From: Acidimicrobiales bacterium
Lineage (GTDB): Bacteria > Actinomycetota > Acidimicrobiia > Acidimicrobiales > Aldehydirespiratoraceae
Assembly: GCA_049437325.1 (NCBI GenBank)
Contig: JBMTIM010000001.1
Coordinates: 80,738-144,737 of the forward strand
Length of the DNA: 64,000 nucleotides
Direction: 5' to 3'
In this document: positions 1 through 64,000 of the stretch, piece after piece
Layout of the letters: each line of letters starts with the position of its first letter
How positions within the stretch are numbered: position 1 is the first letter of the stretch
Position numbers and translations under genes: made by a program
Notes under the pieces: generated by a model
What the model saw: only the letters and a program-made list of their open reading frames with translations
Told to the model about the DNA's origin: nothing
Databases searched by the model: none

Positions 1-289
1 CGCCAGGCATCGGTGCCCGCTCGACGACGGCAGCAGCCGCTGCCTCGGCGACATCGTTGGTGAACGGATCGAAGATGTGATGGGCGTGGATGGAACCGAG
101 TTGGCTCATGATCGCCTCATTGACCTTCGGGTGCCCGTAGCCAACGTTGCAGTACCAGAGCGAGGCCATACCGTCGAGAACCTGACGACCGTCGGACAGG
201 GTCAGGACAGCGCCCTTTCCGGAGACGATTCTGACGAAGTCGGACGTGTCCTTCGCCGGGATGGTGAACGGGTGGAGGAGGTGACTCAT
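1..289 (-). CDS. Class III (omega-type) PLP aminotransferase, N-terminal 96 codons only; gene continues beyond window start
   Basis: My translation of the minus strand from ATG (CAT 287-289) gives MSHLLHPFTIPAKDTSDFVRIVSGKGAVLTLSDGRQVLDGMASLWYCNVGYGHPKVNEAI, a typical class-III aminotransferase N-terminus. It is missing from the ORF track because the window edge truncates it. Track ORF 77..322(+) is its antisense artefact. Confidence 0.7.
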   Translation of the reverse strand, partial: MSHLLHPFTIPAKDTSDFVRIVSGKGAVLTLSDGRQVLDGMASLWYCNVGYGHPKVNEAIMSQLGSIHAHHIFDPFTNDVAEAAAAAVVERAPMPG

Positions 290-308
290 CCTGGAAAGCA
301 TCTCACAT

Positions 309-1085
309 TCAGCGGCCGATGAAACGAGGGGGACGCTTCTCGACAAAGGCGGTCATGGCCTCGGCCGTGTCGACCGTGGTGAACTGGTAGGCCTGCCCGA
401 TCCCTTCGGCCTCCAGCGCCTCCTCGAGTGTCGACGAAAACGACTGGTTGAGCAGTTTCTTGCTGGTGGCCAAGGCGATCGGTGGGCCGGCAAGCAACTT
501 CTCGACGAATTCCCCGACGAGCGCGTCGAGGTCTTCTCGGGGTACCACCCGATTGATGAGGCCCATCTCGTAGGCACGGGGGGCATCGATCACGTCGGCG
601 AGCATCACCAGTTCCTTTGCCCGTTGCATACCCACGATGCGGGGCAGGATGAACGACCCACCGAAGTCGATGTTGAGCCCTCGCCGAGCAAAGATTTCAC
701 TGAACCGGCTCCGGTCGCTGGCCACAACGAAGTCACACGCCAATGCCATGTTGAGCCCAGCCCCGGCGGCGACACCGTCGACTCGGGCGATGGTCGGTTT
801 CGGAAGCGTGTGCAAGGTCTGACAGGCCCGGCCGACCGACCGCATGCTGTCGAGTGGATGGGGTTGACGCTCGGCACGATCACCACCGACGTCTGCACCC
901 GAACAGAAGTCCTCGCCCGCACCGGTGAGCACGAGCACTCGGACCTCGTCATCGCGGGCGACCGCGTCGAACAGATCGTGGAGCGCGTCCCAGCCGCCAC
1001 CGGGTACCGCATTGCGGACCTCGGGTCGGTCGATGGTGATCGTCGCCACGCCCTCGCCCTTGTCGAGGTGGAGGTACTCGGCCAT
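309..1085 (-). CDS. Enoyl-CoA hydratase/isomerase (crotonase family)
   Basis: Track ORF 309..1121. Start moved to MAEYLHL (CAT 1083-1085), which forms an ATGA overlap with the upstream stop. Crotonase motifs ITIDRPEVRNA and VLTGAGEDFCSGADV. Confidence 0.9.
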   Translation of the reverse strand: MAEYLHLDKGEGVATITIDRPEVRNAVPGGGWDALHDLFDAVARDDEVRVLVLTGAGEDFCSGADVGGDRAERQPHPLDSMRSVGRACQTLHTLPKPTIARVDGVAAGAGLNMALACDFVVASDRSRFSEIFARRGLNIDFGGSFILPRIVGMQRAKELVMLADVIDAPRAYEMGLINRVVPREDLDALVGEFVEKLLAGPPIALATSKKLLNQSFSSTLEEALEAEGIGQAYQFTTVDTAEAMTAFVEKRPPRFIGR

Positions 1086-2062
1086 CAGGCGTCCCTGCGT
1101 TCGACGCCGGGGAGGATGCACAGCATCTCGTAGACGAGATCAGAGGCGACTCGGCTGGTCATACCGGAGACGTCGTAGATCGGTGCGACTTCGACGAGGT
1201 CGCACCCGACGACGTCCAGCCCCCAACAACCCCGAATGATCTCGATGCCTTGCGCACTGGTCAGCCCTCCTGTCTCCAACGTGCCGGTCCCCGGTGCATA
1301 GGCCGGATCCAGACCGTCGATGTCGAAACTGATGTAGACGGGACCGCCCGAGACCTTCTCCCGCACCTCGCCCATCAGTGGGGTCAGGCTCCTGTGCCAG
1401 CACTCTTCGACCTGCACGACACGGAATCCTTGCTCACGGCTCCAGTCGAAGTCGTCGGCGGCGTATCCCGTGCCACGGACGCCGATCTGCACCACTCGAT
1501 CGCCGTCGAGCAGGCCTTCCTCGACCGCACGCCGGAACGGGGTGCCGTGTGCGATTTTCTCGCCGAACATGTCGTCGTTGATGTCGGTGTGCGCATCGAC
1601 GTGGACGAGCCCGAGAGGACCATGCCTCTTCGCCAGCGCCCGCAGGATGGGGAGAACGATCGTATGATCACCCCCCAGCGCCACCGTTGTCAGCTCGTGC
1701 GCCATCAAGGTGTCGACGTAGGCCTCGATCCGGGCGACCGAGTCGTTTTTGTCGAAGGCATTGGTGGCGATGTCACCGAGGTCATCGATGCGCAGACTGT
1801 CGAAGGGGGCAGCTCGCGTCGCCATGTTGTAGGGCCGAATCATCACCGACTCCTCGCGAATGCCGCGCGGACCGAATCGGGCACCGGGTCGGTTGGAGGT
1901 GCCCAGATCGAACGGCACACCGAACACGGCGACGTCGAGGTCGGCCGGACCGCTTCGGCCCGGGAGGCGCATGAAAGTCGTGATGCCGGCGAACCGCGGC
2001 ATTTCGTTGCCTCCGAGCGGTTGCGGGTTGCCAGAGGCGCTGCCCGGAGGTCCCCCGGGCAT
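1085..2062 (-). CDS. Agmatinase-type ureohydrolase (arginase fold); could also be a guanidino-acid hydrolase
   Basis: Track ORF 1085..2098. Mn-binding motifs GGDHTI, HVDAHTDIND and SFDIDGLDP. Start set at MPGGPPG (CAT 2060-2062), an ATGA overlap with the upstream LLM stop. Confidence 0.85.
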   Translation of the reverse strand: MPGGPPGSASGNPQPLGGNEMPRFAGITTFMRLPGRSGPADLDVAVFGVPFDLGTSNRPGARFGPRGIREESVMIRPYNMATRAAPFDSLRIDDLGDIATNAFDKNDSVARIEAYVDTLMAHELTTVALGGDHTIVLPILRALAKRHGPLGLVHVDAHTDINDDMFGEKIAHGTPFRRAVEEGLLDGDRVVQIGVRGTGYAADDFDWSREQGFRVVQVEECWHRSLTPLMGEVREKVSGGPVYISFDIDGLDPAYAPGTGTLETGGLTSAQGIEIIRGCWGLDVVGCDLVEVAPIYDVSGMTSRVASDLVYEMLCILPGVERRDA

Positions 2063-2934
2063 CACATCACTCCACCGAGCGAGGCTGCGAGCTCCCACGT
2101 TGCGTCCAGCGATTCACCCGTGCCGAGCACGTTCATCGCGATCTCGTCGACGCCGGCCGCCTTGTAGGCCTCGAGCTGGGAACGAACCGATCCGGGATCA
2201 CCCGCCAGCACCATGTCGGCGGGTCCTTCCATCCCTTCGCGATCGAGCATGGCTCGATACGACGGCAGTTGGCCGTAGATGGCGAGCGCCTTTCCGGCGA
2301 ACTCGCGAGCAGCCGGCACGTCGTCGGTGATGAAGATCGGTACGCCCGCCGCGATGTGACCGTTCCCGATACCGGGCCGAATATGCGACTCGATCGTCTT
2401 CGGGCCAGTCATCCACGTGATGGTGCCCGCTGTGCGCTCGGACGCGAGCTTCAGCATCTTCGGACCGAGTGCGGCGAGCATGACATCGGGGGTGGGTCCA
2501 GGAACGTTCAACGACGTGTGATGGGTGACGAATTCGCCGGTCGTGGACACCTGCTGGTCTTCGAGCAGGGGGAGCAGTGCGTCGAGATATTCGACCATGT
2601 GGGTGTAGGGCTTGGTCCACGGGATGCCAAATGCCAACTCCATGGCGGGCTGGTGGCTGGCACCGAGCCCGAGGGTGAAGCGGCCACCGCTCGCCTGGGC
2701 GATCGTGCGGGCTTGGGCAGCGAGGTTCTGGGCGAAGGTGGTCTGCATGGCAACCACCGATGTGCCGAGTCCGATGTCGGCAACCTCACGACCCACGATC
2801 CCGAGCACGACCATCGGATCGGCATTGCTGATCTGGGGAGACCAGTAGCGATGGCATCCCGCGGCACGCGCTCGTTCCGCGTTCGCAACCGCATCGTCGA
2901 CAGTTGTGGCGGAATCGAACCAGCTGATTTTCAT
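2062..2934 (-). CDS. LLM-class (luciferase-like) F420-dependent oxidoreductase
   Basis: Track ORF, 290 aa. MKISWFDS...GLGASHQPAMELAFGIPW is a luciferase-like monooxygenase fold common in actinobacterial F420 enzymes. Confidence 0.8.
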   Translation of the reverse strand: MKISWFDSATTVDDAVANAERARAAGCHRYWSPQISNADPMVVLGIVGREVADIGLGTSVVAMQTTFAQNLAAQARTIAQASGGRFTLGLGASHQPAMELAFGIPWTKPYTHMVEYLDALLPLLEDQQVSTTGEFVTHHTSLNVPGPTPDVMLAALGPKMLKLASERTAGTITWMTGPKTIESHIRPGIGNGHIAAGVPIFITDDVPAAREFAGKALAIYGQLPSYRAMLDREGMEGPADMVLAGDPGSVRSQLEAYKAAGVDEIAMNVLGTGESLDATWELAASLGGVM

Positions 2935-2971
2935 GACCGCACCCTAACGGAGTGGCTCCGGACGGGAGCTG

Positions 2972-3604
2972 CTACATCCGGTCGAGGAGCTCACGCTTCT
3001 TCTGCTCGAATTCCTCGTCGGTGACGACACCCTGGCGGCGGAGTCGATCGAGTTGCTCGATCTGCTCGGGGATCGAGCGTTCGTGCGTAGATGCATCGGA
3101 CGCGGCGCGACCGAGTCGATGCAACCGACGATCTTGGAGACCTTCGACCTGACGATAGATCTCGTTCTGCACGAGATTCGGCCTCCGTATGTCGGAGAAC
3201 TGCTGACGACCGCCCTCGCCGGCCGACTCGATGCCGAGATCGCCGGCACCGATCATGCGCTCGAAGATCGACTGGTTGAAGAACACGGTATTGATCCGGT
3301 CGAGCGGTATCTCGATACCCGTCTTCGAAATGACCCCTCGGCGGGAGACGACTCGTTCGCTCGTGACGACGAAATTGGTGGTGTTCCACACCAGGTATTG
3401 GATCCCGACGTATCCAACGGTTCCGACCCACACAATGAAAACGACCCAGCCGACCAGGGCAGGCCATGCGTTCACCAGGACAAGACCACCGAGAAGTGTG
3501 ACGAGTGCGAGCAGCGCACCGGCGGGCGCCAGGAACCACCAGTGCGGACGGAGATCGAGGACGAGATCCTCGTCCTCGGTCAGCAGGTGCTTCGGGAATG
3601 CCAT
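2972..3604 (-). CDS. Membrane-anchored bacterial PH-domain (YdbS/YdbT-like) protein with C-terminal SHOCT domain
   Basis: Last 210 codons of track ORF 2972..5056. Start at MAFPKHLL (CAT 3602-3604). Two TM helices, a bPH core (VVTSERVVSRRGVISKTGIEIPLDRI) and a SHOCT-like tail IEQLDRLRRQGVVTDEEFEQKKRELL. The upstream part of the track ORF is an alternative frame of arsJ. Confidence 0.8.
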   Translation of the reverse strand: MAFPKHLLTEDEDLVLDLRPHWWFLAPAGALLALVTLLGGLVLVNAWPALVGWVVFIVWVGTVGYVGIQYLVWNTTNFVVTSERVVSRRGVISKTGIEIPLDRINTVFFNQSIFERMIGAGDLGIESAGEGGRQQFSDIRRPNLVQNEIYRQVEGLQDRRLHRLGRAASDASTHERSIPEQIEQLDRLRRQGVVTDEEFEQKKRELLDRM

Positions 3605-3624
3605 GGGCAAAGCGTACTGCGCGC

Positions 3625-4827
3625 TCACCCGGTGGTCCCTGCGTCGACCGGTACCGGTGGCGGGAGGCGCAGCGTGAGCAGCCAGGTGATCCCCACGAAC
3701 ACGGCGGACCCCCACATCGCAACCTCGAACCCACCCCAGAGGTAGAGCGCGCCGCTGAGGAACGTCCCGACGAGACGACCCACGGCGTTGGCCGAGTAGT
3801 AGTAGCCGACATCCATGCTGACTCCCTCGTCGGCCGCATACGCCAAGATCAGATACGAGTGGAGACTCGAGTTCACGGCGAAGACGATCCCGAAGACGAT
3901 CAAGCCACCGGCCACGGCCGGGATTCGCACATCCTCGAAGGTCACGGCCACGGCGATCGCCGCCGAGACGACGCCGAGTCCAAACGCCCATCGCTGCGCT
4001 GCGGCGATGTCGTCGCCCGGGCCGAGCAGGCGCGGCGCCATCGATTGCACCAGGCCGTAGCCGACCAACCACGCTGCGAGGAAGGCGCCCGTTGCCTCGA
4101 ACGACCAGCCGAACGCGTCGTCGAGAAAGACGGGCAGCGCCACCACGAACCAGATGTCGCGCGACCCGAACAGGAACATTCGAGCGGCAGAGAGTCGGTT
4201 GACGGCGACTGAGGTGGACAGCACGGAGGCGAGCGGCGGCTTCTCCTTGGCTCTCCCGATGTCCTCGTCGAGAAGGACTGCCACCGCCACCAGCGCCACA
4301 GCGATGCACGCCGCCATGGAACGCAGGGCTCCCTGATACCCGAGCGCCGAGAGCAGGGAAGCACCGAGAAAGAACCCGAGGCCTTTCAGCGCGTTTTTCG
4401 AGCCGGTCAGCACTGCTACGAACCGGAAGAGCGAGCCCTGCGGGGCAACGAGCTTCACCGCGCTCTTCGAACTCGTCTTCGTGAGATCCTTCGCGATCCC
4501 CGACAGCGCCTGGGCCGCCATCACGTACAGCACCGAGATCCACTCGACCCACGTCGTGCCGTGCAGCGACAGCGCGAGGAGCGCAACGACCTGGAGGACA
4601 AGCCCTGCCAACAGCGTCTGGGCGAGGCCGCGACGGGCACCGAGCCAGCCACCGAGCAGGTTGGTGGCCACCCCCATGGCCTCGTAGAGCAGGAACAGGA
4701 AGGCCAGCGCAATCGGCGAGTAGCCGAGATCGTGGAAATGCAGCAGGACGAGCATCCGCAGCGCCCCGTCGGTCAGGGTGAACGCCCAATAGCCGACGGT
4801 GACGACGACGTAGTTGCGGGTCTTCAT
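3625..4827 (-). CDS. arsJ: Organoarsenical (1-arseno-3-phosphoglycerate) efflux MFS permease ArsJ
   Basis: Track ORF, 400 aa. The N-terminus MKTRNYVVVTVGYWAFTLTDGALRMLVLLHFHDLGYSP...NLLGGWLGARRGL matches my recollection of ArsJ permeases. It is ATGA-coupled to an upstream GAPDH, the canonical ArsJ partner. Confidence 0.85.
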   Translation of the reverse strand: MKTRNYVVVTVGYWAFTLTDGALRMLVLLHFHDLGYSPIALAFLFLLYEAMGVATNLLGGWLGARRGLAQTLLAGLVLQVVALLALSLHGTTWVEWISVLYVMAAQALSGIAKDLTKTSSKSAVKLVAPQGSLFRFVAVLTGSKNALKGLGFFLGASLLSALGYQGALRSMAACIAVALVAVAVLLDEDIGRAKEKPPLASVLSTSVAVNRLSAARMFLFGSRDIWFVVALPVFLDDAFGWSFEATGAFLAAWLVGYGLVQSMAPRLLGPGDDIAAAQRWAFGLGVVSAAIAVAVTFEDVRIPAVAGGLIVFGIVFAVNSSLHSYLILAYAADEGVSMDVGYYYSANAVGRLVGTFLSGALYLWGGFEVAMWGSAVFVGITWLLTLRLPPPVPVDAGTTG

Positions 4828-5849
4828 TCCCGGGACGACGAAAGCTCGCCCGCAACCCGCGCCGCAAGATCGGCGAGTCGGAACGCATAGCCGTACTCGT
4901 TGTCGTACCAGACGAGCACCTTCGCCAAACGACCATCGACCACTGTCGTGGACGGACCGTCCACGATCCCCGAACGGCTGTCGTTGACGAAGTCAGCCGA
5001 GACGAGGGGTCGATCTTCGAAGCCGAGGATCCCCTCCAACTCACCGTTCGCCGCAACCCGGAGTCGGTCGTTGATCTCGTCGGCCGTCACGTCGCGCCCG
5101 AACGTGAACACTGCATCGGTGAGCGAGGCGTTGAGGAGCGGGACCCGCACGGCGAGCCCGTCGAGCTTGCCCTGCAGTTCGGGGTAGATCATCGCAATGG
5201 CCGTCGCAGACCCCGTCGAGGTGGGAATCAGTGAGTTCAACGCAGAGCGAGCTCGCCGCAGATCCGGATGCGGAGCATCGACGATCACCTGGGTGTTTGT
5301 CACATCGTGGATCGTTGTGAGGACGCCCCGCTCGATCCCGATCTGTTCGTGCAGAACCTTCACGACCGGCGCCAACGAGTTGGTGGTGCAGGATGCTGCG
5401 GTGAGGATGTCGTGCTCGGCGGGTTCGTAGACCTCGTCGTTGCAACCGACAACGACGTTGGGAACCCCCGGACTCGCCACCGGTGCTGCAACGATCACCT
5501 TGCGGGCACCGGCGGTGAGATGCGGCTCGAGGGTCTCCATCGTCTTGAAGGCCCCAGTCGCTTCGAGGACGATGTCCACCCCGAACTCGCGCCACGGAAT
5601 GCGTTCCGGTTCCTCGAACGACGAGTAGCCGACCCGTGCTCCGTCAACGAGCAACGCGTCACCGTCGACGGCGACCTCACCGTCGTAGCGGCCATGGACC
5701 GAATCGAACTCGAGCAGATGCGCTGCCGTCGCGACATTCCCGGCGAGTTCGTTCACATGGACGACCTCGAGATCGACATGGCGCTGCAGACCCCTCACAG
5801 CGAGCCGTCCGATCCGTCCGAACCCGTTGATGCCCACAGACGTCGTCAT
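4824..5849 (-). CDS. gap: Type I glyceraldehyde-3-phosphate dehydrogenase (ArsJ-associated)
   Basis: Track ORF, 341 aa. Motifs INGFGRIGR, catalytic ASCTTN and WYDNEYGY. The stop overlaps the arsJ start (ATGA at 4824-4827). Confidence 0.9.
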   Translation of the reverse strand: MTTSVGINGFGRIGRLAVRGLQRHVDLEVVHVNELAGNVATAAHLLEFDSVHGRYDGEVAVDGDALLVDGARVGYSSFEEPERIPWREFGVDIVLEATGAFKTMETLEPHLTAGARKVIVAAPVASPGVPNVVVGCNDEVYEPAEHDILTAASCTTNSLAPVVKVLHEQIGIERGVLTTIHDVTNTQVIVDAPHPDLRRARSALNSLIPTSTGSATAIAMIYPELQGKLDGLAVRVPLLNASLTDAVFTFGRDVTADEINDRLRVAANGELEGILGFEDRPLVSADFVNDSRSGIVDGPSTTVVDGRLAKVLVWYDNEYGYAFRLADLAARVAGELSSSRE

Positions 5850-5916
5850 GCCTCGAAGTCTCGCTCATCGTCGGTAGCACGGCGGCGTCGCCAGGGTGAA
5901 CACTCGGAGAACCGAA

Positions 5917-5926
5917 CCACCGGTGG
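5917..5926. promoter_or_regulatory. 10-bp palindrome CCACCGGTGG between metallopeptidase gene and gap-arsJ
   Basis: Seen directly, about 70 nt upstream of the GAPDH start. It could be an operator (ArsR-type?) or a chance palindrome in GC-rich DNA. Confidence 0.25.
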
Positions 5927-5970
5927 CCCGATGCCGGACATCGAGCACCAGCATTTCGCCGCGAACCTGT

Positions 5971-6315
5971 TCATCCCCATCCCCACTCGTGCAGTCTGTC
6001 GTCGTCGATCCCGAAATGATGCGCAATCTCGTGCACCACGGTGATGGTCACCTCCTCGACCAGTTCCTCCTCGTTTCGAACGAAGTCGCACAACGGCAGG
6101 CGATAGAGCGTGATCAGGTCCGGCATCACGAGTCCGCCGTAGTCATCGCGCTCGGTGAGAGGTACGCCTTCGTACAGGCCGAGCAGGTCGTCGGTGGGGT
6201 GCCGATCCTCCACCACCACAGCAACGTTCTCCATCAGACGGCCCAGCTCCTCGGGGAGGGCGTCGAGTGCCTCTGCGACCAGGCGCTCGAACGCTCGACG
6301 AGGCATCGGTTCCAT
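5971..6315 (-). CDS. Small zinc metallopeptidase family protein (minimal zincin, DUF1025-like)
   Basis: Track ORF, 114 aa, acidic. HExxH motif (VVHEIAHHFG) close to the C-terminus. Confidence 0.75.
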   Translation of the reverse strand: MEPMPRRAFERLVAEALDALPEELGRLMENVAVVVEDRHPTDDLLGLYEGVPLTERDDYGGLVMPDLITLYRLPLCDFVRNEEELVEEVTITVVHEIAHHFGIDDDRLHEWGWG

Positions 6316-6350
6316 ACCCGCAAACTACCCAGCCCGCCTAGGGTCAAGGA

Positions 6351-8306
6351 GTGGTCGAACGTCTCGGCGATGCCGACGTCCTCTTGGAGGACCTCACCGA
6401 CGAGCAGCGCGACGCGGTCACGACCAGAGCGAGCCCGCTCGCGATCATTGCTGGTGCCGGTTCCGGGAAGACCAGAGTGCTCACCCGCCGCATCGCTTGG
6501 CAGGCCACGACCGGCGCCATCGACCCCCGCAAAGTGCTTGCGGTCACCTTCACCCGACGCGCGGCGGGTGAACTCCGCCGCCGGACCCGAGCGCTCGGTC
6601 TGCGCGACGACATCGCAGCCGGCACCTTTCACTCGATCGCCCTTGCGGTTCTCCGCAACCGGTGGGCCGATGCGGGCCGGAAGCCGCCTGAACTGCTCGA
6701 CCGCCGCATGTCGTTCCTCGCACAACACAATCCGAAGCTCGACCGCGCCACCATTGCCGACATCGACGCCGAGATCGGCTGGTCGCGGGCCCGACTGATC
6801 ACACCGGCTGCCTACCCTGACGCTGCCGCGGCCGCCGGCCGACGGCCCGGCCGCGGGCTCGCGTTCGTGGCGAAGGTGTACGCCGACTACGACGAGGCCA
6901 AACGAACACGGCGGCTTGTCGATTTCGACGACCTCCTCGCCCTGTGTCATGCGACGATGACCCAAGACGAACAGTTCGCCGCTGCGCAACGCTGGCGACA
7001 CCGCCACCTGCTCGTCGACGAGTTTCAGGATGTGAACCCCCTCCAGTTCGCGCTCCTTCAATCGTGGCTCGGCCCGGACTCGACGCTCGTCGTGGTTGGG
7101 GATCCCAACCAAGCCATCTACGGCTGGAACGGCGCAGAACCGGATCTGCTCGACAACATCGGTGATCACCTCCCCGGTACCGCAGTGCTTCGACTCCGCA
7201 CCAACTTTCGGTCGACCCCAGAGATCCTCGGAGCTGCAGCGCGAGTGCTCGGCATCGAACCCCAACCAGCAGCTCGTCCGGCCGGTGATGAACCAACCAT
7301 TCGCGAACTCGACGGCGAGAGCGAGGCGATCGCGATCGCCCGTTCGGTCCGCGGCGCCCACAAGCCGGGCGCTCCATGGCGGCACCAGGCGATCCTCGCC
7401 CGGACCAATGCCCAACTGCCGGCCCTGCGGTCTGCGCTGGAGCGAGCCGGCATTCCGACGCGCTCGCGTGGCGATGGGGCACTGCTCCGCCGACCCGAGA
7501 TCATGGAACTGCTCGACGGGTGGAACGACGACATGCCCCTGAGCGACGTGTTGACGGAGGCATCGATCGACCCACCCGATCACGCCGAGGGTCTCAGCGA
7601 AGAGCGTCGCATGATGGTGCGCGCCTTCCTCGACGTCGCCCGGGGCCACCTCGAACTCGAGCGGCGCGCAACGGTCGCCGACTTCACCGCATCACTTCGC
7701 AACGACGACCGCGTCGACGGTGTCAACGACGGCGTCGACTTGGTGACATTCCACGCCGCCAAGGGTCTTGAATGGCCGATCGTCCATCTTGTCGGAATCG
7801 AAGACGGCTACGTGCCGATCGCCCACGCACGTGGTGTCGCAGCGCGCAGTGAGGAACGTCGGCTTCTCTACGTTGCGGCCACGCGCGCCGAGCGCCAGCT
7901 CCACGTTTCGTGGGCCCGAACTCGAGAGATCGGAAGTTCGCTGGTCGAGCGACACCCATCGCCGTGGATCGACGCATTCCGCGGCGATCCTGCGCCGCTT
8001 CCCGACGAACGCCCCTCGATTGCAAATCTCCGGGCAAAAATCGCAGCCGTTCCCGAGACCGACCTGACCGTGACGGATCGCACCGAACGGGACCATGTCC
8101 GAGACCAGTTGTTGTTGTGGCGCGAGGACGCTGCAGAACGGGCCCGCGTCGCACCGACCGCCGTGCTGTCGGACTGGACCGTCGAGCAACTCTCGATCGA
8201 GCGTCCCTGTCGCATGGACGAGCTCGCTGCCATCGACGGGATGGGCCAGAGCCGCGCTCGACGCTTCGGCCTCAAGCTGCTGGAAATCACCTGCCTCGAC
8301 GACTAG
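6351..8306 (+). CDS. UvrD/PcrA-family SF1 DNA helicase with C-terminal HRDC-like domain (UvrD2-like)
   Basis: Track ORF, 651 aa, GTG start. Helicase motifs AGAGSGKT, LVDEFQDVN, TFHAAKGLEW and YVAATRA. The C-terminal segment ERARVAPTAVLSDWTVEQL...IDGMGQSRARRFG is HRDC-like. Confidence 0.85.
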   Translation: MVERLGDADVLLEDLTDEQRDAVTTRASPLAIIAGAGSGKTRVLTRRIAWQATTGAIDPRKVLAVTFTRRAAGELRRRTRALGLRDDIAAGTFHSIALAVLRNRWADAGRKPPELLDRRMSFLAQHNPKLDRATIADIDAEIGWSRARLITPAAYPDAAAAAGRRPGRGLAFVAKVYADYDEAKRTRRLVDFDDLLALCHATMTQDEQFAAAQRWRHRHLLVDEFQDVNPLQFALLQSWLGPDSTLVVVGDPNQAIYGWNGAEPDLLDNIGDHLPGTAVLRLRTNFRSTPEILGAAARVLGIEPQPAARPAGDEPTIRELDGESEAIAIARSVRGAHKPGAPWRHQAILARTNAQLPALRSALERAGIPTRSRGDGALLRRPEIMELLDGWNDDMPLSDVLTEASIDPPDHAEGLSEERRMMVRAFLDVARGHLELERRATVADFTASLRNDDRVDGVNDGVDLVTFHAAKGLEWPIVHLVGIEDGYVPIAHARGVAARSEERRLLYVAATRAERQLHVSWARTREIGSSLVERHPSPWIDAFRGDPAPLPDERPSIANLRAKIAAVPETDLTVTDRTERDHVRDQLLLWREDAAERARVAPTAVLSDWTVEQLSIERPCRMDELAAIDGMGQSRARRFGLKLLEITCLDD

Positions 8307-10451
8307 CTAGTCGCGGCCGTCTTCGGCACGCTGGCGGGGCTGCGCCACGACGACCACGGTGGCGTCGCAACGCTCGAGCACGGTCTCGACGGTTCGGCCG
8401 AGGAAGGGCCGGCCGTCGACGTTGCGGAGCTGAGCACCGAGGACGACGAGGTCGGCCTCCTCGGATCGAGCCACCTGGACGAGCGCTTCCCCGGCCGAGC
8501 GTCCGTCCCGGATGAGTTCGCGCGGATCGATCCCTGCTTGGTTCGCCCGCTCGACAGCACGGGCCATCATCGATACCGCCGCCGTGTGGACAGGATCGTC
8601 GACCGGATTCCGGCGGGCGAAGATGCGGGGCAACTCGTTGACGCGATCGACGACGTGCGAGAGCACCACTTCGGTACCGAGCTGGGTCGAGATCGCAAAG
8701 GCAACCTCTTGTGCCGACCGAGACGACCGCGTGCCGGTCACCGGCACGATCACCCGCGAGAACGCGGCTGGGAGTGGCCGCTCCAGGCCTCGTGCTCGGC
8801 GCACGATCACGACAGGAGTGACGGCATCGAGGAGCATCTCGTCGACCATCGGCGAATACAGCACACCTTCGTGGCGGGCAGCGACACCGACAACGACCAC
8901 GCCGTAGCCGAGCTTCGACTCGGTGACGATCGCAGCGGCGACGCCGGGACCCTGCGCCCGTGCGTGGTCGACCTCGCGCTCGTCGAGAACGGCTCTCAGT
9001 ACATCGACGTCGACCTGTTCTCCTCCCCCGACAGTGAGAATCGTCGCCGGCGCCTCCTTCGGCCACGCGAACTGGACGATCTGCGCTGCGGCGATCGATG
9101 CGGGATGCCCCTGCGACGGCAGCAGGATCCGAGACGACTTGACCACGAGGTTTCTCGACAGCGCCTCTTCGCGGTCGAGTCGCTCCTGCTCTTCGTCGCT
9201 GCCTCGCCAATCACGAACGACAATCCGCAAGCTGACGGCGGCAAAGATCGATGTCACGAGCGGCACGATCACGATGACCGTGTATGCCGTCTCGGTGAAC
9301 ACGCCCAGCGACAGACCGACCGATGCGATGACGATCTCCAAAGCGCCTCTGGCATTGAGGCCGGCACCGAGCGCCGACGCAGCGCGACGAGACTGACCGG
9401 CCAGTCGGGCGCCGATGAATGCACCGGCGAACTTGGCGACGATCGCAACCAGCACCACGACGAACGCCCATTGCAGCGCATCGCCTTCACCGAGCAGCGT
9501 CAGATCTACCCGGAGGCCGGCGGTTGCGAAGAAGACGGGGGCGAGAAAGCTGTCGGTGATCGACTCGACATGGTGCAGCACCTCCTGTTGCTGGAACCGT
9601 GAGCGATGAAGCACGACACCGGCAACGAAGGCGCCGAGCACCGCCTCGATCCCGAGGGCCTGGGTGGCGACGCCATAGATCAGCATCGTGGCGATGACGA
9701 CGGTCATCGCACCCGGGATGTTCGGACCGTTTCGGCGGACGTACCGCAGGGCGCGGTCGACGACGCGCTGGCCCACGGTCATCGCCAGAATCACGAAGAC
9801 GACCAGACCACCGACCGTCTTCGTGATGCCACCGAGCGAGACCGCACCCGAGGTCGCAAAGCCGGCAAAGATCGCCAGCATCACCCAACCGACCACGTCG
9901 TTCGCCATGCCCGCTGCGACAGTGATCTGACCGAAGTCACGACGCATCAGGCCGAGTTCACTGAGGATCTTGGCGATCACGGCGAGCGCCGACACGGAGA
10001 GTGCAGCGGCGACGAAGAGTGCGAACACCAGGCGCTCGGACTCGGCACCGACGAACTCCTCGGGCAGAAGTTCGCCGACGATCAGGCCACCGACGAGTGG
10101 AACGAAGAGCGAGAAACCGGCGACGAGTGCGGCGGCCCTTCCGAGGCGACGGATGAGCCCGAGGTCGGTCTCGAATCCGGCGGTGATCAACAACAGCGCA
10201 ACACCGAGCCAGGACACGGCGTAGAGCGCACCGGACTGGATTTCGTCGTCGGGCAAGAACCAGTGGAAGCCGTCGGGCCAGACCCTGCCGAAGATCGACG
10301 GGCCGAGGACGACGCCGGCGGCCAGTTGACCGATGACGGACGGCAGGTTGACCCGACGCATGATCTCGCCGAACAGCCGGGCAAAGGCGACGAGGAGCAG
10401 CAACTGCGTCCAAAAGACGAGGAGTTGATGCTCGTCGAGCGGGATCAGCAC
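8307..10451 (-). CDS. Cation:proton antiporter (CPA2/Na_H exchanger type) fused to two C-terminal universal-stress-protein domains
   Basis: Track ORF, 714 aa, GTG start. About 400 aa of polytopic helices are followed by two USP-like alpha/beta repeats (..VVVVGVAARHEG.. and ..ADLVVLGAQLRNVDGRPFLGRTVETVLERCDATVVVV). Confidence 0.85.
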   Translation of the reverse strand: MLIPLDEHQLLVFWTQLLLLVAFARLFGEIMRRVNLPSVIGQLAAGVVLGPSIFGRVWPDGFHWFLPDDEIQSGALYAVSWLGVALLLITAGFETDLGLIRRLGRAAALVAGFSLFVPLVGGLIVGELLPEEFVGAESERLVFALFVAAALSVSALAVIAKILSELGLMRRDFGQITVAAGMANDVVGWVMLAIFAGFATSGAVSLGGITKTVGGLVVFVILAMTVGQRVVDRALRYVRRNGPNIPGAMTVVIATMLIYGVATQALGIEAVLGAFVAGVVLHRSRFQQQEVLHHVESITDSFLAPVFFATAGLRVDLTLLGEGDALQWAFVVVLVAIVAKFAGAFIGARLAGQSRRAASALGAGLNARGALEIVIASVGLSLGVFTETAYTVIVIVPLVTSIFAAVSLRIVVRDWRGSDEEQERLDREEALSRNLVVKSSRILLPSQGHPASIAAAQIVQFAWPKEAPATILTVGGGEQVDVDVLRAVLDEREVDHARAQGPGVAAAIVTESKLGYGVVVVGVAARHEGVLYSPMVDEMLLDAVTPVVIVRRARGLERPLPAAFSRVIVPVTGTRSSRSAQEVAFAISTQLGTEVVLSHVVDRVNELPRIFARRNPVDDPVHTAAVSMMARAVERANQAGIDPRELIRDGRSAGEALVQVARSEEADLVVLGAQLRNVDGRPFLGRTVETVLERCDATVVVVAQPRQRAEDGRD

Positions 10452-10454
10452 GCC

Positions 10455-11249
10455 TCAGCGCTCCACGTCGATGAAGACCGGAGCATGATCGGAGGGTGGG
10501 TCGTCTTTGGGACCCTTGCGTTCGTTGCGATCGATCAGCGCCACGCGCGTTGCATCAGCGACGGATCGCGTGGTCATGAGCAGATCGATTCGCAAGCCCA
10601 TCTTCTTGTGGAAGTTGCCACCGCGGTAGTCCCACCACGAATAGAGACGATCAGCGTCATGGTGTTCACGAAAGACGTCCACCAGGCCCCACGCTTCGAG
10701 CGCAGCGAGCTTGTCGCGCTCGGCCTGGCTGGTGTGTGTCTGCGTTGCGAACGCTTTCGGGTCCCAGCAATCCATGTCGGCCGGGCAGATGTTGTAGTCA
10801 CCCACGACCACAACATCGTCCGCCGGGTCGCACTGCCCGTCGAGATCGCCTGCAAGTCGATCGAGCCATCGCAGCTTGTACTGGTAGTGCTCGTGGTCGA
10901 GCGACCGGCCGTTGGGGACGTAGCAGCTGGCGACGCGGACACCTCCGCATGTCGCCCAGGCGATCCGAGCATCGACGTCAGGGTCGGCACCGTCACCGAA
11001 CCCACCGATCGGGTCGTCGAGGCCGACCTTGCTGAGGATCGCCACGCCGTTCCATTGGCCCTGCCCATGGTGGAAGGACTCGTAACCGAGCGCCTCGAAG
11101 GTGAGTGCCGGAAATGCATCGTCGGCAAGTTTGGTCTCCTGCAAGCACAACACATCGGGTTCGAAGGTCTCCAACCAGCGCTCGACCCGGCCGACTCGGG
11201 CGTTCAAGGAGTTGACATTCCACGTCGCGATCCGCACCCGTCGGACCAT
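10455..11249 (-). CDS. xthA: Exodeoxyribonuclease III / AP endonuclease
   Basis: Last 264 codons of track ORF 10455..11813. Start at MVRRVRIATWNVNSL (CAT 11247-11249). Motifs LCLQETK, VGDYNI and SDHAPV. Confidence 0.9.
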   Translation of the reverse strand: MVRRVRIATWNVNSLNARVGRVERWLETFEPDVLCLQETKLADDAFPALTFEALGYESFHHGQGQWNGVAILSKVGLDDPIGGFGDGADPDVDARIAWATCGGVRVASCYVPNGRSLDHEHYQYKLRWLDRLAGDLDGQCDPADDVVVVGDYNICPADMDCWDPKAFATQTHTSQAERDKLAALEAWGLVDVFREHHDADRLYSWWDYRGGNFHKKMGLRIDLLMTTRSVADATRVALIDRNERKGPKDDPPSDHAPVFIDVER

Positions 11250-11264
11250 ACCGCGGTCGGCTCG

Positions 11265-11270
11265 TATGCT
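11265..11270 (+). promoter_or_regulatory. Candidate -10 hexamer TATGCT for a leaderless kgd transcript
   Basis: TAnnnT pattern ending 7 nt before GTG 11278. Only 16-28 nt separate kgd from the divergent xthA. Confidence 0.35.
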
Positions 11271-11277
11271 GTGGCGC

Positions 11278-14200
11278 GTGTCCATCAACGACCCTTCTGA
11301 TCTCGGCCCGAATGCCTGGATGGCTGACGAGATGCGAGCGCAGTGGGCGCTCGACCCAAGCTCGGTTGCTCCTGAATGGCGGGCCCTGTTCGAGGGCGAG
11401 GTGGCCAATGGGGTCGCCACGTCGGCACCTGCGGCGGCTTCGACCATCGAGGTCAACTCGATCGAGGTGGCACAACCGGTGATGCCGGTCCCCGAACCCG
11501 CCCTGCAGACGAAGGAAGGACCGGTGGTGAAGGACGCCACCGCCCCGCCGACGATCGACGGGAACTCCTCAGAACCCGAGGGTGAACCGATTCGCGGCGC
11601 AGCGGCACGCATCGCAGCAAACATGGAGGCGAGTCTCGAGGTGCCGACCGCCACATCGTTTCGCCAGGTGCCGGCGAAGTTGTTGGAGGTCAACCGCAAG
11701 GTCATCAACGGCTTCTTGGCCCGCAAGCTGCGCGGCAAGATCTCGTTCACGCACCTGATCGGGTACGCCGTTGTTCGCGCCATTGCCGACTCGATGCCGG
11801 CGATGAACAACACCTACACAACGACCCATGACGGCAAGCCGATGTTGCTGCGCAACGAACACGTCGGGCTCGGGATCGCTGTCGACCTCGAAAAGCCCGA
11901 CGGGACCCGCACCCTCATGGTTCCGTGCATCAAGATGGCCGACACGCTCAACTTCGAACAGTTCGTCGAGGCGTACGAGGAGCTGATCCGAAAAACCCGG
12001 GACGGCAAACTCGGCGTCGACGACTTCACCGGCACGACGGTGAGCCTCACCAACCCCGGAACGATCGGCACGCTGCAGTCGGTGCCGCGCCTGATGCAGG
12101 GTCAGAGTCTGATCGTCGGGGTGGGCTCGATCGACTTCCCCACCGAGTTCCAAGCTGCCGATCCGGCGACGCTGGCCGATCTGGGCGTGTCGAAGGTCAT
12201 CACGCTGACGTCGACGTACGACCACCGAGTCATTCAGGGTGCCGAGTCGGGCATGTTCTTGCGGAAGGTCCACGAGCTCCTGCTCGGCGAGGACAACTTC
12301 TACGTCGAGGTGTTCCGCTCGATGGGTGTGCCGTACGAGGCGGTGAAGTGGCGGCGCGACATCAACCCCATCGACCGTGAGTCGTCCCTGCTCGAGAAGC
12401 AGGCCAAAGTCAACCAGCTGATCAACATGTATCGGGTCCGAGGTCACCTGATCGCCGATCTCGATCCGTTGGCGGTCAAGGAACCGATGATGCACCCGGA
12501 GCTCGATCCGGCGACCTACGACCTCACCATCTGGGACCTCGACCGCCAGTTCCTCACCGGAAGCGCAACCGGGATCTACGCCCGGGTCGGAGGCGAGGAA
12601 CGCATGTCGCTCGGCAACCTGCTCGGTGTCCTGCGCGATGCGTACTGTCGCACCGTCGGCGTCGAGTACATGCACATCCAGGATCCGGCAGAAAAGCGCT
12701 GGATACAGGAACGACTCGAGGGAGCCGATCGTGCGGTTCAACCTGACGAGCAACGACACATCCTCGAGCGGCTGAACGCCGCTGAGGCGCTGGAAGTCTT
12801 CCTCGGCACGAAGTACGTCGGCCAGAAGCGCTTCGGGATCGAGGGTGCCGAGTCAACCATCCCGCTGCTCGACGCGCTGCTCGGTGCGGCCGCCGACGAC
12901 GGGATGGCCGAGGCGATCATCGGTATGGCCCACCGAGGTCGGCTCAACGTGCTCGTCAACATCGTTGGCAAAACCTACGGACAACTCTTTTCGGAGTTCG
13001 AGGGCCAAGGTGTCGGCAACATGACGATGGGTTCCGGTGATGTGAAATATCACCTGGGCCAGAGCGGAACGTTCACCAGCCGCAACGGAGCCGACCTCCC
13101 GATACGACTGGCCGCCAACCCCTCGCATCTCGAAGCAGTCAATCCCGTCGTCCTCGGTATGGCACGCGCCCAAATGGACCTCATCCAGCCCGGGGACGGC
13201 TTCGGCGAGTACCCCGTATTGCCCCTGCTGCTGCACGGAGATGCGGCCTTTGCCGGCCAGGGTGTGGTCGCCGAAACACTCAACCTGTCGCAGATTCGTG
13301 GCTACCGGGTCGGTGGGTGCGTTCATGTGATCATCAACAACCAGGTCGGTTTCACGACAGCTCCGCACGCAGCGCGGTCGTCGCAGTACTCGACCGACGT
13401 GGCGAAGATGATCCAGGCACCGATCTTCCACGTGAACGGCGACGACCCTGAGGCGTGCGTGCGCGTCGCGCGCCTGGCATTCGAGTATCGCCAGGCGTTC
13501 AACAAGGACGTCGTGATCGACATGATTTGCTATCGGCGCCACGGCCACAACGAGGGTGACGATCCGAGCTACACGCTCCCCGAGATGTACCGGCGTATCG
13601 ATGCGAGACCGAGCGTCCGCGAGCTCTACACCAACTCGTTGGTGAAGCGCGGTGACCTGAGCCCTGACGAGGCCGAGGAGGCCCTTGCCGACTTCCGGGC
13701 CCGGCTGCAATCTGCACTCGATCAGACCCGAGAAACGGCTCACAGCGGCGACAGAGCCCACTTGCCCACTGCGGGAGCAGGAGTACTGCCTCACCTCGAC
13801 ACGGCAGTCGACCGAGCCACCATCGACACGATCTACGCAGCTCTTTCGTCGAAACCCGACGGGTTCACGATGCACCCGAAGCTGGCCCAGCAGTTCGCCA
13901 CCCGCGACACCTTGTTCGAGAGCGGCGAGATCGACTGGGCACTGGGTGAGGCGATGGCCTACGGAAGCCTGTTGCTCGAGGGAACCTCGGTTCGCCTGGC
14001 AGGTCAGGACACCCGGCGCGGCACCTTCAGTCACCGTCACTCGACGCTCGTCGATTACGAAACCGGCAGTGAGTACGTCCCGCTGGCGACACTCACCGGC
14101 GGCGACACCACCCAGTTCTGGGTCTACGACTCCTTGCTGAGCGAGTACGCCGCACTGGGGTTCGAGTACGGCTATGCGATCGCCAACCCGAGCGCACTGG

Positions 14201-14955
14201 TCCTGTGGGAAGCCCAGTTCGGCGATTTCGCCAACGGCGCCCAGATCATCATCGATCAGTTCATCGTGGCTGCGAAGGACAAATGGAACCAGGACTGCGG
14301 TCTGGTGATGCTGCTCCCCCATGGCTACGAGGGCCAGGGGCCCGAGCACTCGTCGGCCCGAATCGAACGGTTTCTCCTGCTGGCGGCCGAGGACAACATG
14401 TCGGTCTGCAACGCCACGACTGCGAGCCAGTTCTTCCACCTGCTCCGCCGCCAGTCGATGCAGTCGGTGTCGACCCCGCTGGTGGTGTTCACCCCGAAGT
14501 CGTTGCTGCGGTCGAAGCACTCGCGTTCTCCAGTGAGCGAACTCACGTCGGGCACCTTCGAAGAGTTGCTGGGTGACGTCAATCCACCACCGGCAGACAC
14601 GGTCGAACGGGTCATCTTCTGCTCGGGGAAGGTTGCGTTCGATCTCATGGCCGAACGCGACAGGCGCAAGGCCAACGTTGCGATCGCCCGGGTCGAGCAG
14701 CTCTATCCGTGGCCGTTCGAGGCAGTGAAGCAGCAACTCGACGCCTATCCGAACGCCCGCGACATCCGGTGGGTGCAGGAGGAGCCGGAAAACATGGGAC
14801 CGTGGAATGCGATCAAGGGGCGTCTCTACGAGGCGCACGGCGCAACCCACGACATCCATCGGGTGAGCCGCTTCGAGTCCGGCTCACCAGCCTGCGGCTC
14901 AGCAGCCGTTCACGGTCAAGAACTCGAGGTTCTGCTCGACGAAGCGCTCGGTTGA
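11278..14955 (+). CDS. kgd: Multifunctional 2-oxoglutarate decarboxylase/dehydrogenase E1 (Kgd/OdhA type with fused E2-like acyltransferase segment)
   Basis: Track ORF 11101..14955. It is collinear with mycobacterial Kgd as I recall it (TSTYDHRVIQGAESG, GSGDVKYHLG, LHGDAAFAGQGVV, LLPHGYEGQGPEHSS). Start placed at GTG 11278 (MSINDPSDLGPNAW resembles Kgd N-termini). ATG 11266 is the alternative. Confidence 0.9.
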   Translation: MSINDPSDLGPNAWMADEMRAQWALDPSSVAPEWRALFEGEVANGVATSAPAAASTIEVNSIEVAQPVMPVPEPALQTKEGPVVKDATAPPTIDGNSSEPEGEPIRGAAARIAANMEASLEVPTATSFRQVPAKLLEVNRKVINGFLARKLRGKISFTHLIGYAVVRAIADSMPAMNNTYTTTHDGKPMLLRNEHVGLGIAVDLEKPDGTRTLMVPCIKMADTLNFEQFVEAYEELIRKTRDGKLGVDDFTGTTVSLTNPGTIGTLQSVPRLMQGQSLIVGVGSIDFPTEFQAADPATLADLGVSKVITLTSTYDHRVIQGAESGMFLRKVHELLLGEDNFYVEVFRSMGVPYEAVKWRRDINPIDRESSLLEKQAKVNQLINMYRVRGHLIADLDPLAVKEPMMHPELDPATYDLTIWDLDRQFLTGSATGIYARVGGEERMSLGNLLGVLRDAYCRTVGVEYMHIQDPAEKRWIQERLEGADRAVQPDEQRHILERLNAAEALEVFLGTKYVGQKRFGIEGAESTIPLLDALLGAAADDGMAEAIIGMAHRGRLNVLVNIVGKTYGQLFSEFEGQGVGNMTMGSGDVKYHLGQSGTFTSRNGADLPIRLAANPSHLEAVNPVVLGMARAQMDLIQPGDGFGEYPVLPLLLHGDAAFAGQGVVAETLNLSQIRGYRVGGCVHVIINNQVGFTTAPHAARSSQYSTDVAKMIQAPIFHVNGDDPEACVRVARLAFEYRQAFNKDVVIDMICYRRHGHNEGDDPSYTLPEMYRRIDARPSVRELYTNSLVKRGDLSPDEAEEALADFRARLQSALDQTRETAHSGDRAHLPTAGAGVLPHLDTAVDRATIDTIYAALSSKPDGFTMHPKLAQQFATRDTLFESGEIDWALGEAMAYGSLLLEGTSVRLAGQDTRRGTFSHRHSTLVDYETGSEYVPLATLTGGDTTQFWVYDSLLSEYAALGFEYGYAIANPSALVLWEAQFGDFANGAQIIIDQFIVAAKDKWNQDCGLVMLLPHGYEGQGPEHSSARIERFLLLAAEDNMSVCNATTASQFFHLLRRQSMQSVSTPLVVFTPKSLLRSKHSRSPVSELTSGTFEELLGDVNPPPADTVERVIFCSGKVAFDLMAERDRRKANVAIARVEQLYPWPFEAVKQQLDAYPNARDIRWVQEEPENMGPWNAIKGRLYEAHGATHDIHRVSRFESGSPACGSAAVHGQELEVLLDEALG

Positions 14956-14971
14956 CATCGGGGCGGTTGCC

Positions 14972-15685
14972 TCAACGAAGGTCGAGACCGGTGATCGTCT
15001 CCAATTCGACAAGGGCAACGTCCGGGTCGACCACCTTGATGGTCCGCATGCCCATTGCCCTCGCCGGTTTCAGATTGATTCCGAGATCATCGAGAAACAC
15101 ACACTCGAACGGTTCGACCTCGAGCCGCTCACAGGCGATCTCGTAGAAGCGCGGCTCGGGCTTTCGCACGCCCACGACGCTCGACTCGATGATCTCGTCG
15201 AACAGCGCGTGAATCTCGTCGAGTGATTGGCCATCGCCGTCGATCGCCGGTTGCGTGACCATTGCTTCGGTCCCCGAGCCGGACGGGGGCTTGAAGTTGT
15301 TGGTGAGCATCGCCGTTTTGAAGTTCGCAGCACAACGGCGGAGCGCTTCGACCATGGCGGGTCGAATCACACCCCGCAACGCGTCGACGACCCGTTGCGC
15401 ATCGACGTCGAAGCCGAGCGCCCTCGCCTCGGCCTCGAAACGTTCCTTGAAGCCGGCAACCGAGACTTCACCGCGTTCGAAGTGCGCCCATGCGTTGGTA
15501 TCGGGATTCATGGCGTTGATCTGCCGGATCGTGTCACGCGGCAATCCCGCTTCCGCCTCGTACCGATTGAAAGCCTCGAACGGGCTCGACAGGATCACGC
15601 CACCGAAGTCGAAGAGCACCGCTCGGATCACATCGAGCACCCTAATCACCGGCACCACGGCTTCACCTGCTTGACTGACCCCCAT
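14972..15685 (-). CDS. HAD-IA family hydrolase (soluble-epoxide-hydrolase N-terminal phosphatase-like)
   Basis: C-terminal part of track ORF 14972..16369. Motifs AVLFDFGGVI, MLTNN, VGVRKPEPRFYE and FLDDLGINL. Start uncertain: ATG at 15685 would overlap the divergent ATG at 15684, so one of the in-frame GTGs about 27-45 nt downstream (e.g. near 15649) is more likely. Confidence 0.8.
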   Translation of the reverse strand: MGVSQAGEAVVPVIRVLDVIRAVLFDFGGVILSSPFEAFNRYEAEAGLPRDTIRQINAMNPDTNAWAHFERGEVSVAGFKERFEAEARALGFDVDAQRVVDALRGVIRPAMVEALRRCAANFKTAMLTNNFKPPSGSGTEAMVTQPAIDGDGQSLDEIHALFDEIIESSVVGVRKPEPRFYEIACERLEVEPFECVFLDDLGINLKPARAMGMRTIKVVDPDVALVELETITGLDLR

Positions 15686-16838
15686 GCCCAAGCACGCCGT
15701 CGTGGACGGTTCCAACATCGCCACCGAGAGCCGAGCGGAGCCGAGTCTCCAACAATTGCGCGAGGCGGTGGCCACGTTCACGTCCGAGCATGCGTTCGAC
15801 ATCGTGACCGTCATTGTCGATGCATCGTTCGAGCACCGGGTGGCGAAGGCAGAGCAGAACGCGGTACGAGCCGCAATCGATGCGAACGAGATCATCACGC
15901 CGCCAGCAGGTGTGATCGGACGGGGCGACACCTTCATCTTGCAGGTGGCCGACCGGGCCCAGGCGGTGGTCCTTTCCAATGATTCGTTCCAGGAGTTCCA
16001 CGGTACGTTCGGGTGGCTGTTCGACGAGGGTCGCCTGATCGGCGGAAAGCCGATCCCTGGTGTGGGGTGGATCTTCGTGCCGCGCGCGCCGGTTCGCGGA
16101 CCGGTGAGCCGCCGAGCTCGAGCAACAGCAGAGAACACCGAACCGAAGCAGACCAAACCGAAGCAGACGGAACCGAAGACGAACGCCGACAAGAAGCCCA
16201 CCAAACGGGTCGCCAAAAAGGTCGCAAAAAAGGTCGCAAAAAAGGTCGCAAAAACGTCGAACGCGCGTGTACCGACAACGTCCGAACCGGTCGGTCCGGG
16301 TTCGAATCCGCGTGCCGCCTGGAATGCGTTCCGGAGACGCCATCCGGAAGGATCGATGGTGAACGCCACCGTCGACGAGTTCTCGTCCCACGGGGCATAT
16401 GCGACGAGCGGTGCGATGACGCTCTATCTCCCGCTTCGGCTCTTGGGGGATCCGGCGCCGCAGCGAGCCCGAGACGCGGTGACGCTCGGCCAGAGCTTCC
16501 GTGTTGTCATTCACCGCTACGACCACGAGCGTCTCGGCATCGACGCCGGGCTGATTGCCCTCGACGGCTCCGGCAGGAGAACGGCAACCAAGAAGGCAGC
16601 ACCCGGCAAGAAGGCCGCCGCCAAGAAGGCCGCAGCCAAGAAAGCAGCACCTGGCAAGAAAGCCGCCGCCAAGAAGGCAGCAACGAAACCGGCACCCGGC
16701 AAGAAGGCCGCCGCCAAGAAGGCAGCAGCCAAGAAAGCAGCCAAGAAGGCAGCACCTGGCAAGAAAGCCGCCGCCAAGAAGGCAGCACCCACCAAAAAAG
16801 CCGCCGCAACAAGAGGTCGCGCAACACGACGCCGGTGA
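15684..16838 (+). CDS. Zc3h12a-type NYN ribonuclease fused to an S1-like RNA-binding domain and two lysine-rich repeat tracts
   Basis: Track ORF, 384 aa. The N-terminus is collinear with the MCPIP1/Zc3h12a NYN core (AVVDGSNIA ; ITPPAGVIGRGDTFILQVA ; AVVLSNDSFQEF). Then comes a (VAKK)4 linker and an S1-like fold (GSMVNATVDEFSSHGAYATSG...GQSFRVVIHRYDHERLGIDAGL). The tail has KKAAPGKKAAAKKAAA repeats. Confidence 0.8.
   Translation: MPKHAVVDGSNIATESRAEPSLQQLREAVATFTSEHAFDIVTVIVDASFEHRVAKAEQNAVRAAIDANEIITPPAGVIGRGDTFILQVADRAQAVVLSNDSFQEFHGTFGWLFDEGRLIGGKPIPGVGWIFVPRAPVRGPVSRRARATAENTEPKQTKPKQTEPKTNADKKPTKRVAKKVAKKVAKKVAKTSNARVPTTSEPVGPGSNPRAAWNAFRRRHPEGSMVNATVDEFSSHGAYATSGAMTLYLPLRLLGDPAPQRARDAVTLGQSFRVVIHRYDHERLGIDAGLIALDGSGRRTATKKAAPGKKAAAKKAAAKKAAPGKKAAAKKAATKPAPGKKAAAKKAAAKKAAKKAAPGKKAAAKKAAPTKKAAATRGRATRRR
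16209..16256 (+). repeat. Four tandem 12-bp coding repeats (GTCGCNAAAAAG; encodes VAKK x4)
   Basis: gtcgccaaaaag gtcgcaaaaaag gtcgcaaaaaag gtcgcaaaaacg, read directly, inside the NYN-S1 gene. Confidence 0.9.
16587..16812 (+). repeat. Degenerate tandem coding repeats encoding KKAAPGKKAAAKKAAA-type Lys/Ala/Pro tract
   Basis: Recurring aagaaggccgccgccaagaaggcagc / ggcaagaaagccgccgcc units. They are mirrored by the antisense AAFLAA track ORFs 16507..16851 and 16517..16795. Confidence 0.85.
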
Positions 16839-16919
16839 CTCGTCGTTCCACCCGCCGACCGCGGGCCCTGCCTTCACCCTCGGGTCTTGGCCGTTTTGTG
16901 CCCGATAGCCTCGGTGACC

Positions 16920-18620
16920 ATGGCAGCGCAGTTCATCTACACCATGCACAGGGTCGGCAAGTTCATTCCGCCGAGCCGAGATGTGCTGAAAGACATCACG
17001 CTCTCGTTCTTTCCGGGAGCGAAAATCGGCGTGCTCGGTCCGAACGGTGCCGGCAAGTCGACGCTGCTCAAGATCATGGCGGGCATCGATACCGACTTCA
17101 CGGGAGACGCCAAGCTCGGTGAGGGCTACACCGTCGGCATGCTCGAGCAAGAGCCCGAGCTCGATCCCACCAAGACGGTGCTCGAGAACGTCATGGACGG
17201 CGCCGGTGAAGCATCGGCCCTGCTCGCCGAGTACGACCGGGTACTCGCTGCATGGAGCGACCCCGACGCCGACTTCGAGAAGCTCGGGGCCAAACAGGCC
17301 GACCTCGAGTCCAAGATCGAAGCGATCGGTGCATGGGATCTCCAGCGAACGGTAGAGATCGCAATGGACGCACTCCGCACACCACCAGGCGACTGGAGCG
17401 TGGAGAACCTTTCGGGCGGTGAGATCCGCCGGGTGGCGATGGCTCGCCTACTTCTCGCCAAGCCCGATCTGTTGTTGCTCGACGAGCCGACCAACCATCT
17501 CGACGCCGAATCGGTTGCGTGGCTCGAACGGACCCTGCAGGACTACGCCGGCACCGTGGTGGCGGTCACCCACGACCGCTACTTCCTCGACAACGTTGCC
17601 GGTTGGATCCTCGAACTCGATCATGGCCGGGGCTATCCGTTCGAGGGCAACTATTCGGGCTTTCTGGAACAAAAGGAAGCCCGAATCGCACAGGAGAAGC
17701 GCGACGACGACAAACGGACCCGAACACTCAAGCGCGAACTCGAGTGGGTCCGGATGGCGCCAAAGGCACGCCAGTCGAAGGGAAAGGCTCGCTTGGCGGC
17801 GTACGACAAGTTGCTGGAGGAGGCGAAAGCGGCCGAGGGCCGGGCTGAGGACCTCTCGATCGTCATCCCCGCCAACAAGCGACTGGGAGATGTCGTGATC
17901 GAGGCCGAGCACATCGCCAAAGCCTTCGGAGACAAACTCCTCATCGATGATTTCTCCTTCAGCCTGCCCCCCGCTGGCATCGTCGGAGTCATCGGTGCCA
18001 ACGGCGCCGGGAAGTCCACCCTCTTCAAGATGCTGATCGACGAGTTCGAAGGCACGAACGATCCGGTCGCAGCTCCCGACTCCGGTTCCATCACGCTCGG
18101 CAGCACCGTGCAACTCGGCTACGTCGATCAGAACCGCACGCTCGATCCGCACAAGACCGTCTACGACGAGATCACCGGAGGCGTCGATCACCTCGAGATC
18201 GGGGGACGCGAGATGCACGGGCGCTCCTACGTTGCATCCTTCAACTTCAAGGGTCCCGATCAGCAGAAGATGGTGGGAAACCTCTCCGGCGGCGAGCGCA
18301 ACCGCGTGCATCTGGCCAAGGTCCTCAAGGAGGGCGCCAACGTCCTGCTGCTCGACGAACCGACCAACGACCTCGACATCGACACGCTGCGGGCGCTCGA
18401 GGATGCCATCGAGGCCTACGCCGGTTGTGCGGTCATCGTTTCGCACGACCGGTGGTTCCTCGACCGAGTCGCAACCCACATCGTGGCCTTCGAGGGCGAC
18501 TCACAGGTCCGGTGGTTCGAAGGAAACTTCAGTGATTACGCCGAGTACCGCAAGCGCGAACACGGTGTTGACGCAATGCGCCCCCACCGCATCAAGTACA
18601 AGCCCGTCACCCGGGGATGA
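16920..18620 (+). CDS. ettA: Energy-dependent translational throttle ABC-F ATPase EttA
   Basis: Track ORF 16887..18620. Start at MAAQFIYTMHRVGKFIPP (ATG 16920), the conserved EttA N-terminus. Two ABC cassettes (GPNGAGKST, LSGGE ; GANGAGKST, LSGGERNR). Confidence 0.95.
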   Translation: MAAQFIYTMHRVGKFIPPSRDVLKDITLSFFPGAKIGVLGPNGAGKSTLLKIMAGIDTDFTGDAKLGEGYTVGMLEQEPELDPTKTVLENVMDGAGEASALLAEYDRVLAAWSDPDADFEKLGAKQADLESKIEAIGAWDLQRTVEIAMDALRTPPGDWSVENLSGGEIRRVAMARLLLAKPDLLLLDEPTNHLDAESVAWLERTLQDYAGTVVAVTHDRYFLDNVAGWILELDHGRGYPFEGNYSGFLEQKEARIAQEKRDDDKRTRTLKRELEWVRMAPKARQSKGKARLAAYDKLLEEAKAAEGRAEDLSIVIPANKRLGDVVIEAEHIAKAFGDKLLIDDFSFSLPPAGIVGVIGANGAGKSTLFKMLIDEFEGTNDPVAAPDSGSITLGSTVQLGYVDQNRTLDPHKTVYDEITGGVDHLEIGGREMHGRSYVASFNFKGPDQQKMVGNLSGGERNRVHLAKVLKEGANVLLLDEPTNDLDIDTLRALEDAIEAYAGCAVIVSHDRWFLDRVATHIVAFEGDSQVRWFEGNFSDYAEYRKREHGVDAMRPHRIKYKPVTRG

Positions 18621-18624
18621 ACCA

Positions 18625-18999
18625 CTGATCATCATCGATGCCATGAACGTCCGCGGCTGTGTCCCCGATGGTTGGTGGACCGACAAGGCCGCTGCACTGA
18701 GGCGCCTCGTCACTGCGGTCGCCGAGCACGACTTCGACGGGGAGTGGGTCCTCGTCATCGCAGATGGACACCCGATCGAAGGTGTGCCGGCTGGAACCCG
18801 AGGCGACGTCGAACTGCGCTACGCCAATCGTTCGACCCCCGATGCCGCCGACGACCTCATCGTCGAAACCGTCCTCGCCGAAGAGTCGGCAACGGAGACC
18901 ATCACGGTGGTCACATCCGACCGGGGCTTGCTCGACCGTCTGCCGCCCCATGTGCGGATCGAAGGGTCCAGGTCGTTTCGAAACCGCGTCGGTTGGTGA
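18625..18999 (+). CDS. YacP/Rae1-like NYN-domain protein (predicted ribonuclease); start codon unresolved
   Basis: Tail of track ORF 18232..18999. LIIIDAMNVRG / VLVIADGH / VELRYANRSTPDAADDLIVE / ITVVTSDRGL is collinear with B. subtilis YacP (ILLVDGYNMIG / VIVVFDAH / VEVIFTKENETADERI / IHVATSD). The first ATG (18643) lies inside the catalytic IDAMN motif. Candidate starts are CTG 18625 (GGGGA 8 nt upstream) or GTG 18565 / TTG 18568 inside ettA. Confidence 0.7.
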   Translation: MIIIDAMNVRGCVPDGWWTDKAAALRRLVTAVAEHDFDGEWVLVIADGHPIEGVPAGTRGDVELRYANRSTPDAADDLIVETVLAEESATETITVVTSDRGLLDRLPPHVRIEGSRSFRNRVGW

Positions 19000-19123
19000 C
19001 GCACCGCACCCGCTCTCCCCGACCGACGCAACCACAGCGCACCGCAACGCCACCCTTCGTCGAGAAGGGACCTCGCTCCATCTGTCGCTCTGGCATGCGG
19101 CAGCGAGCGATACCGTTCCACTC

Positions 19124-19876
19124 GTGACCGACGACCACCGCCTCGCCGCCCGCCTTGCGAGCGAAGCTGGCGACCTCCTTGTAGAGCTCCGAGCGCGACT
19201 CCACGCACAGGGCGCGCCACCGTCACTCCTCAAAGACGAGGGCGACCGCCAAGCCCACGAGTTCCTGGTCGAACGCCTCCAGGCAGCACGCCCCGATGAT
19301 GCAATCCTGAGTGAGGAGGGAAAGGACGATGTGGCGCGCCTCGATGCCGAGCGCGTGTGGATCGTCGATCCGCTCGACGGAACTCGCGAGTTCGGAGAAG
19401 TCCCACGAAGCGACTGGGCTGTCCACGTTGCCCTTGTCGTCGACCAGGTTCCGATCGTTGGGGCGGTCGCCCTTCCTGGCCTCGGGGTGACCCTCAGCAC
19501 CGCCGACCCGGTTCGCCTCCCGCCCGAACCACATCCAACCCCTCGGATGATCGTGAGTCGCAGTCGCCCACCAGCGGCAGCACTGCATGTTGCGGAATCG
19601 CTCGATGCCGAGCTTGTCGAGATGGGTTCGGCCGGGGCGAAGACCATGGCTGTCGTGCGCGGCGAGTGCGAGATCTACGCGCACAGTGGCGGCCAGTACG
19701 AGTGGGACTCGTGTGCTCCGGTCGCTGTCGCCGAGGCTGCCGGGTGTCATGTCAGTCGAATCGATGGATCGCCGCTGCGCTACAACCAACCCGACGTGTA
19801 CCTCCCCGACCTGCTGGTGTGTCGACCCGAGTTGGCCGAGTCGGTGCTTGCGGCGTTGTCATCGTTCGACGGCTGA
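19124..19876 (+). CDS. cysQ: 3'(2'),5'-bisphosphate nucleotidase CysQ / inositol-monophosphatase family
   Basis: Tail of track ORF 18764..19876. GTG start at 19124 (VTDDHRLAARLA). Motifs ILSEEG, WIVDPLDGTREF and YEWDSCAP. Confidence 0.8.
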   Translation: MTDDHRLAARLASEAGDLLVELRARLHAQGAPPSLLKDEGDRQAHEFLVERLQAARPDDAILSEEGKDDVARLDAERVWIVDPLDGTREFGEVPRSDWAVHVALVVDQVPIVGAVALPGLGVTLSTADPVRLPPEPHPTPRMIVSRSRPPAAALHVAESLDAELVEMGSAGAKTMAVVRGECEIYAHSGGQYEWDSCAPVAVAEAAGCHVSRIDGSPLRYNQPDVYLPDLLVCRPELAESVLAALSSFDG

Positions 19877-19957
19877 GCAGCTCGGGCGATCTCGTCGGCC
19901 TGCAAACCGTCCTCGCCGAAGGTTGGTAGCGGCTCTTGGGCTCGCAACACTGGGAGT

Positions 19958-21550
19958 GTGACCGGTCCCCTCGCCGATTCGCCCGCCGATCTCGTCCACG
20001 GCACGTTCAGCGACGAGCCACCATGGCTCGTCGATCCTGACGCGCTGGCGTGGCTCGCCGATGTCGACACGATTCGGACGGCGACGAGTCGGCGCCTTCC
20101 GTCGCTCATCACCCCGCCGCGACTGCCACCGCTTCGGCGGGCGATCACCGTCGTTCGCCACCTCGGCTGGGCGCTGATCGCATGGTTCGTGCGCGGGCGC
20201 CGCAAGGGTGGGTCGCAGAGCACGGCCGATCTGTCTCGTCGGATGCGCAAGGCGGCCGAGATACTCGGACCGACCTACATCAAACTCGGTCAGATCATTT
20301 CCTCCGGCGAGGGCATCTTCCCCCCTGAACTCGTCACCGAGTTCGCCAAGTGTCGCGATCAGGTGCCGGCCGAGTCGTTCGCCGCCGTGCGTCGCGTCGT
20401 GGAGGCCGATCTCGGAGCAACACTCGAATCGATCTTCGCCGAATTCGCCCGCGAGCCGATCGCTGCAGCATCGATCGCGCAGGTCCACGCTGCCACGCTG
20501 CACGACGGCACCGACGTCGTGGTCAAGGTGCAGCGACCCACCGTTGACGATCTCGTCCACAAGGACCTTCGCGTGATGGCCTGGCTGTCTCCGTACCTGG
20601 TCGGCCGTATCCCTGTCGCCTCGCTGGCCAACCCACCCGCCCTCGTCGAGGTCTTTGCGCACACGATCAGCGAGGAACTCGACTTTCGGGTCGAGGCGGC
20701 GAACATGCTCGACGTCGCTCGGGTCTTTGCCGATCTGGAGCAAACCCACTTCGTCGTGCCGCGGCCGCATCCCGAGCTCGTCACCCGTCGAGTGCTGGTG
20801 ATGGAGCGCCTCGATGGCTTCCGGTTCGACGACGTCGAGCGCTACGACGAACTCGGGGTCGACACACATGCGGCAGTCCGCGCCGGGATGATCGGTTTCA
20901 TGGAGGGGGCGTTGATCCACGGGATCTTCCACGGGGATCTCCACGGGGGAAACCTGTACGTGCTCGACGACGGCCGCACTGCCCTGCTCGACTTCGGTAT
21001 CACCGGCCGAATGACCGAGGCCAAGCGCCTTGCCTTCGTTCGATTGTTGATCGGCGGCATGATGAACAACCCGGTCGACCAACTCGCCGCCATGCGTGAC
21101 CTCGGTGCGCTCCCAGATGACACCGACCTCGAGGCTGTTGCGAACGACCTCGGCCTGCTCGACGAGGTGGTCGACCCATTGACGATGACCCCCGACCAGC
21201 TCACCGAGGAGCTGCAACGAGTGGTGAAGGCGCTGCTCGGGTACGGGGCCCGCATGCCGAAGGAACTGATGCTGTTCGTCAAGAACATGGTCTTCCTCGA
21301 CGGTGCCATCGCCACCCTTGCTCCCGATCTCGACCTGTTTGCCGAAATCACCCATGTGGCGACCTACTTCGTCTCCGCCCACGGCGCCCGTCTTGCAGCC
21401 GAAGTCGGAATGGATCCCGACGAGTACGAGTTCGACCCCGACGGCATCCGCGCCGCCTTCGGGGTCGATGCCCAGACGGAGCGAATGACCTACCGAGAAC
21501 TCCAGGAGCGGCGCGAGACCATCAGCCGTCGCCTGCGCAATCGGGTCTGA
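19958..21550 (+). CDS. ABC1/UbiB-family atypical kinase
   Basis: Track ORF, 530 aa. Motifs LGPTYIKLGQIISS, PIAAASIAQVHAATL, VVVKVQRP and HGDLHGGN. Confidence 0.85.
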   Translation: MTGPLADSPADLVHGTFSDEPPWLVDPDALAWLADVDTIRTATSRRLPSLITPPRLPPLRRAITVVRHLGWALIAWFVRGRRKGGSQSTADLSRRMRKAAEILGPTYIKLGQIISSGEGIFPPELVTEFAKCRDQVPAESFAAVRRVVEADLGATLESIFAEFAREPIAAASIAQVHAATLHDGTDVVVKVQRPTVDDLVHKDLRVMAWLSPYLVGRIPVASLANPPALVEVFAHTISEELDFRVEAANMLDVARVFADLEQTHFVVPRPHPELVTRRVLVMERLDGFRFDDVERYDELGVDTHAAVRAGMIGFMEGALIHGIFHGDLHGGNLYVLDDGRTALLDFGITGRMTEAKRLAFVRLLIGGMMNNPVDQLAAMRDLGALPDDTDLEAVANDLGLLDEVVDPLTMTPDQLTEELQRVVKALLGYGARMPKELMLFVKNMVFLDGAIATLAPDLDLFAEITHVATYFVSAHGARLAAEVGMDPDEYEFDPDGIRAAFGVDAQTERMTYRELQERRETISRRLRNRV

Positions 21551-21580
21551 CCGGTGCGCGCACAGGAGCGACACCAGGGT

Positions 21581-21586
21581 TAGGTT
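21581..21586 (+). promoter_or_regulatory. Candidate -10 hexamer TAGGTT for a leaderless nucS transcript
   Basis: TAnnnT pattern ending 6 nt before ATG 21593. No SD present. Confidence 0.35.
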
Positions 21587-21592
21587 CGCTCG

Positions 21593-22258
21593 ATGCGTTT
21601 GGTTGTGGCTCGGTGCACCGTCGACTACGACGGCCGTCTCCAAGCTCATCTTCCCTCGGCGATCCGGCTGGTGATGGTGAAGGCCGATGGTTGTGTCGCC
21701 GTCCATGCCGACGGCGGCGCATACAAGCCGCTCAACTGGATGAACGCGCCCAATCGCCTGGTCGAGGATCCAGAGGCCGGCGTCTGGACCGTCACCAGCC
21801 CCAAGGGCGAAGTGCTCACCATCACCTTCCAAGACGTGCTCAGTGACACCTCCCACGAGATGGGGTCCGATCCCGGACTGCAGAAGGACGGCGTGGAGGC
21901 TCACCTGCAAAAGCTGCTCGCCGATGATCCCACCTCGATCCAACAGGGACTCACGCTGGTGCGACGCGAGTACCCGACCGACATCGGGCCCGTCGATCTC
22001 ATGTGCCGCGATGCCGACGGCGTAGCTGTTGCCGTGGAGGTCAAACGTCGAGGGGAGATCGATGGTGTCGAGCAACTGTCTCGGTACCTCGACTTTCTCA
22101 ACCGAGATCCGCTCCTGCGACCGGTTCGCGGGGTCTTCGTCGCCCAAGCGATCAAGCCGCAGGCGAAGGTGCTCGCAACCGACCGCGGGATCGCCTGGGT
22201 CGAGGTCGACTACGACGAGTTGCGTGGCATCGAGTCCCCCAACCTGAAACTGTTCTAG
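21593..22258 (+). CDS. nucS: Endonuclease NucS (EndoMS, non-canonical mismatch repair)
   Basis: Track ORF, 221 aa. [16 protein letters not shown]...YKPLNWM...[36 protein letters not shown] is the characteristic NucS sequence. Confidence 0.95.
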
Positions 22259-22286
22259 ACCCGCCGACCACTAGGGTCGGAGGCCG

Positions 22287-23972
22287 ATGCGAACCGCGCT
22301 CGCGCTCATGGCGGCAGCCGTCGTGGTGTTCTTCGCCGGCTGGATCGTCGATGACAAGGTTCCCGGTCGTGACATCCCACGCAACCAATCGGTCGCTGGC
22401 GTCCCGATCGGTGGACTGAGCCTGGACGAGGCCGAAGTCCGCCTCGCCGATGCCGACTTGGCCGGACGCAGCATCGTGCTCGCCTTTCGAGGGCAGGAGC
22501 TGATCACGACCCTCGACGAGCTCGGGGTGGTGATCGGGCTCGAATCCGCTCTCGAAGCGGCGGCACAGCGTCCCGAACTGCTGTCACAGCCGTTCAGCTG
22601 GTTCGGTTCGCTCTTCGGCGGCACCGACCATGATCCCGTCTACTCGCTCGATTCGGGCGCGCTCGGCACCTTTCTGGCAACAGATGGTGACGCGTTCTTC
22701 GCGCTGGACTTCGGCCGACCCAGGATCGAGTTGATCGACGGCGAGTTCGTCGAAGCAGACGCCGTCTCGATCCCGGTGGTCGACCTCGCCGAACTCGAAG
22801 CACGGATCCTCGAAGCCGCTGTCAGCACAACGGGTCGGGCCTACGCGGAGATTCCCATCGGGGGCGAATCTGTCGTCGACCGTGGTGCTGCTGCACTCAT
22901 TACGCGCGCGACCGAACTGACCGAGGGCGGTCTCCTCGTCGTGATCACCGGCAACCTTCGGCGGCGACTCATACCCGAGGGTGCGCTGCGCTCGTGGGTC
23001 GTGTTCGGCGGAACGATCGATCAGCCCACCATCACACTCGACGACGAGTTGGTCAGATCGACGCTCGAGACCCTCTTCATCGATTTCGGCGAGGCGGGGA
23101 CCGAGGCCACCTTCTGGGTCGACCAAGACGATGTGGTTCGTATCCGTGGCAACACACCAGGCACGATCTGCTGCGCACTCGATTCATCGGAGCGGATCCT
23201 CGACGCGCTGCGGTCCGGAGCAGACGAGGTCGAACTCACACCGCGCGATGATCCCGACGTCCGAGGAGTCGCCTGGGCAGAATCACTCGGGATCCGCGAG
23301 ATCATCGGAGAGTTCACGACGAACTACGTCCCGAACGAGAGCCGCGTGACCAACATCCAGCGCATCGCCCAAATCACCCAGGGTGTCGTGATCGAACCGG
23401 GTCAGATGTTCTCCGTGAACGAATACGTCGGGCTTCGGACCGAAGCCAACGGGTTCGTCGAGGCCGGCGTGATCCAAGACGGTGTGTTCCAGACGTCGGT
23501 CGGCGGCGGCATCAGTCAGTACGCCACCACACTGTTCAACGCCGCGTTTTTCGCTGGTCTGGACTTCGGGGAGTATCAGTCGCACAGCATCTACATCAGC
23601 CGCTACCCGTATGGCCGAGAGGCCACGGTGTCGTTCCCGCAGCCCGACCTCCAGATCATCAACAACACGCCCTATGGCGTGCTGCTCTGGCCCACCGCCG
23701 ATCACGACTCGATCACCGTCAAGCTCTTCTCCACCCGCTGGGTCACGGGGGAACAGACAGCGCAGGAGGAGCGACTCGAGGGCACCTCGTGCACCCGGGT
23801 CACCACCGAACGCACGCGCACCTTCGTCGACGGCTCGGTCGAGGTCGATACGGTCACCGCCCGCTACCGGCCCGAGGGCATGCGCTGTGACGGCTCACCG
23901 AGTCTCCCCGACGACGCAACCACGACGACAACCACGACCCTGACGGTGCCGCCGAGTACCACCGTCCCGTAG
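22287..23972 (+). CDS. VanW-family protein with N-terminal membrane anchor
   Basis: Track ORF, 561 aa. N-terminal TM helix. VanW core RVTNIQRIAQITQGVVIEPGQMFSVNEYVG...GGGISQYATTLFNAAFFAGL...YISRYPYGREATV. Confidence 0.85.
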   Translation: MRTALALMAAAVVVFFAGWIVDDKVPGRDIPRNQSVAGVPIGGLSLDEAEVRLADADLAGRSIVLAFRGQELITTLDELGVVIGLESALEAAAQRPELLSQPFSWFGSLFGGTDHDPVYSLDSGALGTFLATDGDAFFALDFGRPRIELIDGEFVEADAVSIPVVDLAELEARILEAAVSTTGRAYAEIPIGGESVVDRGAAALITRATELTEGGLLVVITGNLRRRLIPEGALRSWVVFGGTIDQPTITLDDELVRSTLETLFIDFGEAGTEATFWVDQDDVVRIRGNTPGTICCALDSSERILDALRSGADEVELTPRDDPDVRGVAWAESLGIREIIGEFTTNYVPNESRVTNIQRIAQITQGVVIEPGQMFSVNEYVGLRTEANGFVEAGVIQDGVFQTSVGGGISQYATTLFNAAFFAGLDFGEYQSHSIYISRYPYGREATVSFPQPDLQIINNTPYGVLLWPTADHDSITVKLFSTRWVTGEQTAQEERLEGTSCTRVTTERTRTFVDGSVEVDTVTARYRPEGMRCDGSPSLPDDATTTTTTTLTVPPSTTVP

Positions 23973-23981
23973 CCTGAGCCG

Positions 23982-25190
23982 ATGGCGGAGTCGATGTTCG
24001 ACAGCGAGATCGCGATCATCGGCGCCGGCCCGGCCGGCTCGGCGGCAGCAACCCTGCTGGCCCGCGAAGGCCGCGACGTTCACGTGTTCGATCGCGCCGA
24101 GTTTCCCCGCGACAAGTGCTGTGGTGACGGCCTGACCACCCTCGCGCTTCGCGAGCTCGAGGCCCTGGGCTTGGAGCCGTCGAACGTGGCGTCGTGGCAA
24201 CGGGTCGACGGGGCGGTCATTCGGTCACCTCGCGGGACCGAACGCTGGTACCCACTCCCCGATGACGCCGGCTATCACGCAGCGGTGGCAACAAGGGAAG
24301 ATCTCGACGCAGCGCTCGTCGACCTGGCGCGAGTATCGGGCGCCCAGGTGCACGAGGGCTGGCAGCTCACCGGGATTGACCACGACGCCGACGGTATCGA
24401 CCTCGTCTTCGGCGAAGAAGTCCACCGAGCCCGTCGGGTGATCGCCGCTGACGGCATGTGGTCGCCCACCCGAAAGATGCTCGGTCTCGGCGTCGAGAGC
24501 TATCGCGGCGAATGGCATGCCTTTCGTCAGTATTTCCGCAATGTCTCGCCTCGTGCTGCCCAAGAGCTCGTCGTCTGGTTCGAACGCGATCTTCTTCCGG
24601 GCTATGCGTGGTCCTTCCCCCTTGCCGGCGAGCGCGCCAACATCGGATTTGGCATTCAGCGGGGTGGCTCGCAACCCATCGCTGCGATGAAGCAGCTCTG
24701 GCCCGACCTCCTCGCCCGGCCCCATGTGCGAGAACTCCTCGGTCCCGATGCCGAACCCGAAGCTCCGCACAAGGCGTGGCCGATCCCCGCCCGCGTCGGC
24801 CGTGTTCCTCTCACCGGTCCGCACACCATCTTCGTCGGCGACGCCGCCGCAGTCACCGACCCCATGACCGGTGAGGGCATCGGGCAAGCGCTGCTGACCG
24901 GTCGACTCGCCGCCGATGCGATCATGGACGAGGACCACGGTCTCGAGCGGTACGAACACGAAGTTCGACGCGAGTTGGTGGCCGACGACCGCATGGCTCG
25001 CCTTCTCATCCCACTCCTGGCCCGGCCTGCCATCTGCGGCGCGGCACTCAAGGCCACCGGTGCCAACGCCTGGACCCGACGAAACTTCGCTCGCTGGATG
25101 TTCGAGGACTACCCGAGAGCGATGATCGCTACGCCCCGCCGCTGGCATCGCGGCATGTTCACCGGCCCCGGGGCGTACCAGCGCGCCTAG
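23982..25190 (+). CDS. Geranylgeranyl-reductase-family FAD-dependent oxidoreductase
   Basis: Track ORF, 402 aa. IAIIGAGPAGSAAATLLAREGRDVHVFDRAEFPRDKCCGDGLT and the GDAAAVTDPMTGEGI motif. Confidence 0.85.
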   Translation: MAESMFDSEIAIIGAGPAGSAAATLLAREGRDVHVFDRAEFPRDKCCGDGLTTLALRELEALGLEPSNVASWQRVDGAVIRSPRGTERWYPLPDDAGYHAAVATREDLDAALVDLARVSGAQVHEGWQLTGIDHDADGIDLVFGEEVHRARRVIAADGMWSPTRKMLGLGVESYRGEWHAFRQYFRNVSPRAAQELVVWFERDLLPGYAWSFPLAGERANIGFGIQRGGSQPIAAMKQLWPDLLARPHVRELLGPDAEPEAPHKAWPIPARVGRVPLTGPHTIFVGDAAAVTDPMTGEGIGQALLTGRLAADAIMDEDHGLERYEHEVRRELVADDRMARLLIPLLARPAICGAALKATGANAWTRRNFARWMFEDYPRAMIATPRRWHRGMFTGPGAYQRA

Positions 25191-25276
25191 CCCGAGCACG
25201 CTCGATCAGCGTGCTCGACTCGGCGAGCCCGGTCGACGCGCACCACCGGTGCCGGTATCGCCATAACCTCTCAAAG

Positions 25277-25795
25277 ATGCACCCGTCCATCGACCGACTC
25301 GACGAGCGACTCGACGAGGCGTGGGAGACGTTGCGGGGCATTCCGGCGCTCGACCGGATCTTCTACACCGCCTCCGAAGCTGCCGATTTCTCGGTGCTGT
25401 GGCACACCCTCGGTGTGGTCCAAGCGATCGTGGAGGACGATCCGAAGATTGCACTCGCACTGAGCGCCGCCCTCGGTGTCGAATCCGCCCTCATCAATGG
25501 ACCGGTCAAGTCGCTGTTCAAACGGTCGCGTCCCGTCCACGTCGGCGAGCGGCCGCTCAACTTGCGCCAGCCCAAGACGACCAGCTTCCCATCCGGACAC
25601 GCATCCGCTGCGATGGTCGCTGCGGCGATGCTTTCTCGACGCGGCGGCGGACCCCTTTGGTACGTGCTGGCCGGGATCGTGGCGCTCAGTCGGATCCACG
25701 TGAGGATCCACCACGGCAGCGATGTCGCGGGCGGGTTGATTGCGGGCGTCGCCCTGGGTGCCGCGGCGCGCCGTCTTGCCGACGCCTGGCACTGA
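25277..25795 (+). CDS. PAP2-family (acid/lipid phosphate) phosphatase
   Basis: Track ORF 25211..25795. ATG 25277 preferred. PAP2 motifs KRSRP, PSGHAS and SRIHVRIHHGSDV. Confidence 0.8.
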   Translation: MHPSIDRLDERLDEAWETLRGIPALDRIFYTASEAADFSVLWHTLGVVQAIVEDDPKIALALSAALGVESALINGPVKSLFKRSRPVHVGERPLNLRQPKTTSFPSGHASAAMVAAAMLSRRGGGPLWYVLAGIVALSRIHVRIHHGSDVAGGLIAGVALGAAARRLADAWH

Positions 25796-25797
25796 CC

Positions 25798-25986
25798 TCA
25801 GCGCAGCGGGGCGACCTCGACCGCAGCGGCATCGGTAGGCGCCAACATCAGCAGCATCCGGAGATCGAGGAGCAGATCGGCCACCTCGCTGGCCGACACG
25901 AGTTCGCGACCCTGCAGTTCGCGGAGGTTCTGGTCGATCATCGAGAGTGCGTCGTCGAGAGAGACCACGTCGGTCGTTTCCGTCAT
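25798..25986 (-). CDS. Hypothetical small acidic protein (62 aa)
   Basis: Last 62 codons of track ORF 25798..26091, starting MTETTDVVSLDDAL (CAT 25984-25986). High third-position GC. No family recognised. Confidence 0.4.
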   Translation of the reverse strand: MTETTDVVSLDDALSMIDQNLRELQGRELVSASEVADLLLDLRMLLMLAPTDAAAVEVAPLR

Positions 25987-26063
25987 GCGGCGCACCCTAG
26001 ACCACTCGGCCATCGGCTGACGGGTCCGGAGACCGAACGGGTCGTCCGGCCTACGATTCGATC

Positions 26064-27152
26064 GTGACCCTCGACCCGCAGACCGCAGCACTCTACGAGC
26101 AGCATGCAGCGGCCTGGACAGCCGCTCGGGCGGGCAAGAACGTCGATGCAGCCCTTCGTCTCGTCGATCGAGCCGGCACCAACCCGGCGGGACCGTTCCT
26201 CGACATCGGTGCTGGACCCGGGTATCTCACCGAGCGCCTGCCCGAACCGGTCATCGGCCTCGAACCGGTCGAGGCGTTCCTGGAGATCCTCGGCAGACGG
26301 GTACCCGCCGTGACCCGGATCCGCGGCGAGGCCGGCTCGCTTCCGTTTCGCAGCGGAACGGTCGGCGCAGCCCTGGTCACCTCGGTCTACGTTCATGTCG
26401 CCCGACGTCGCTTGCCGCTGGCGTTGGCCGAGCTGCACCGTGCACTCGCCGATGACGCACCGGCTGAGCTCGTGATGTTCGGCGGTGATCTCGATCTCGA
26501 GCCGACCGAGGGCGATCATTTCGGCGGCCGAAAGTACTCCCATTGGCCGGAATCGGATCTGCGTCGCGTGCTCATCGGTGCAGGCTTCGCCGTCGAGAAC
26601 TGGGTCACCGACGACACCACCGGCTGGCCGCACTACGAAATCTCGGTCCGTCGAGCACCCACGTTGCCCGACATCGTCGGTCCCGACATGAATGTGCTCG
26701 TCTGCGGCCTCAATCCCAGCCCGTACTCCACCAGCACCGGGATCGGCTTCGCTCGACCAGGTAACCGCTTCTGGCCAGCAGCACTGGCAGCAGGTCTGGT
26801 GACGGTCGACCGAGATCCGCGCGCTGCGCTCGCAGCCCACGGTGTCGGGATGACCGATCTGGTGAAGCGGACCACACCGCGGGCAGACGAACTCACCATC
26901 GACGAGTACCGCCAAGGACTCACCCGGGTGGAGTGGCTGTGTGCGTGGCTTCGACCCCGTGTCGTGTGCTTCGTGGGACTCGGTGGCTGGCGCGCCGCAG
27001 TCGATCGGAGAGCGAAACCGGGATGGCAGCCGAGCGATCTCGGAGGCTCCGCCGTCTATGTGATGCCATCGACAAGCGGTCTCAATGCCCATGCCCAACT
27101 CGATGACCTCACCCGACATCTCCGAGCGGTCCGGGAGCGAGGCCCTCGATAG
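26064..27152 (+). CDS. Fusion protein: class I SAM-dependent methyltransferase (N) + Mug/TDG-family G:U/T mismatch DNA glycosylase (C)
   Basis: Track ORF, 362 aa, GTG start. The N-terminal half has the SAM motif LDIGAGPGYLT. The C-terminal half is collinear with E. coli Mug (VLVCGLNPSPYSTSTGIGFARPGNRFW vs [27 protein letters not shown] ; VYVMPSTSGLNA vs IWVLPNPSGLSR). Confidence 0.8.
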   Translation: MTLDPQTAALYEQHAAAWTAARAGKNVDAALRLVDRAGTNPAGPFLDIGAGPGYLTERLPEPVIGLEPVEAFLEILGRRVPAVTRIRGEAGSLPFRSGTVGAALVTSVYVHVARRRLPLALAELHRALADDAPAELVMFGGDLDLEPTEGDHFGGRKYSHWPESDLRRVLIGAGFAVENWVTDDTTGWPHYEISVRRAPTLPDIVGPDMNVLVCGLNPSPYSTSTGIGFARPGNRFWPAALAAGLVTVDRDPRAALAAHGVGMTDLVKRTTPRADELTIDEYRQGLTRVEWLCAWLRPRVVCFVGLGGWRAAVDRRAKPGWQPSDLGGSAVYVMPSTSGLNAHAQLDDLTRHLRAVRERGPR

Positions 27153-28089
27153 CGTCGTCGATGTCGACCCCCGGGAACGGCAGGATCGAGAGCGCTGGGC
27201 AGGTCACACCGTTGTCGATATAGCGCTGGATGTGGGCCCGACACTCGTCGGCAGTGCCGTGGATGATCAGTTCGTCGATCACCTGGTCGGGAATCTTTTC
27301 GAGCGCCCCCTTGCGATCACCTGCTGCCCACTGCTCCCAGTGTTCACCGAGCGTCTCGGCCCGTCCCATCCATTCGTGGAACGCTCGATACACCGGCACG
27401 TTCAGGTAGGCGGCGGCCGCGAACTTTCCCATGGTTCGTGCCGTTTCGGTGTCACTGGTGGGGGCGACGAACAAGCGAGCGACGATCTCTGCGTTTGGAT
27501 TCTCCTCCTTGACGATCGCCGCAACCGTCGACACATTGTCGGCCGACAGCCAGTTGATGATCGCTCCGTCGCTCTCACGGCCGGCCATGCGCAACATCCC
27601 TTCTCGGAGCGCAGCGACGAGGATCGGAACCGGCTGCTCAGGGACGAGTCCGAGCCGAAATCCGTTGACCGTGAAGCTCTCGTAGGCTTCGGTGACTTTG
27701 TCCCCGCCAAGAGCTGCCTTGAGGAAACGAACCATGTCTCGGGTCTGCTGGTACGGCTTCTCGAACGGGATGCCGTTCCAGCGCTCGACGATGACGTTGC
27801 TGCTCGAGCCGAGCCCGATGACGAATCGGCCCGGAGCCGCCGATGCCAGTGCGGCGACACTCTGGGCCATCAGGGCCGGCCCGCGGGTGTAGGCGGGCAG
27901 GATCGCCGTGCCGAGCCGCATCGACGGGGTCCATACAGATCCGAGCGCCAACGGCGTCAGTCCGTCGGCGCCCATGGCTTCGGCGCTCCACAGATCGGTG
28001 TAGCCGAGCTGTTCGAGCCGCCTGTAGCGATCGATCTGGGCGTGAAGTTGCTGTCCGTCGAAGGGAACGGTCATCCCGTAGCGCTGCAT
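27109..28089 (-). CDS. LLM-class F420-dependent oxidoreductase
   Basis: Track ORF 27109..28131. Start at MQRYGMTVPF (CAT 28087-28089). DLWSAEAMGADGLTPLA...GRFVIGLGSSSNVIVERWNGIPFEKPY. Confidence 0.85.
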   Translation of the reverse strand: MQRYGMTVPFDGQQLHAQIDRYRRLEQLGYTDLWSAEAMGADGLTPLALGSVWTPSMRLGTAILPAYTRGPALMAQSVAALASAAPGRFVIGLGSSSNVIVERWNGIPFEKPYQQTRDMVRFLKAALGGDKVTEAYESFTVNGFRLGLVPEQPVPILVAALREGMLRMAGRESDGAIINWLSADNVSTVAAIVKEENPNAEIVARLFVAPTSDTETARTMGKFAAAAYLNVPVYRAFHEWMGRAETLGEHWEQWAAGDRKGALEKIPDQVIDELIIHGTADECRAHIQRYIDNGVTCPALSILPFPGVDIDDAIEGLAPGPLGDVG

Positions 28090-28129
28090 ACAGGGGATCG
28101 TGTCACACCCCCTCGGCATGATGTGACAC

Positions 28130-28309
28130 ATGACGAATCAGCTTCTCCTCATCGACTCGGCCCCGGCGTGGCGACTCGATCGGGCCACGCGTGCCCAAGG
28201 GCTCGACGGGGTCCGGAAGGCCCGTGCGGTTCTGCGGGCCGTCGACGCCAAGCGGTCCACCGAGTCCCCCGACTCCGGGGCCATCGATGTCACGGCCGAA
28301 GCGGCCTGA
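28130..28309 (+). CDS. Hypothetical 59-aa protein (below the 60-aa cut-off of the ORF track)
   Basis: My translation: MTNQLLLIDSAPAWRLDRATRAQGLDGVRKARAVLRAVDAKRSTESPDSGAIDVTAEAA, ATG 28130 to TGA 28307-28309. About 85% G/C at third codon positions, similar to neighbouring genes. It ends 12 nt before the thermonuclease start. Confidence 0.45.
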   Translation: MTNQLLLIDSAPAWRLDRATRAQGLDGVRKARAVLRAVDAKRSTESPDSGAIDVTAEAA

Positions 28310-28321
28310 CACACTCCAACG

Positions 28322-28861
28322 GTGCCCGGAGTCCTGTTGCCAGTCGTGATCGGTCTCTTGGCGCTGAGCACCTCCTGTGTCGGCTCCCCTGCCACCTCGC
28401 CGACGACGGTTCCTGCCGAAACCGACCTCGCCCCGAACGCCACGGTGGAACGGGTGGTCGACGGCGACACGATCATCGTCGAGATCAACGGCAGTCGCGA
28501 ACGGGTCCGCCTCCTCGGCGTCGACACCCCCGAATCCGTTGCCGAGCATCGACCGGTGCAGTGCTTCGGCGCCGAGTCGTCGGCCTTCCTTGGTGAGTTG
28601 CTCCCGGAGGGAACCGAGGTGACGCTCCTTCGCGACACCGAAGCGCGCGATCGATACGACCGGTTGCTCGCCTATGTCGTGCGTTCGAGCGATCAACGCT
28701 TCATCAATCTCGAACTCATCGAACGAGGTTTTGCGAGCGTGCTCATCTACGAGCCGAATTCCCGCTATCGCGAACTCTTCGAAGAAGCCGAGGATGTTGC
28801 ATCCGACAACGGAATCGGACTCTGGGGAGTGTGCGGCGGACCCGGTGTACCACTGGACTAG
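28322..28861 (+). CDS. Thermonuclease (staphylococcal-nuclease-like) lipoprotein
   Basis: Track ORF, 179 aa, GTG start. Signal peptide with lipobox-like LALSTSC. SNase motifs VVDGDTIIV, VRLLGVDTPE and DRYDRLLAYV. Confidence 0.85.
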   Translation: MPGVLLPVVIGLLALSTSCVGSPATSPTTVPAETDLAPNATVERVVDGDTIIVEINGSRERVRLLGVDTPESVAEHRPVQCFGAESSAFLGELLPEGTEVTLLRDTEARDRYDRLLAYVVRSSDQRFINLELIERGFASVLIYEPNSRYRELFEEAEDVASDNGIGLWGVCGGPGVPLD

Positions 28862-28871
28862 CGTCGCAGAG

Positions 28872-29410
28872 GTGCCCACCCTCGCCGAGGCGCTCGGTCA
28901 CGGTGCCGACGCCCGCCTGATGATCCTGAGCGCCGATCTTGTGGGATCGACCCATGCCGCAACTGCAGCGGGCATTCACGCACTCCGGACCGGCCTCGCC
29001 ACCACGGCAACGCTGATGATGCCTGGGCCGTGGGCTCGCCACGCCGCCAATCACGTCACGGCGGAGTCCGAACTCGACATCGGGGTTCATCTCACGCTCA
29101 ACGCCGAACTCGAGGACTTGCCGAGGAGGAGGGCATCTGGATGTCCGACCATTTTCGACTCGTTCGCGGGGGCACGCGGGCGCACCTCGAGGCTGTTTTG
29201 GCCAATGTGTCGGCCGGGGTCACCGAGGTTGCGTTCGCACCGGCGTTGGCGGCCGAAGAGCTCCGAGCCATTGATCCCGCAGCGGCGGGCCGATTCGACG
29301 ACCTTGCGGTTCTGACCGACGGCGCCCTTGCCGAGCGCCTCGACCGACTCGACATTGTGCGGATCGGCTATCGCTCGATCCGCGACGCCATGCGCTCGAC
29401 CATGACTTAG
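28872..29410 (+). pseudogene. ChbG/YdjC-family deacetylase remnant (frameshifted, internally shortened)
   Basis: The N-terminal YdjC-like part (LMILSADLVGSTHAATAAGIHALRTGLATTATLMMPGPWARHA...LDIGVHLTLNAE) is in the frame of track ORF 28674..29315. The C-terminal part (DHFRLVRGGTRAHLEAVLANVSAGVTEVAFAPA...) is in the frame of ORF 29030..29410. The frames switch around 29110-29145. Together they give about 180 codons, against roughly 250 as I recall for the family. Confidence 0.45.
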
Positions 29411-29769
29411 ACCGACAGCGCCTCGAGGGCCGCCTCACGCACCGGTCGCAGATCGATGAGCCAGCGCTTGTGGTCCCCCTCGACCTTCCATGAGGCATCC
29501 ATGAACGCAACATCGGCGGTCTTGCGGCCCTCCAGCACATCGAGAAACTGCTCGTAGGTACACGACACGACGATGTCAGGAGCGTCGACCTTGCCCGGCG
29601 CGAGTTCGGTCACCACGCCGCCGGCAACGACGACATGAAATGTCACCTTCCCCTCCGGCGTCGACGCAACGACGTACTGCATGATTGCATCGACACTTCC
29701 GGCCGAGCTCAGCCCCCCGAGCAACGGCGCCGTGGTCGCAAACCACTCGGTGGACAGCGGAAGCGTCAT
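29407..29769 (-). CDS. SCP2 sterol-binding-domain protein
   Basis: Track ORF, 120 aa. SCP2-like pattern (..VTFHVVVAGGVV...TYEQFLDVLEGRKTADVAFMDASWKVEGD). ATGA-coupled to mca. Confidence 0.75.
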   Translation of the reverse strand: MTLPLSTEWFATTAPLLGGLSSAGSVDAIMQYVVASTPEGKVTFHVVVAGGVVTELAPGKVDAPDIVVSCTYEQFLDVLEGRKTADVAFMDASWKVEGDHKRWLIDLRPVREAALEALSV

Positions 29770-30641
29770 GAGTTGATCTCGACCGCAGCGCGCAGCCCGG
29801 CGAAGAGGTCGTCCTCCGGCAGTTCGGAGTACTCATGACCCCGCGCCAGGCGGTAGTCGTCGACGGTGTGGATCGACTCGTCGACGTCGGGAGGCAAGCC
29901 GAACCAGAACTTCGAGTCAGGGTCGATCTGGGTGGCGTGGGCAAGCAGCCCCTCCCGACGCACATGGGCGTAGCCCTCGATCGATACACGGGTTGTGATC
30001 TGGTGATCGGTATCGGGGCGATCGAGCCATCGCGCGTCGTACGGTGACTCGAGACCGTGGTCGAGGAAGGCTTGGTGGCGCGCAGCGATGCGAGCTCGAG
30101 ACCACGTCGAGTAGTAGGTCTTCTTGACCGACCACGCCTCGCCGAGCTCGGGACGGTAGGAGGGATCGGCAGCACGTTCGGTTGCCGGATGGGTGATCTC
30201 GTAGACGCGGAGATGATCGGGGTGGTTGTACGTGCCCTGCTCGTCCGGATAGGTCACGACCACCTGCGGTCGCTCGAGCCGGAGGAGCACCACGAGTCGG
30301 TCAACCGCCTCGTCGAGCGCCGCAACCGCGAAGCAGTCCGGGTGGAAGTTGGCATCGCTGTCAGGCATTCCCGAGTCGCGATAGCCCAGCATGTGAACGG
30401 TCTCGTACCCAATGATGTCGGCTGCCTTCGCAAGTTCGTCACGCCGAACCGCACCGAGGTTGTCCTTGACCTCGGCCCGATCCATGGCAGGGTTCAAAAT
30501 GTCGCCCTCCTCGCCACCGGTGCAACAAACGAGCACGGTGCGGATGCCCTCCGCTCGGTACCGGGCGATGGTGGCGGCCCCTTTGGAGGCCTCATCGTCA
30601 GGATGTGCATGCACGGTGAGGATGCAGAGCGGCTCGGACAT
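29766..30641 (-). CDS. mca: Mycothiol S-conjugate amidase Mca (LmbE/PIG-L family)
   Basis: Track ORF, 291 aa. It is collinear with M. tuberculosis Mca as I recall it (LTVHAHPDDEASKGAATIARY..., GGEEGDILNPAM, TYPDEQGTYNHPDHLR). Confidence 0.9.
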   Translation of the reverse strand: MSEPLCILTVHAHPDDEASKGAATIARYRAEGIRTVLVCCTGGEEGDILNPAMDRAEVKDNLGAVRRDELAKAADIIGYETVHMLGYRDSGMPDSDANFHPDCFAVAALDEAVDRLVVLLRLERPQVVVTYPDEQGTYNHPDHLRVYEITHPATERAADPSYRPELGEAWSVKKTYYSTWSRARIAARHQAFLDHGLESPYDARWLDRPDTDHQITTRVSIEGYAHVRREGLLAHATQIDPDSKFWFGLPPDVDESIHTVDDYRLARGHEYSELPEDDLFAGLRAAVEINS

Positions 30642-30656
30642 GGGATGGAAGGGTAC

Positions 30657-31889
30657 TCAGGTCGTGGCCTGGACCGGTTCGAGCTCCATCTGTGCGTCAC
30701 CACCCGCATCGAGGAGCCGCCACCCACAGCGAAGGGCGAGCATTTCGCGTCCCTCGTCAGGGCCGCTGGCGATCAGTTCGTCTTCGGGCTGCAGACGCGT
30801 GTGACCCTGCGGTCGGTACAGGTATCTGCCACCTCGGCGGATCGCAAGGACGGTGAACCCGGGCTCGATGTTGAGTTGGAGGTCCGACAGCGATTGGCCG
30901 TCCGCATCGCAGCCGGGGGCCACCGGCAATCGGACGACCACATCATTGGAATCACCCAAGGCAATACCAAGAATCGGATGCACATCTTCTTGTTGCTCGA
31001 TGAGCCACACCATCGCCTGGGCCTGGTCGCCGATGTCCTCGGCCGCTTGTGACAGGTGCAGCAGACCACGAAGCGGCGACGGGTCGGGGTTCCCACTCGC
31101 AGCACGCAGCACCCAGAGCTCGAGTCGATCCTTCATTTCGTCGAGACGATCCTCGAGTTGGCGAACCTCTGCGGCGAGACCTCGATCGCCGAGCACCAGG
31201 GCCGAGTACGCAAGTCCTACGGCAACCTCGGAAAGGTTCTTCATCTCGACCAAGACATCTACGGCCCGGTCGAGGTCGCTTGCGAAGGGACCGTCGCTGA
31301 GATGCGGCGGCATCCAACGCTCCGCCCCCGCCAACTCTCGCAGTGGGCCGATGCCGTCCGGCGAACCCCGCAGGAACAGGGCATCACCGGGCACAATGAC
31401 GAGATCGCCGTCGACATCGGTGAGCCAGCGACGCTCTCGGCGAACCGCCATGACCCGCATCCCCGTCTGAACCGGCAGCTCATGATCCGCCAGCGGACGA
31501 TGGGCTAGGAGGCTGCCCTCGTTGACCAACACCCGGTGGCTGATCTCCTCGGCTGCGGAGAGTTGGGCGACGAGTTCAACCGGAATACCGACGTTGTGGG
31601 TGACGATCCGAGCGATGTCGACTGCGTCGTTTGCAATCCGTTCGATCGCAGAGATCACCTGGAGCACCGACGACATGCCGTCGGACTCGCGAGGGTTCCG
31701 CACCGCCATGATGCAGACGCCACGCATGTCGTGAACGAGATCACTGAGCGTTTCCTCGATGGCAACGACCTCACCAGCCATCTCCGGATCACCGAAATAG
31801 AGCGCGGCGTAGGCGAGGTCGACCATCAGCTCCGAGCTGTCCTTCGCCTCGGCGAGCATCTCGCGGAGATTTCGGGGTCTGTCATCCAT
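30657..31889 (-). CDS. PhoU-like / TrkA-C (RCK_C) tandem-domain regulatory protein (partner of MgtE-like permease)
   Basis: Last 410 codons of track ORF 30657..32567. Start at MDDRPRNL (CAT 31887-31889), preceded by AAGGAG. An ATG at 31910 overlapping the upstream stop is the alternative. Two repeats of a PhoU-like helical segment, each followed by a TrkA-C-like beta domain. Confidence 0.8.
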   Translation of the reverse strand: MDDRPRNLREMLAEAKDSSELMVDLAYAALYFGDPEMAGEVVAIEETLSDLVHDMRGVCIMAVRNPRESDGMSSVLQVISAIERIANDAVDIARIVTHNVGIPVELVAQLSAAEEISHRVLVNEGSLLAHRPLADHELPVQTGMRVMAVRRERRWLTDVDGDLVIVPGDALFLRGSPDGIGPLRELAGAERWMPPHLSDGPFASDLDRAVDVLVEMKNLSEVAVGLAYSALVLGDRGLAAEVRQLEDRLDEMKDRLELWVLRAASGNPDPSPLRGLLHLSQAAEDIGDQAQAMVWLIEQQEDVHPILGIALGDSNDVVVRLPVAPGCDADGQSLSDLQLNIEPGFTVLAIRRGGRYLYRPQGHTRLQPEDELIASGPDEGREMLALRCGWRLLDAGGDAQMELEPVQATT

Positions 31890-31906
31890 CTGAGTCTCCT
31901 TACCAA

Positions 31907-33142
31907 TCATGCAACGCCCACGACGACGAGGGCGAGAATCAGGGTGAACGCACCGACGAAGTCGAGCGATGACGTCACCATCGGAATGCCGTAGGTATCC
32001 GGATCGAGCTCGAACCTGATGGCGACCACGGTCGTGTAATAGGCCACGATCATCACCGCGAACGTCGCGAGCAGGCCCCCCAGCATCGAGACGGCGACGA
32101 TCTGCCACAGTCCGGGGCTGCCCTGACCGGTGAGCAGACCACCTAGTTCGGCAACGATCCCGGCGAGTGCGAAGGCAGGGAGACACAACGACACCACCAT
32201 CACAAGATCGCTGCCGGCCTGTCCCCTCGGTCGTGCGCCGGGGCTGATCAAGCCGAGGTGGACCTTCGTGGCCAAGCGACTCGACAGCACCCCACCCAGC
32301 GCACCTGCGGTTCCGAGAAAGCCCGGGAGCAGGATCAACAGCACCGGGTACGCCACGAAGTCGTCGAGCCGCTTCTCGATCGTGATGCCGGCGATCAGAT
32401 CCAACACGCATGCCACCGTGAGGATGGGGAGCGACTCGCGCATGATCGACCGCAGCACCGGCCGGGGTGAAAAGATCCCCCACACCGCAACCGGCACCGA
32501 CACCGCAGTGCTGACCAGAGCGACCGCGGTCGTGACTCCGCCGATGTCGGCCAGGGCAGCCGCCCACACCAGGGCAGGGAGGGTGATCACGTCACCGGTC
32601 GCAGTGACAAGGGGCGCAACGACGTTGTCGAGGTCCCACCCGAAGCGGACCGACCCACCCGCAAGGAGCAGGGTGATGATGAGCACGACCAGCGACGCGA
32701 TCACACCACCAAGCGCACTGACGGTGACGAAGGCAGCCGTGCTCATCGTCGGGGTGATATCGAACACGACTGCGACTCCCTTGGCGAGCAATGCGAGTTC
32801 GACGGAAACGACGAGGCTGAGAGCCAACGCAGCCGCTGTGTTCTGGCCCACCACGGTGTCGAGGCGAGGACTCAACTGGAAGACGCCGGCATGGATCGAC
32901 GTACCCAACCGACTCCCGAGTGCCCCGAAGATGTTGCCCTTGACCGCCAGGGCGGCCGGGACGAGGAGGAGGAGTCCGGGAAGTTCTTCGAGTGTCTCGG
33001 TTGTGGTGGCGAGCGTGATGCCGGCGACCAGGCTCGCCGTGACAGCAACGGCAAGAGCGGCCAGGGAGTTGCGGTACGCGATCCGATCACCACCGACAAC
33101 CGTGGTGATCCAAGAGCGGTGAACAGCACGAGACCGGCCCAC
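31907..33142 (-). CDS. Divalent-cation transporter with duplicated MgtE/SLC41-type membrane domain (no cytosolic MgtE N-domain)
   Basis: Track ORF, 411 aa. Two homologous halves, each with a MgtE-TM-like pattern (PGLLLLVPAALAVKGNIFGALGSRLGT ; PVLLILLPGFLGTAGALGGVLSSRLAT). Confidence 0.8.
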   Translation of the reverse strand: MGRSRAVHRSWITTVVGGDRIAYRNSLAALAVAVTASLVAGITLATTTETLEELPGLLLLVPAALAVKGNIFGALGSRLGTSIHAGVFQLSPRLDTVVGQNTAAALALSLVVSVELALLAKGVAVVFDITPTMSTAAFVTVSALGGVIASLVVLIITLLLAGGSVRFGWDLDNVVAPLVTATGDVITLPALVWAAALADIGGVTTAVALVSTAVSVPVAVWGIFSPRPVLRSIMRESLPILTVACVLDLIAGITIEKRLDDFVAYPVLLILLPGFLGTAGALGGVLSSRLATKVHLGLISPGARPRGQAGSDLVMVVSLCLPAFALAGIVAELGGLLTGQGSPGLWQIVAVSMLGGLLATFAVMIVAYYTTVVAIRFELDPDTYGIPMVTSSLDFVGAFTLILALVVVGVA

Positions 33143-33179
33143 CCGCTAAGTCTGCAGTCTGGGCGGCCGATTACGAGAC

Positions 33180-33734
33180 ATGGCCATTGCGATCCTGGGA
33201 GTTCTCGTCGTTGTCATCGCTTGGGCAACCGTGTCCTTCAACCGCTTCGTCGCGCAGCGCCAGACACTCGACAACTCCTGGTCGAACGTCGAGACGGAGC
33301 TCTCTCGACGTCACGAGCTGATCCCCAATCTGGTCGAGACCGTACGGGGATACGCAGCCCACGAATCAGACACCTTCCGCCACGTGACCGAAGCCCGCGC
33401 CGGCGCAGCAGGCGTTTCTGGCGGACCCGAGGCCCATGAGGGCATCGAGAATGTCCTGACGGTCGAGCTGCGTCACCTTTTGGCGATCAGCGAGGCGTAT
33501 CCCGAACTGCAGGCGAGTGCTGCGTTTCTCGACCTTCAGAACGAACTCGTCACGACCGAGGACCGACTCCAGGCCGCCCGGCGCCTCTTCAACGGCAATG
33601 TGCGCGAGTACAACCGGCGCGTCGAATCGATTCCTTCGCTCCTGATTGCGAAACTCGCCCGATTCCCGAAGCGCAGCTACTTCGAGATCGAACCATCGGC
33701 CACCGAGGTGCCGAGCGCCCGCAGAATCGACTGA
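33180..33734 (+). CDS. lemA: LemA family protein
   Basis: Track ORF, 184 aa. N-terminal TM helix and SWSNVETELSRRHELIPNLVETVRGYAAHE...YPELQAS..F..LQNEL..TEDR. Confidence 0.9.
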   Translation: MAIAILGVLVVVIAWATVSFNRFVAQRQTLDNSWSNVETELSRRHELIPNLVETVRGYAAHESDTFRHVTEARAGAAGVSGGPEAHEGIENVLTVELRHLLAISEAYPELQASAAFLDLQNELVTTEDRLQAARRLFNGNVREYNRRVESIPSLLIAKLARFPKRSYFEIEPSATEVPSARRID

Positions 33735-34624
33735 CAGTCGGACCAGGCCCTCCGCAGAATCTCGGCGACCGGCTCCACCGAATGGATCCGACCTTGGACC
33801 TGTCCGCTCATCGCAAAGCCGCTCTCCATGTCGCCACCGAAGTAGGTGCCCATCATGGCGTCGGGCGCCAGCTGCGCCGGCTCGTTGGCCGCATCGAGCG
33901 CTCTGGCCTTCTCGCTCGCCCACACGCGCATCGCCGGACGGTTGTGACGATTGACGATGACCGTGTCGACCTCGGAGCCATCGACGATCGATTGCTTCCA
34001 GTTGTCGTGGATCGGCGACTCGACGGACGACACCATCCGAGTGCCCATCTGCACACCATCAGCCCCCAACGCGAACGCCGCAGCCATCGAGCGCCCGTCG
34101 ACGAACCCGCCGGCTGCGATGATCGGTACGTCGAACCGCTCAGCGATCTCGGGCACGAGCACCAGGCACGATGCCCCGTCGGCATTCTTGAACCCGCCTC
34201 CCTCCGCTCCTTCGACCACGAGTCCATCGACCCCCGCATCGATCGCCTTCTGCGCGCCACGGATCGTCGGAACGACGTGGAAGACGGTGATCCCGAGGTC
34301 CTTGAGCCGTGGAACGAGGACCGACGGATCGCCCGCCGATGTGGTCACGAACGAGATCTCGTTCTCTGCCACGAAATCGACCATCGACAGCGGGTCACGG
34401 ATGAAGAGCTGGGCGAGGTTCATGCCGAACGGTCGATCGGTCAACGATCGCATCTTCGCCACCTCCCCCTTGATGGCGTCGAGTTCTCCCGATGACGTCT
34501 CGATGATCCCGAGCCCACCGGCATTCGAGACCGCGGACGCAAGCTGTGATCGTGCAATCCATCCCATCGGTGCCTGCACGATGGGGATCTCGATCCCGAG
34601 CATCTCGGTTATTCGGGTCTGCAT
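33677..34624 (-). CDS. Nitronate monooxygenase / FMN-dependent NAD(P)H oxidoreductase (2-nitropropane dioxygenase family)
   Basis: Track ORF, 315 aa. IEIPIVQAPMGWIARSQLASAVSNAGGLGII ; VPIIAAGGFVDGRSMAAAFALGADGVQMGTR. Strong SD (GGAGGTGAG) before the ATG. Confidence 0.85.
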   Translation of the reverse strand: MQTRITEMLGIEIPIVQAPMGWIARSQLASAVSNAGGLGIIETSSGELDAIKGEVAKMRSLTDRPFGMNLAQLFIRDPLSMVDFVAENEISFVTTSAGDPSVLVPRLKDLGITVFHVVPTIRGAQKAIDAGVDGLVVEGAEGGGFKNADGASCLVLVPEIAERFDVPIIAAGGFVDGRSMAAAFALGADGVQMGTRMVSSVESPIHDNWKQSIVDGSEVDTVIVNRHNRPAMRVWASEKARALDAANEPAQLAPDAMMGTYFGGDMESGFAMSGQVQGRIHSVEPVAEILRRAWSDCQSILRALGTSVADGSISK

Positions 34625-34768
34625 CTCACCTCCGGGGAGTTGACTGCCTCGACGCTACGCACCAGCGGACCGACCGTCGACGATGCCGTCGAAGATCGTG
34701 GCTGTTGTGGGGAACGGTCCAGTCTTCCATCTGCCGAGCTTTGGGCTCTCCGAGCCAGCGGCGGGCGG

Positions 34769-37700
34769 TCAGCGGAAGTCGCGCGATGCCGGGGCGGCAC
34801 CGACCGGAAGTGGTTCGAGGCGGTCAGCGACGACGTTGATCACGCCCTCTTCTTTCTCGAGGCGACCCTTGACGAGCAGTGCCGGCGCCCCTCGGGCCTC
34901 TCGCTTGTAGCGCTCCCAGCAACCCTTGGAGATGACAACGTTGATGAGGCCGGTTTCGTCTTCGAGGTTGAGAAAGGTGGTGCCTCCAGCAGTTGCTGGA
35001 CGTTGGCGATGGGTGACCACTCCCCCGACGGTGACCCTCTCGCCTGCCGGATGATCGACCAACCCGGCCGAGGTGACCACACCCATCTGGGAGAGCTCAT
35101 GGCGGATGAAACTGGTGGGATGTCCATCAGGGGCGACACCGGTGGCCCACAGGTCGGCATGGGCCAACTCTCGGGGCGACATCCCAGGCAGTGGGGGCGC
35201 CTCGACCCCGGTGATGATGCCAGGAAGACGATCCGAGGCGGTCTGCGCCATGGCACCGGCCGACCACAACGCTGACCGACGGTCGATGCCGAAACAACCA
35301 AATGCACCCGATGTCGCCAGTGCTTCGAGATGCGCGAGCGACAGCTTCGGCACCCGACGACGAAGATCCTCGACCGACGAATACGGCCGAAGGCCATCGA
35401 TCTCCTCGGCCAACTCGAGCCCGATACCACGCACATAGTCGATACCGAGACGGACGGCGACGTCACCGGTGCTGCGTGAGCATGGCTCGAGTGTGGCCAT
35501 TGCCGCCGATGCGTTGAGGTCGGGGGTGTGCACGATCACGCCGTGCCGTCGGGCATCGCCGACCAGCGTGTGAGGCGACCAGAAGCCCATCGGCTGCGCC
35601 TTGAGCAGAGCGGCACAAAAGGCGGCCGGGTAGTGGTACTTGATCCATGCCGAGGCGTAGACGAGATAGGAGAACGACACCGAGTGGCTCTCGGGAAACC
35701 CGTAGTTGGCGAAGGCAGCGAGCTTGAGCCAGATCTGTTCACCGATGTCGTCGGGGATGCCGTTCTCACGCATACCGTCGAAGAAGCGAGCCTTGAGCTG
35801 CTCCATACGCTCCTTGCTTCGTTTGGAACCAACGGCTTGGCGGAGCTGGTCGGCATCGGCCGGCGTGAAGTTGCCGACATCGATCGCAATCTGCATGAGC
35901 TGCTCCTGAAACAGCGGCACACCGAGGGTCTTGGCAAGTGCGTTCTCGAGCAGTGGGTGGAGGTAGGTGACCGGTTCCAGTCCATTGCGGCGTCGAATGT
36001 ACGGGTGCACCGATCCGCCCTGAATCGGACCTGGGCGGATGAGGGCGACCTCGACGACGAGGTCGTAGAAACAGCGCGGTTTGAGCCGAGGCAGGGTGGC
36101 CATCTGGGCTCGAGACTCGATCTGGAAGACACCGATCGAGTCGGCCCGCTGAAGCATGTCGTACACCTCGGACTCCTGGGGGAGGGTCGCAAGATCGACT
36201 TCGACACCATGGTGATCGGCAATGAGGTCGATGGCGTAGTGCAACACCGACAGCATCCCGAGCCCGAGCAGATCGAACTTCACGAGACCGGCAGCCGCAC
36301 AATCGTCCTTGTCCCACTGCAAGACGCTTCGATCGTCCATACGTCCCCACTCGACTGGACACACCTCGATCACCGGCCGATCGCACATGACCATGCCTCC
36401 GGAGTGGATCCCGAGATGACGGGGGAAGTGCTCCACCTCCGCCGCCAACTCCAGTACCGGCAACGGAATCGTGGTGTCAGGGTCTTGTGCGCCGGCGGCG
36501 ACGCTCCCCCACCGGTCGACCTGTTTGGAGAAGGCGTCCTGCTGGCCTTGGGCGTACCCGAGCGCCTTGGCCATGTCGCGGATCGCCGACTTGGAGCGGT
36601 AGGTGATGACATTGGCGACCTGAGCGCAGTGATGGCGACCGTGCTTGCTATAGACATACTGGATGACCTCTTCGCGTCGGTCTGACTCGATGTCGATGTC
36701 GATGTCGGGTGGGCCGTCTCGCTCCGGTGACAGGAAGCGCTCGAACAGCAGACCGAGCGATACGGCATCGGCATTGGTGATACCGAGGGCGAAGCACACT
36801 GCGGAGTTCGCCGCCGAACCCCGGCCTTGACAGAAGATGTTGGCACGCCGACAAAAGTCGACGACATCCCACACCACCAAGAAGTAGCCGGGGAAGTTGA
36901 GATCATGGATGAGGTCGAGTTCACGATCGAGTTGGGCCCATGCCCCCTCGATCCGCTCCTCGGTCCGGGGTCCGTATCGACGAGTACCGCCCTCCTCGAC
37001 CAGGCGGCGGAGAAATCCCATCTCGTCGAGTCCGTCGGGACAGGGATACGGCGGCAGATCCGGGGCGACCAACGAGAGGTCGAACGCACACTCGAGTCCC
37101 AGTTCGGCTGCCCGCTGCACCGCTCCGGGGTAGCGGGCGAACCGGGCCGCCTGCTCGGCGCCCGACCGCAGATGCATACCTGCCGGGGGAAGCCAACCAT
37201 CGATCTCGTCGAGGCTCCGTCGGGCACGCACTGCGGCCAGCGCAGAAGCGAGGCGCTTCCGGGCGACCGAATGATGATGGGCATTGGCAGTGGCGACGAC
37301 ATCGACTCCACACGACATCGCAAGTTCGGCGAGGGCATCGTTGCGAACCGAATCGAGTGGCAGACCGTGATCCCACAGTTCGACGAACACGTTCTGGTGG
37401 CCGAAGTCGCTGACCAGTCGCTCGAGTTCGCGCCGCCCCGCAGCCGGCCCTTCGGCGGCGAGCGCAGCAGGTACCGGACCTTTGCGACACGCAGTGAGTA
37501 CCGCCCAGTGATCACCGGTGCCGACGCCGGCGAGTTCGACCAATCGTTCGTACGGGATCCGAGGTGCCCCTTTCTCGCCGGCCAACTGCCCCTCACTGAT
37601 CGCTCGACCGAGCCGGGCATACCCTTCGGGTCCTCGGGCGAGGATGAGGATGTGCTTCCCTTCCGGATCGGCAGGCCCGGGACGACGGAGATCGATCGGT

Positions 37701-38137
37701 GCTCGTCGAGCCGGGCCGGACCGGACCGGCCTCGGCGACGGCGACGGCGACGGCGACAACGTGAGTTCGGCACCGAAAATGGTCGGCAGCCCGACTGCTT
37801 TGGCTGCCTCGGAAAACCGGACGACCCCATAGAAGCCGTTGTGATCGGTGAGGGCCAGCGCTTCGAGTCCGAGCCGTGCTGCCTCCTCGGCCAACTCCTC
37901 AGGATGAGAAGCACCGTCGAGAAACGAAAAGTTCGAGTGACAATGCAACTCGGCGTATGGGACGTCACCTCGACGACGGGCCCCGGACGGCGGCGTGTAG
38001 GGCTCTCGGGTGCGCGACCAAGCCGGGCTGTCACTTCCGTCGCCGACCCGCAGATCACCGACGCGACCGGTGGCCGGCCGATCCGAGAGACGGCGCTCGA
38101 GCTCTCCCCACGAGATCCCGGGATTGTCGAAACCCAT
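34769..38137 (-). CDS. dnaE2: Error-prone DNA polymerase III alpha-like DnaE2 (ImuC)
   Basis: Last 1122 codons of track ORF 34769..38446. The start MGFDNPGISWGELERRL (CAT 38135-38137) is collinear with M. tuberculosis DnaE2 MGWSNGPPSWAEMERVL. PHP motif YAELHCHSNFSFLDGAS. LexA box just upstream. Confidence 0.95.
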   Translation of the reverse strand: MGFDNPGISWGELERRLSDRPATGRVGDLRVGDGSDSPAWSRTREPYTPPSGARRRGDVPYAELHCHSNFSFLDGASHPEELAEEAARLGLEALALTDHNGFYGVVRFSEAAKAVGLPTIFGAELTLSPSPSPSPRPVRSGPARRAPIDLRRPGPADPEGKHILILARGPEGYARLGRAISEGQLAGEKGAPRIPYERLVELAGVGTGDHWAVLTACRKGPVPAALAAEGPAAGRRELERLVSDFGHQNVFVELWDHGLPLDSVRNDALAELAMSCGVDVVATANAHHHSVARKRLASALAAVRARRSLDEIDGWLPPAGMHLRSGAEQAARFARYPGAVQRAAELGLECAFDLSLVAPDLPPYPCPDGLDEMGFLRRLVEEGGTRRYGPRTEERIEGAWAQLDRELDLIHDLNFPGYFLVVWDVVDFCRRANIFCQGRGSAANSAVCFALGITNADAVSLGLLFERFLSPERDGPPDIDIDIESDRREEVIQYVYSKHGRHHCAQVANVITYRSKSAIRDMAKALGYAQGQQDAFSKQVDRWGSVAAGAQDPDTTIPLPVLELAAEVEHFPRHLGIHSGGMVMCDRPVIEVCPVEWGRMDDRSVLQWDKDDCAAAGLVKFDLLGLGMLSVLHYAIDLIADHHGVEVDLATLPQESEVYDMLQRADSIGVFQIESRAQMATLPRLKPRCFYDLVVEVALIRPGPIQGGSVHPYIRRRNGLEPVTYLHPLLENALAKTLGVPLFQEQLMQIAIDVGNFTPADADQLRQAVGSKRSKERMEQLKARFFDGMRENGIPDDIGEQIWLKLAAFANYGFPESHSVSFSYLVYASAWIKYHYPAAFCAALLKAQPMGFWSPHTLVGDARRHGVIVHTPDLNASAAMATLEPCSRSTGDVAVRLGIDYVRGIGLELAEEIDGLRPYSSVEDLRRRVPKLSLAHLEALATSGAFGCFGIDRRSALWSAGAMAQTASDRLPGIITGVEAPPLPGMSPRELAHADLWATGVAPDGHPTSFIRHELSQMGVVTSAGLVDHPAGERVTVGGVVTHRQRPATAGGTTFLNLEDETGLINVVISKGCWERYKREARGAPALLVKGRLEKEEGVINVVADRLEPLPVGAAPASRDFR
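37734..37757 (-). repeat. (GGCGAC)4 hexanucleotide microsatellite inside dnaE2 (encodes SPSPSPSP)
   Basis: Four perfect copies, read directly. It lies in a low-complexity insertion after the PHP region (LTLSPSPSPSPRPVRSG). Confidence 0.9.
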
Positions 38138-38143
38138 CGTCGC

Positions 38144-38172
38144 ACGGTACCGAACATATGTTCGTATCACAA
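38144..38172 (-). promoter_or_regulatory. Putative leaderless dnaE2 promoter: -35 TTGTGA, 17-nt spacer containing the LexA box, -10 TACCGT, 6 nt, ATG
   Basis: Read on the minus strand: TTGTGA-TACGAACATATGTTCGG-TACCGT-GCGACG-ATG. The -10 fits the actinobacterial TAnnnT pattern. No SD. Confidence 0.5.
38151..38164. promoter_or_regulatory. LexA (SOS/Cheo) box CGAACATATGTTCG upstream of dnaE2
   Basis: Perfect palindrome matching the Gram-positive/actinobacterial LexA consensus CGAAC-N4-GTTCG, 14-27 nt upstream of the dnaE2 ATG. Confidence 0.8.
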
Positions 38173-38196
38173 ACTCTGCGGACGCCCGATGAGCCG

Positions 38197-39363
38197 TCAG
38201 ACGAGACGACGCAGATACACCGCCCGTACGGCGAGGGCGTCTCGTACCTCGCTGGTCATCTCCTCGGCGAACTCCGACCGGTACGCCTGGTCGGTCACGA
38301 TCTGCACTGCGAAATTGAGTCCCGACATCAACCCGATGAACGCCGCCACGAGCAGGAGTTGACGCGTGAAGATCACGTCGGTTCCGAAGACAGCGAAGAC
38401 GACCGCCCAGTCGCGTTCGAAGGTCAGCTCGGTGGCGGTCGTCCACTGACCCAGCGTGTCCTCACGCACGGTGAGCAGACCGAAGATCACGTAGAACACT
38501 GTGACCACGAACGACACCAGAACAATCTGGATCCCTTGGGCGACGAAGAGCAGCAGACTCACGTTGATCTCGGCTCGTCGCGGCAGCGTGGGAGCGTCGG
38601 GGGCCGGATCGTCGTCGGACGGCACCAGCTCGGCGACCGGCGTACCCCCACACCGAGCCCGAACCTCGGACCACGCCTCGAACCGTGCGAGGTCGACGGT
38701 GATGCGGCGAACCGATACGAACACGAAGACCCCTCCAAGCCCGACGATCAAGCCGAAGACGACTCCGAACAACGGCAGGGTCCAGTCGTTGGCCACCTGC
38801 CACATCTCGGCATTGATGAAGATGAAGGCCGAGAACACGAGAAGCGTCGGCACCGTCTTCATGGCAAGGGTGGCGACGTCGTTGATCTGACGTCGCACCT
38901 GCCCCAACGACCACCGCATCATCGAGAACAAACCCCACGTGGTGACGATGTAGCCCAAGGCGAGAACGGCCAGGTTGAATCCGATGACGGAGATGATGTT
39001 GTCCCACACCGAGCGTTGCGAACCGATCACCGTGGGGACGACGGGGAGCAGCACGTAGAGCGCGAGCTCCCACACACCGACCTCGTTCGGCAACGCCAGC
39101 GGACGACGCCCTCGGATCCGGTTCACGACTGCGACCGACGTGACGAGCGCAGCGAGACACACCCCGAACGCAACGCTCTGCCACCAGCCTGTCCAGCGAT
39201 CACCAAAGGCCAAGAAGAACTCGAAAAAGACGACCAGTGCGAGGAACGGCGCCATACGGGTGAAGACATCCTCGGTGGCCGAATAGCGATCGATCAGGTG
39301 CGGTAGTCCTCGCCGAACGAACCAGCGCTCGGTGAGGTCAACAGTGGATCGCGACCGACTCAT
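38197..39363 (-). CDS. Uncharacterised polytopic integral membrane protein (388 aa) located between imuB and dnaE2
   Basis: Last 388 codons of track ORF 38197..39627. Start at MSRSRSTVDL (CAT 39361-39363), with GGGGGA about 9 nt upstream. About 8 hydrophobic helices. No domain recognised. Confidence 0.7.
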   Translation of the reverse strand: MSRSRSTVDLTERWFVRRGLPHLIDRYSATEDVFTRMAPFLALVVFFEFFLAFGDRWTGWWQSVAFGVCLAALVTSVAVVNRIRGRRPLALPNEVGVWELALYVLLPVVPTVIGSQRSVWDNIISVIGFNLAVLALGYIVTTWGLFSMMRWSLGQVRRQINDVATLAMKTVPTLLVFSAFIFINAEMWQVANDWTLPLFGVVFGLIVGLGGVFVFVSVRRITVDLARFEAWSEVRARCGGTPVAELVPSDDDPAPDAPTLPRRAEINVSLLLFVAQGIQIVLVSFVVTVFYVIFGLLTVREDTLGQWTTATELTFERDWAVVFAVFGTDVIFTRQLLLVAAFIGLMSGLNFAVQIVTDQAYRSEFAEEMTSEVRDALAVRAVYLRRLV

Positions 39364-39476
39364 GGACACCGTTCCCCCAGCGTGTCGTCCCGAGAACTGT
39401 GACACATGACGGTGGCCCCCAGCACCACTTCTTGGATCGAAGCCACAACCCCGACCACCCCTCCATCTTCTCGCTC

Positions 39477-41033
39477 TCAGTCCCACCGCGCCGTCACCCG
39501 CCACACACCTGCTTCGAGCACGACGAGCAGCGCTCGACCATCGGCGGTGACGAGCTGTAGCCGTGCCTGTCGGCAATGTGCCTCGACGTCCCACCAACGC
39601 TCGTCGATCGGCCACGGCCCCGACCATCCGATCACCACCTTGCGTTGACCCTTGACGATCAGTCGAGCAGGTGGTGCCGAGAGCAACCCACGACCGGTGA
39701 CCTCGATCACGGCACCGGATTCGTCGAGGACCTCCACGACCACCGGGTCGAGGAGCAGCCGGGTGGGAGACGGAGCCGGGAGCGAGCCGGGCCAGGGGGC
39801 GGTCTCATCACCGGGGTCGAGCGACCGACCGGCAAGTTCGACGGTAACCGCAGGAATCAGTGTCAGCTGCTCATGGGAATGGCGGCTGCCGCAGAACTCA
39901 GGCACCAGCACGGTCTCCGTACCGAACTGACCCTGTAGACGAGCTGCGATACGCATGGCCCGTTGGTCCACCTCGGTCTCGCCACCCCAGAAGCCGAGTT
40001 GGCGCCCGGTGGCGGCGATGAGCTCGTCGGGAACGAGCGCGATGCACGTGATGCCACCACTCGGTCTGGTCACCGCCGACCCGTTGAGCCAGCCGTCGAG
40101 CTGCCATCGCACCCGGTCGGCAACCGCTGCGTCGGACAACATCCCCTCGTGTCGCCAGAACCGGATGAGCTCTTCACCGTGTTCGGTCTCGGCTCGGATC
40201 CCCACCCGAACACAGGTGACCCCGTCGCGGCCGAGCCGTCGATGCAGTTCGTCGGCGATCGAACGAGCGACGAACGCAACCCGATCGATCCGGTCGGCCG
40301 GTGGATCGATCTCAGCCGAAACCGACCAATCGGCCGGGGGCCGGCGGGCATCGGGCAGTCGTTCCTCGAGTCCTGACGCCAACCGATGTGCACCTTGTCC
40401 TTCACGGCCGAAGCGGCCCAGAACGTCGTTTGCAGGCAGCTGAGCAAACGCACCGAGCGTGGTGATCCCGAGTCGACGGAGCACGCCGGTGAGATCGGGT
40501 CGGTCGAGCAGGTCGATGTTCATCGGTGCGAGGAACTCGGCGGTGGTTCCCGGCGGTATCACTCGGATCGGGGCAGCGCCCCGAGCGGCCAGTTCAGCGG
40601 CAAAGGGCCCATCGGCCACCCCGATGCGCACATCGGTACGACCGCCGACAACCTCGGCCATCCGCGCTCGTGCAAGGTCGGCCACCGCATCGTCACCACC
40701 GAAGTAGCGCGACGGGCCCCGGGAAACGAGCGCACACGTGCCGGGGCGGGTGACCTCGACCCTGGGGGTGATGTCGTCGAGTACGGCGACAACCGGTTCG
40801 AACAAACGTGCCTCTTTGGCCTCGTCTCGGTCGTGGATCGACAACTCGGGGCATCGGGCCTGGGCCATCCTTCGTCGCAAACCTCGTACGACCCCGTGGG
40901 CGCGAGCGCCGGGCGACGCAGCGATGACCCGGTTGGCGAACAAAACCACCGACGGTTCATCGAGCGGTACGCCGGTGGCAACAAGTGGCCAATCAGGACA
41001 CCACGCAACAAGCGTGCGGACGGGTACGACCAT
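39477..41033 (-). CDS. imuB: ImuB (catalytically inactive Y-family polymerase-like mutasome subunit)
   Basis: Last 518 codons of track ORF 39477..41375. Start at MVVPVRTLVAWCPDWP (CAT 41031-41033), an ATGA overlap with the imuA' stop. The Y-family-like N-terminal half matches ImuB as I recall it. Confidence 0.9.
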   Translation of the reverse strand: MVVPVRTLVAWCPDWPLVATGVPLDEPSVVLFANRVIAASPGARAHGVVRGLRRRMAQARCPELSIHDRDEAKEARLFEPVVAVLDDITPRVEVTRPGTCALVSRGPSRYFGGDDAVADLARARMAEVVGGRTDVRIGVADGPFAAELAARGAAPIRVIPPGTTAEFLAPMNIDLLDRPDLTGVLRRLGITTLGAFAQLPANDVLGRFGREGQGAHRLASGLEERLPDARRPPADWSVSAEIDPPADRIDRVAFVARSIADELHRRLGRDGVTCVRVGIRAETEHGEELIRFWRHEGMLSDAAVADRVRWQLDGWLNGSAVTRPSGGITCIALVPDELIAATGRQLGFWGGETEVDQRAMRIAARLQGQFGTETVLVPEFCGSRHSHEQLTLIPAVTVELAGRSLDPGDETAPWPGSLPAPSPTRLLLDPVVVEVLDESGAVIEVTGRGLLSAPPARLIVKGQRKVVIGWSGPWPIDERWWDVEAHCRQARLQLVTADGRALLVVLEAGVWRVTARWD

Positions 41034-41740
41034 CAGTCGACTGTGGCCACGGGATGAGGTGCGCCTCCGGGGCCGGGGAGCAAGACATCGAGCGATCGAG
41101 GTCGCGCCGCCGCTCCCTTGCCACCTCCGGCGATGGTGACCTTGCGTGATTGCAACACGCCATGACCGATACCGATGCCGCACCATCGCGACTCGACGAC
41201 GTCGAGCTGTACGTCGGCACCAACCGGCCACTGTGAGCCGATGCTCACCAGTACCGAACCCCGTTCGCGCAGGCGAGAACCGATCCGGCGAGCATCGGCC
41301 TCGCGCAACCGATGCCTGGGTGAGATGACGATCATGTCGACTGCACCGATCAGCGCAGCGACAGCCGACGGCCACGCGGAGGGTTCGGGATCGATGACCA
41401 GCAACCGCTCGAGCACCACTCCGTGTTCACCTGCTGCAGCGAGACCGATGTCGGTACCGCCGACGAACGCTGTCCATGATCCGGCCGCAGAGGGGCCAGC
41501 GGCAACAGCGAGTGCGAGCGAGGTGGCACCGACCCCTCCGACACCGACGACAACTCCTCGGCGCAGCGCTCCATCGGGAAACAGCGAAGTCAGTGCACCA
41601 TGAACCGGAAGGGTCTGCTCACGGGCGAGAGCGAGCGGCGTGACTCGGTCGGCAACCAGCTCGAGTTGTGCTCGTCGCACGGCTTGATGAGGACCATCGA
41701 GCGTGTCGACAGCAAGGTTTCGCGCATGCCTGTGTGCCAT
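41033..41740 (-). CDS. imuA: ImuA' (RecA/SulA-fold mutasome accessory protein)
   Basis: Track ORF 41033..41758. ATG 41740 (MAHRHARNL) preferred, because the GTG at 41758 lies inside the LexA box. P-loop-like GVGGVGATSLALAVAA segment. Position upstream of imuB. Confidence 0.8.
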   Translation of the reverse strand: MAHRHARNLAVDTLDGPHQAVRRAQLELVADRVTPLALAREQTLPVHGALTSLFPDGALRRGVVVGVGGVGATSLALAVAAGPSAAGSWTAFVGGTDIGLAAAGEHGVVLERLLVIDPEPSAWPSAVAALIGAVDMIVISPRHRLREADARRIGSRLRERGSVLVSIGSQWPVGADVQLDVVESRWCGIGIGHGVLQSRKVTIAGGGKGAAARPRSLDVLLPGPGGAPHPVATVD

Positions 41741-41746
41741 CCCGCG

Positions 41747-41775
41747 AGTATCGAACACCTGTTCGCTTTGCGCAA
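41747..41775 (-). promoter_or_regulatory. Putative leaderless imuA' promoter: -35 TTGCGC, 17-nt spacer containing the LexA box, -10 GATACT, 6 nt, ATG
   Basis: Read on the minus strand: TTGCGC-AAAGCGAACAGGTGTTC-GATACT-CGCGGG-ATG. Same geometry as the dnaE2 promoter. Confidence 0.5.
41751..41766. promoter_or_regulatory. LexA (SOS) box TCGAACACCTGTTCGC upstream of imuA'
   Basis: GAAC-N4-GTTC core with TC/GC flanks, close to the mycobacterial TCGAAC-N4-GTTCGA consensus, 11-26 nt upstream of ATG 41740. Confidence 0.75.
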
Positions 41776-41904
41776 GAGGCGCTCCGGGACGATGACTCGA
41801 TCAGACGCACTGCGATCTTCGACATCAGGTGATGATCGGTTGCGCTCCTCGGAACGATCTCGGTCATCGGGAATGCGACACCCTGTCGCCGGGTTCTGAC
41901 CGAC

Positions 41905-42213
41905 ATGAGAGTCGACGTGAGTACCGCTGCAGCTGCCGCTATCGCCCGCAAGGGGGGAACTGCGGTCGTCGACCTGCTCGAACCATACGGTTGAGGCAAG
42001 AAGTTCGAGGTGTCGGTCGACACCCACACGACCGGCAGAACCCTCGAGGGCTACACCCGAGCGAGCATCGACGAGGTGCTCATCCTCATCGACCCTGATC
42101 TTGCCCGACTCCCCGTCGAGATCCATGTGACGAAGGCCGGACTCTTCGGTCGCGGCGTCGGTGTGTTTGTCGATGGGCTCGACGGTGCTCCCTGTCCGAT
42201 CGATCTCATCTGA
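41905..42213 (+). CDS. Candidate UGA-recoded small protein (102 codons if TGA 41992-41994 is read as Sec); otherwise a 67-aa ORF from GTG 42010
   Basis: ATG 41905 opens 29 codons (MRVDVSTAAAAAIARKGGTAVVDLLEPYG). Then comes an in-frame TGA, then the same frame continues GKKFEVSVDTHTTGRTLEGY...GAPCPIDLI to TGA 42213 (track ORF 42010..42213). A hairpin with a GGUC loop lies 14 nt after the TGA. Weak SD. Third-position GC is lower (about 62-75%) than in neighbouring genes. Confidence 0.35.
42009..42024 (+). other. SECIS-like hairpin GGUGUC-GGUC-GACACC downstream of in-frame UGA
   Basis: Perfect 6-bp stem with a GGUC tetraloop, starting 14 nt after TGA 41992-41994. A possible lower stem is UCG(42005-07)/CGA(42029-31). 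Confidence 0.35.
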
Positions 42214-42300
42214 TCGATCCTTCTCGCACCAGGGTGCCCACCGACCCGACGATCGCACCGGCTCCGGCGAATCGTGGGCGGAGAGGTAGGGTCGGCGCCG

Positions 42301-43044
42301 ATGAGTACCGACGATCGAGTCACCACCGAACGGGCCCGTTTCGCAGCATGGTCGAAGGCCGCCGAGGAGTCGGGTGACGAGCCTGCGCTCCCGGCCGCCA
42401 CCGTCATCGTGCTGCGCGACGGAACCGACGGGCCCGAGACGCTCATGCTGCGAAAGAACAGCACCATTGCATTCGGTGGGATGTGGGTGTTTCCCGGCGG
42501 GAAGGTCGATGACACCGACTGGGAGGGCGCCGACGATGCCGTGGCCGCCGCTGCGAATGCAGCCGTACGAGAAGCCGCCGAAGAAGCTCGTTTGCGGATC
42601 GAGCTCGACGACATGGTCGTTTTTGCCCACTGGATTCCACCGGCGATTGCGCCGAAGCGGTACGCCACGTGGTTCTTCGCCGCTCCGGTCGACGACGACG
42701 ACGTGATCATCGACGACGGCGAGATCGTCGACATGGAGTGGACAACTCCAGCGGCTGCGATCGACAGGCACCACCGCGGTGAGATCGAGATCGTGCCACC
42801 CACGTGGGTGACGCTCGACCTGCTCACCGGTCACGACACGGTGGCATCGCTGCTGGCGTTCCTCGACGAACGACCGGCCCGCTACCACGCCACCAAAGTC
42901 ACCCGGGGTGGTGAGCATCCCGTCGTGATGTGGCACGGCGATGCCGGCTACGACACAGGTGATCCCACCATCGACGGGCCGCGCCACCGACTCACCATGA
43001 AGCCCGACGGCTACGTGTACGAAGACGACGGAGTGCTCGATTGA
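42301..43044 (+). CDS. NUDIX hydrolase
   Basis: Track ORF 42274..43044. ATG 42301 preferred. Nudix box GGKVDDTDWEGADDAVAAAANAAVREAAEEARL. Confidence 0.85.
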   Translation: MSTDDRVTTERARFAAWSKAAEESGDEPALPAATVIVLRDGTDGPETLMLRKNSTIAFGGMWVFPGGKVDDTDWEGADDAVAAAANAAVREAAEEARLRIELDDMVVFAHWIPPAIAPKRYATWFFAAPVDDDDVIIDDGEIVDMEWTTPAAAIDRHHRGEIEIVPPTWVTLDLLTGHDTVASLLAFLDERPARYHATKVTRGGEHPVVMWHGDAGYDTGDPTIDGPRHRLTMKPDGYVYEDDGVLD

Positions 43045-45380
43045 CCGACGCACCGACCGGCCTCACCGGCGCCGAGGTCGCCGCCCGCGTCGCCGACGGC
43101 CGGGTCAACAATGTTCCCGACGCGCCGGTACGCACGGTCCCCCAGATCATCCGGGCGAACGTGTTCACGCCCGTCAACGCGATCATCGGCACCCTCTTCG
43201 TGCTGATCCTGGTCGCCGGCTACCCCGCCGACGCACTGTTCGCCGGTGTCGTCGTCTCCAACTCGGTGATCGGCATTGCACAGGAGGTGCAGGCCCGGCG
43301 CACGCTCAATGCGCTCGCTGTGCTCTCGGCGCCAAAAGCCCGTGTCCGTCGCGACGGCATCACGACCGAGATCGGGGTGAGTGGCGTCGTCGCCGACGAG
43401 ATCCTCGAACTCGCACCCGGTGATCAGGTGGTCGTCGACGGTGACGTCATGGCGGCATCGGGTCTCGAGATCGACGAATCGCTGCTCACCGGCGAGTCTG
43501 ACCCGGTGGAGAAGCGCATCGGCGACCGGGTCATGTCGGGGTCGTTCGTGTCGGCCGGTTCCGGTCTGTACTGCGCGACCCATATCGGGGCCGAGTCCTA
43601 CGCAGCGAAGCTGTCCGAGGAAGCCCGACGGTTCGAGCTCGCCGGCAGTGAACTTCGGCGCGGCGTCGATCTCGTGCTGCGCTGGCTGACCTTCATCATC
43701 CCGCCGGCGTCGATCCTGCTCCTGCTTCGTCAGCTCGACACCCAGGATCGGTGGCAGGACGCGCTCCAGGCCACGGTGGCTGCTGCAGTTGCGATGGTGC
43801 CCGACGGCCTCGTGCTGCTGACCAGCTTGAGTTTCATCACCGGGGTGATCGCGCTCGCCCGCCGTCAGGCGTTGGCGAAGGAACTGGCATCGGTCGAATT
43901 GCTGGCCCGGGTGGACACCCTGTGCCTCGACAAGACGGGCACGATCACCACCGGTGAGATCAGTCTCTCGCGCATCGAGGTTGTGGGTGACAGCGGCGAA
44001 GACGACGCAGCCGCAGTGCTCGGGGCGCTCGGTGCATCGGACCCGTCACCGAACGCGACCCTCGCTGCCATCGTCGAGCACTACCACGCACCCGACGACT
44101 GGCATGCCACTCGGACGCTGCCGTTCTCGTCGGCCCGCAAATGGGCCGCCACCGAGTTCGGCGAGCGAGGCACCTATTACCTCGGCGCTCCCGATGTGCT
44201 CTTCGACGCTGACGATCACGACGAGCGGGCCCAGGCCGAGGCGGCAGCGGCGACGGGGCTGCGGGTTCTGCTCGTCACCCGGTCCGATGACGGTTGGCAC
44301 GATCAGAAACTTGGTTCGAGCCGCACGCCTGTGTGCCTGGTGCTGCTCGAGGACACAGTGCGTCCTGATGCCCCCGAGATCTTCGCCTTCTTCAAGGAGC
44401 AGGGGGTGCAACTCAAGGTGATCTCGGGTGACAACCCGGCGACCGTCGCCGAGGTGGCACGCCGGGCCGGGGTGGACGGCGCCGACACGTGGGTCGACGC
44501 ACGCACCATCCCCGACGACCCGGACGGACTGGCCGATCAACTCGAGACCACGACCGTGTTCGGGCGCGTCACTCCTCACCAGAAACGAGCGATGGTCCAC
44601 GCACTCCAGAGTCGAGGGCGCACCGTCGCCATGACCGGCGATGGTGTCAATGACGTCCTGGCACTCAAGGACGCCGACATGGGCATCGCGATGGGCGCAG
44701 GATCGTCTTCGACCCGCGCTGTCGCCCAACTCGTCCTGCTCGACAACCGGTTTGCCACCCTCCCCCGGGTGCTCTCGGAAGGACGGCGGGTCATCAACAA
44801 CATCGAACGGGTCGCCAACCTGTTCATCACGAAGGCGGCCTACGCCGTGCTGCTCACCGCCCTCGTCGGCATCGCCGGATCACCATTCCCGTTCCTCCCC
44901 CGCCAGCTCACCCTGATCGGCACGTTCTCGATCGGCGTCCCCGGCTTCTTCCTGGCCCTCGCCCCCAACGAGTCGCTCGTTCGGCCTGGGTTCCTCGAGC
45001 GGGTGCTGCGGTTCTCTCTGCCCGCTGGCACGGTGGCCGGCGCAATCACCTACGCGCTCTACGAATGGGTCCGCCGCCTCGACGGCGTCACCCTCGCCGA
45101 GGCTCGCACCGCAGCCACGGTGACCCTGCTTGGGATCGGCCTGACCATCCTGGTGCTCATCAGCCGTCCTCTGAGGCCGTGGAAGATCGGACTCGCAGTG
45201 GCGATGGCCGGCCTGTACGCCATCGTGATGGCGATCCCGTTCGGCCGCACCTACTTCGAACTCGATCTCCCGACCGGTGAAGGGTGGCTCGGCGTGGCCT
45301 GCGCAACGCTGATCGGCTCGGTGGGTGTCTGGGTTGCGAGCCGACTGTTCGGCCCCGAAGACAGCGGACGTGCATCATGA
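43041..45380 (+). CDS. Cation-translocating P-type ATPase (HAD-IC type)
   Basis: Track ORF, 779 aa. TTG start overlaps the NUDIX stop (TTGA). Motifs TGES, CLDKTGTITTG, MTGDGVNDVLALKDADMGIAMG. Confidence 0.9.
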   Translation: MTDAPTGLTGAEVAARVADGRVNNVPDAPVRTVPQIIRANVFTPVNAIIGTLFVLILVAGYPADALFAGVVVSNSVIGIAQEVQARRTLNALAVLSAPKARVRRDGITTEIGVSGVVADEILELAPGDQVVVDGDVMAASGLEIDESLLTGESDPVEKRIGDRVMSGSFVSAGSGLYCATHIGAESYAAKLSEEARRFELAGSELRRGVDLVLRWLTFIIPPASILLLLRQLDTQDRWQDALQATVAAAVAMVPDGLVLLTSLSFITGVIALARRQALAKELASVELLARVDTLCLDKTGTITTGEISLSRIEVVGDSGEDDAAAVLGALGASDPSPNATLAAIVEHYHAPDDWHATRTLPFSSARKWAATEFGERGTYYLGAPDVLFDADDHDERAQAEAAAATGLRVLLVTRSDDGWHDQKLGSSRTPVCLVLLEDTVRPDAPEIFAFFKEQGVQLKVISGDNPATVAEVARRAGVDGADTWVDARTIPDDPDGLADQLETTTVFGRVTPHQKRAMVHALQSRGRTVAMTGDGVNDVLALKDADMGIAMGAGSSSTRAVAQLVLLDNRFATLPRVLSEGRRVINNIERVANLFITKAAYAVLLTALVGIAGSPFPFLPRQLTLIGTFSIGVPGFFLALAPNESLVRPGFLERVLRFSLPAGTVAGAITYALYEWVRRLDGVTLAEARTAATVTLLGIGLTILVLISRPLRPWKIGLAVAMAGLYAIVMAIPFGRTYFELDLPTGEGWLGVACATLIGSVGVWVASRLFGPEDSGRAS

Positions 45381-46192
45381 GCGGGGCCCTGCTCGTCGAG
45401 CGCCTCGACCCGGGGATCCTCCTGGTCACGTTCAACCGGGCCGACACCATGAACGCCTTCTCCGGCGAGATGGCCGCCGGTCTCGTGGACGCGCTGCGCA
45501 CTGCCGACACGGACGACTCCGTTCGCGTCGTCGTGGTGACCGGTTCGGGCCGGGCGTTCTGTGCCGGAGCCGATGTCTCGAAGGGCGCCGGCACCTTCGA
45601 CACGCCGACGACGGACACCTTCTCCTCGGATCCGCTCGACGGCTTTCACCCGTGGGACTGCCGCAAGCCGGTCATCGCCGCCATCAACGGCCACGCCATC
45701 GGGATCGGGCTCACGATGACACTGCAGTGCGACATTCGGATCGTGGCGGACGAGGCCAAGCTCGGCATCGTCCAGAACCGGCGTGGTGTCCTCCCCGATG
45801 CCCACGCCCACTGGACCCTCCCCCGCCTCGTCGGGCACGCTCGGGCGGCCGACATCGTCCTCACCGGACGTACGTTCAGCGGTCACGACGCAGCGTCGTG
45901 GGGTCTCGCCACCGAGTCGCTCCCCGCCGCGAACGTGCTCGAGCGGGCTCTCGAACTCGCAGCCGAGATCGCCACCCATACCGCACCGGTGTCGGTCGGC
46001 GTGTCGAAGCGGCTGCTCTGGCGCTCCGCACCCTCCCCTGACGAGATCAACGAACTGGAACGCGACCTCCACCTGCACCTCATGGGCACCGCCGACTCCC
46101 GCGAGGGCGTGCAGGCGTTCTTGGAGCAGCGCGATCCTCAGTGGTCTCTGAGTCCGACCGCCGACTGGCCCCCGTGGCTCGACGAGCGTTGA
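45377..46192 (+). CDS. Enoyl-CoA hydratase/isomerase family protein
   Basis: Track ORF 45284..46192. Start at MSGALLVERL (ATG 45377), an ATGA overlap with the ATPase stop. VVVTGSGRAFCAGADV. Confidence 0.9.
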   Translation: MSGALLVERLDPGILLVTFNRADTMNAFSGEMAAGLVDALRTADTDDSVRVVVVTGSGRAFCAGADVSKGAGTFDTPTTDTFSSDPLDGFHPWDCRKPVIAAINGHAIGIGLTMTLQCDIRIVADEAKLGIVQNRRGVLPDAHAHWTLPRLVGHARAADIVLTGRTFSGHDAASWGLATESLPAANVLERALELAAEIATHTAPVSVGVSKRLLWRSAPSPDEINELERDLHLHLMGTADSREGVQAFLEQRDPQWSLSPTADWPPWLDER

Positions 46193-46211
46193 CCGGCGGG
46201 TCTCGGCGACA

Positions 46212-47081
46212 ATGAGCGACGTCCACGTCCTGATCAGTCCCGATGCCGGCCGCGGTCGAACCACAGGCACACGCGCTGACGTTCTCGATCGTCTGCGGGC
46301 TCTCGGCGCCCAGGTGATCGATGTCTCCGGCGCCAGTGCCGAGCAGTCCGCCTCCAACGCCCGCAGGGCCGTGGCCGATGGGGCACGGCGTCTCATCGTC
46401 CTCGGTGGCGACGGCATCGTCCACCTCGGGCTGCAAGCGGTTGCAGAAACCGAGACCATCCTCGGCGTGATCCCGATCGGTACCGGCAATGATTTCGTCC
46501 GCGGCCTCGACTGGATCCCCGACGATCCGCTCGAGGCGGCAGCCGTCGCACTCCACGACTTCACTCCCCTCGACGCACTTCGTTGCGGCGACCAGTGGAC
46601 CGCATCAGTCGTCACCGCCGGATTCAGCGGCGACGTCAACGAGCGGGCCGAGCGCCTCCGTCGTCCGCGGGGACCAAGTCGCTACACGGTGGCCACGATC
46701 CTCGAACTCCCGCAGCTCGCAGCGCGAGCGCTCGAACTCGACATCGATGGCGATGTGATCGCTCACCGAGCGACCATGCTCGCCGTTGCGAACACTGCGT
46801 GGTTCGGTGGCGGGATGCAGATCGCACCAGACGCCGATCCGAGCGACGGGCTTCTCGACGTCACCGTCGTGGACGAGATCGGTCGCCTCGAACTCCTCCG
46901 GTTCTTCAGCCGGGTCTTCAACGGCACCCATATGAGCCATCCGAAGGTGCACGGGTACCGCGGTCGATCGGTCCGGATCACCACCGACGAACCACTGGTG
47001 GTCTGGGGTGATGGCGAATGGGTCGGTCCGACCCCATGCACCATCGAGTCCGTGCCCGGAGCTCTCAGAATCGCCCGATGA
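46212..47081 (+). CDS. Diacylglycerol-kinase-family lipid kinase (YegS/BmrU type)
   Basis: Track ORF, 289 aa. LIVLGGDGIVH and IPIGTGNDFVRGL motifs. Confidence 0.85.
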   Translation: MSDVHVLISPDAGRGRTTGTRADVLDRLRALGAQVIDVSGASAEQSASNARRAVADGARRLIVLGGDGIVHLGLQAVAETETILGVIPIGTGNDFVRGLDWIPDDPLEAAAVALHDFTPLDALRCGDQWTASVVTAGFSGDVNERAERLRRPRGPSRYTVATILELPQLAARALELDIDGDVIAHRATMLAVANTAWFGGGMQIAPDADPSDGLLDVTVVDEIGRLELLRFFSRVFNGTHMSHPKVHGYRGRSVRITTDEPLVVWGDGEWVGPTPCTIESVPGALRIAR

Positions 47082-47103
47082 CACCCCCTTCGACCAACAT
47101 GAG

Positions 47104-47997
47104 ATGGCCATGATCATCAGCTGCGGGGAAGCCCTCGTCGATCTGGTCCCTGCACCGGTTCCCGGCGGTGGACCGATGAACGTCGCAGTGACCTGCGCTC
47201 GTCTCGGCGCGCCGACGGCCTTCGTCGGAAGAGTGTCGACGGACTCCCACGGTGAGGCGATCTGGGAGCACCTCGTGACATCGGGCGTGGACGTTCGGCT
47301 CACCCAGCGCGGGCCAGAGCCGACCTGTCGGGCCGAAGTGTTCGGCGATCCTCCCGTCTTCCGCTTCCACGGCGAACACACCGCCGACGTCTTCGTCGAG
47401 CCGCCCGACCCGGCCCTGCTGATCGGCGGCCCCCACCTGCTCCACGGAGGAACGCTGAGCATCTTCCGCGTACCGGGTGCCGGCGTGCTGGCCGAACTCG
47501 CCGAGTCCCTCGACGGCATCGTGTCGTTCGACCCCAATGTGCGACCGCAGATCATCGAGCAATTGGGGCGTGCCCAGTGGCAACCCTGGTTCGATCGTTG
47601 GTGCGCCGTCGCCTCGCTGTTCCGGGCGTCCGACGACGATCTCGCATGGATATGGCCGGATCGGGACGAGGACGACATCGCAGCCGAGCTGTTGGCCCGT
47701 GGCATCGTTGCGCTGATCACCACCCGCTCGGTCGACGTCACCGTGCACACGGCACAGGGTCACATCACCGTGCCAGTGCCGCCGGTCGAGGTGGTCGACA
47801 CGGTGGGGGCCGGCGACTCCTTCTGTGGCGGTGTCCTCACCCAACTCTGGGAACGGCACATCCACACCGTCGGGGCACTTGCCACCGTCACCCTGCGCGA
47901 GTGGCGTGAGATCGTCACCTTTGCGATCTCGGTCGCCGGGATCACGGTTCGGCGACAAGGTGCCGATCCGCCCTTCGTCGGCGACCTGTCGACCTAG
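47104..47997 (+). CDS. PfkB-family carbohydrate kinase (fructokinase-like)
   Basis: Track ORF 47008..47997. Start at MAMIISCGEALVDLV (ATG 47104). C-terminal DTVGAGDSF motif. Confidence 0.85.
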   Translation: MAMIISCGEALVDLVPAPVPGGGPMNVAVTCARLGAPTAFVGRVSTDSHGEAIWEHLVTSGVDVRLTQRGPEPTCRAEVFGDPPVFRFHGEHTADVFVEPPDPALLIGGPHLLHGGTLSIFRVPGAGVLAELAESLDGIVSFDPNVRPQIIEQLGRAQWQPWFDRWCAVASLFRASDDDLAWIWPDRDEDDIAAELLARGIVALITTRSVDVTVHTAQGHITVPVPPVEVVDTVGAGDSFCGGVLTQLWERHIHTVGALATVTLREWREIVTFAISVAGITVRRQGADPPFVGDLST

Positions 47998-48878
47998 GTT
48001 TCGTCCCACGCAACACGAAACCCGATGTTCCCGGTTGTCGTGTCTGGCGTGTTCGAACTGCGGGCTCCGACCCGGTAGCGATTGCAGTACGAGTCATGGC
48101 ACAGATACGAACCGCCGCGAACCACGCGCTGCCGAGCTCGCTCGTCGAACCAGTCGGCCGTCCACTCCCAGATGTTGCCGGCGACGTCGAAGAGGCCGTA
48201 CCCGTTCGGCGGGAAGGACCGCACGGGTGATGGTCCGATCCACCCGTCGTCGGCGGTGTTGTCGCTCGGGAACGTTCCTTGCCAGATGTTGCAGCGATGC
48301 TCGCCTGCTGGCTGCAGTTCGTCGCCCCAGGGATACCGCGCCTGGTCGAGGCCACCGCGCCCCGCCTTTTCCCATTCGGCCTCGGTCGGGAGCCGTCCAC
48401 CGACCCAGCGGGCATAGATCTGCGCCTCGTCCCAGTTGATGTGGATCACCGGGTGATCGTCACGGCCGGTCAGGTCGGCGTGCGGACCTTCGGGGTGACG
48501 CCAGTTCGCGCCCTCGACCACTCGCCACCACTCTGCGCCGACGACACCCTGGGTGGGTGGAAAGTCGTCCGGCAGCAGGCCACCGAACACGAAGGACCAG
48601 CCCTCACGCTCGGCGAGGGAAACGAAACCGGTCGCAGCGACGAACGCCTGCCACTCGGCGTTGGTGACCACGGTGGCGCCGATGGAGAATGCGTCCACCT
48701 CGACGCTCCGCACCGGCCCCTCTCGGTCGGCAGGAAATCGCTGATCGGTCGTCCCCATCCGAAACGATCCGGATGGAATCGTCACTCGGTCGGGGGCAGG
48801 CGCCCCACCGGGCCCCATGGGGGTGGCAGCAGGACCGCAGGCTTCACGGTTCGGTGGGCAACACGGCGATTCGGCCAT
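47994..48878 (-). CDS. Formylglycine-generating enzyme (SUMF1/FGE family)
   Basis: Track ORF, 294 aa. It is collinear with Streptomyces FGE as I recall it (HPVIHINWDEAQIYARWVGGRLPTEAEWEKAGRGG, RCNIWQGTFP, NIWEWTADW, RGGSYLCHDSYCNRYRVGARSSNTPD). Confidence 0.9.
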   Translation of the reverse strand: MAESPCCPPNREACGPAATPMGPGGAPAPDRVTIPSGSFRMGTTDQRFPADREGPVRSVEVDAFSIGATVVTNAEWQAFVAATGFVSLAEREGWSFVFGGLLPDDFPPTQGVVGAEWWRVVEGANWRHPEGPHADLTGRDDHPVIHINWDEAQIYARWVGGRLPTEAEWEKAGRGGLDQARYPWGDELQPAGEHRCNIWQGTFPSDNTADDGWIGPSPVRSFPPNGYGLFDVAGNIWEWTADWFDERARQRVVRGGSYLCHDSYCNRYRVGARSSNTPDTTTGNIGFRVAWDET

Positions 48879-48936
48879 TGCTGCAGTTTCGTCGTTGCGA
48901 TCGTCCGAGGGCGAGTCCTCGAGTGCGATGGTCGGC

Positions 48937-49281
48937 TCAGACCGCCCGGGCGAGCGCCGTGCGGGCTCGTTCTTCCGCTACGCGCTTGCGGCCGATGATC
49001 GGTGTGGTGGGGGCAAAGCCGGCTTCGGCCCGCTCGCTCTCGGACTCACCACCCCAGAAGCCCAGTTCCCGGTTCGTGCGTGCATAGGTGCGGCACATCT
49101 CGAGCGAGTCGCAGGACTCGCACACGTTCCGAGCAGCCGCCTCTCGCCGAACTCGCGCTTCGGGACGCTCGGCGAACGGGGCAAAGAACAGGTTGCTCTT
49201 GCCGTTGCATGCGGCTTCGTCCATCCAATCCGTGGGTCCGACCGGACCGGTGGAGTCGACGGCATCGAACATCTCGAGCAT
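48937..49281 (-). CDS. WhiB-family [4Fe-4S] transcriptional regulator
   Basis: Last 114 codons of track ORF 48937..49377. Start at MLEMFDAV (CAT 49279-49281), with GAGG 6 nt upstream. Cys pattern AACNGK...VCESCDSLEMC and the GFWGGES turn. Confidence 0.85.
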   Translation of the reverse strand: MLEMFDAVDSTGPVGPTDWMDEAACNGKSNLFFAPFAERPEARVRREAAARNVCESCDSLEMCRTYARTNRELGFWGGESESERAEAGFAPTTPIIGRKRVAEERARTALARAV

Positions 49282-49494
49282 GGCTACCTCGCTTCCCTGG
49301 AGCCCGCCACCGCACCGCAGGGTCCGGCGAAGCGCTCCTCGTTCGGCTGACGGTCCCCAACCTAGGAAGAACGGCACCGCTAGTCCCCAGAAGCGTCATG
49401 AATGTTAACGCTAGCTCTCATCGTTCCGACAGATGGATCCCTGATCGCCGAACTGTTCAAGGAATGCAGATCGACCATCGGGCCGACAAACCGA

Positions 49495-50703
49495 TCATGA
49501 TGCCGATGCCACCACGCCGTCATCGTGGAGTGCACCGATCTCTCCGGCCGAAAGCCCGAGCGTTTCTGCCAGGACCTGTTCGGTGTGCTCCCCCAGCCGC
49601 GGAGCCGCAGCCGGCTCGACCGGCAACTTCCCGCCGAACGCCACCGGTGAGCCTGGCGTGAGGTAGGTGCCGATACCGGGCTGTTCGAGATTGCGGAACA
49701 AGTCGCTCTCGAGCGAAACACGCGGGTCGCGGTCGACCAACTCCTTGAACGACTGGTAGCGACCCCAGCACACGCCGAGATCATCGAAACGGGCGGCAAC
49801 CTCGTCGATCGTGTGCGAAGCAATCCAGGGTGCCACCGCCGCTGTGATCGCCTCCCGGTGGGCAAACCGTGCTCCCTCGTCGCGAAAGCTCACTCCCAGC
49901 TCGGTCTCGATGGCGGCAACCGCATCCACCGCATCGGTCGCCTCCAGCAGGCCGCGCCACTGCTTGGGGCTGATGCCGACCGCGTAGACGACCGTGCCGT
50001 CCCGACAGGTGAAGGTCGTGCCATAGGCGCCATAGATGTCGTTGCCGAACCGTTCTCGCTCGGTGCCGTTGATCTGCGCCTCGGCCACGTGACCGAGCGC
50101 GCTCACTGCGACGAAGGCGACGTCGCTGAGCGCCAACGTCATCGACGATCCTTCACCGGTTCGGAGCCGGTGGCGGTCGGCTGCGAGAATCCCCAGGGCC
50201 GCCGTCTGCCCACAGATCAGATCCCAGGCCGGGAGGACATGGTTGATCGGCTCGGTTCCCTCCACCGGACCGGTCGCGGTCGGGTATCCGACCGCGCAGT
50301 TGACCGTGTAGTCGAGTGCGGTCGATCCGTCGCGATTGCCCGTGATGGCGAGCATCACGAGATCGTCGCAGTGCTGCGACAGCGACTCGTGGCTCATCCA
50401 ACCCCGGGCCGGGAAGTTGGTCAGGAATGTGCCCGCATCGGCGATCAGCGCGGTGAGCAACTCCTTGGCCCGGTCGCTGCGAAGGTCGACGGCGATCGAC
50501 CGCTTGCCCTTGTTCAGACCGGCCCAGTAGATCGACTCCCCCTCTGCGGTGAGGGGCCACCGCTTGAAGTCGATGCCACCGCCGATCTGATCGAACCGGA
50601 TCACGTCAGCCCCCAATTGGGCCAGGGTCATTCCCCCAGAGGGGGCGGCGACGAACGCCGACCCTTCGATCACCCGGAGCCCGTCGAGTGGAGGTGTCTG
50701 CAC
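49495..50703 (-). CDS. Family III (CaiB/BaiF) CoA-transferase
   Basis: Track ORF, 402 aa, GTG start. LDGLRVIEGSAFVAAPSGGMTLAQLGADVIRFD..., typical class III CoA-transferase. Confidence 0.9.
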   Translation of the reverse strand: MQTPPLDGLRVIEGSAFVAAPSGGMTLAQLGADVIRFDQIGGGIDFKRWPLTAEGESIYWAGLNKGKRSIAVDLRSDRAKELLTALIADAGTFLTNFPARGWMSHESLSQHCDDLVMLAITGNRDGSTALDYTVNCAVGYPTATGPVEGTEPINHVLPAWDLICGQTAALGILAADRHRLRTGEGSSMTLALSDVAFVAVSALGHVAEAQINGTERERFGNDIYGAYGTTFTCRDGTVVYAVGISPKQWRGLLEATDAVDAVAAIETELGVSFRDEGARFAHREAITAAVAPWIASHTIDEVAARFDDLGVCWGRYQSFKELVDRDPRVSLESDLFRNLEQPGIGTYLTPGSPVAFGGKLPVEPAAAPRLGEHTEQVLAETLGLSAGEIGALHDDGVVASAS

Positions 50704-50713
50704 GGCGCTCCTC

Positions 50714-52180
50714 TCAGCCGATCCAGTTGATCGACTGGATCTCGCTGTATGCCTCGATCCCCCACTTGCCGCGGTCGCGACCGACGCCGCTCATCTTGAA
50801 GCCGCCGAAGGGCGCCTCCATATGAGGCTGGATCACGTTCAGTCCGACATTCCCAGTCTCGAGCTGCTGGGCGATGCGATACGCCCGGTTGGTGTCACCC
50901 GAGAACACATAGCTGTAGAGGCCGTAGTCGGAGTCATTGGCCAACGCGATGGCGTGGTCGTCGTCGTCGGAGGGCATCACAACGATGACCGGCCCGAAGG
51001 CCTCCTCCCGGACGACGTGCATGTCGGGCGTACAGTCGGCGAGGAGCGTCGGTGCAACGTAGTAGCCGTCGAGGTCGGGACGTTCGCCGCCGCACACGAG
51101 TGTGGCGCCCGCATCGGTGCCGCGCCTGATGAAGTCCTCCACCCGATCACGATGCCCCTCGGTGATGACCGGGCCGACGATCGTGCCGGCGTCCTTCGGA
51201 TCGCCCACGGCCATGAACCCCGAGAAGGTCCCGAGCGTCTCGACCAGTTGGTCGTACACATCGCGGTGGGCGATCACCCGGGTCGGCGCAGTGCAGATCT
51301 GACCCGAGTGGAAGCCCCACACGGTGGCGATCGCCTGGGCTGCGCTTGCGATGTCGGCATCCTCGGTGACGATCGCTGCGCCCTTGCCGCCCAGCTCCAT
51401 GAGGAGGCGCTTCATCGTCTTGCCACCATTCGCCATGATCGTGGCCCCGACCGGCGACGATCCGGTGAACGAGATCATGTCGACATCGCGACTGTCGACG
51501 AGCGCGGCCGGCACCTCCGGTCCGGCACCGTTCACGATGTTGACCACGCCGGGTGGGAAGCCGGCTGCATCGATCGCCTCGCCGAGGAGGAAAATACCGA
51601 GTGGATCCTGAGGCGCCGGTTTGATCACGGTGGTGCAGCCGGCCGCGAGTGCCGGGGCGATCTTGCCTGCGACGTTGGTGACCGGGAAGTTGTAGGGCGT
51701 GATCGCCGCCACGACGCCGACCGGTTGGAGGGTCACCCGAGCCGACATGAGACCGGCGGGGCCGAGCGGGCCCTTCTCGACCGGCACTGGGGCGAGACTC
51801 TCGTCGAGATCGATCGGCGTGGCGTAGTAGCGAAATCGGTCGACCGCCGGACCGCCGACCTGGAGCGTCTCGGTGATCCGCTGCAGCGCACCGGTCTCGG
51901 CTTGCACGGTGGGCACCCAGTCGGCGGACCGGGCCGCAACCTCGTCGGCGAGGCGGCCGATGATCTCGCACCGTTCGGTCGGTGGCGTGTTCTTCCATCC
52001 CGTCGCCGCCGCTCGGGCTGCAGCTGCGGCGTCGAGGGCCTGCTCGACCGACGCCTCCGGTGCGTGGCCGACCACCTGCGTCGTGGCCGGATCGACGACG
52101 TCGTACGTGCCCGCCCCGGGGTCGACCCACGTACCGTCGATGAGCAGCTGCCAGTTCTTGTCGACGTCGATCGAAGTCAT
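50714..52180 (-). CDS. NAD(P)-dependent aldehyde dehydrogenase
   Basis: Track ORF, 488 aa. ALDH motifs ELGGKGAAIV and catalytic-Cys region FHSGQICTAPTR. Confidence 0.9.
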   Translation of the reverse strand: MTSIDVDKNWQLLIDGTWVDPGAGTYDVVDPATTQVVGHAPEASVEQALDAAAAARAAATGWKNTPPTERCEIIGRLADEVAARSADWVPTVQAETGALQRITETLQVGGPAVDRFRYYATPIDLDESLAPVPVEKGPLGPAGLMSARVTLQPVGVVAAITPYNFPVTNVAGKIAPALAAGCTTVIKPAPQDPLGIFLLGEAIDAAGFPPGVVNIVNGAGPEVPAALVDSRDVDMISFTGSSPVGATIMANGGKTMKRLLMELGGKGAAIVTEDADIASAAQAIATVWGFHSGQICTAPTRVIAHRDVYDQLVETLGTFSGFMAVGDPKDAGTIVGPVITEGHRDRVEDFIRRGTDAGATLVCGGERPDLDGYYVAPTLLADCTPDMHVVREEAFGPVIVVMPSDDDDHAIALANDSDYGLYSYVFSGDTNRAYRIAQQLETGNVGLNVIQPHMEAPFGGFKMSGVGRDRGKWGIEAYSEIQSINWIG

Positions 52181-52184
52181 GGAT

Positions 52185-52201
52185 CCTGACGATACGTCAG
52201 G
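52185..52201. promoter_or_regulatory. Perfect 7-3-7 inverted repeat CCTGACG-ATA-CGTCAGG (candidate operator) in ALDH/thiolase divergent region
   Basis: Seen directly. Starts 5 nt beyond the ALDH start codon, in the 117-nt divergent intergenic region. Confidence 0.5.
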
Positions 52202-52256
52202 TGTGTGCCGGGGCCGAAACGCCGACCTGCATCCGTGCCGTGAGCCGAGGATGTGG

Positions 52257-52274
52257 TGTTAACGTTCGTTCACA
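52257..52274. promoter_or_regulatory. Imperfect 8-2-8 palindrome TGTTAACG-TT-CGTTCACA upstream of thiolase
   Basis: 7 of 8 positions are complementary. A low-GC patch 24 nt upstream of the thiolase ATG, overlapping the probable promoter. Confidence 0.3.
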
Positions 52275-52297
52275 TTTCTGTCGTCCAAGGAGGAACC

Positions 52298-53497
52298 ATG
52301 GCTGACGCCGTCATCGTCTCCACATCCCGTACTCCCATCGGCCGAGCCAACAAGGGTTCACTCGTCGATGCCCGACCCGACGACCTCTCGGCCCACACGC
52401 TGAGCGACGTCATGGCCAAGGTCGACCTGGATCCGAACGAGGTCGAGGACGTCATCTGGGGCATCGGTCAGCCTGGGGGCGAAGGCGGTTACAACATCGC
52501 ACGCGTGATCTCCGCCCAGCAGGGCCTCGATCTCCCCGGCGTCACCGTCAACCGTTACTGCTCGTCATCGCTGCAGACGATCCGCATGGCAGCACATGCC
52601 ATCATGGCCGGTGAAGGTGACTGCTTCGTCGCCGGTGGTGTCGAGACCGTCAGCCGCTACCTGTACGGCGCGTCGGACACCGGTCCTCACAACGAGGTGT
52701 TCGCCGATGCCGAGGCCCGCACCGCCGAGCGTTCTGCCGGTGGTGCCGACACCTGGCAGCCGCCGTCCGGCGTGCCCGACATCTACATCGCGATGGGTCA
52801 GACGGCCGAGAACGTGGCGCAACACACCGGCATCAGTCGCGAACGCCAGGACGAGTGGGGAGTGTCGTCCCAGAACCGAGCCGAAGCCGCCCTCGCTCGT
52901 GGCTTCTTCGAACGCGAGATCACGCCGTACACGCGGCCCGACGGGACCGTCGTCAGCCACGACGACGGCATCCGGCCCGGCACCACGATCGACAAGGTCC
53001 GTCAGCTTCAGCCGGTGTTTCGTCCCGACGGCACCGTGACCGCCGGCAACGCCTGCCCCCTCAACGACGGCGCTGCCGCCGTGCTCGTCATGAGCGACAC
53101 CAAGGCCAAGGCCATGGGCCTCGACCCGATCGCCCGCATCATCTCCAGCGGCGTCTCGGCCCTCAACCCGGAGATCATGGGGCTGGGTCCGATCGAGGCC
53201 TGCCGCCAGGCCATGGCACGAGCCGGGATGACGATCGCCGACATCGACCTTGTCGAGATCAACGAGGCGTTCGCAGTGCAGGTGCTCGGATCCGCCGATG
53301 CACTCGGGATCGACCTCGACAGGCTCAACCCCAACGGGGGTGCGATCGCCCTCGGGCACCCGTTCGGCATGACCGGTGCTCGCATCATGACGACATTGCT
53401 CAACGGCCTCGAAGATGCCGGAGCCACCATCGGCATGGAGTCGATGTGCGTGGGTGGCGGCCAAGGCATGGCCATGATCGTCGAGCGTCTCAACTGA
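52298..53497 (+). CDS. Acetyl-CoA C-acyltransferase (thiolase)
   Basis: Track ORF 52253..53497. Start at MADAVIVSTSRTPIGRA (ATG 52298), preceded by AAGGAGG. Motifs NRYCSSSLQ, NEAFA and GGGQGMAMIVERL. Confidence 0.95.
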   Translation: MADAVIVSTSRTPIGRANKGSLVDARPDDLSAHTLSDVMAKVDLDPNEVEDVIWGIGQPGGEGGYNIARVISAQQGLDLPGVTVNRYCSSSLQTIRMAAHAIMAGEGDCFVAGGVETVSRYLYGASDTGPHNEVFADAEARTAERSAGGADTWQPPSGVPDIYIAMGQTAENVAQHTGISRERQDEWGVSSQNRAEAALARGFFEREITPYTRPDGTVVSHDDGIRPGTTIDKVRQLQPVFRPDGTVTAGNACPLNDGAAAVLVMSDTKAKAMGLDPIARIISSGVSALNPEIMGLGPIEACRQAMARAGMTIADIDLVEINEAFAVQVLGSADALGIDLDRLNPNGGAIALGHPFGMTGARIMTTLLNGLEDAGATIGMESMCVGGGQGMAMIVERLN

Positions 53498-53571
53498 GCG
53501 CCACCGAGCGGTTCGACTGCGTCCGACGACACGAAGCCGTCGATCCGATCTTCGAGTGATCTTCGCCTCGT

Positions 53572-54039
53572 TCAGCCGAGAGCGGCGATGACGTCGTCGG
53601 GAGCTTGGACGAGTTCGATCAGCACACCCTCACCACTCAGCGGGAACTCTTCGTTGCCCTTGGGGTGTACGAACACGATGTCGTGGCCGGCGGCACCGGG
53701 ACGAATACCGCCCGGAGTGAACCGCATACCGCGCTCCGTCAACCACTCGACCGCAGCCTCGAGGTCATCGACCCACAGTCCGAGATGGTTGAGAGCCGGA
53801 TCGTGGACCCGGGGACGCGACGCAGGATCGAGGGGCTGCATGAGATCGATCTCGACTGCGTGCGATCCCGAACCGAGGCGAAGGATGTCCTCCTGCACAT
53901 TCTCCGCCTCGCTCGTGTAGTCGCTCACCTTCTCGACCCCGAGGGTGTCGACCCACAGACGACTGAGCGCAGCGAGGTCGAGGCCGCCGATGGCGACTTG
54001 TTGCAGACCGAGGACACGGAACGGACGATTGCTGCTCAT
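53572..54039 (-). CDS. VOC-family (glyoxalase/methylmalonyl-CoA-epimerase-like) protein
   Basis: Last 155 codons of track ORF 53572..54213. Start at [18 protein letters not shown] (CAT 54037-54039). [18 protein letters not shown]. Confidence 0.8.
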
Positions 54040-54074
54040 CGGTCGCACCCTACCGATCCCGTGACCGCTGAGGC

Positions 54075-54094
54075 GTCCCTGCCCCATCAGGGAC
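54075..54094. promoter_or_regulatory. Inverted repeat GTCCCTG-N6-CAGGGAC in VOC/HerA-like divergent region
   Basis: 7-bp perfect arms, seen directly. Function unknown. Confidence 0.3.
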
Positions 54095-54129
54095 AGGAGT
54101 ACGCTCGCAAGCAAGCCTCCAAAGGAATC

Positions 54130-56499
54130 ATGAGTACCGACGACCTGATCGACGACACCGAACACTTCTACCTCGGACCCTTCTCCGACAACGACGGCGA
54201 CGGCAATCTGCACTACGAGTCATCCGATCTCACGACCCATGGCGTGATCGTCGGCATGACCGGCTCCGGAAAGACCGGCCTCGGCATGGTCATGCTCGAG
54301 GAGGCTCTGCTCGACGGTATTCCCTGTCTGATCATCGATCCCAAGGGCGACATGGGCAATCTGTCGATGGTTTCTGCGACATTCGACGCTGCCGACTTCG
54401 CGCCCTGGGTCACCGAAGGACTCGACCCGGCTGCGGCAGCCGCACAGTGGAAGGACGGCACCGCCCGATCCGGTATCGACGGTGACCGGATGGCTGCGCT
54501 TGCCGCCGTCGAGACGACCATCTACACGCCCGGCTCGAGCGCAGGGGTGTCACTCAACGTCATCGGCGATCTCCGTGCCCCCGCCGACATGAGCGATGTC
54601 GAATCCGTACGCGACGAGATCGACGGACTCGTCCAGGGCCTACTCGGCCTGGTCGGCGTTCGATCGGATCCGCTCTCGGGACGCGAACACGTCCTGCTCG
54701 CAAATCTTGTCAACCACGCCTGGACCAACGCCGAGAGCCTCGACCTCGCTGGCCTCATCGGGTGGATCCAGGCACCACCCATGCGCAAGCTCGGCGTGAT
54801 CGACCTCGACACCTTCTTTCCGGCCGACGATCGCACGGCACTGGCGATGAAGCTCAACAGCCTGCTCGCCTCACCCTCGTTCGCAGCGTGGGCCGATGGC
54901 GAACCGCTCGACATCGAATCGATGCTCGTCACCGCTGACGGCCGACCGCGTGCCGCCGTGGTGTCGATCGCCCACCTGAGCGACGACGAGCGTCAATTCG
55001 TCGTGACCCTGGTGCTGTCAAAGCTGGTGACATGGATGCGCTCTCAGTCCGGAAGCCCGAAGCTCCGGGCTCTGGTCTACATGGACGAGGTCTTCGGATT
55101 CGTCCCGCCGACCGCATCGCCGCCGGCCAAAAAGCCCATTCTCACAGTCCTCAAGCAGGCACGAGCGTTCGGCGTGGGCATGGTGCTGTCCACCCAGAAC
55201 CCCGTCGACCTCGACTACAAGGCGATCAGCAACGCCGGTACCTGGCTGATCGGCAGGCTCCAGACCGAGCGAGACCGGGATCGTCTCCTCGACGGGATGC
55301 GGAGTGCGGGTGGCACGGTCGACGTGAGCGCACTTGCCGACACAATCGGCAACCTCGACAAACGCGAGTTCGTCTTGCACTCGACCCGCAGCAGCAGGCC
55401 GCGCCGGTTCAGCACTCGGTGGGCGATGTCGTACATGACCGGTCCACTCACCCGCGAGCAGATCGCAGGCCTGATGGCCGATCAGCGGGCCCTGACATCG
55501 ACACCTGCGTCGGCCACCTCGGCCGATACCGCCCCGCCCGAGGCCGTGGAACTCGCCGACGACGAATCGGCGGTCGCCCCCGATGTCGCCGACGGGATTC
55601 CCGTCGCCTATCTGGATCCCGCTGCCGGCTGGGCTGCTGCAGCAGGCGCAACAATCGGAGGTGGTCGCCTGCAGGCCGCCATCGCCGCCCGTGTCCATCT
55701 TCTTTTCGACGACACGAAGGGCGACCTGCGCCACGAGGCAGCGTGGGAAGCGATCATTGTCCCACTCGGAACCGACATCGACGGGGCCGACTTCGTGGCC
55801 GTCGACTTCGACGATCGCGACCTTCGCCCGAAACCCCCGGAGGGAGCGATCTATGTCTTGCCCGAGGCCAAGATCCACACCAAGACGTTCTTCTCGAATG
55901 CCCAGCGAGCACTGAAGGACCAGCTTTATCGGTCAGCATCGCTGTCACTGTTCCGCAACGATGCACTGAAGCTCTACAGCCGGGTCGATGAGCGCGAGCA
56001 CGACTTCGCCGAGCGCTGCCGCATCGAGGCCGACAGGCGCCTCGACGAGGAGGCCGACGAACTTCGCGCTGCGATGCAGCGGAAACAGGAGCGGGTGCAG
56101 GCAGCCGTCGCCAAGGCCGAGGACCGACTTCGGGAACTCGAGGCCGACGCAAGCGATCGCAAGCGAAGCGAGGTGCTGTCGGGCGCGGTGGACATCATCG
56201 GCGGACTGTTCGGCGGAAGGCGATCGGCTCGCAGCATCCTCGGCGGCGTTCGACGTGCCTCCGACAAGCGCCGCACCACCGCCAACGCGTCGAATCGAGT
56301 CGAGTCGGCCAAGAACCGACTCGACGAGAAGATCGATGAACTCGAGGATCTCGCCGATGCATTGGTCGAGTCGCTCGAAGCGGCAGCCGATGCGTGGGAC
56401 GAGGCAGCCGAGTCGATCGAACCGTTCGAGGTGAGACTGGAGAAGACCGACATCACCGTCGAGGACTTCACCTTGGTCTGGGTGCCGACATCACGCTGA
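54130..56499 (+). CDS. HerA/FtsK-like P-loop ATPase (DUF87/DUF853-like) with long C-terminal coiled-coil region
   Basis: Last 789 codons of track ORF 53605..56499. Start at MSTDDLIDD (ATG 54130). Walker [11 protein letters not shown], Walker [21 protein letters not shown]. The C-terminal ~200 aa are Glu/Arg/Ala-rich heptad-like sequence. Confidence 0.75.
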
Positions 56500-56555
56500 C
56501 TGCGCAGCGTCCATCGATCGCCTTCCCCCCAACCCCTTCACTAGGGTCGCACCAC

Positions 56556-57776
56556 ATGGAGCCGATCGACCCGCGACCACTCGACATCCTCGATGGCGAC
56601 TTCTACGTCGACGGCGACACCTACGCAAAGTACGCCTGGATGCGCGAGCACGCGCCATGCCTCTGGGACGACGTCAACGAGTTGTGGATCATCTCTCGTT
56701 ACGACGACATCGTTGCGGTGGAGAAGAACAAACAGGTCTTCATCAACTCCGACCGAGAGAAGGGCGGCTACCGGCCCAACATTCCCGCCGACCGGTCGAT
56801 CATCGGCACCGACGACCCCCTCCACACCGCGCGGCGACACCTCATCTCTCGCCGATTCACGCCGCGGGCGGTCGCACAGTGGGAGCACGACGTCACCACG
56901 GCGGTCGACGCGCTGCTCGACCCAGTACTCGCACGGGGCCGTGGCGAGATCGTTGCCGAGCTGGCTGCGCCGCTTCCTGCCCAGATGATCGGGTTGCTGC
57001 TCGGGTTTCCGACCGAGATGTGGTCGATGCTCCAGCATTGGTCGGAAACCACGATCGCGCTCGGCGGCGGGCCTCGCTACCACCAGGAGGAAGGCATCAT
57101 CTCGGCGATGGAGTTCGCTGGCGCCTGCGCCGAACTCTACGAGCACAAAAAGGCCGACATCGCCGACGGCTGCCCGTTGGACGATGTCATGTCGCAGTGG
57201 GTCGGGATCGAGATCGAAACCGGTGGCACCGTCGGGGGCGAGCCATTCGGCCTCGATCAGATCATTTCGGATTGCCTCCTCGTCCTCGATGGTGGGGCCG
57301 AGACCACCCGGACCGTCATCGCCCGAACGCTCCTCGAACTGGCCGATCGATCCGATCAATGGACCGCACTCAAAGACGGCGCCGACATCGATGTCGCAGT
57401 GGAAGAGTTCATCCGATGGGTCACTCCGATCCACAATTTCTGTCGCGTCGCCACCGAAGACGTCGAACTACATGGTCACACCATCCGCGCCGGCCAACAG
57501 GTTCTGCTGGCATACGGGGCTGCGAATCGTGATCCGTCACACTTCACCGATCCCGAGACGTTCGACATCAGCCGCACCCCGAACCACCATCTCTCCTTCG
57601 GCTTCGGCACGCACTTCTGTCTTGGGGCTTCGCTCGCCCGGCTCGAGATCCGAACCTTCTTCGACCGACTTCGGCAGCGGGTCGACACAATCGAACCGAT
57701 CGCCGGGTCGCCTCATGTCGAGATGCCGAATGCGTTCGTCTACGGCCTGAAAGAAGCCCACCTTGCCTTCCGCTGA
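56556..57776 (+). CDS. Cytochrome P450
   Basis: Track ORF 56394..57776. Start at MEPIDPRPLD (ATG 56556). Motifs AGAETT-like DGGAETTR, EEFIRW and the heme loop FGFGTHFCLGASLAR. Confidence 0.9.
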   Translation: MEPIDPRPLDILDGDFYVDGDTYAKYAWMREHAPCLWDDVNELWIISRYDDIVAVEKNKQVFINSDREKGGYRPNIPADRSIIGTDDPLHTARRHLISRRFTPRAVAQWEHDVTTAVDALLDPVLARGRGEIVAELAAPLPAQMIGLLLGFPTEMWSMLQHWSETTIALGGGPRYHQEEGIISAMEFAGACAELYEHKKADIADGCPLDDVMSQWVGIEIETGGTVGGEPFGLDQIISDCLLVLDGGAETTRTVIARTLLELADRSDQWTALKDGADIDVAVEEFIRWVTPIHNFCRVATEDVELHGHTIRAGQQVLLAYGAANRDPSHFTDPETFDISRTPNHHLSFGFGTHFCLGASLARLEIRTFFDRLRQRVDTIEPIAGSPHVEMPNAFVYGLKEAHLAFR

Positions 57777-60243
57777 TGCACGGGTTGCCCCGTCGCTGAT
57801 CGATCACCTTCCCCTCGACCCGTCCCCCGAGAACCTGCTGCTCGCCGTTCTCGAATGGGCCGACGGGCAAGGACTGGAGTTGTACCCCCACCAGGAGGAA
57901 GCGATCGTCTCGATCTTCTCGGGCGACAACGTCGTCCTGGCAACACCCACCGGAAGCGGGAAATCGCTGGTTGCGCTGGCCGGAGCGTTTGCGATGGTCG
58001 CACAGTCCAAACGAGCGGTCTATACGGCTCCCATCAAGGCCCTCGTGAGTGAGAAGTTCTTCGAAATGGTCGACGCGTTGGGGGCCGACAATGTCGGCAT
58101 GGTCACCGGCGATGCAGCCGTGAACGCAAACGCCCCAGTGGTCGTGTGCACAGCGGAAATCCTCGCCAATCGGGCGCTGCGGGAAGGAGCCGATACCGAG
58201 GTCGACCTGGTCGTGATGGACGAATTCCACTACTACGGCGACCGAGACAGGGGGTGGGCGTGGCAGGTTCCCCTGCTCGAGTTGTCGAAGCCCAACTTCT
58301 TGCTGATGTCGGCGACGCTGGGTGACACAGCCCGACTCCGGGGCGACCTGTCGGATCGCACCGAACGAGAGACGGTACTGGTCGCCCAGGCCGAGCGGCC
58401 CGTGCCTCTCGATTTCACCTATCGGGAGACGACGCTGCTCGAGACGATCGGTGAACTGCTCGACGAGGGCAAGCAGCCGATCTACATCGTCCACTTCACC
58501 CAGAAGGACGCCACCGCCCGAGCGCAGAGCCTCACGAGCCTCGACGTGCTCGACAGGGACGAAAAGGAAGCCGTCAAGAACGCTGTCGGCGGTTTTCGCT
58601 TCGACACTCCGGTTGGCAAGGATCTCAGGCGGTTCGTGTTGGCGGGCATCGGTGTGCACCATGCCGGGCTCCTCCCGAAGTACCGGCTCCTCGTCGAGAA
58701 ACTTGCCCAGCAGGGCCTGCTGAAGCTGATCTGCGGGACCGACACCCTCGGTGTCGGCATCAACGTCCCCATCCGGACCGTCCTGTTCACCCAGCTCTGC
58801 AAGTACGACGGCCGACGGGTCCGAGTCCTCAACGTGCGCGAGTTTCAACAGATTGCCGGTCGGGCCGGTCGGCGGGGCTTCGACACTGCCGGGTCCGTCG
58901 TCGTGCAGGCCCCCGAACACGTCGTCGAGAACAAAAAGGCCGAGGCCAAAGCGGCAACCGATCCGAAAAAGAAGAAGAAGCTCGTGAAACGCAAGCCGCC
59001 CGAGCGGGGCTACGCCCACTGGGATGGCGACACCCTCGCCCGCCTCAGCGCCGGACAGCCCGAAACACTGTCATCGAGCTTCACCGTCAGCCACGCACTG
59101 ATGCTCAACGTGCTCGACCGTCCGGGCGACGGATGTGCGGCCATGCGTCGGCTGCTGGTCGACAACCACGAGACCCGCAAGAACCAGCGAGCACACATTC
59201 GTCGATCCATTGCGGTGTACCGCAGTCTCATCGATGCCGACGTGCTCGAGGTCCTGGATGAACCCGACGAACAGGGCCGTCCGGTGCGAATCAACCTCGA
59301 CCTTCAGGACGACTTCCGGCTCAACCAACCGCTGTCGCTGTTCGCACTCGAAGCCATAGCCGCACTCGACCGCGATGCACCCGATCTCGCATGGCAACTG
59401 CTGAGTGTGATCGAGTCGGTACTCGACGACCCGATGGTGATCCTGCTCGCGCAACTCGACAGAGCGAAGGACGCCCTCATCTCCGAGTTGAAGCGAGACG
59501 GTGTCGAGTACGAACAGCGGATGGAACAACTCGAGCAGGTCTCCTGGCCCAAGCCCGAAGCGGACTTCCTCGAGACCGCCTTCGACGTGTTCCGGCGTCA
59601 TCATCCATGGGTCGGGCAGGATCGGGTCAGCCCGAAGTCGGTGGTCCGCGACATGCTCGAACACGCAGAAACCTTCAATCAGTACGTCGCCCGGTACGGG
59701 CTCAAGCGATCGGAAGGTGCTGTGTTGCGGTATCTGACCGACTGCTACAAGGCGATGATCCAGACCGTTCCGGTCGACATCGAGAGCGCCGAGTTCGATG
59801 ATCTGACCGAATGGCTCGGCGAGATGATCCGGCGAGTCGATTCCAGCTTGCTCGACGAGTGGGAACGGCTCCGTGCTCCCGGCGACGAAGACCACCCGGT
59901 CGATCCGCCTCCGCCTGCAAACCTCACGGCGAACAGACGGGCCTTCTCCGTTCTCGTGCGAAACGAAATGTTCCGCCTCCTGACCGAGATCGCCCATGGC
60001 CGCCCCGGCGACCTGGCTGACGACATCGCTGCGTATTGGGAGGAGCACAACCTCATTCATCTCGATGCGGACGCTCGCTCGGCGGAGTTCATCGACATCG
60101 ACCTCGATGCTGGACTTGCAACACAGATCATCTGCGACCCCGAGGGCCACAACGAGTGGATCCTCGAGGCAGAGATCGATCTCGAATCGTCGGATTCAGA
60201 AGACCGAGCTGTCGTGATTCCGGTCAGCATCCGGCGACGGTGA
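57763..60243 (+). CDS. DEAD/DEAH-box (Ski2-like) helicase with DUF3516-type C-terminal domain
   Basis: Track ORF, 826 aa. TTG start overlaps the P450 end. Motifs ATPTGSGKS, VMDEFHYYGD, MSATLG and IGVHHAGLLP. Long C-terminal region as in actinobacterial DUF3516 helicases. Confidence 0.85.
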   Translation: MPSADARVAPSLIDHLPLDPSPENLLLAVLEWADGQGLELYPHQEEAIVSIFSGDNVVLATPTGSGKSLVALAGAFAMVAQSKRAVYTAPIKALVSEKFFEMVDALGADNVGMVTGDAAVNANAPVVVCTAEILANRALREGADTEVDLVVMDEFHYYGDRDRGWAWQVPLLELSKPNFLLMSATLGDTARLRGDLSDRTERETVLVAQAERPVPLDFTYRETTLLETIGELLDEGKQPIYIVHFTQKDATARAQSLTSLDVLDRDEKEAVKNAVGGFRFDTPVGKDLRRFVLAGIGVHHAGLLPKYRLLVEKLAQQGLLKLICGTDTLGVGINVPIRTVLFTQLCKYDGRRVRVLNVREFQQIAGRAGRRGFDTAGSVVVQAPEHVVENKKAEAKAATDPKKKKKLVKRKPPERGYAHWDGDTLARLSAGQPETLSSSFTVSHALMLNVLDRPGDGCAAMRRLLVDNHETRKNQRAHIRRSIAVYRSLIDADVLEVLDEPDEQGRPVRINLDLQDDFRLNQPLSLFALEAIAALDRDAPDLAWQLLSVIESVLDDPMVILLAQLDRAKDALISELKRDGVEYEQRMEQLEQVSWPKPEADFLETAFDVFRRHHPWVGQDRVSPKSVVRDMLEHAETFNQYVARYGLKRSEGAVLRYLTDCYKAMIQTVPVDIESAEFDDLTEWLGEMIRRVDSSLLDEWERLRAPGDEDHPVDPPPPANLTANRRAFSVLVRNEMFRLLTEIAHGRPGDLADDIAAYWEEHNLIHLDADARSAEFIDIDLDAGLATQIICDPEGHNEWILEAEIDLESSDSEDRAVVIPVSIRRR

Positions 60244-60319
60244 CCGCTGCGGCCGGCGATGACCATGACGCATCAGCCGGGAACTACGCTCGGCGACTCG
60301 AACAGCGAGGAGTGCCACG

Positions 60320-61159
60320 ATGGGGTCGATCAGCGGCTATTCGGTTCTGATCACGGGAGGTGGGAGCGGAATCGGCGAAGCGACCGCACACAAATTGGCG
60401 GCGGACGGGGCTGATGTCACCATCTGCGGTCGCACCGAGGACAAGCTCCTCGGAGCGGTCGAGCGGATTCGGGTGGTCGCCGCCGACGGCGTCGTCGTGC
60501 AGCATGTGGTTGCTGACGTCACCGACGAAAGAGCCGTAGAGGAGGCCGTCATGGCCGCCGCCGATCGTCGCGGTCGACTCGACGGACTCTTCGCCTGTGC
60601 CGGTGGCTCGACCGGTATCGGTCCACTCGCCACGAGCGATGTGGACACCATCCGCGCCACGATGGAACTCAACTACATCGGTACCTTCCTGTGCATCAAG
60701 CACGGTGGGCGACAGATGGCTCGGCAAGGCGGTGGGGGTTCGATCATCGGCTGCTCGTCACATGCCGGCAGCGATACGTTCCGATGCCTCGGTGCCTACG
60801 GAGCAGCCAAGGCAGGGCTCGATCACCTGTGTCGAACTGCAGCCGACGAGATGGGCACGTTCGGTGTGCGGGTGAACTCGGTACAGCCCGGCATCGTCGG
60901 CACCGACCTCATGGCCCCGATCACCTCGGGTGGACGGCTTCTCGACGACTACATCCCGCAGATTCCACTCGGCCGAATCGGTCGACCCGAGGAGATCGCC
61001 GAGATGGTGCGCTTTCTGATCGGCCCCGAGTCATCGTGGATCACGGGTCAGAACTTCGCCGTCGACGGCGGCCAGAACCTTCGCCGCGGTGCTGACTACG
61101 GCGAACTGTTGCGCGACTTCGGCACAGATCCGATGAGCGACATCGCACCCGACGCCTGA
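60320..61159 (+). CDS. SDR-family oxidoreductase
   Basis: Track ORF, 279 aa. TGGGSGIG, YGAAK catalytic motif. GAGGAG SD. Confidence 0.9.
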   Translation: MGSISGYSVLITGGGSGIGEATAHKLAADGADVTICGRTEDKLLGAVERIRVVAADGVVVQHVVADVTDERAVEEAVMAAADRRGRLDGLFACAGGSTGIGPLATSDVDTIRATMELNYIGTFLCIKHGGRQMARQGGGGSIIGCSSHAGSDTFRCLGAYGAAKAGLDHLCRTAADEMGTFGVRVNSVQPGIVGTDLMAPITSGGRLLDDYIPQIPLGRIGRPEEIAEMVRFLIGPESSWITGQNFAVDGGQNLRRGADYGELLRDFGTDPMSDIAPDA

Positions 61160-62548
61160 TCAGCGACGAACGACTCGCACGAGGTCGGGAGGGAGCAGGA
61201 ACCCCCCGTCGCCGCCAGGGTGGAAGTCGACGACATCGAGTACGGCGTCGACACCAAGCGCGCCGTACAGATGTGGAAAATATTCGTCTGTGCCAGTTCC
61301 CGGCTCCCAGACGAGGGCATCGGCAACAAGATGTGCGTCGATCACCAGGGCCACGAGGTCGGTCCGGCCCCGGTAGAAGCGATTCGCTGGGGTCAGAACC
61401 TGATGGAGCGCACTGCAGTGAATGAATCCGTCGGAAGCGAACTCGGCGGGCAGGTACGCACCTGATACTCGAGCAGCCTCCCATCGTTCACGCGTAGCAA
61501 GATGCACGATCCGGGGCACCGCCACGTCCCACCCGTTGCGGACCCGGCCGACCAGTTCAGCTCGGTCGGGGCCGGGAAGGAACGCTCCCACGGCGGCGCG
61601 CTCTGCCCACGCTGCGTGCTCGACGGTGCTGACCCCGAGCGACTCGGTCACCCGCCGCAGTTCGCGGCGCGCCGATGTTGTGGTGATCGAACGGTCATCG
61701 GGATTGAGACAGAGACGGAAGCCGGCATCGGCAAGCATTCGCAGCGGGTGATCGACAACCGGACATCCGAGACTTTCATTGGAGGTCGGACAGATCTCGA
61801 GCAACGTACCGGCATCGCGCAGGGCCGTGGCCACCGAGCCGAGGGCCACGATGCGCCCGTCGTCGACGGTGCAGTCGTCGATCACCCGCCAGCCATGGCC
61901 GATACGCGGCGGATTGCACGCGTCGAGGGCGGCTTGGATCTGGTGAACGCCGTCCATCTCCCCGGCATGAATCGTGACGCCGAGGCCTGCGCGCTGCGCC
62001 CGTTCCAGCGCCGGAGCATGATCGGTGGCCGGGTGATTCATCTCGAGCCCGGCCAGATCCACCCCGACCACCCGACCCCCCGCTGCCGCGATCGCCGCGT
62101 CGACAGCTTGGTCGGTCACCGGCAGCGGTTGGTCGCGCATGGCACAGACGATGAGCGTCGCCGAGAGACCGGTCGACGCCTCGGCTGCCTCGAGTCCGGC
62201 TTCCACCGCTGCAATGACCTCTGACGCAGCAAGGCCACCAAGCGTGTGGAGCAGGGGCGCGAAGCGGAGTTCGGCATGGATCACGCCGTCGGCGGCAAGA
62301 TCCTCGACCGCCTCGATCGCCACCCGCCGCAGTGCCTCAGGCGTCTGAAGCACCTTCCCGACAAGATCGAAACGGCCGAACGCCTCGGCGACGGGAAGGT
62401 CGGGGGTGATCGTCATCCATCCGGCAAGCTCGTCGACATCGTCTGCAGGAGTCGAAATCCCGTATCGGTGCGCGAGTTCGAGCACGGTTGCCGGACGAAC
62501 CCCGCCATCGAGGTGATCGTGCAGGACGACGATTGGACCGCGGGTCAC
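61160..62548 (-). CDS. add: Adenosine deaminase fused in-frame to a C-terminal DUF952 domain
   Basis: Last 462 codons of track ORF 61160..63088. GTG start at 62548 overlaps the upstream stop (GTGA). ADA motifs VVLHDHLDGG, TIHAGE and CLNPDD. Then, with no stop, a DUF952-like domain IVHLATRERWEAARVSGAYLPAEFASDGFIHCS...EYFPHLYGAL. Confidence 0.8.
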   Translation of the reverse strand: MTRGPIVVLHDHLDGGVRPATVLELAHRYGISTPADDVDELAGWMTITPDLPVAEAFGRFDLVGKVLQTPEALRRVAIEAVEDLAADGVIHAELRFAPLLHTLGGLAASEVIAAVEAGLEAAEASTGLSATLIVCAMRDQPLPVTDQAVDAAIAAAGGRVVGVDLAGLEMNHPATDHAPALERAQRAGLGVTIHAGEMDGVHQIQAALDACNPPRIGHGWRVIDDCTVDDGRIVALGSVATALRDAGTLLEICPTSNESLGCPVVDHPLRMLADAGFRLCLNPDDRSITTTSARRELRRVTESLGVSTVEHAAWAERAAVGAFLPGPDRAELVGRVRNGWDVAVPRIVHLATRERWEAARVSGAYLPAEFASDGFIHCSALHQVLTPANRFYRGRTDLVALVIDAHLVADALVWEPGTGTDEYFPHLYGALGVDAVLDVVDFHPGGDGGFLLPPDLVRVVRR

Positions 62549-63219
62549 GACGACAGGGGGTCCGAGGGCTCGAGCAGTTGGGTCAGGCCGGGATACTCGT
62601 CGATCGGTTCGAGAGACCGGTCGATGTACAGGAGCCCGAAGGTGATGCACAGGAACGACACCACGAAGTTCGTCCCTGATCGGGCAAGGAAGAAGAGGTT
62701 GAAGCCGGAGTTGTTGAACAACCACACGTCCCAGATGGCCGACCCGCACTCGTAGGCGACAATGATCCAACTGGCGTTCGACATCGTGCGGTGGTACCGA
62801 GGATCGTCGAGCACCTGCTGCTGAAGGTCGACGACCTTTGGGATCATCCACGCCAGCATTGGCCGTCCGGCAAGGATCGTCGCAGCGACGGCAATGCCGA
62901 CCAGGAACTTGGTGACGAACCCGATGCCGAAATACACCGCCTCGGAGCTGATACCGAAGTCGAGGAGCTCTCGTTCCACCGCCACCGTCACCGCTGCCCG
63001 GGCGAGCAGATAGACCGTGATCGTGGGGAGCCACCAGCCGATGTCGAGCCCTCGCTTCCGCCGACCGATCGCTGCTTTGATCGACCACGCAGTGGCAGCA
63101 AGAACAGCGGGAATGATCCCGACAGTGTTGAACAGCACGAAGAACAGCAGGACCGGCATGAGCTGATCGAGGTTCGATCCCCCACGGATGCCCATCGATG
63201 GAGGGCGGTTGTCGCTCAT
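62545..63219 (-). CDS. Integral membrane protein (possibly DUF3159-like)
   Basis: Track ORF 62545..63237. ATG 63219 preferred (ATGA overlap with the upstream stop). 5-6 hydrophobic helices. Confidence 0.65.
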   Translation of the reverse strand: MSDNRPPSMGIRGGSNLDQLMPVLLFFVLFNTVGIIPAVLAATAWSIKAAIGRRKRGLDIGWWLPTITVYLLARAAVTVAVERELLDFGISSEAVYFGIGFVTKFLVGIAVAATILAGRPMLAWMIPKVVDLQQQVLDDPRYHRTMSNASWIIVAYECGSAIWDVWLFNNSGFNLFFLARSGTNFVVSFLCITFGLLYIDRSLEPIDEYPGLTQLLEPSDPLSS

Positions 63220-63923
63220 CGAGTCAATTCGAACCACTCGGTGACGAGTGCCGGGTCACCGAAGGTCTCGAGTGGTTCGAGGGTGCCCCGGCCCCACACG
63301 GCAAGCATGAGGTCAACACCGGTCCCTCTCACCGCTGCGTCACCCTTTGCGTGTTCTCTGGTTGCAACGATGACATCGTCATCGACCTTGATCGTCCACT
63401 CCCCTGCACCATCGGTGCGGTGAACGTGCAGTGACCCTGCTGGACGTCCCGCTCGAAGCGGGGCGAACTCGATGAGCCGCTCATCGACGGCGTCAGCCGC
63501 TTCGTCACCGTCGATCTCGCTCGCCACACCGGCCATCTGCTCCGCATCGATGCGATGCACGAGGTTCTCGAGGTGGAGCCGCCGAATGTAGTAGTCCGTC
63601 GTCTGCGTGGTGGCCCACGACCAGTGCGGCGCACCGGGTTCGAGCACTCGCATGTGGGCATCGACCCGTTCGAGCGCCGTCCGAGCTGCATCGAACTCTC
63701 CGCCGACAACCTTTTCCGGAAACATCTCACGCTCGGGAAAGCTGTCGAGTCCATGCTCGACGATCACAGAGAGCATGTGCCACACCCGAGCCATGTGGGA
63801 AGCGAGCGCTCGGCCGTCCCAGTCGGGGCAGTTCGGCACGCCAACATCGGGGTTGGCGGCGGTCAGTTCGATGATCCGCTCGCCATCTTCGAAGGCGCGA
63901 TCGAGACGAAATGAAGCGTCCAT
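63216..63923 (-). CDS. Mycothiol-dependent maleylpyruvate-isomerase-family (DinB-like MDMPI) protein
   Basis: Track ORF 63216..63989. Start at MDASFRLDRA (CAT 63921-63923). DinB-like N-domain with PNCPDWDGRALASHM. Confidence 0.8.
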   Translation of the reverse strand: MDASFRLDRAFEDGERIIELTAANPDVGVPNCPDWDGRALASHMARVWHMLSVIVEHGLDSFPEREMFPEKVVGGEFDAARTALERVDAHMRVLEPGAPHWSWATTQTTDYYIRRLHLENLVHRIDAEQMAGVASEIDGDEAADAVDERLIEFAPLRAGRPAGSLHVHRTDGAGEWTIKVDDDVIVATREHAKGDAAVRGTGVDLMLAVWGRGTLEPLETFGDPALVTEWFELTR

Positions 63924-64000
63924 TTGCCCAGTCTGGCGCACAGCGATGATGATGCGGAAGACCGGCGACCACGAGGGGCCCATGGGCACGATTGCGATCA

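Follow-up and report, generated by a model that had tools for sequence, protein, structure and literature searches.

A Zc3h12a-type NYN protein with an S1 domain and polycationic tracts, a candidate endoribonuclease of Acidimicrobiia

The eukaryotic proteins Regnase-1/MCPIP1 (ZC3H12A), ZC3H12B-D, KHNYN and N4BP1 belong to one Pfam family of NYN endonucleases (RNase_Zc3h12a, PF11977). In these proteins the substrate is captured by an additional module; KHNYN and N4BP1 use KH domains for this, and Regnase-1 a CCCH finger. PF11977 also has a separate prokaryotic branch, with bacterial and archaeal Zc3h12a-like NYN proteins, whose function in bacteria is unknown (Matelska et al. 2017, PMC5499597). 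Here, we describe NYN-S1, a protein encoded in the window (the whole 64,000-nucleotide stretch of an Acidimicrobiales contig that was analysed), which presumably belongs to this uncharacterised branch. It would provide the branch with a well-defined, near-universal, single-copy representative for a whole bacterial order with abundant members in waters and soils. Fusion to an S1 domain, lysine tails and a restriction to Acidimicrobiia are not mentioned by Matelska et al. (PMC5499597). A previous sequence-only reading of this DNA had called the domain eukaryote-type; its placement in the PF11977 family stands, but the label is loose, given the separate prokaryotic branch (PMC5499597) and a family found only in Acidimicrobiia.

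Like the Regnase group, NYN-S1 joins an NYN endonuclease domain to a single-strand RNA-binding module, and it shares their DGSN, xD and SND motifs (equivalents of MCPIP1 D141, N144, D226 and D244); it is no more than 20-25% identical to the eukaryotic chains. Unlike them, it is bacterial, apparently confined to Acidimicrobiia, and has neither KH domain nor CCCH finger (no such finger follows the NYN domain, and the 384-aa protein has no Cys at all), carrying in their place a conserved beta-hairpin, the S1 domain and a pair of polycationic disordered tracts. It also differs at two active-site positions, described below.

Other systems resemble NYN-S1 in part. RNase E/G and RNase Y, the bacterial endonucleases that initiate RNA decay, likewise pair an endonuclease with an RNA-binding module, S1 in RNase E and KH in RNase Y, and with disordered charged regions, which organise localisation or condensates; their catalytic fold, however, is unrelated. 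Protein-only RNase P (PRORP) is in the same PRORP/Zc3h12a structural group, but NYN-S1 lacks its PPR repeats and zinc-binding module (we found no PPR or PRORP Pfam match in the protein), and an RNase P RNA is retained in the genome. Rae1/YacP of B. subtilis (NYN_YacP, PF05991), a ribosome-associated endoribonuclease, is also a bacterial NYN-type protein, but from a different NYN family and without S1 domain or basic tails. Finally, the tails of TopA, Ku and HupB match those of NYN-S1 in their low-complexity Lys/Ala/Pro composition, in being encoded by short tandem repeats of DNA and in varying in length. These proteins act on DNA, whereas the tails of NYN-S1 sit on RNA-type domains, and the likeness is compositional only. 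In actinobacterial TopA, lysine repeats raise nucleic-acid affinity and processivity, and in Ku they modulate DNA binding (PMC5714199, PMC3553676).

A conserved single-copy gene of Acidimicrobiia

The NYN-S1 gene is genuine, conserved and present as a single copy in Acidimicrobiia, and its product has four parts:

15684..16838, + strand: complete NYN-S1 gene from the ORF list (ATG at 15684, TGA at 16838; 384 codons plus TGA)
15690..16133, + strand: NYN (PIN-like, Zc3h12a-type) nuclease domain, residues 3-150 (PF11977, family profile, AF2 model, Foldseek)
16134..16295, + strand: disordered basic linker, residues 151-204 (pLDDT <50 for residues 152-202; tandem repeats)
16296..16562, + strand: S1 (OB-fold) RNA-binding domain of the bS1 repeat type with its preceding helix, residues 205-293 (profiles, model)
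16566..16835, + strand: disordered Lys/Ala/Pro C-terminal tail ending in RR, residues 295-384 (pLDDT <50 for residues 295-381)

The motifs quoted in the sequence-only reading (AVVDGSNIA, GRGDTFILQVA and VVLSNDSFQEF) are all present. The stop-to-stop frame around the ORF has just 387 codons, which fixes the start, and the N-terminus MP(K/SG)HAVVDGSN is common to the homologues. Since there are thousands of these, the closest at E 1e-187, the ORF is not a chance one. Around the gene, a promoter scan found no sigma-70-like sites and an Rfam scan no matches; terminator-like sites were predicted on the antisense strand only, within the repeats.

The vertically conserved gene occurs in 42 of the 48 sampled genomes of the same order, as one copy per genome, and in none of about 370 other Actinomycetota genomes; the family thus seems confined to the class Acidimicrobiia. 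Wide searches for relatives beyond the family (1.84 billion representatives; NYN profile) gave, as the best matches listed, family members or their fragments. Similarly, we did not find in the literature any experimental study of the family or a characterised bacterial counterpart, consistent with the sequence-only reading, which could name none. The single copy, the stable synteny and the presence in 42/48 genomes together indicate housekeeping behaviour rather than that of a mobile or defence gene.

Conserved domains joined by variable basic tracts

The assignment of the NYN domain to the Zc3h12a family, proposed earlier from the letters alone, was borne out by profiles and by the structure model. 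The protein matches PF11977 over residues 3-106 with 34.6 bits (E 1.9e-8; gathering score 23), all 44 homologues checked also match, and in scans of whole genomes with this model each match exceeds the gathering score. A profile built from the family's NYN domains matches ZC3H12B/A/C and KHNYN at about 1e-4. Residues 1-140 are modelled by AF2 with pLDDT around 90; a conserved beta-hairpin (residues 118-133) closes the domain C-terminally in the model and leads into the disordered linker. In Foldseek searches the best matches were ZC3H12C/B, MCPIP1 and KHNYN, at TM 0.60-0.65, followed by PRORP; the top structures (7ndj, 6sjd, 3v33, 5h9v, 9s2d) had probability 1.0 and TM 0.55-0.65 normalised to the target. 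The closest solved structures (ZC3H12A/B/C, KHNYN, then PRORP) are thus RNA endonucleases only. Mean column identity of the domain within the family is 77%. The putative active site comprises the following codons:

15705..15707, + strand: Asp8, equivalent to MCPIP1 D141 (alignment to 3v32/5h9v; D in 257/257 members)
15819..15821, + strand: Asp46, an acidic residue specific to the family, just after strand beta2 (D in 255/257 members)
15924..15929, + strand: Gly81-Asp82, equivalent to MCPIP1 D225-D226 ('GrGdafil' aligned with 'CYDDRFIV'; each in 257/257)
15975..15995, + strand: S98-N99-D100...E104, equivalent to MCPIP1 S-N-D244...D248 (alignment; S98, D100 and E104 each in 257/257)

D8, N11, D82, S98, D100 and E104 are identical across all 257 members, and N99 is invariant in alignments of 44 and of 25 sequences. 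The sequence-only reading had stated that most catalytic acidic residues are retained. This is correct for the equivalents of MCPIP1 D141, D226 and D244 (D8, D82 and D100), but the equivalent of D225, the first Asp of the DD pair, is Gly81 in every member, and an additional Asp, Asp46, stands elsewhere. D141, D226 and D244 are essential in MCPIP1, and so is D225, whose Ala mutant is inactive (PMC3413151). In MCPIP1, ZC3H12B and KHNYN the position of Asp46 is aligned with Pro (of 'VFVP'); the model has a strand at residues 40-44, ahead of Asp46. Judging from fold topology, our guess is that Asp46 may take over the role of the missing D225 equivalent. The active site looks intact but variant, in a protein with an S1 domain built in. 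The invariance of these six residues, with Asp46 in 255/257, fits an active enzyme and not a decayed domain.

The S1-like OB fold that had also been proposed is weak in the query alone, where matches were marginal and below reporting level (rpsA TIGR00717, E 0.11; PDB bS1, E 0.11), and clear at the level of the family and in the structure model. PF00575 is matched by 21 of the 44 homologues (best 2.9e-8), and a family profile of the region matches ribosomal protein S1 chains at 6e-26 and single repeats at about 7e-5. The model has five strands (225-233, 237-242, 245-250, 271-280 and 285-289; pLDDT 93-96) and superposes on M. tuberculosis RpsA domains with 1.0-1.3 A rmsd over about 80 residues. 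We found the domain in 263 of 267 relatives, with a mean column identity of 61%. In the same genome, the sole other match to the region is a multi-S1 ORF, probably rpsA, whose last repeat matches best. S1 domains of the bS1 type bind single-stranded RNA.

The two polycationic low-complexity tracts are basic, as anticipated, and are predicted to be disordered, and they contain tandem DNA repeats identified by Tandem Repeats Finder:

16137-16178, + strand: 15-bp repeat encoding EPKQT/KPKQT (x2.8)
16208-16254, + strand: 12-bp repeat encoding (VAKK)4, as had been read from the sequence (x3.9, 97% matches)
16578-16807, + strand: nested 15/33/45/48/60-bp periodicities in the tail

While the folded NYN and S1 domains are conserved, the linker and the tail vary freely in length. 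Over the family the linker has 16-268 aa (median K+R 27%) and the tail 0 to 444 aa (median 123 aa, K+R 33%, Ala 28%; K+R >=20% in 193/233 tails), and tails cannot be aligned between relatives. Near-identical strains have 2, 3 or 4 VAKK copies, and between variants of 95-99% identity the differences amount to complete repeat units in frame; the repeat-length polymorphism predicted from the sequence therefore exists. NYN-S1 tails thus offer a natural length series for probing the effect of polycationic disordered regions on a nuclease. The tracts had further been described as histone-H1-like. This holds for their Lys-rich composition; the HC2 and H1-like models (PF07382, NF038053) scored below their cut-offs on the tail (26.4 bits against 40, and 33.9 against 80), so that the tail shares composition, not homology, with histone H1 or HC2. 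The only other long K/A tracts in the genome are in TopA, in IF-2, which carries K/A and (KKVV)5 tracts like those of NYN-S1, and in one small unassigned protein. Of these, TopA and IF-2 are proteins that act on nucleic acid polymers.

Gene neighbourhood and candidate functions

The following genes surround NYN-S1 in the window:

10458..11249, - strand: xthA (exodeoxyribonuclease III), 4.4 kb upstream of NYN-S1 on the other strand (TIGR00633, 246 bits against a cut-off of 99)
14972..15685, - strand: HAD-IA phosphatase, divergent upstream neighbour, exact start uncertain (TIGR02247, 199 bits)
16920..18620, + strand: ettA (ABC-F translation factor), downstream, 81 nt after the NYN-S1 stop (NF008775, 891 bits against a cut-off of 599)

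The HAD gene is upstream, on the opposite strand to NYN-S1, in most of 80 related loci. Downstream sequence extends for 1 kb or more in 61 loci; in 43 of these, NYN-S1 is directly followed by xthA on the same strand (median gap 9 nt, with several pairs overlapping). A uvrD-like helicase gene lies just past xthA in 44 loci. Clades that share the pairing with xthA have diverged deeply, to as little as about 41% identity; the 43 loci are clustered in the phylogeny and not independent. In the clade of the window the link to xthA is gone while NYN-S1 is kept, and ettA follows instead. Downstream ettA was found in 18 of 65 scorable loci, all in clades around the window (gaps of 12-263 nt, read in 12 of the 17 related loci), and we therefore reject it as a family-wide partner. 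The whole region is a block that rearranges slowly, and its housekeeping genes (kgd, HAD, xthA, uvrD-like, ettA) are unrelated to one another.

From the profiles and the model, we consider with moderate confidence that NYN-S1 is an accessory, lineage-specific endoribonuclease of Acidimicrobiia. Its most likely, putative function is that of a metal-dependent single-strand RNA endonuclease tethered by polycationic tails. The NYN domain would bind Mg2+ or Mn2+ through the acidic cluster of Asp8, Asp82 and Asp100, with Asp46 and Glu104 nearby, and would cut the phosphodiester backbone of single-stranded RNA. The S1 domain, on its flexible basic linker, may capture unstructured RNA and feed it to the nuclease, while the two disordered tracts, predicted to interact with polyanions irrespective of sequence, would hold the enzyme at high concentration on RNA-rich structures, for instance ribosomes, nascent transcripts on the nucleoid or a condensate. 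Tethering to the nucleoid or ribosome and a part in RNA decay, as suggested in the sequence-only reading, are likewise putative. RNA is the substrate that we favour over DNA. If active, NYN-S1 would join the small set of endonucleases that start bacterial RNA decay or surveillance, and would be a bacterial model for substrate choice by Regnase-type nucleases.

The genome carries an RNase E/G gene of its own, along with RNase J and an RNase P RNA (171 bits); RNase Y was not found. In relatives, RNase E/G open frames have 630-794 aa. Thus, no missing activity calls for NYN-S1, and we reject the possibility that it replaces an absent RNase: given the RNase E/G gene, it is an addition.

Alternatively, the protein could be a ribosome-associated mRNA surveillance endonuclease, similar to Rae1/YacP in action but not homologous to it. 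The S1 domain and basic tails would dock on ribosomes, mRNA would be cleaved by the NYN domain where ribosomes have stalled or collided, and NYN-S1 would be a functional analogue of Rae1. We regard this as unlikely. Its S1 domain indeed bears the closest resemblance to those repeats of bS1 that bind mRNA, a likeness that extends to the helix between repeats, and IF-2 has comparable tracts. The product of ettA, located shortly downstream in the window and in 17 related loci, belongs to the ABC-F factors and binds in the E site of the ribosome. Rae1, another NYN nuclease, cleaves mRNA at stalled and collided ribosomes, in work that used a defective ABC-F protein to provoke collisions (PMC12407103, PMC13622287). 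However, adjacency to ettA is confined to few clades, xthA is the commoner neighbour, and genes of this rearranging block are otherwise unrelated. NYN-S1 also has no sequence similarity to PF05991, for which the protein gave no match at E <=1 and the whole genome no match at E <=0.001.

In view of the neighbourhood of most relatives, a role on DNA is also conceivable. A nucleoid-bound nuclease on DNA or RNA:DNA hybrids, working with exonuclease III, could target R-loops, flaps or transcripts at lesions, its H1-like tails binding DNA and its OB-fold the displaced single strand. The same-strand xthA a few nucleotides downstream, the uvrD-like gene beyond it, the inclusion of DNA flap nucleases among PIN-like folds (PMC5499597) and the Lys/Ala tails of the DNA enzymes TopA and Ku (PMC5714199, PMC3553676), the former tailed in this genome too, all speak for such an enzyme. 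Because xthA lies about 9 nt downstream in most relatives and DNA-binding proteins are the best-documented carriers of K/A tails, DNA or an RNA:DNA hybrid is a possible substrate. Nevertheless, we give this reading a small chance. To our knowledge, RNA is the target of each characterised NYN relative (Regnase-1 to -4, KHNYN, N4BP1, PRORP) and of each bS1-type S1 domain that has been characterised. The window's clade has dispensed with the xthA link while retaining NYN-S1, and the loci that have it are not independent. As kgd and HAD, which are unrelated, are equally conserved neighbours, the synteny with xthA may be historical.

A reading that joins these elements appears quite improbable. It would make NYN-S1 a new type of bacterial endonuclease acting where RNA meets DNA or the ribosome, cutting nascent or stalled transcripts while held on nucleoid or polysomes, perhaps in a condensate, by its polycationic tracts. 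Co-expressed with exonuclease III in most lineages, it would clear RNA from damaged or R-loop-forming DNA. With a single acidic residue at each strand end (D8, D46, D82, D100) against the DD pair of Regnase, it would be an intermediate form, with classical PIN domains on one side and the eukaryotic Regnase/PRORP group on the other.

Very unlikely, in our view, is a catalytically inactive binder or chaperone that uses the NYN fold only for binding or oligomerisation. The universal Gly at the D225 position is what suggests it, but the other acidic and polar pocket residues are absolutely invariant, with Asp46 in addition. Dead nuclease domains normally lose several pocket residues, and canonical PIN nucleases have one acidic residue per strand end and no DD pair. 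Even though many prokaryotic PIN-like and NYN domains are toxins (PMC5499597), a toxin or anti-phage defence nuclease is highly improbable and we reject it, since the gene is single-copy, near-universal in the order and in conserved chromosomal synteny, with no PADLOC match and no antitoxin-sized gene adjoining it.

The adjacency of xthA in most relatives is new in this analysis. The sequence-only reading did not include this operon-like link, which leaves room for a DNA-proximal role, and its tightness suggests a concrete candidate phenotype, sensitivity to DNA damage or to R-loops.

Gene limits, domains and repeats

The NYN-S1 gene runs on the plus strand from an ATG at 15684 to a TGA at 16838 and encodes 384 residues. 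Its start is secure, since the stop-to-stop frame exceeds the ORF by three codons only and all homologues share the N-terminus MP(K/SG)HAVVDGSN. The motifs quoted in the sequence-only reading are all present in this ORF. That reading had also proposed a NYN domain of the Zc3h12a type, in agreement with our profile and structure searches: Pfam RNase_Zc3h12a matches residues 3-106 (34.6 bits; gathering score 23), and an AlphaFold2 model with 44 homologues as input has two confident folded domains (residues 1-150 and 205-293, pLDDT mostly >90), the first of which retrieved ZC3H12C, ZC3H12B, MCPIP1 and KHNYN, followed by PRORP, in a Foldseek search of the PDB. By score and fold, the protein belongs to Pfam PF11977. 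The second domain retrieved M. tuberculosis and E. coli bS1 domains (rmsd 1.0-1.3 A). The S1-like OB fold proposed earlier is marginal in the lone sequence (E 0.11 both for rpsA and for bS1 chains of solved structure) and firm at the family level: PF00575 is matched by 21 of 44 homologues (best 2.9e-8), and a profile built from 25 homologues over residues 203-296 matches ribosomal protein S1 chains at 6e-26 and single repeats at about 7e-5, its alignment taking in the helix between bS1 repeats ('W..F...HP.G').

Two segments, residues 152-202 and 295-381, are predicted to be disordered (pLDDT <50). Their earlier description as histone-H1-like tracts holds for the Lys/Ala-rich composition, not for homology: the sole further matches, of the HC2 and Burkholderia H1-like models to the tail, were both under cut-off. 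Homology of the tail to these proteins was rejected, the scores reflecting Lys/Ala composition. Long Lys/Ala tracts occur in only four ORFs genome-wide: NYN-S1, TopA (C-terminal KKKAA repeats), IF-2 (N-terminal AKKAT repeats and (KKVV)5) and a 183-aa protein (N-terminal AKKA tract) without a match in a Pfam search at 1e-5; the last three sit outside the window, on contigs C5, C54 and C58 of the source genome, G000. Such tracts are documented to contribute to how actinobacterial TopA and Ku bind nucleic acids and to processivity (PMC5714199, PMC3553676).

The (VAKK)4 and EPKQT/KPKQT repeats noted earlier were both recovered at the DNA level, together with nested periodicities in the tail.

In-frame repeats of the NYN-S1 gene (Tandem Repeats Finder)
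16137-16178, 15-bp unit x2.8, EPKQT/KPKQT
16208-16254, 12-bp unit x3.9, (VAKK)4
16578-16807, nested 15- to 60-bp units, tail

Length polymorphism of these repeats had been anticipated, and it is found: five variants, 95-99% identical over residues 1-296, differ in VAKK copy number (2, 3 or 4) and in the make-up of the tail, with total lengths of 369-394 aa and the frame always kept. Short-read assemblies can misreport tail lengths; copy numbers of the VAKK array can be trusted, since it spans just 48 bp. In one homologue (P0041, on a 2.8-Mb contig) some 90 residues of the C-terminal tail read SQEGTRQEG..., after which AKK repeats resume. The stretch is the same AAG/GCC repeat DNA in a different frame, reflecting either an indel error of long-read assembly or a genuine frameshifted allele.

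Family size and distribution

An exhaustive search of 1.84 billion representatives returned 300 clusters at E <=1e-30, and a word-indexed protein search returned 6321 proteins at E <=0.001 among 8000 scored candidates; top matches of the latter were 95-99% identical, and the named ones all came from Acidimicrobiia/Acidimicrobiales metagenome bins. NYN-S1 is encoded by at least 583 species-representative genomes, and the best 80 of these loci have Acidimicrobiia-type titles, bar a few evidently mislabelled. Four loci titled 'Bifidobacterium breve' or 'Bifidobacterium sp.' (L021, L034, L046, L064) carry the Acidimicrobiia-type kgd-HAD-NYN-S1 block; they are lake-metagenome bins, probably mislabelled in the public record. 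Across sampled genomes, the gene was present in 42/48 whole genomes of the same order and in 14/152 from other orders of the class; protein search and the Pfam model did not find it in about 370 genomes of other Actinomycetota classes. The source genome (3.04 Mb, 95.7% complete) has a single copy and no paralogue.

Many database entries are fragments cut within the linker or tail, and in a length-limited search (candidates of about 80-260 aa) all 120 matches listed were short proteins of the family, in many cases labelled 'partial'. Contigs seem to end often in the DNA that encodes the repeats of the linker and tail. Because the repeats break assemblies, little weight can be put on absence from a draft bin, and care is needed with apparent absences such as those in two of four genomes of one genus and in the sole other sampled genome of the window's family. 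The S1 domain occurs in 263 of 267 relatives. Linker length varies from 16 to 268 aa and tail length from 0 to 444 aa (median 123), and Lys+Arg make up 33% and Ala 28% of the median tail. Mean column identity of the two folded domains is 77% and 61%.

Gene neighbourhood

Features of the window
about 6417-8267, uvrD-like helicase
10458-11249, minus strand, xthA
14972-15685, minus strand, HAD-IA phosphatase (exact start uncertain)
15684-16838, plus strand, NYN-S1
16920-18620, plus strand, ettA
18625-18999, small ORF

Upstream of NYN-S1, kgd and the divergent HAD-IA phosphatase are kept in most of the best 80 loci. The downstream side has two arrangements. In 43 of the 61 loci that extend 1 kb or more downstream, the next gene on the same strand is xthA (exodeoxyribonuclease III; TIGR00633, 246 bits), at a median gap of 9 nt (40/43 within -11 to +125 nt); this near-zero spacing suggests co-transcription of the two genes in most lineages. 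Beyond xthA there are often a thioesterase-like gene and a uvrD-like helicase gene, the latter convergent. In the window's clade and a few others the downstream gene is ettA, at 81 nt in the window and at 12-263 nt in the 12 other loci read, and xthA lies beyond kgd. The arrangements follow clades on the NYN-S1 protein tree, changing five times over the 65 scorable rows, so the locus counts are not independent events. The genes of the block (xthA, kgd, HAD, NYN-S1, ettA, uvrD-like) are unrelated housekeeping genes, and much of the synteny may be historical.

A block of NYN-S1, xthA, a thioesterase-like gene of about 243 aa and a convergent uvrD-like gene recurs in many Acidimicrobiia (for example L040, L046, L048 and L060), and the window holds the same block genes redistributed. 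At the palindrome CATG (15683-15686), the NYN-S1 ATG overlaps the first possible ATG of the HAD phosphatase. In close relatives (L003, L004, L008) HAD-coding similarity stops only 2-16 nt short of the NYN-S1 start; the match to the HAD family model begins only at residue 20. The first-ATG start, if real, would place each promoter within the opposite gene; a later start with a gap of about 40-55 nt is equally possible. The small ORF right after ettA scored sub-threshold for PF05991, the Rae1/YacP NYN family (20.8 bits, cut-off 24.6), had no match in an NCBIfam search and no similarity to the NYN-S1 nuclease profile; a PF05991 search across the source genome gave no match.

Active site and proposed function

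The MCPIP1 pocket comprises D141, N144, D225, D226, D244 and D248; mutants D141A, D225A, D226A and D244A are inactive, and D226 is a direct Mg2+ ligand (PMC3413151).

Pocket residues paired in the family profile alignment (NYN-S1, MCPIP1)
D8, D141
N11, N144
G81, D225
D82, D226
D100, D244
E104, D248

The claim that most catalytic acidic residues are retained is thus true of three of the four essential Asp; the D225 equivalent is a fixed Gly81. D8, N11, G81, D82, S98, D100 and E104 are identical in 257/257 family proteins. Asp46, directly after strand 2, is present in 255/257 and is Pro in the eukaryotic enzymes. Since strand ends form the catalytic edge of the PIN-type parallel sheet, fold topology would make D46 well placed to stand in for the absent first residue of the DD pair.

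The best-supported reading, which we consider fairly probable, is a putative metal-dependent endonuclease: the NYN domain would cut single-stranded RNA, the S1 domain would deliver the substrate, and the polycationic disordered tracts would keep the enzyme on RNA-rich polyanions. We regard as unlikely a Rae1-like, ribosome-linked surveillance role, to which the bS1 type of the S1 domain, the neighbouring ettA and published work on Rae1 (PMC12407103, PMC13622287) point. Similarly unlikely is that a nucleoid-bound enzyme acts on DNA or RNA:DNA hybrids jointly with ExoIII, with which the xthA coupling and the DNA-type tails are consistent. Loss of the D225 equivalent would fit an inactive binding protein, which we judge improbable; a replacement fixed family-wide suggests a variant site and not a decaying one. 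A toxin or defence nuclease is hardly credible, and no PADLOC model matches NYN-S1.

The putative endonuclease would add to the usual RNase set and replace none, since the source genome has RNase E/G, RNase J and RNase P RNA (a search for RNase Y gave no match); open frames of RNase E/G in relatives are 630-794 aa. Its design logic resembles that of KHNYN and N4BP1 (KH plus NYN), Regnase-1 (NYN plus CCCH) and RNase E (S1 plus disordered regions). Unlike characterised eukaryotic PF11977 members, it lacks one essential Asp and any CCCH or KH module, has the extra Asp46, and carries S1 and basic tails. The sole literature statement found on the prokaryotic PF11977 branch is 'unknown function in bacteria' (PMC5499597). 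Literature searches on NYN plus S1 in Actinobacteria and on the Pfam name returned no study of this architecture, in line with the earlier failure to match it to a characterised bacterial enzyme. Names given to the matches of the word-indexed search are limited to 'hypothetical protein', 'NYN domain-containing protein', 'histone H1-like repetitive region-containing protein' and 'Zc3h12a-like Ribonuclease NYN domain/S1 RNA binding domain'; the NYN and S1 combination is already listed by automatic annotation.

Follow-up and report, generated by a model that had tools for sequence, protein, structure and literature searches.

The closest described counterpart of the recoding signal considered here is the SECIS element of E. 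coli fdhF, a short, G+C-rich hairpin lying just 3' of the selenocysteine (Sec) UGA. Its minimal 17-nt upper stem-loop (GGUUGCA-GGUC-UGCACC) is bound by SelB, which contacts G23 and U24 of the GGUC tetraloop, and a bulged U in the 5' arm (U17) is needed by E. coli SelB. The more general bacterial SECIS model calls for a stem of 4-16 bp, a loop of 3-9 nt with a G among its first two nucleotides, a distance of 16-37 nt from the UGA and a minimum free energy (MFE) no higher than -7.5 kcal/mol. Rfam covers bacterial SECIS elements poorly.

Two groups of small proteins resemble the product of our locus. NCBIfam NF041239 (CC/Se motif family (seleno)protein, Moorella thermoacetica type) comprises proteins of about 90-100 aa, with Sec-containing members and a CxxU (or CC) motif. 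The A-type carriers of the HesB/IscA families are similar in size to the 102-aa product, and the layout of IscA is similar too, in that a reactive residue some 30-35 positions into the protein is joined by a Cys near the C-terminus; the HesB-like selenoprotein family TIGR01911 carries the motif UxGP. Sec machinery is universal in the Actinomarinales (class Acidimicrobiia), and SelA, SelB and SelD are present in the marine Acidimicrobiales MAG bin76 (65.7% GC). As for transcription, promoters of SigH/SigR, the ECF sigma factors of thiol-oxidative stress in Actinobacteria, drive thioredoxin and mycothiol genes, and the GGAAT...GTT consensus is sigmaH-specific; in Corynebacterium, it drives trxB1, mca, mshC and sufR (PMC10012870). 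In the window, that is, the whole 64-kb stretch of Acidimicrobiales DNA that was analysed, positions 41905-42213 very probably (roughly 0.85) constitute one gene for a 102-residue selenoprotein of marine Acidimicrobiales.

Gene layout and the in-frame UGA

The reading frame and its immediate upstream context consist of the following features.

41905..41991, + strand: start codon (ATG 41905) and N-terminal 29 codons (MRVDVSTAAAAAIARKGGTAVVDLLEPYG)
41992..41994, + strand: in-frame UGA, proposed Sec codon, residue 30
41995..42213, + strand: 72 C-terminal codons and the terminal stop TGA (42211-42213)
42193..42195, + strand: codon of Cys97 in the near-invariant C-terminal motif G-A-[AP]-C-P-I, candidate partner of Sec30
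41751..41765, no strand assigned: LexA-box-like palindrome TCGAACacctGTTCG (TCGAAC-N4-GTTCG) of the divergent imuA'-imuB operon, read from the sequence and given as context, not as part of the gene

The start, the 29 codons, the TGA, the frame that stays open to 42213 and the 102-aa read-through product were all found as the sequence-only reading had described them, and so was a LexA box of the divergent imuA' about 140 nt away, which corresponds to the palindrome 140 nt upstream of ATG 41905. In L005, L007, L008, L010 and L014-L018, the gene is likewise preceded by similar palindromes. A lower third-position GC than in the neighbouring genes had likewise been noted; it is 0.62 before the UGA and 0.78 after it, both below the values of the neighbours. 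Public gene calls retain just 42010-42213 (67 aa) of the 102-aa frame.

UGA is otherwise an ordinary stop codon in the window, where it terminates 32 of the 43 ORFs. We scanned both strands of the 64 kb for an in-frame TGA that is flanked on either side by 20 or more open codons and followed, 8-20 nt further on, by a hairpin of at least 6 bp whose loop reads NGUN, and the present site was the sole one that joined all of these. Such a hairpin follows only 5 of the 1592 TGA triplets found in any frame of the window. Other in-frame TGA sites, at 4334 (+), 51300 (+) and 45885 (-), were rejected because they translate to Ser/Arg/Ala/Pro-rich off-frame sequence.

Around the proposed Sec residue, the context P-[YFL]-G-U-G-K is invariant and there is no Cys within 60 residues. 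Cys97 is invariant in the full-length family alignment and more than 90% conserved among 93 sequences, and it may be the partner of Sec30.

Conservation of the UGA and of the coding sequence around it

Homologues were obtained at eight loci through protein look-ups and at nine through a metagenome scan whose search patterns left out the UGA position, and more remote relatives from another genomic setting were added. Among the carriers of the gene are the MAGs JAPOHW01, GCA_029980125.1, GCA_029976185.1, GCA_046756685.1 and the assembly with MGA0236873.1, together with the long contigs Ga0209992_10000003 and Ga0315338_1000062. The whole arrangement of ORF, in-frame TGA and hairpin was found again in 20 of 20 unique homologous sequences, which extend to about 39% protein identity and three gene neighbourhoods. 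The terminal stop of these sequences is TGA in 13 and TAG in 7, whereas the internal codon is always TGA. In all 18 complete sequences, a start codon (ATG or GTG) is located exactly 29 codons before the TGA. The upstream 29 codons, whose absence from homologues would have spoken against a single gene, are thus retained in every complete sequence, and it is a subgroup of truncated paralogues that lacks them.

Comparing codon differences within the upstream 29 codons, the synonymous and nonsynonymous counts were 1136:1459 in frame and 260:2350 and 154:2329 in the two other frames, which correspond to ratios of 0.78, 0.11 and 0.07, respectively. This pattern indicates that the 29 codons evolve as coding sequence. 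Downstream of the UGA, the next codon is GGC, GGT, GGA or GGG and always encodes Gly, and the five codons between the UGA and GTG 42010 differ across the family mainly at synonymous third positions. The position of GTG 42010 is occupied by GTA in five loci (L012 and L014-L017). Furthermore, in L014, L015 and L017 the 72 codons that follow the UGA are conserved as protein but include no in-frame ATG, GTG or TTG. Homologues that started at GTG 42010 would have argued against read-through, but such starts turned out to be the choice of the gene callers, because the GTA codons and the three loci without a canonical start imply that the homologues do not really start there. As judged from these alignments, the in-frame UGA is conserved, the sequence on both sides of it is coding, and some loci offer no possible independent start.

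SECIS-like hairpin downstream of the UGA

Two features on the plus strand describe the putative recoding signal.

42009..42024, + strand: hairpin GGTGTC-GGTC-GACACC, with stem 42009-42014 / 42019-42024 and loop GGUC at 42015-42018
41986..42025, + strand: block around the UGA and the hairpin, invariant in the six closest loci with wobble positions included

The perfect 6-bp stem with its GGTC loop begins 14 nt after the TGA and the loop begins at nt 24 when the U of UGA is taken as nt 1, in agreement with what had been read from the letters. The hairpin of the window agrees with the bacterial SECIS model in geometry and energy, with a 4-nt loop (GGUC or AGUU in the family) and a 6-bp stem, 20 nt from the UGA. 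The free energy of the hairpin is -8.1 kcal/mol in the window, and the 16-nt cores of other variants range from -5.2 to -7.5 kcal/mol. The GGUC tetraloop is identical to that of fdhF, and the loop GU at 42016-42017, invariant across the family, corresponds to the SelB contacts G23/U24. In contrast with fdhF, the 5' arm of the window hairpin has no bulged U, the family has no conserved lower stem, and about a third of its members carry an AGUU loop. The spacer is also longer, with 14 nt compared with 11 nt in fdhF, so that the GU occupies nt 25-26 instead of 23-24 and is 2 nt more distant from the UGA.

In the family alignment, stem pairing is kept in 99.2% of cells. One stem pair is G-C in 11 sequences, A-U in 5 and G-U in 1, and loop positions 1 and 4, which covary as a pair and in this resemble fdhF, are G-C in 10 and A-U in 7. 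The switches from G-C to A-U, at two positions, are made by synonymous codon changes. RNAalifold predicted the same 6-bp stem. A longer MFE structure of the window alone was dropped, as it draws on non-conserved downstream bases, and a weak second helix pairing the UGA with TTCGA, broken in L023, was not adopted. An Rfam search around the site gave nothing relevant, the match to raiA-hairpin (E 1.1) being on the opposite strand.

The block of about 40 nt that surrounds the UGA and the hairpin is invariant at wobble positions too, which suggests an RNA-level constraint besides coding, and beyond the six closest loci it changes solely by synonymous or compensatory substitutions. The compensatory changes in the hairpin are confined to one clade and thus represent few independent events. 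Since UGA-less truncated paralogues keep the same hairpin nucleotides, its conservation could in part reflect inheritance or gene conversion. Based on the alignments, the hairpin is conserved and covarying. The proposal of Sec read-through directed by an fdhF-like SECIS with a GU loop gains support from the TGA in 20 of 20 sequences, from the coding character of the upstream codons and from this covariation.

Putative promoter and a predicted near-leaderless mRNA

Upstream of the start codon, a promoter-like motif is located at a fixed position.

41870..41874, + strand: GGAAT, putative -35 element of a sigmaH/SigR-type (ECF sigma factor) promoter, 18/18 loci
41893..41895, + strand: GTT, putative -10 element of the same promoter, ending 9 nt before the ATG

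All 18 unique complete loci contain GGAAT-N18-GTT, while the spacer sequence varies freely, and the distance from the first base of GGAAT to the start codon is 34-38 nt, in most cases 35. A single occurrence of the motif is not significant, with 2 in the window against 0.8 expected; it is the conservation of the motif and its fixed position in 18 of 18 loci that lead us to describe it here as a new putative promoter, as judged by alignment. A sigma70-type promoter was searched for at the gene and none was found. Compared with the SigH/SigR form, taken as GGAAT-N18-19-GTT at a conserved distance upstream, the motif is the same and includes the T at the last -35 position of the sigmaH-specific form. 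This likeness is that of a conserved motif, to a consensus defined in organisms far from the class Acidimicrobiia, and a sigma factor of the sigmaH/SigR class may use the promoter. As the GTT ends 9 nt before the ATG, the spacing would imply an mRNA that is leaderless or near-leaderless, which could also account for the weak ribosome-binding site.

Relatives of the encoded protein

We found no Cys-containing full-length homologue either in 5.8 billion proteins (10 clusters; 118 clusters) or in 1.84 billion proteins (26 representatives). Profile searching used the C-terminal 67 residues. The expectation that Sec would align with Cys in homologues is not borne out in the databases searched, and the classical support from Sec/Cys pairs is missing. 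Relatives without a UGA are confined to N-terminally truncated paralogues, including stand-alone 75-aa paralogues of the C-terminal module. Their copied segment runs precisely from the codon preceding the Sec site through the stop codon, and they are secondary copies, not orthologues. Decayed family copies are present in L019 and L021 and as a third copy in L025. Matches to the giant proteins P0014, P0029, P0031 and P0035 were discarded as summed weak matches to a short beta-repeat rather than homologues, and a PDB sequence search gave a chance match only, to ribosomal protein L25/Ctc (E 0.4).

A link to the CC/Se-motif proteins holds in part. NF041239 was the best NCBIfam match for 7 of 7 members tested and the sole match for six, and its alignment always begins at residue 1 and spans the UGA. 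The seven scores, however, were 12.2-26.2 bits (E 6e-6 to 0.15), below the curated whole-protein cut-off of 40 bits, and the CC / CxxU motif of NF041239 is absent from the Sec site of the family, which has G-U-G-K without a neighbouring Cys and its only conserved Cys 67 residues away. On these scores, NF041239 appears as a sub-threshold relative only. The suggested likeness to HesB/IscA found no support at the sequence level: the family has no Pfam or NCBIfam match to HesB/IscA families, including TIGR01911, whose motif UxGP differs from the UGKK seen here, and homology to IscA was rejected at this level with an hhalign probability of 4% against E. coli IscA. In a Foldseek search with a model of the C-terminal 67 residues only, IscA (1x0g) and SufA (2d2a) ranked top with non-significant scores (E 0.55-6.9, TM 0.27-0.34), which leaves a non-significant hint of a shared fold.

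Proposed mechanism and alternative explanations

In line with the sequence-only reading, tblastn with E. coli SelA, SelB and SelD as queries found none of them in the 64-kb window; tRNA genes were not found there either, and neither the window nor any fetched homologous locus contains selA, selB, selC or selD. Support for Sec machinery in the lineage comes only from the literature on relatives, and SelB dependence and selenium insertion are predicted. In the proposed mechanism, transcription would start a few bases before the ATG, at about 41900-41904, from the ECF-type promoter, and the ribosome would translate 29 codons before reaching the UGA at codon 30. The 6-bp hairpin 14 nt downstream would expose its loop G-U and recruit SelB with Sec-tRNA(Sec), so that Sec is inserted at the UGA in place of termination, and 72 more codons would then be translated. 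The predicted product is small and largely of beta structure; its Sec30 belongs to the invariant G-U-G-K, and a single invariant Cys, Cys97, lies close to the C-terminus. Most likely it is a thiol/selenol redox or a sulfur/metal-handling protein, which may be induced by thiol-oxidative stress. We regard it as a new selenoprotein family with an ordinary mechanism and a predicted biochemical function.

The same region could instead hold two small genes, a 29-codon upstream ORF and a 67-residue protein that begins at GTG 42010 by an independent start or by termination-reinitiation, with the hairpin occluding the start as a coupling device. All public gene calls, of 67-75 aa, begin at or near GTG 42010, this codon sits within the 5' arm of the hairpin, and the C-terminal module does occur in stand-alone 75-aa paralogues. 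Nevertheless, five loci have GTA at that codon and three have no ATG, GTG or TTG after the UGA, the codons from the UGA to the GTG vary mainly synonymously, with four Gly codons used directly after the UGA, and NF041239 aligns across the UGA as one domain. There is also no Shine-Dalgarno sequence, and the internal stop is always TGA in genes whose terminal stops switch to TAG, which makes two genes very improbable. Even less credence can be given to a pseudogene, in which a former Cys or Trp codon became TGA, or to a chance ORF beside a chance hairpin. While the third-position GC below that of neighbouring genes and the truly decayed copies would fit such a view, the same TGA and frame persist in 20 unique sequences to about 39% protein identity, purifying selection acts on both sides, the promoter and start codon are conserved, and the divergence of the loci excludes assembly copies of a single sequence.

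We consider it unlikely that the UGA is read through by a route other than Sec insertion. The hairpin would here stimulate near-cognate or suppressor decoding (e.g. as Trp, Cys or Arg) in a genome without Sec machinery, consistent with the lack of sel genes in the window and fetched loci, the lack of a Cys homologue in the databases searched and the hairpin kept by UGA-less paralogues. However, the hairpin has the geometry of SECIS elements that bind SelB and, like them, an invariant GU in its loop, and a sense codon would be cheaper than the TGA, which was never replaced in the 20 sequences. Related Acidimicrobiia, moreover, have Sec machinery, and the family model that comes closest describes selenoproteins. 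We also see a small chance that the locus is more unusual than one ordinary selenoprotein gene, either as an obligate-Sec protein without any Cys counterpart, made from a leaderless mRNA driven by a stress sigma factor and with a second role of the hairpin beyond SelB recruitment, or as a case of hairpin-dependent UGA decoding without Sec machinery. Such a second role is suggested by the hairpin being kept also in the UGA-less paralogues. Taken all together, a single gene for a 102-residue selenoprotein remains the preferred explanation of 41905-42213.

Significance of the proposed gene model

Since the recoding mechanism is a textbook one, the locus enlarges a known class of genes and introduces no new principle. 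A family without a cysteine form is unusual, and this suggests a chemistry that truly requires selenium. The conserved sigmaH/SigR-type promoter leads directly to the hypothesis that the gene is induced by thiol-oxidative stress. The compact hairpin, defined by covariation, could be used to find further selenoproteins in the lineage, and it also suits the study of Sec insertion only 30 codons into what would be a leaderless mRNA. Every public record that we found annotates the gene wrongly, either as two fragments or as a 'hypothetical protein' of 67-75 aa, and this mis-annotation affects over 100 protein clusters that derive from metagenomes of marine Acidimicrobiales. With the corrected gene model, an extra selenoprotein family would be added to these abundant, poorly studied ocean bacteria.

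Conservation and probable translation of the internal UGA

The region 41905-42213 is very probably (about 0.85) a selenoprotein gene missed by annotation, whose selenocysteine (Sec) insertion hairpin (SECIS) is compact and of the E. coli fdhF kind. This interpretation as one ORF read through a Sec-UGA, already proposed in the sequence-only reading, is supported by a conserved TGA, two-sided coding and a covarying hairpin. On re-reading of the sequence, the layout described there proved accurate:

41905, +, ATG opening the 29 codons of the N-terminal ORF part
41992-41994, +, internal in-frame TGA
After the internal TGA, +, 72 open codons, then the stop TGA at 42211-42213
42009-42024, +, hairpin GGTGTC-GGTC-GACACC, 14 nt past the internal TGA

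The read-through product has 102 residues, and the 67-residue piece past the TGA is labelled 'hypothetical protein' in NCBI MAGs ('Acidimicrobiales bacterium') carrying the exact neighbouring proteins. In a very close relative of the window, contig JAPOHW010000003.1 (L001, a GTDB representative contig), the gene is identical over its initial 86 nt and differs at several downstream codons (HTRGRTLESYIRAGIDEVLVL versus HTTGRTLEGYTRASIDEVLIL). The window has a G+C of 65%, and since 32 of its 43 long ORFs end in TGA as an ordinary stop, there is no genome-wide reassignment. An in-frame TGA flanked on both sides by 20 or more open codons and followed 8-20 nt downstream by an NGUN-loop hairpin of at least 6 bp is unique in the 64 kb on both strands; such a hairpin follows only 5 of the 1592 TGA triplets in any frame.

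Protein searches returned 10 clusters and, when an alignment of read-through sequences was the query, 118 clusters, and the C-terminal profile, run exhaustively with HMMER against 1.84 billion representatives, gave 26 matches. Each was a fragment or a truncated gene call; calls of full size have 67-75 residues and start just past the TGA position, and a few fragments (e.g. P0010, P0122 and P0126) stop at it. Homologues with Cys at the UGA position had been expected, but these matches (10 + 118 clusters, 26 representatives) contained no full-length protein in which Cys, or indeed another amino acid, occupies it. Homologous DNA was collected through protein look-ups and a metagenome scan with the patterns VVDLLEPY and GKKFEVSV, which flank the UGA position and leave the UGA itself out, together giving 20 unique sequences. 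The in-frame TGA lies at the same place in 20 of 20, an ATG or GTG stands exactly 29 codons before it in all 18 complete sequences, and the series extends down to about 39% protein identity (locus L023). The terminal stop is TGA in 13 and TAG in 7, whereas the internal stop is always TGA. The homologues fall into three neighbourhoods: divergent from imuA'-imuB, beside opposite-strand NUDIX and P-type ATPase genes, or neither.

In the upstream 29 codons, synonymous and nonsynonymous differences summed over all pairs were 1136:1459 in the proposed frame, compared with 260:2350 and 154:2329 when the remaining frames were counted. The codon directly after the UGA is GGC (16), GGT (1), GGA (1) or GGG (2), Gly in every case, and the codons that follow differ chiefly at third positions. 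The alternative is two separate genes, an upstream ORF and a coupled restart at GTG 42010, the start chosen by gene callers. This GTG is replaced by GTA in L012 and L014-L017, and L014, L015 and L017 have no in-frame ATG, GTG or TTG from the UGA to the terminal stop, although the 72 codons there are well conserved as protein; these loci can thus produce the C-terminal part only by read-through, and the two-gene reading was discarded. A pseudogene interrupted by a stop was likewise rejected, given purifying selection on both sides of the UGA, the conserved start and the conserved promoter.

The hairpin as a probable SECIS element

Across the six closest loci no position differs, wobble positions included, in a stretch of about 40 nt that runs from TACGGT-TGA to where the hairpin ends, whereas third positions on either side of this block do vary. 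In distant loci the hairpin changes from GGTGTC-GGTC-GACACC to GGTATC-AGTT-GATACC, in coordinated and entirely synonymous steps. In a formal count over 17 sequences, 99.2% of cells were paired, a share that fell to 22-67% on sliding the 3' partners, and RNAalifold independently gave the same stem. One stem pair is GC in 11, AU in 5 and GU in 1; loop positions 1 and 4 are GC in 10 and AU in 7, with none broken, and the central GU does not change. As the AU forms are confined to one clade, these counts reflect few independent events (at least two). The predicted hairpin fits the published bacterial SECIS model.

Table. Bacterial SECIS model (PMC13188914) and the hairpin at 42009-42024
Apical loop: model 3-9 nt; here 4 nt
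Upper stem: model 4-16 bp; here 6 bp
G within the first two loop positions: required; here GGUC or AGUU
UGA-to-loop distance: model 16-37 nt; here 20 nt
MFE: model at most -7.5 kcal/mol; window -8.1, bare 16-nt core of other variants -5.2 to -7.5

By the same calculation, the minimal E. coli fdhF hairpin has an MFE of -4.2 kcal/mol. The conserved loop G-U corresponds to fdhF G23/U24, which are conserved and required by SelB for binding (PMC8659212). Unlike fdhF, the family hairpin has neither a bulged U nor a conserved lower stem, and its spacer from the UGA is 14 nt instead of 11 nt. RNAalifold also proposed a weak second helix at 41991-42008, pairing U-UGAG, which includes the Sec codon, with UUCGA just 5' of the hairpin. 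This helix holds in most sequences but is broken in L023 and L022, and it was dropped.

A conserved, probable promoter motif

A motif GGAAT-N18-GTT precedes the start codon in 18 of 18 unique complete loci. In the window its elements are:

41870-41874, +, GGAAT
41893-41895, +, GTT, ending 9 nt before the ATG

The GGAAT begins 34-38 nt (usually 35) ahead of the start codon, the spacer sequence varies freely, and the motif is present also in L023, none of whose neighbouring genes are those of the window. The same motif is the consensus of sigmaH-specific promoters in Corynebacterium, where T at the last -35 position distinguishes sigmaH from sigmaE, and it occurs in SigH/SigR promoters of Mycobacterium and Streptomyces at thiol-redox genes such as trxB1, mca, mshC and sufR (PMC10012870). 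The conserved promoter of this gene is new in this analysis. With 2 matches in the window against 0.8 expected, a single match in 64 kb is not significant; what counts here is the conserved position. A search of 41700-42400 gave neither a sigma70-type promoter nor an intrinsic terminator. Because the GTT ends so close to the ATG, a leaderless or near-leaderless mRNA is predicted, with a putative sigma factor and start of transcription; this accounts for the missing ribosome-binding site that had been raised as a caveat. The only other match in the window (21407-21432, +) lies within the 3' end of an ORF, about 160 nt upstream of ORF 21593-22258, whose N-terminus looks NucS/EndoMS-like; it may be another promoter of the sigmaH type or a chance occurrence.

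Neighbouring genes

The genes and sites flanking the selenoprotein gene are:

39477-41765, -, imuA'-imuB SOS mutagenesis cassette, divergent from the selenoprotein gene
41751-41765, LexA-box-like palindrome TCGAACacctGTTCG, 105 nt upstream of the -35 element of the selenoprotein promoter
42214-45380, same strand as the selenoprotein gene, NUDIX hydrolase (MutT-like) and P-type ATPase genes, 87 nt downstream

The divergent pairing with imuA'-imuB is kept down to about 54% ImuA' identity, and in several loci the LexA-like palindrome is just 10-40 nt from GGAAT. In two MAGs an HNH endonuclease/DUF222 gene (L007:1632-2735, L008:1631-2515) lies between imuA' and the selenoprotein gene, which still adjoins its promoter and a LexA-like box. 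No intrinsic terminator was detected between the selenoprotein and NUDIX genes, and the NUDIX and ATPase genes could be co-transcribed with it. This gene order is kept in the close clade, inverted in L012 and L013, and absent in L015-L018.

Truncated and decayed copies

A subgroup of 75-residue proteins (M-R-x-K-x-x-FEVSVDT...CPIELL) begins with an ATG at the codon immediately preceding the Sec site, and the site itself reads AGG (Arg), not UGA. These and the decayed copies are:

L025:1082-1309, L025:3001-3228, L026:3001-3228 and L027:899-1126, truncated 75-residue paralogues
L025:4094-4297, third L025 copy, decayed
L019:1501-1749, L021:1368-1616 (P0025) and P0119, decayed family copies, 'Candidatus Aldehydirespiratoraceae' MAG

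The truncated paralogues occur in several copies per contig (three in L025), some decayed, and share about 90% DNA identity with the full-length gene of the L015/L017 type. The homology sets in sharply at the ATG and breaks off at the stop codon, the flanks are unrelated, and the N-terminal domain is not encoded upstream in any frame. Gene conversion, cassette-like transfer and retro-copying are candidate origins of such ORF-precise copies, from which it is clear that the C-terminal module can occur by itself. Homologues without the upstream 29 codons, named in the sequence-only reading as evidence against a selenoprotein, thus formally exist, but they are secondary copies and not orthologues. 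They retain the hairpin nucleotides without a UGA, so that the case for conservation of the hairpin purely as a SECIS becomes slightly weaker. The L019/L021 (P0025) and P0119 copies carry a frameshift in their N-terminal half, have lost the C-terminal Cys region or have an internal deletion in it, and lie in a different gene context (GSDH, guanylate cyclase).

Protein family and Sec machinery

A Pfam search with the protein gave nothing. The best NCBIfam match for 7 of 7 members tested was NF041239, 'CC/Se motif family (seleno)protein', with alignments that always begin at residue 1 and cross the UGA; the 67-residue part alone had no NCBIfam match. Scores were 12-26 bits (best E-value 6e-6), below the curated cut-off of 40 bits. 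A review gives CxxU as the NF041239 motif (PMC13188914), whereas the Sec context here is an invariant P-[YFL]-G-U-G-K without Cys beside Sec, and the only invariant Cys is Cys97 within G-A-[AP]-C-P-I. The suggested CC/Se link therefore holds as a distant relationship, not as membership. The suggested HesB/IscA link was not backed by sequence comparison (hhalign probability 4%). For the C-terminal 67 residues only, AlphaFold gave an all-beta model (pLDDT 81.6), and its top Foldseek matches were IscA and SufA, at non-significant values (E 0.55-6.9, TM 0.27-0.34), giving only a hint of a possible fold resemblance.

Neither selA, selB or selD (tblastn, E. coli proteins) nor any tRNA was found in the window or about 100 kb of fetched loci. 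Within the class Acidimicrobiia, selA, selB, selC and selD are reported from all 84 complete Actinomarina genomes (preprint), and bin76, a 90%-complete marine Acidimicrobiales MAG of 65.7% G+C, has SelA (2), SelB (1) and SelD (1) (Table S4, PMC5649159).

Taken together, the recoding mechanism is already known and what is new is the family, which appears to represent a selenoprotein family of marine Acidimicrobiales, distantly related to NF041239, with no Cys form found and a conserved stress-type promoter. Our best guess is that, under thiol-oxidative stress, Sec30, encoded by the UGA, and Cys97 would act together, either as a redox pair forming a selenenylsulfide or as a site that binds sulfur or metal.
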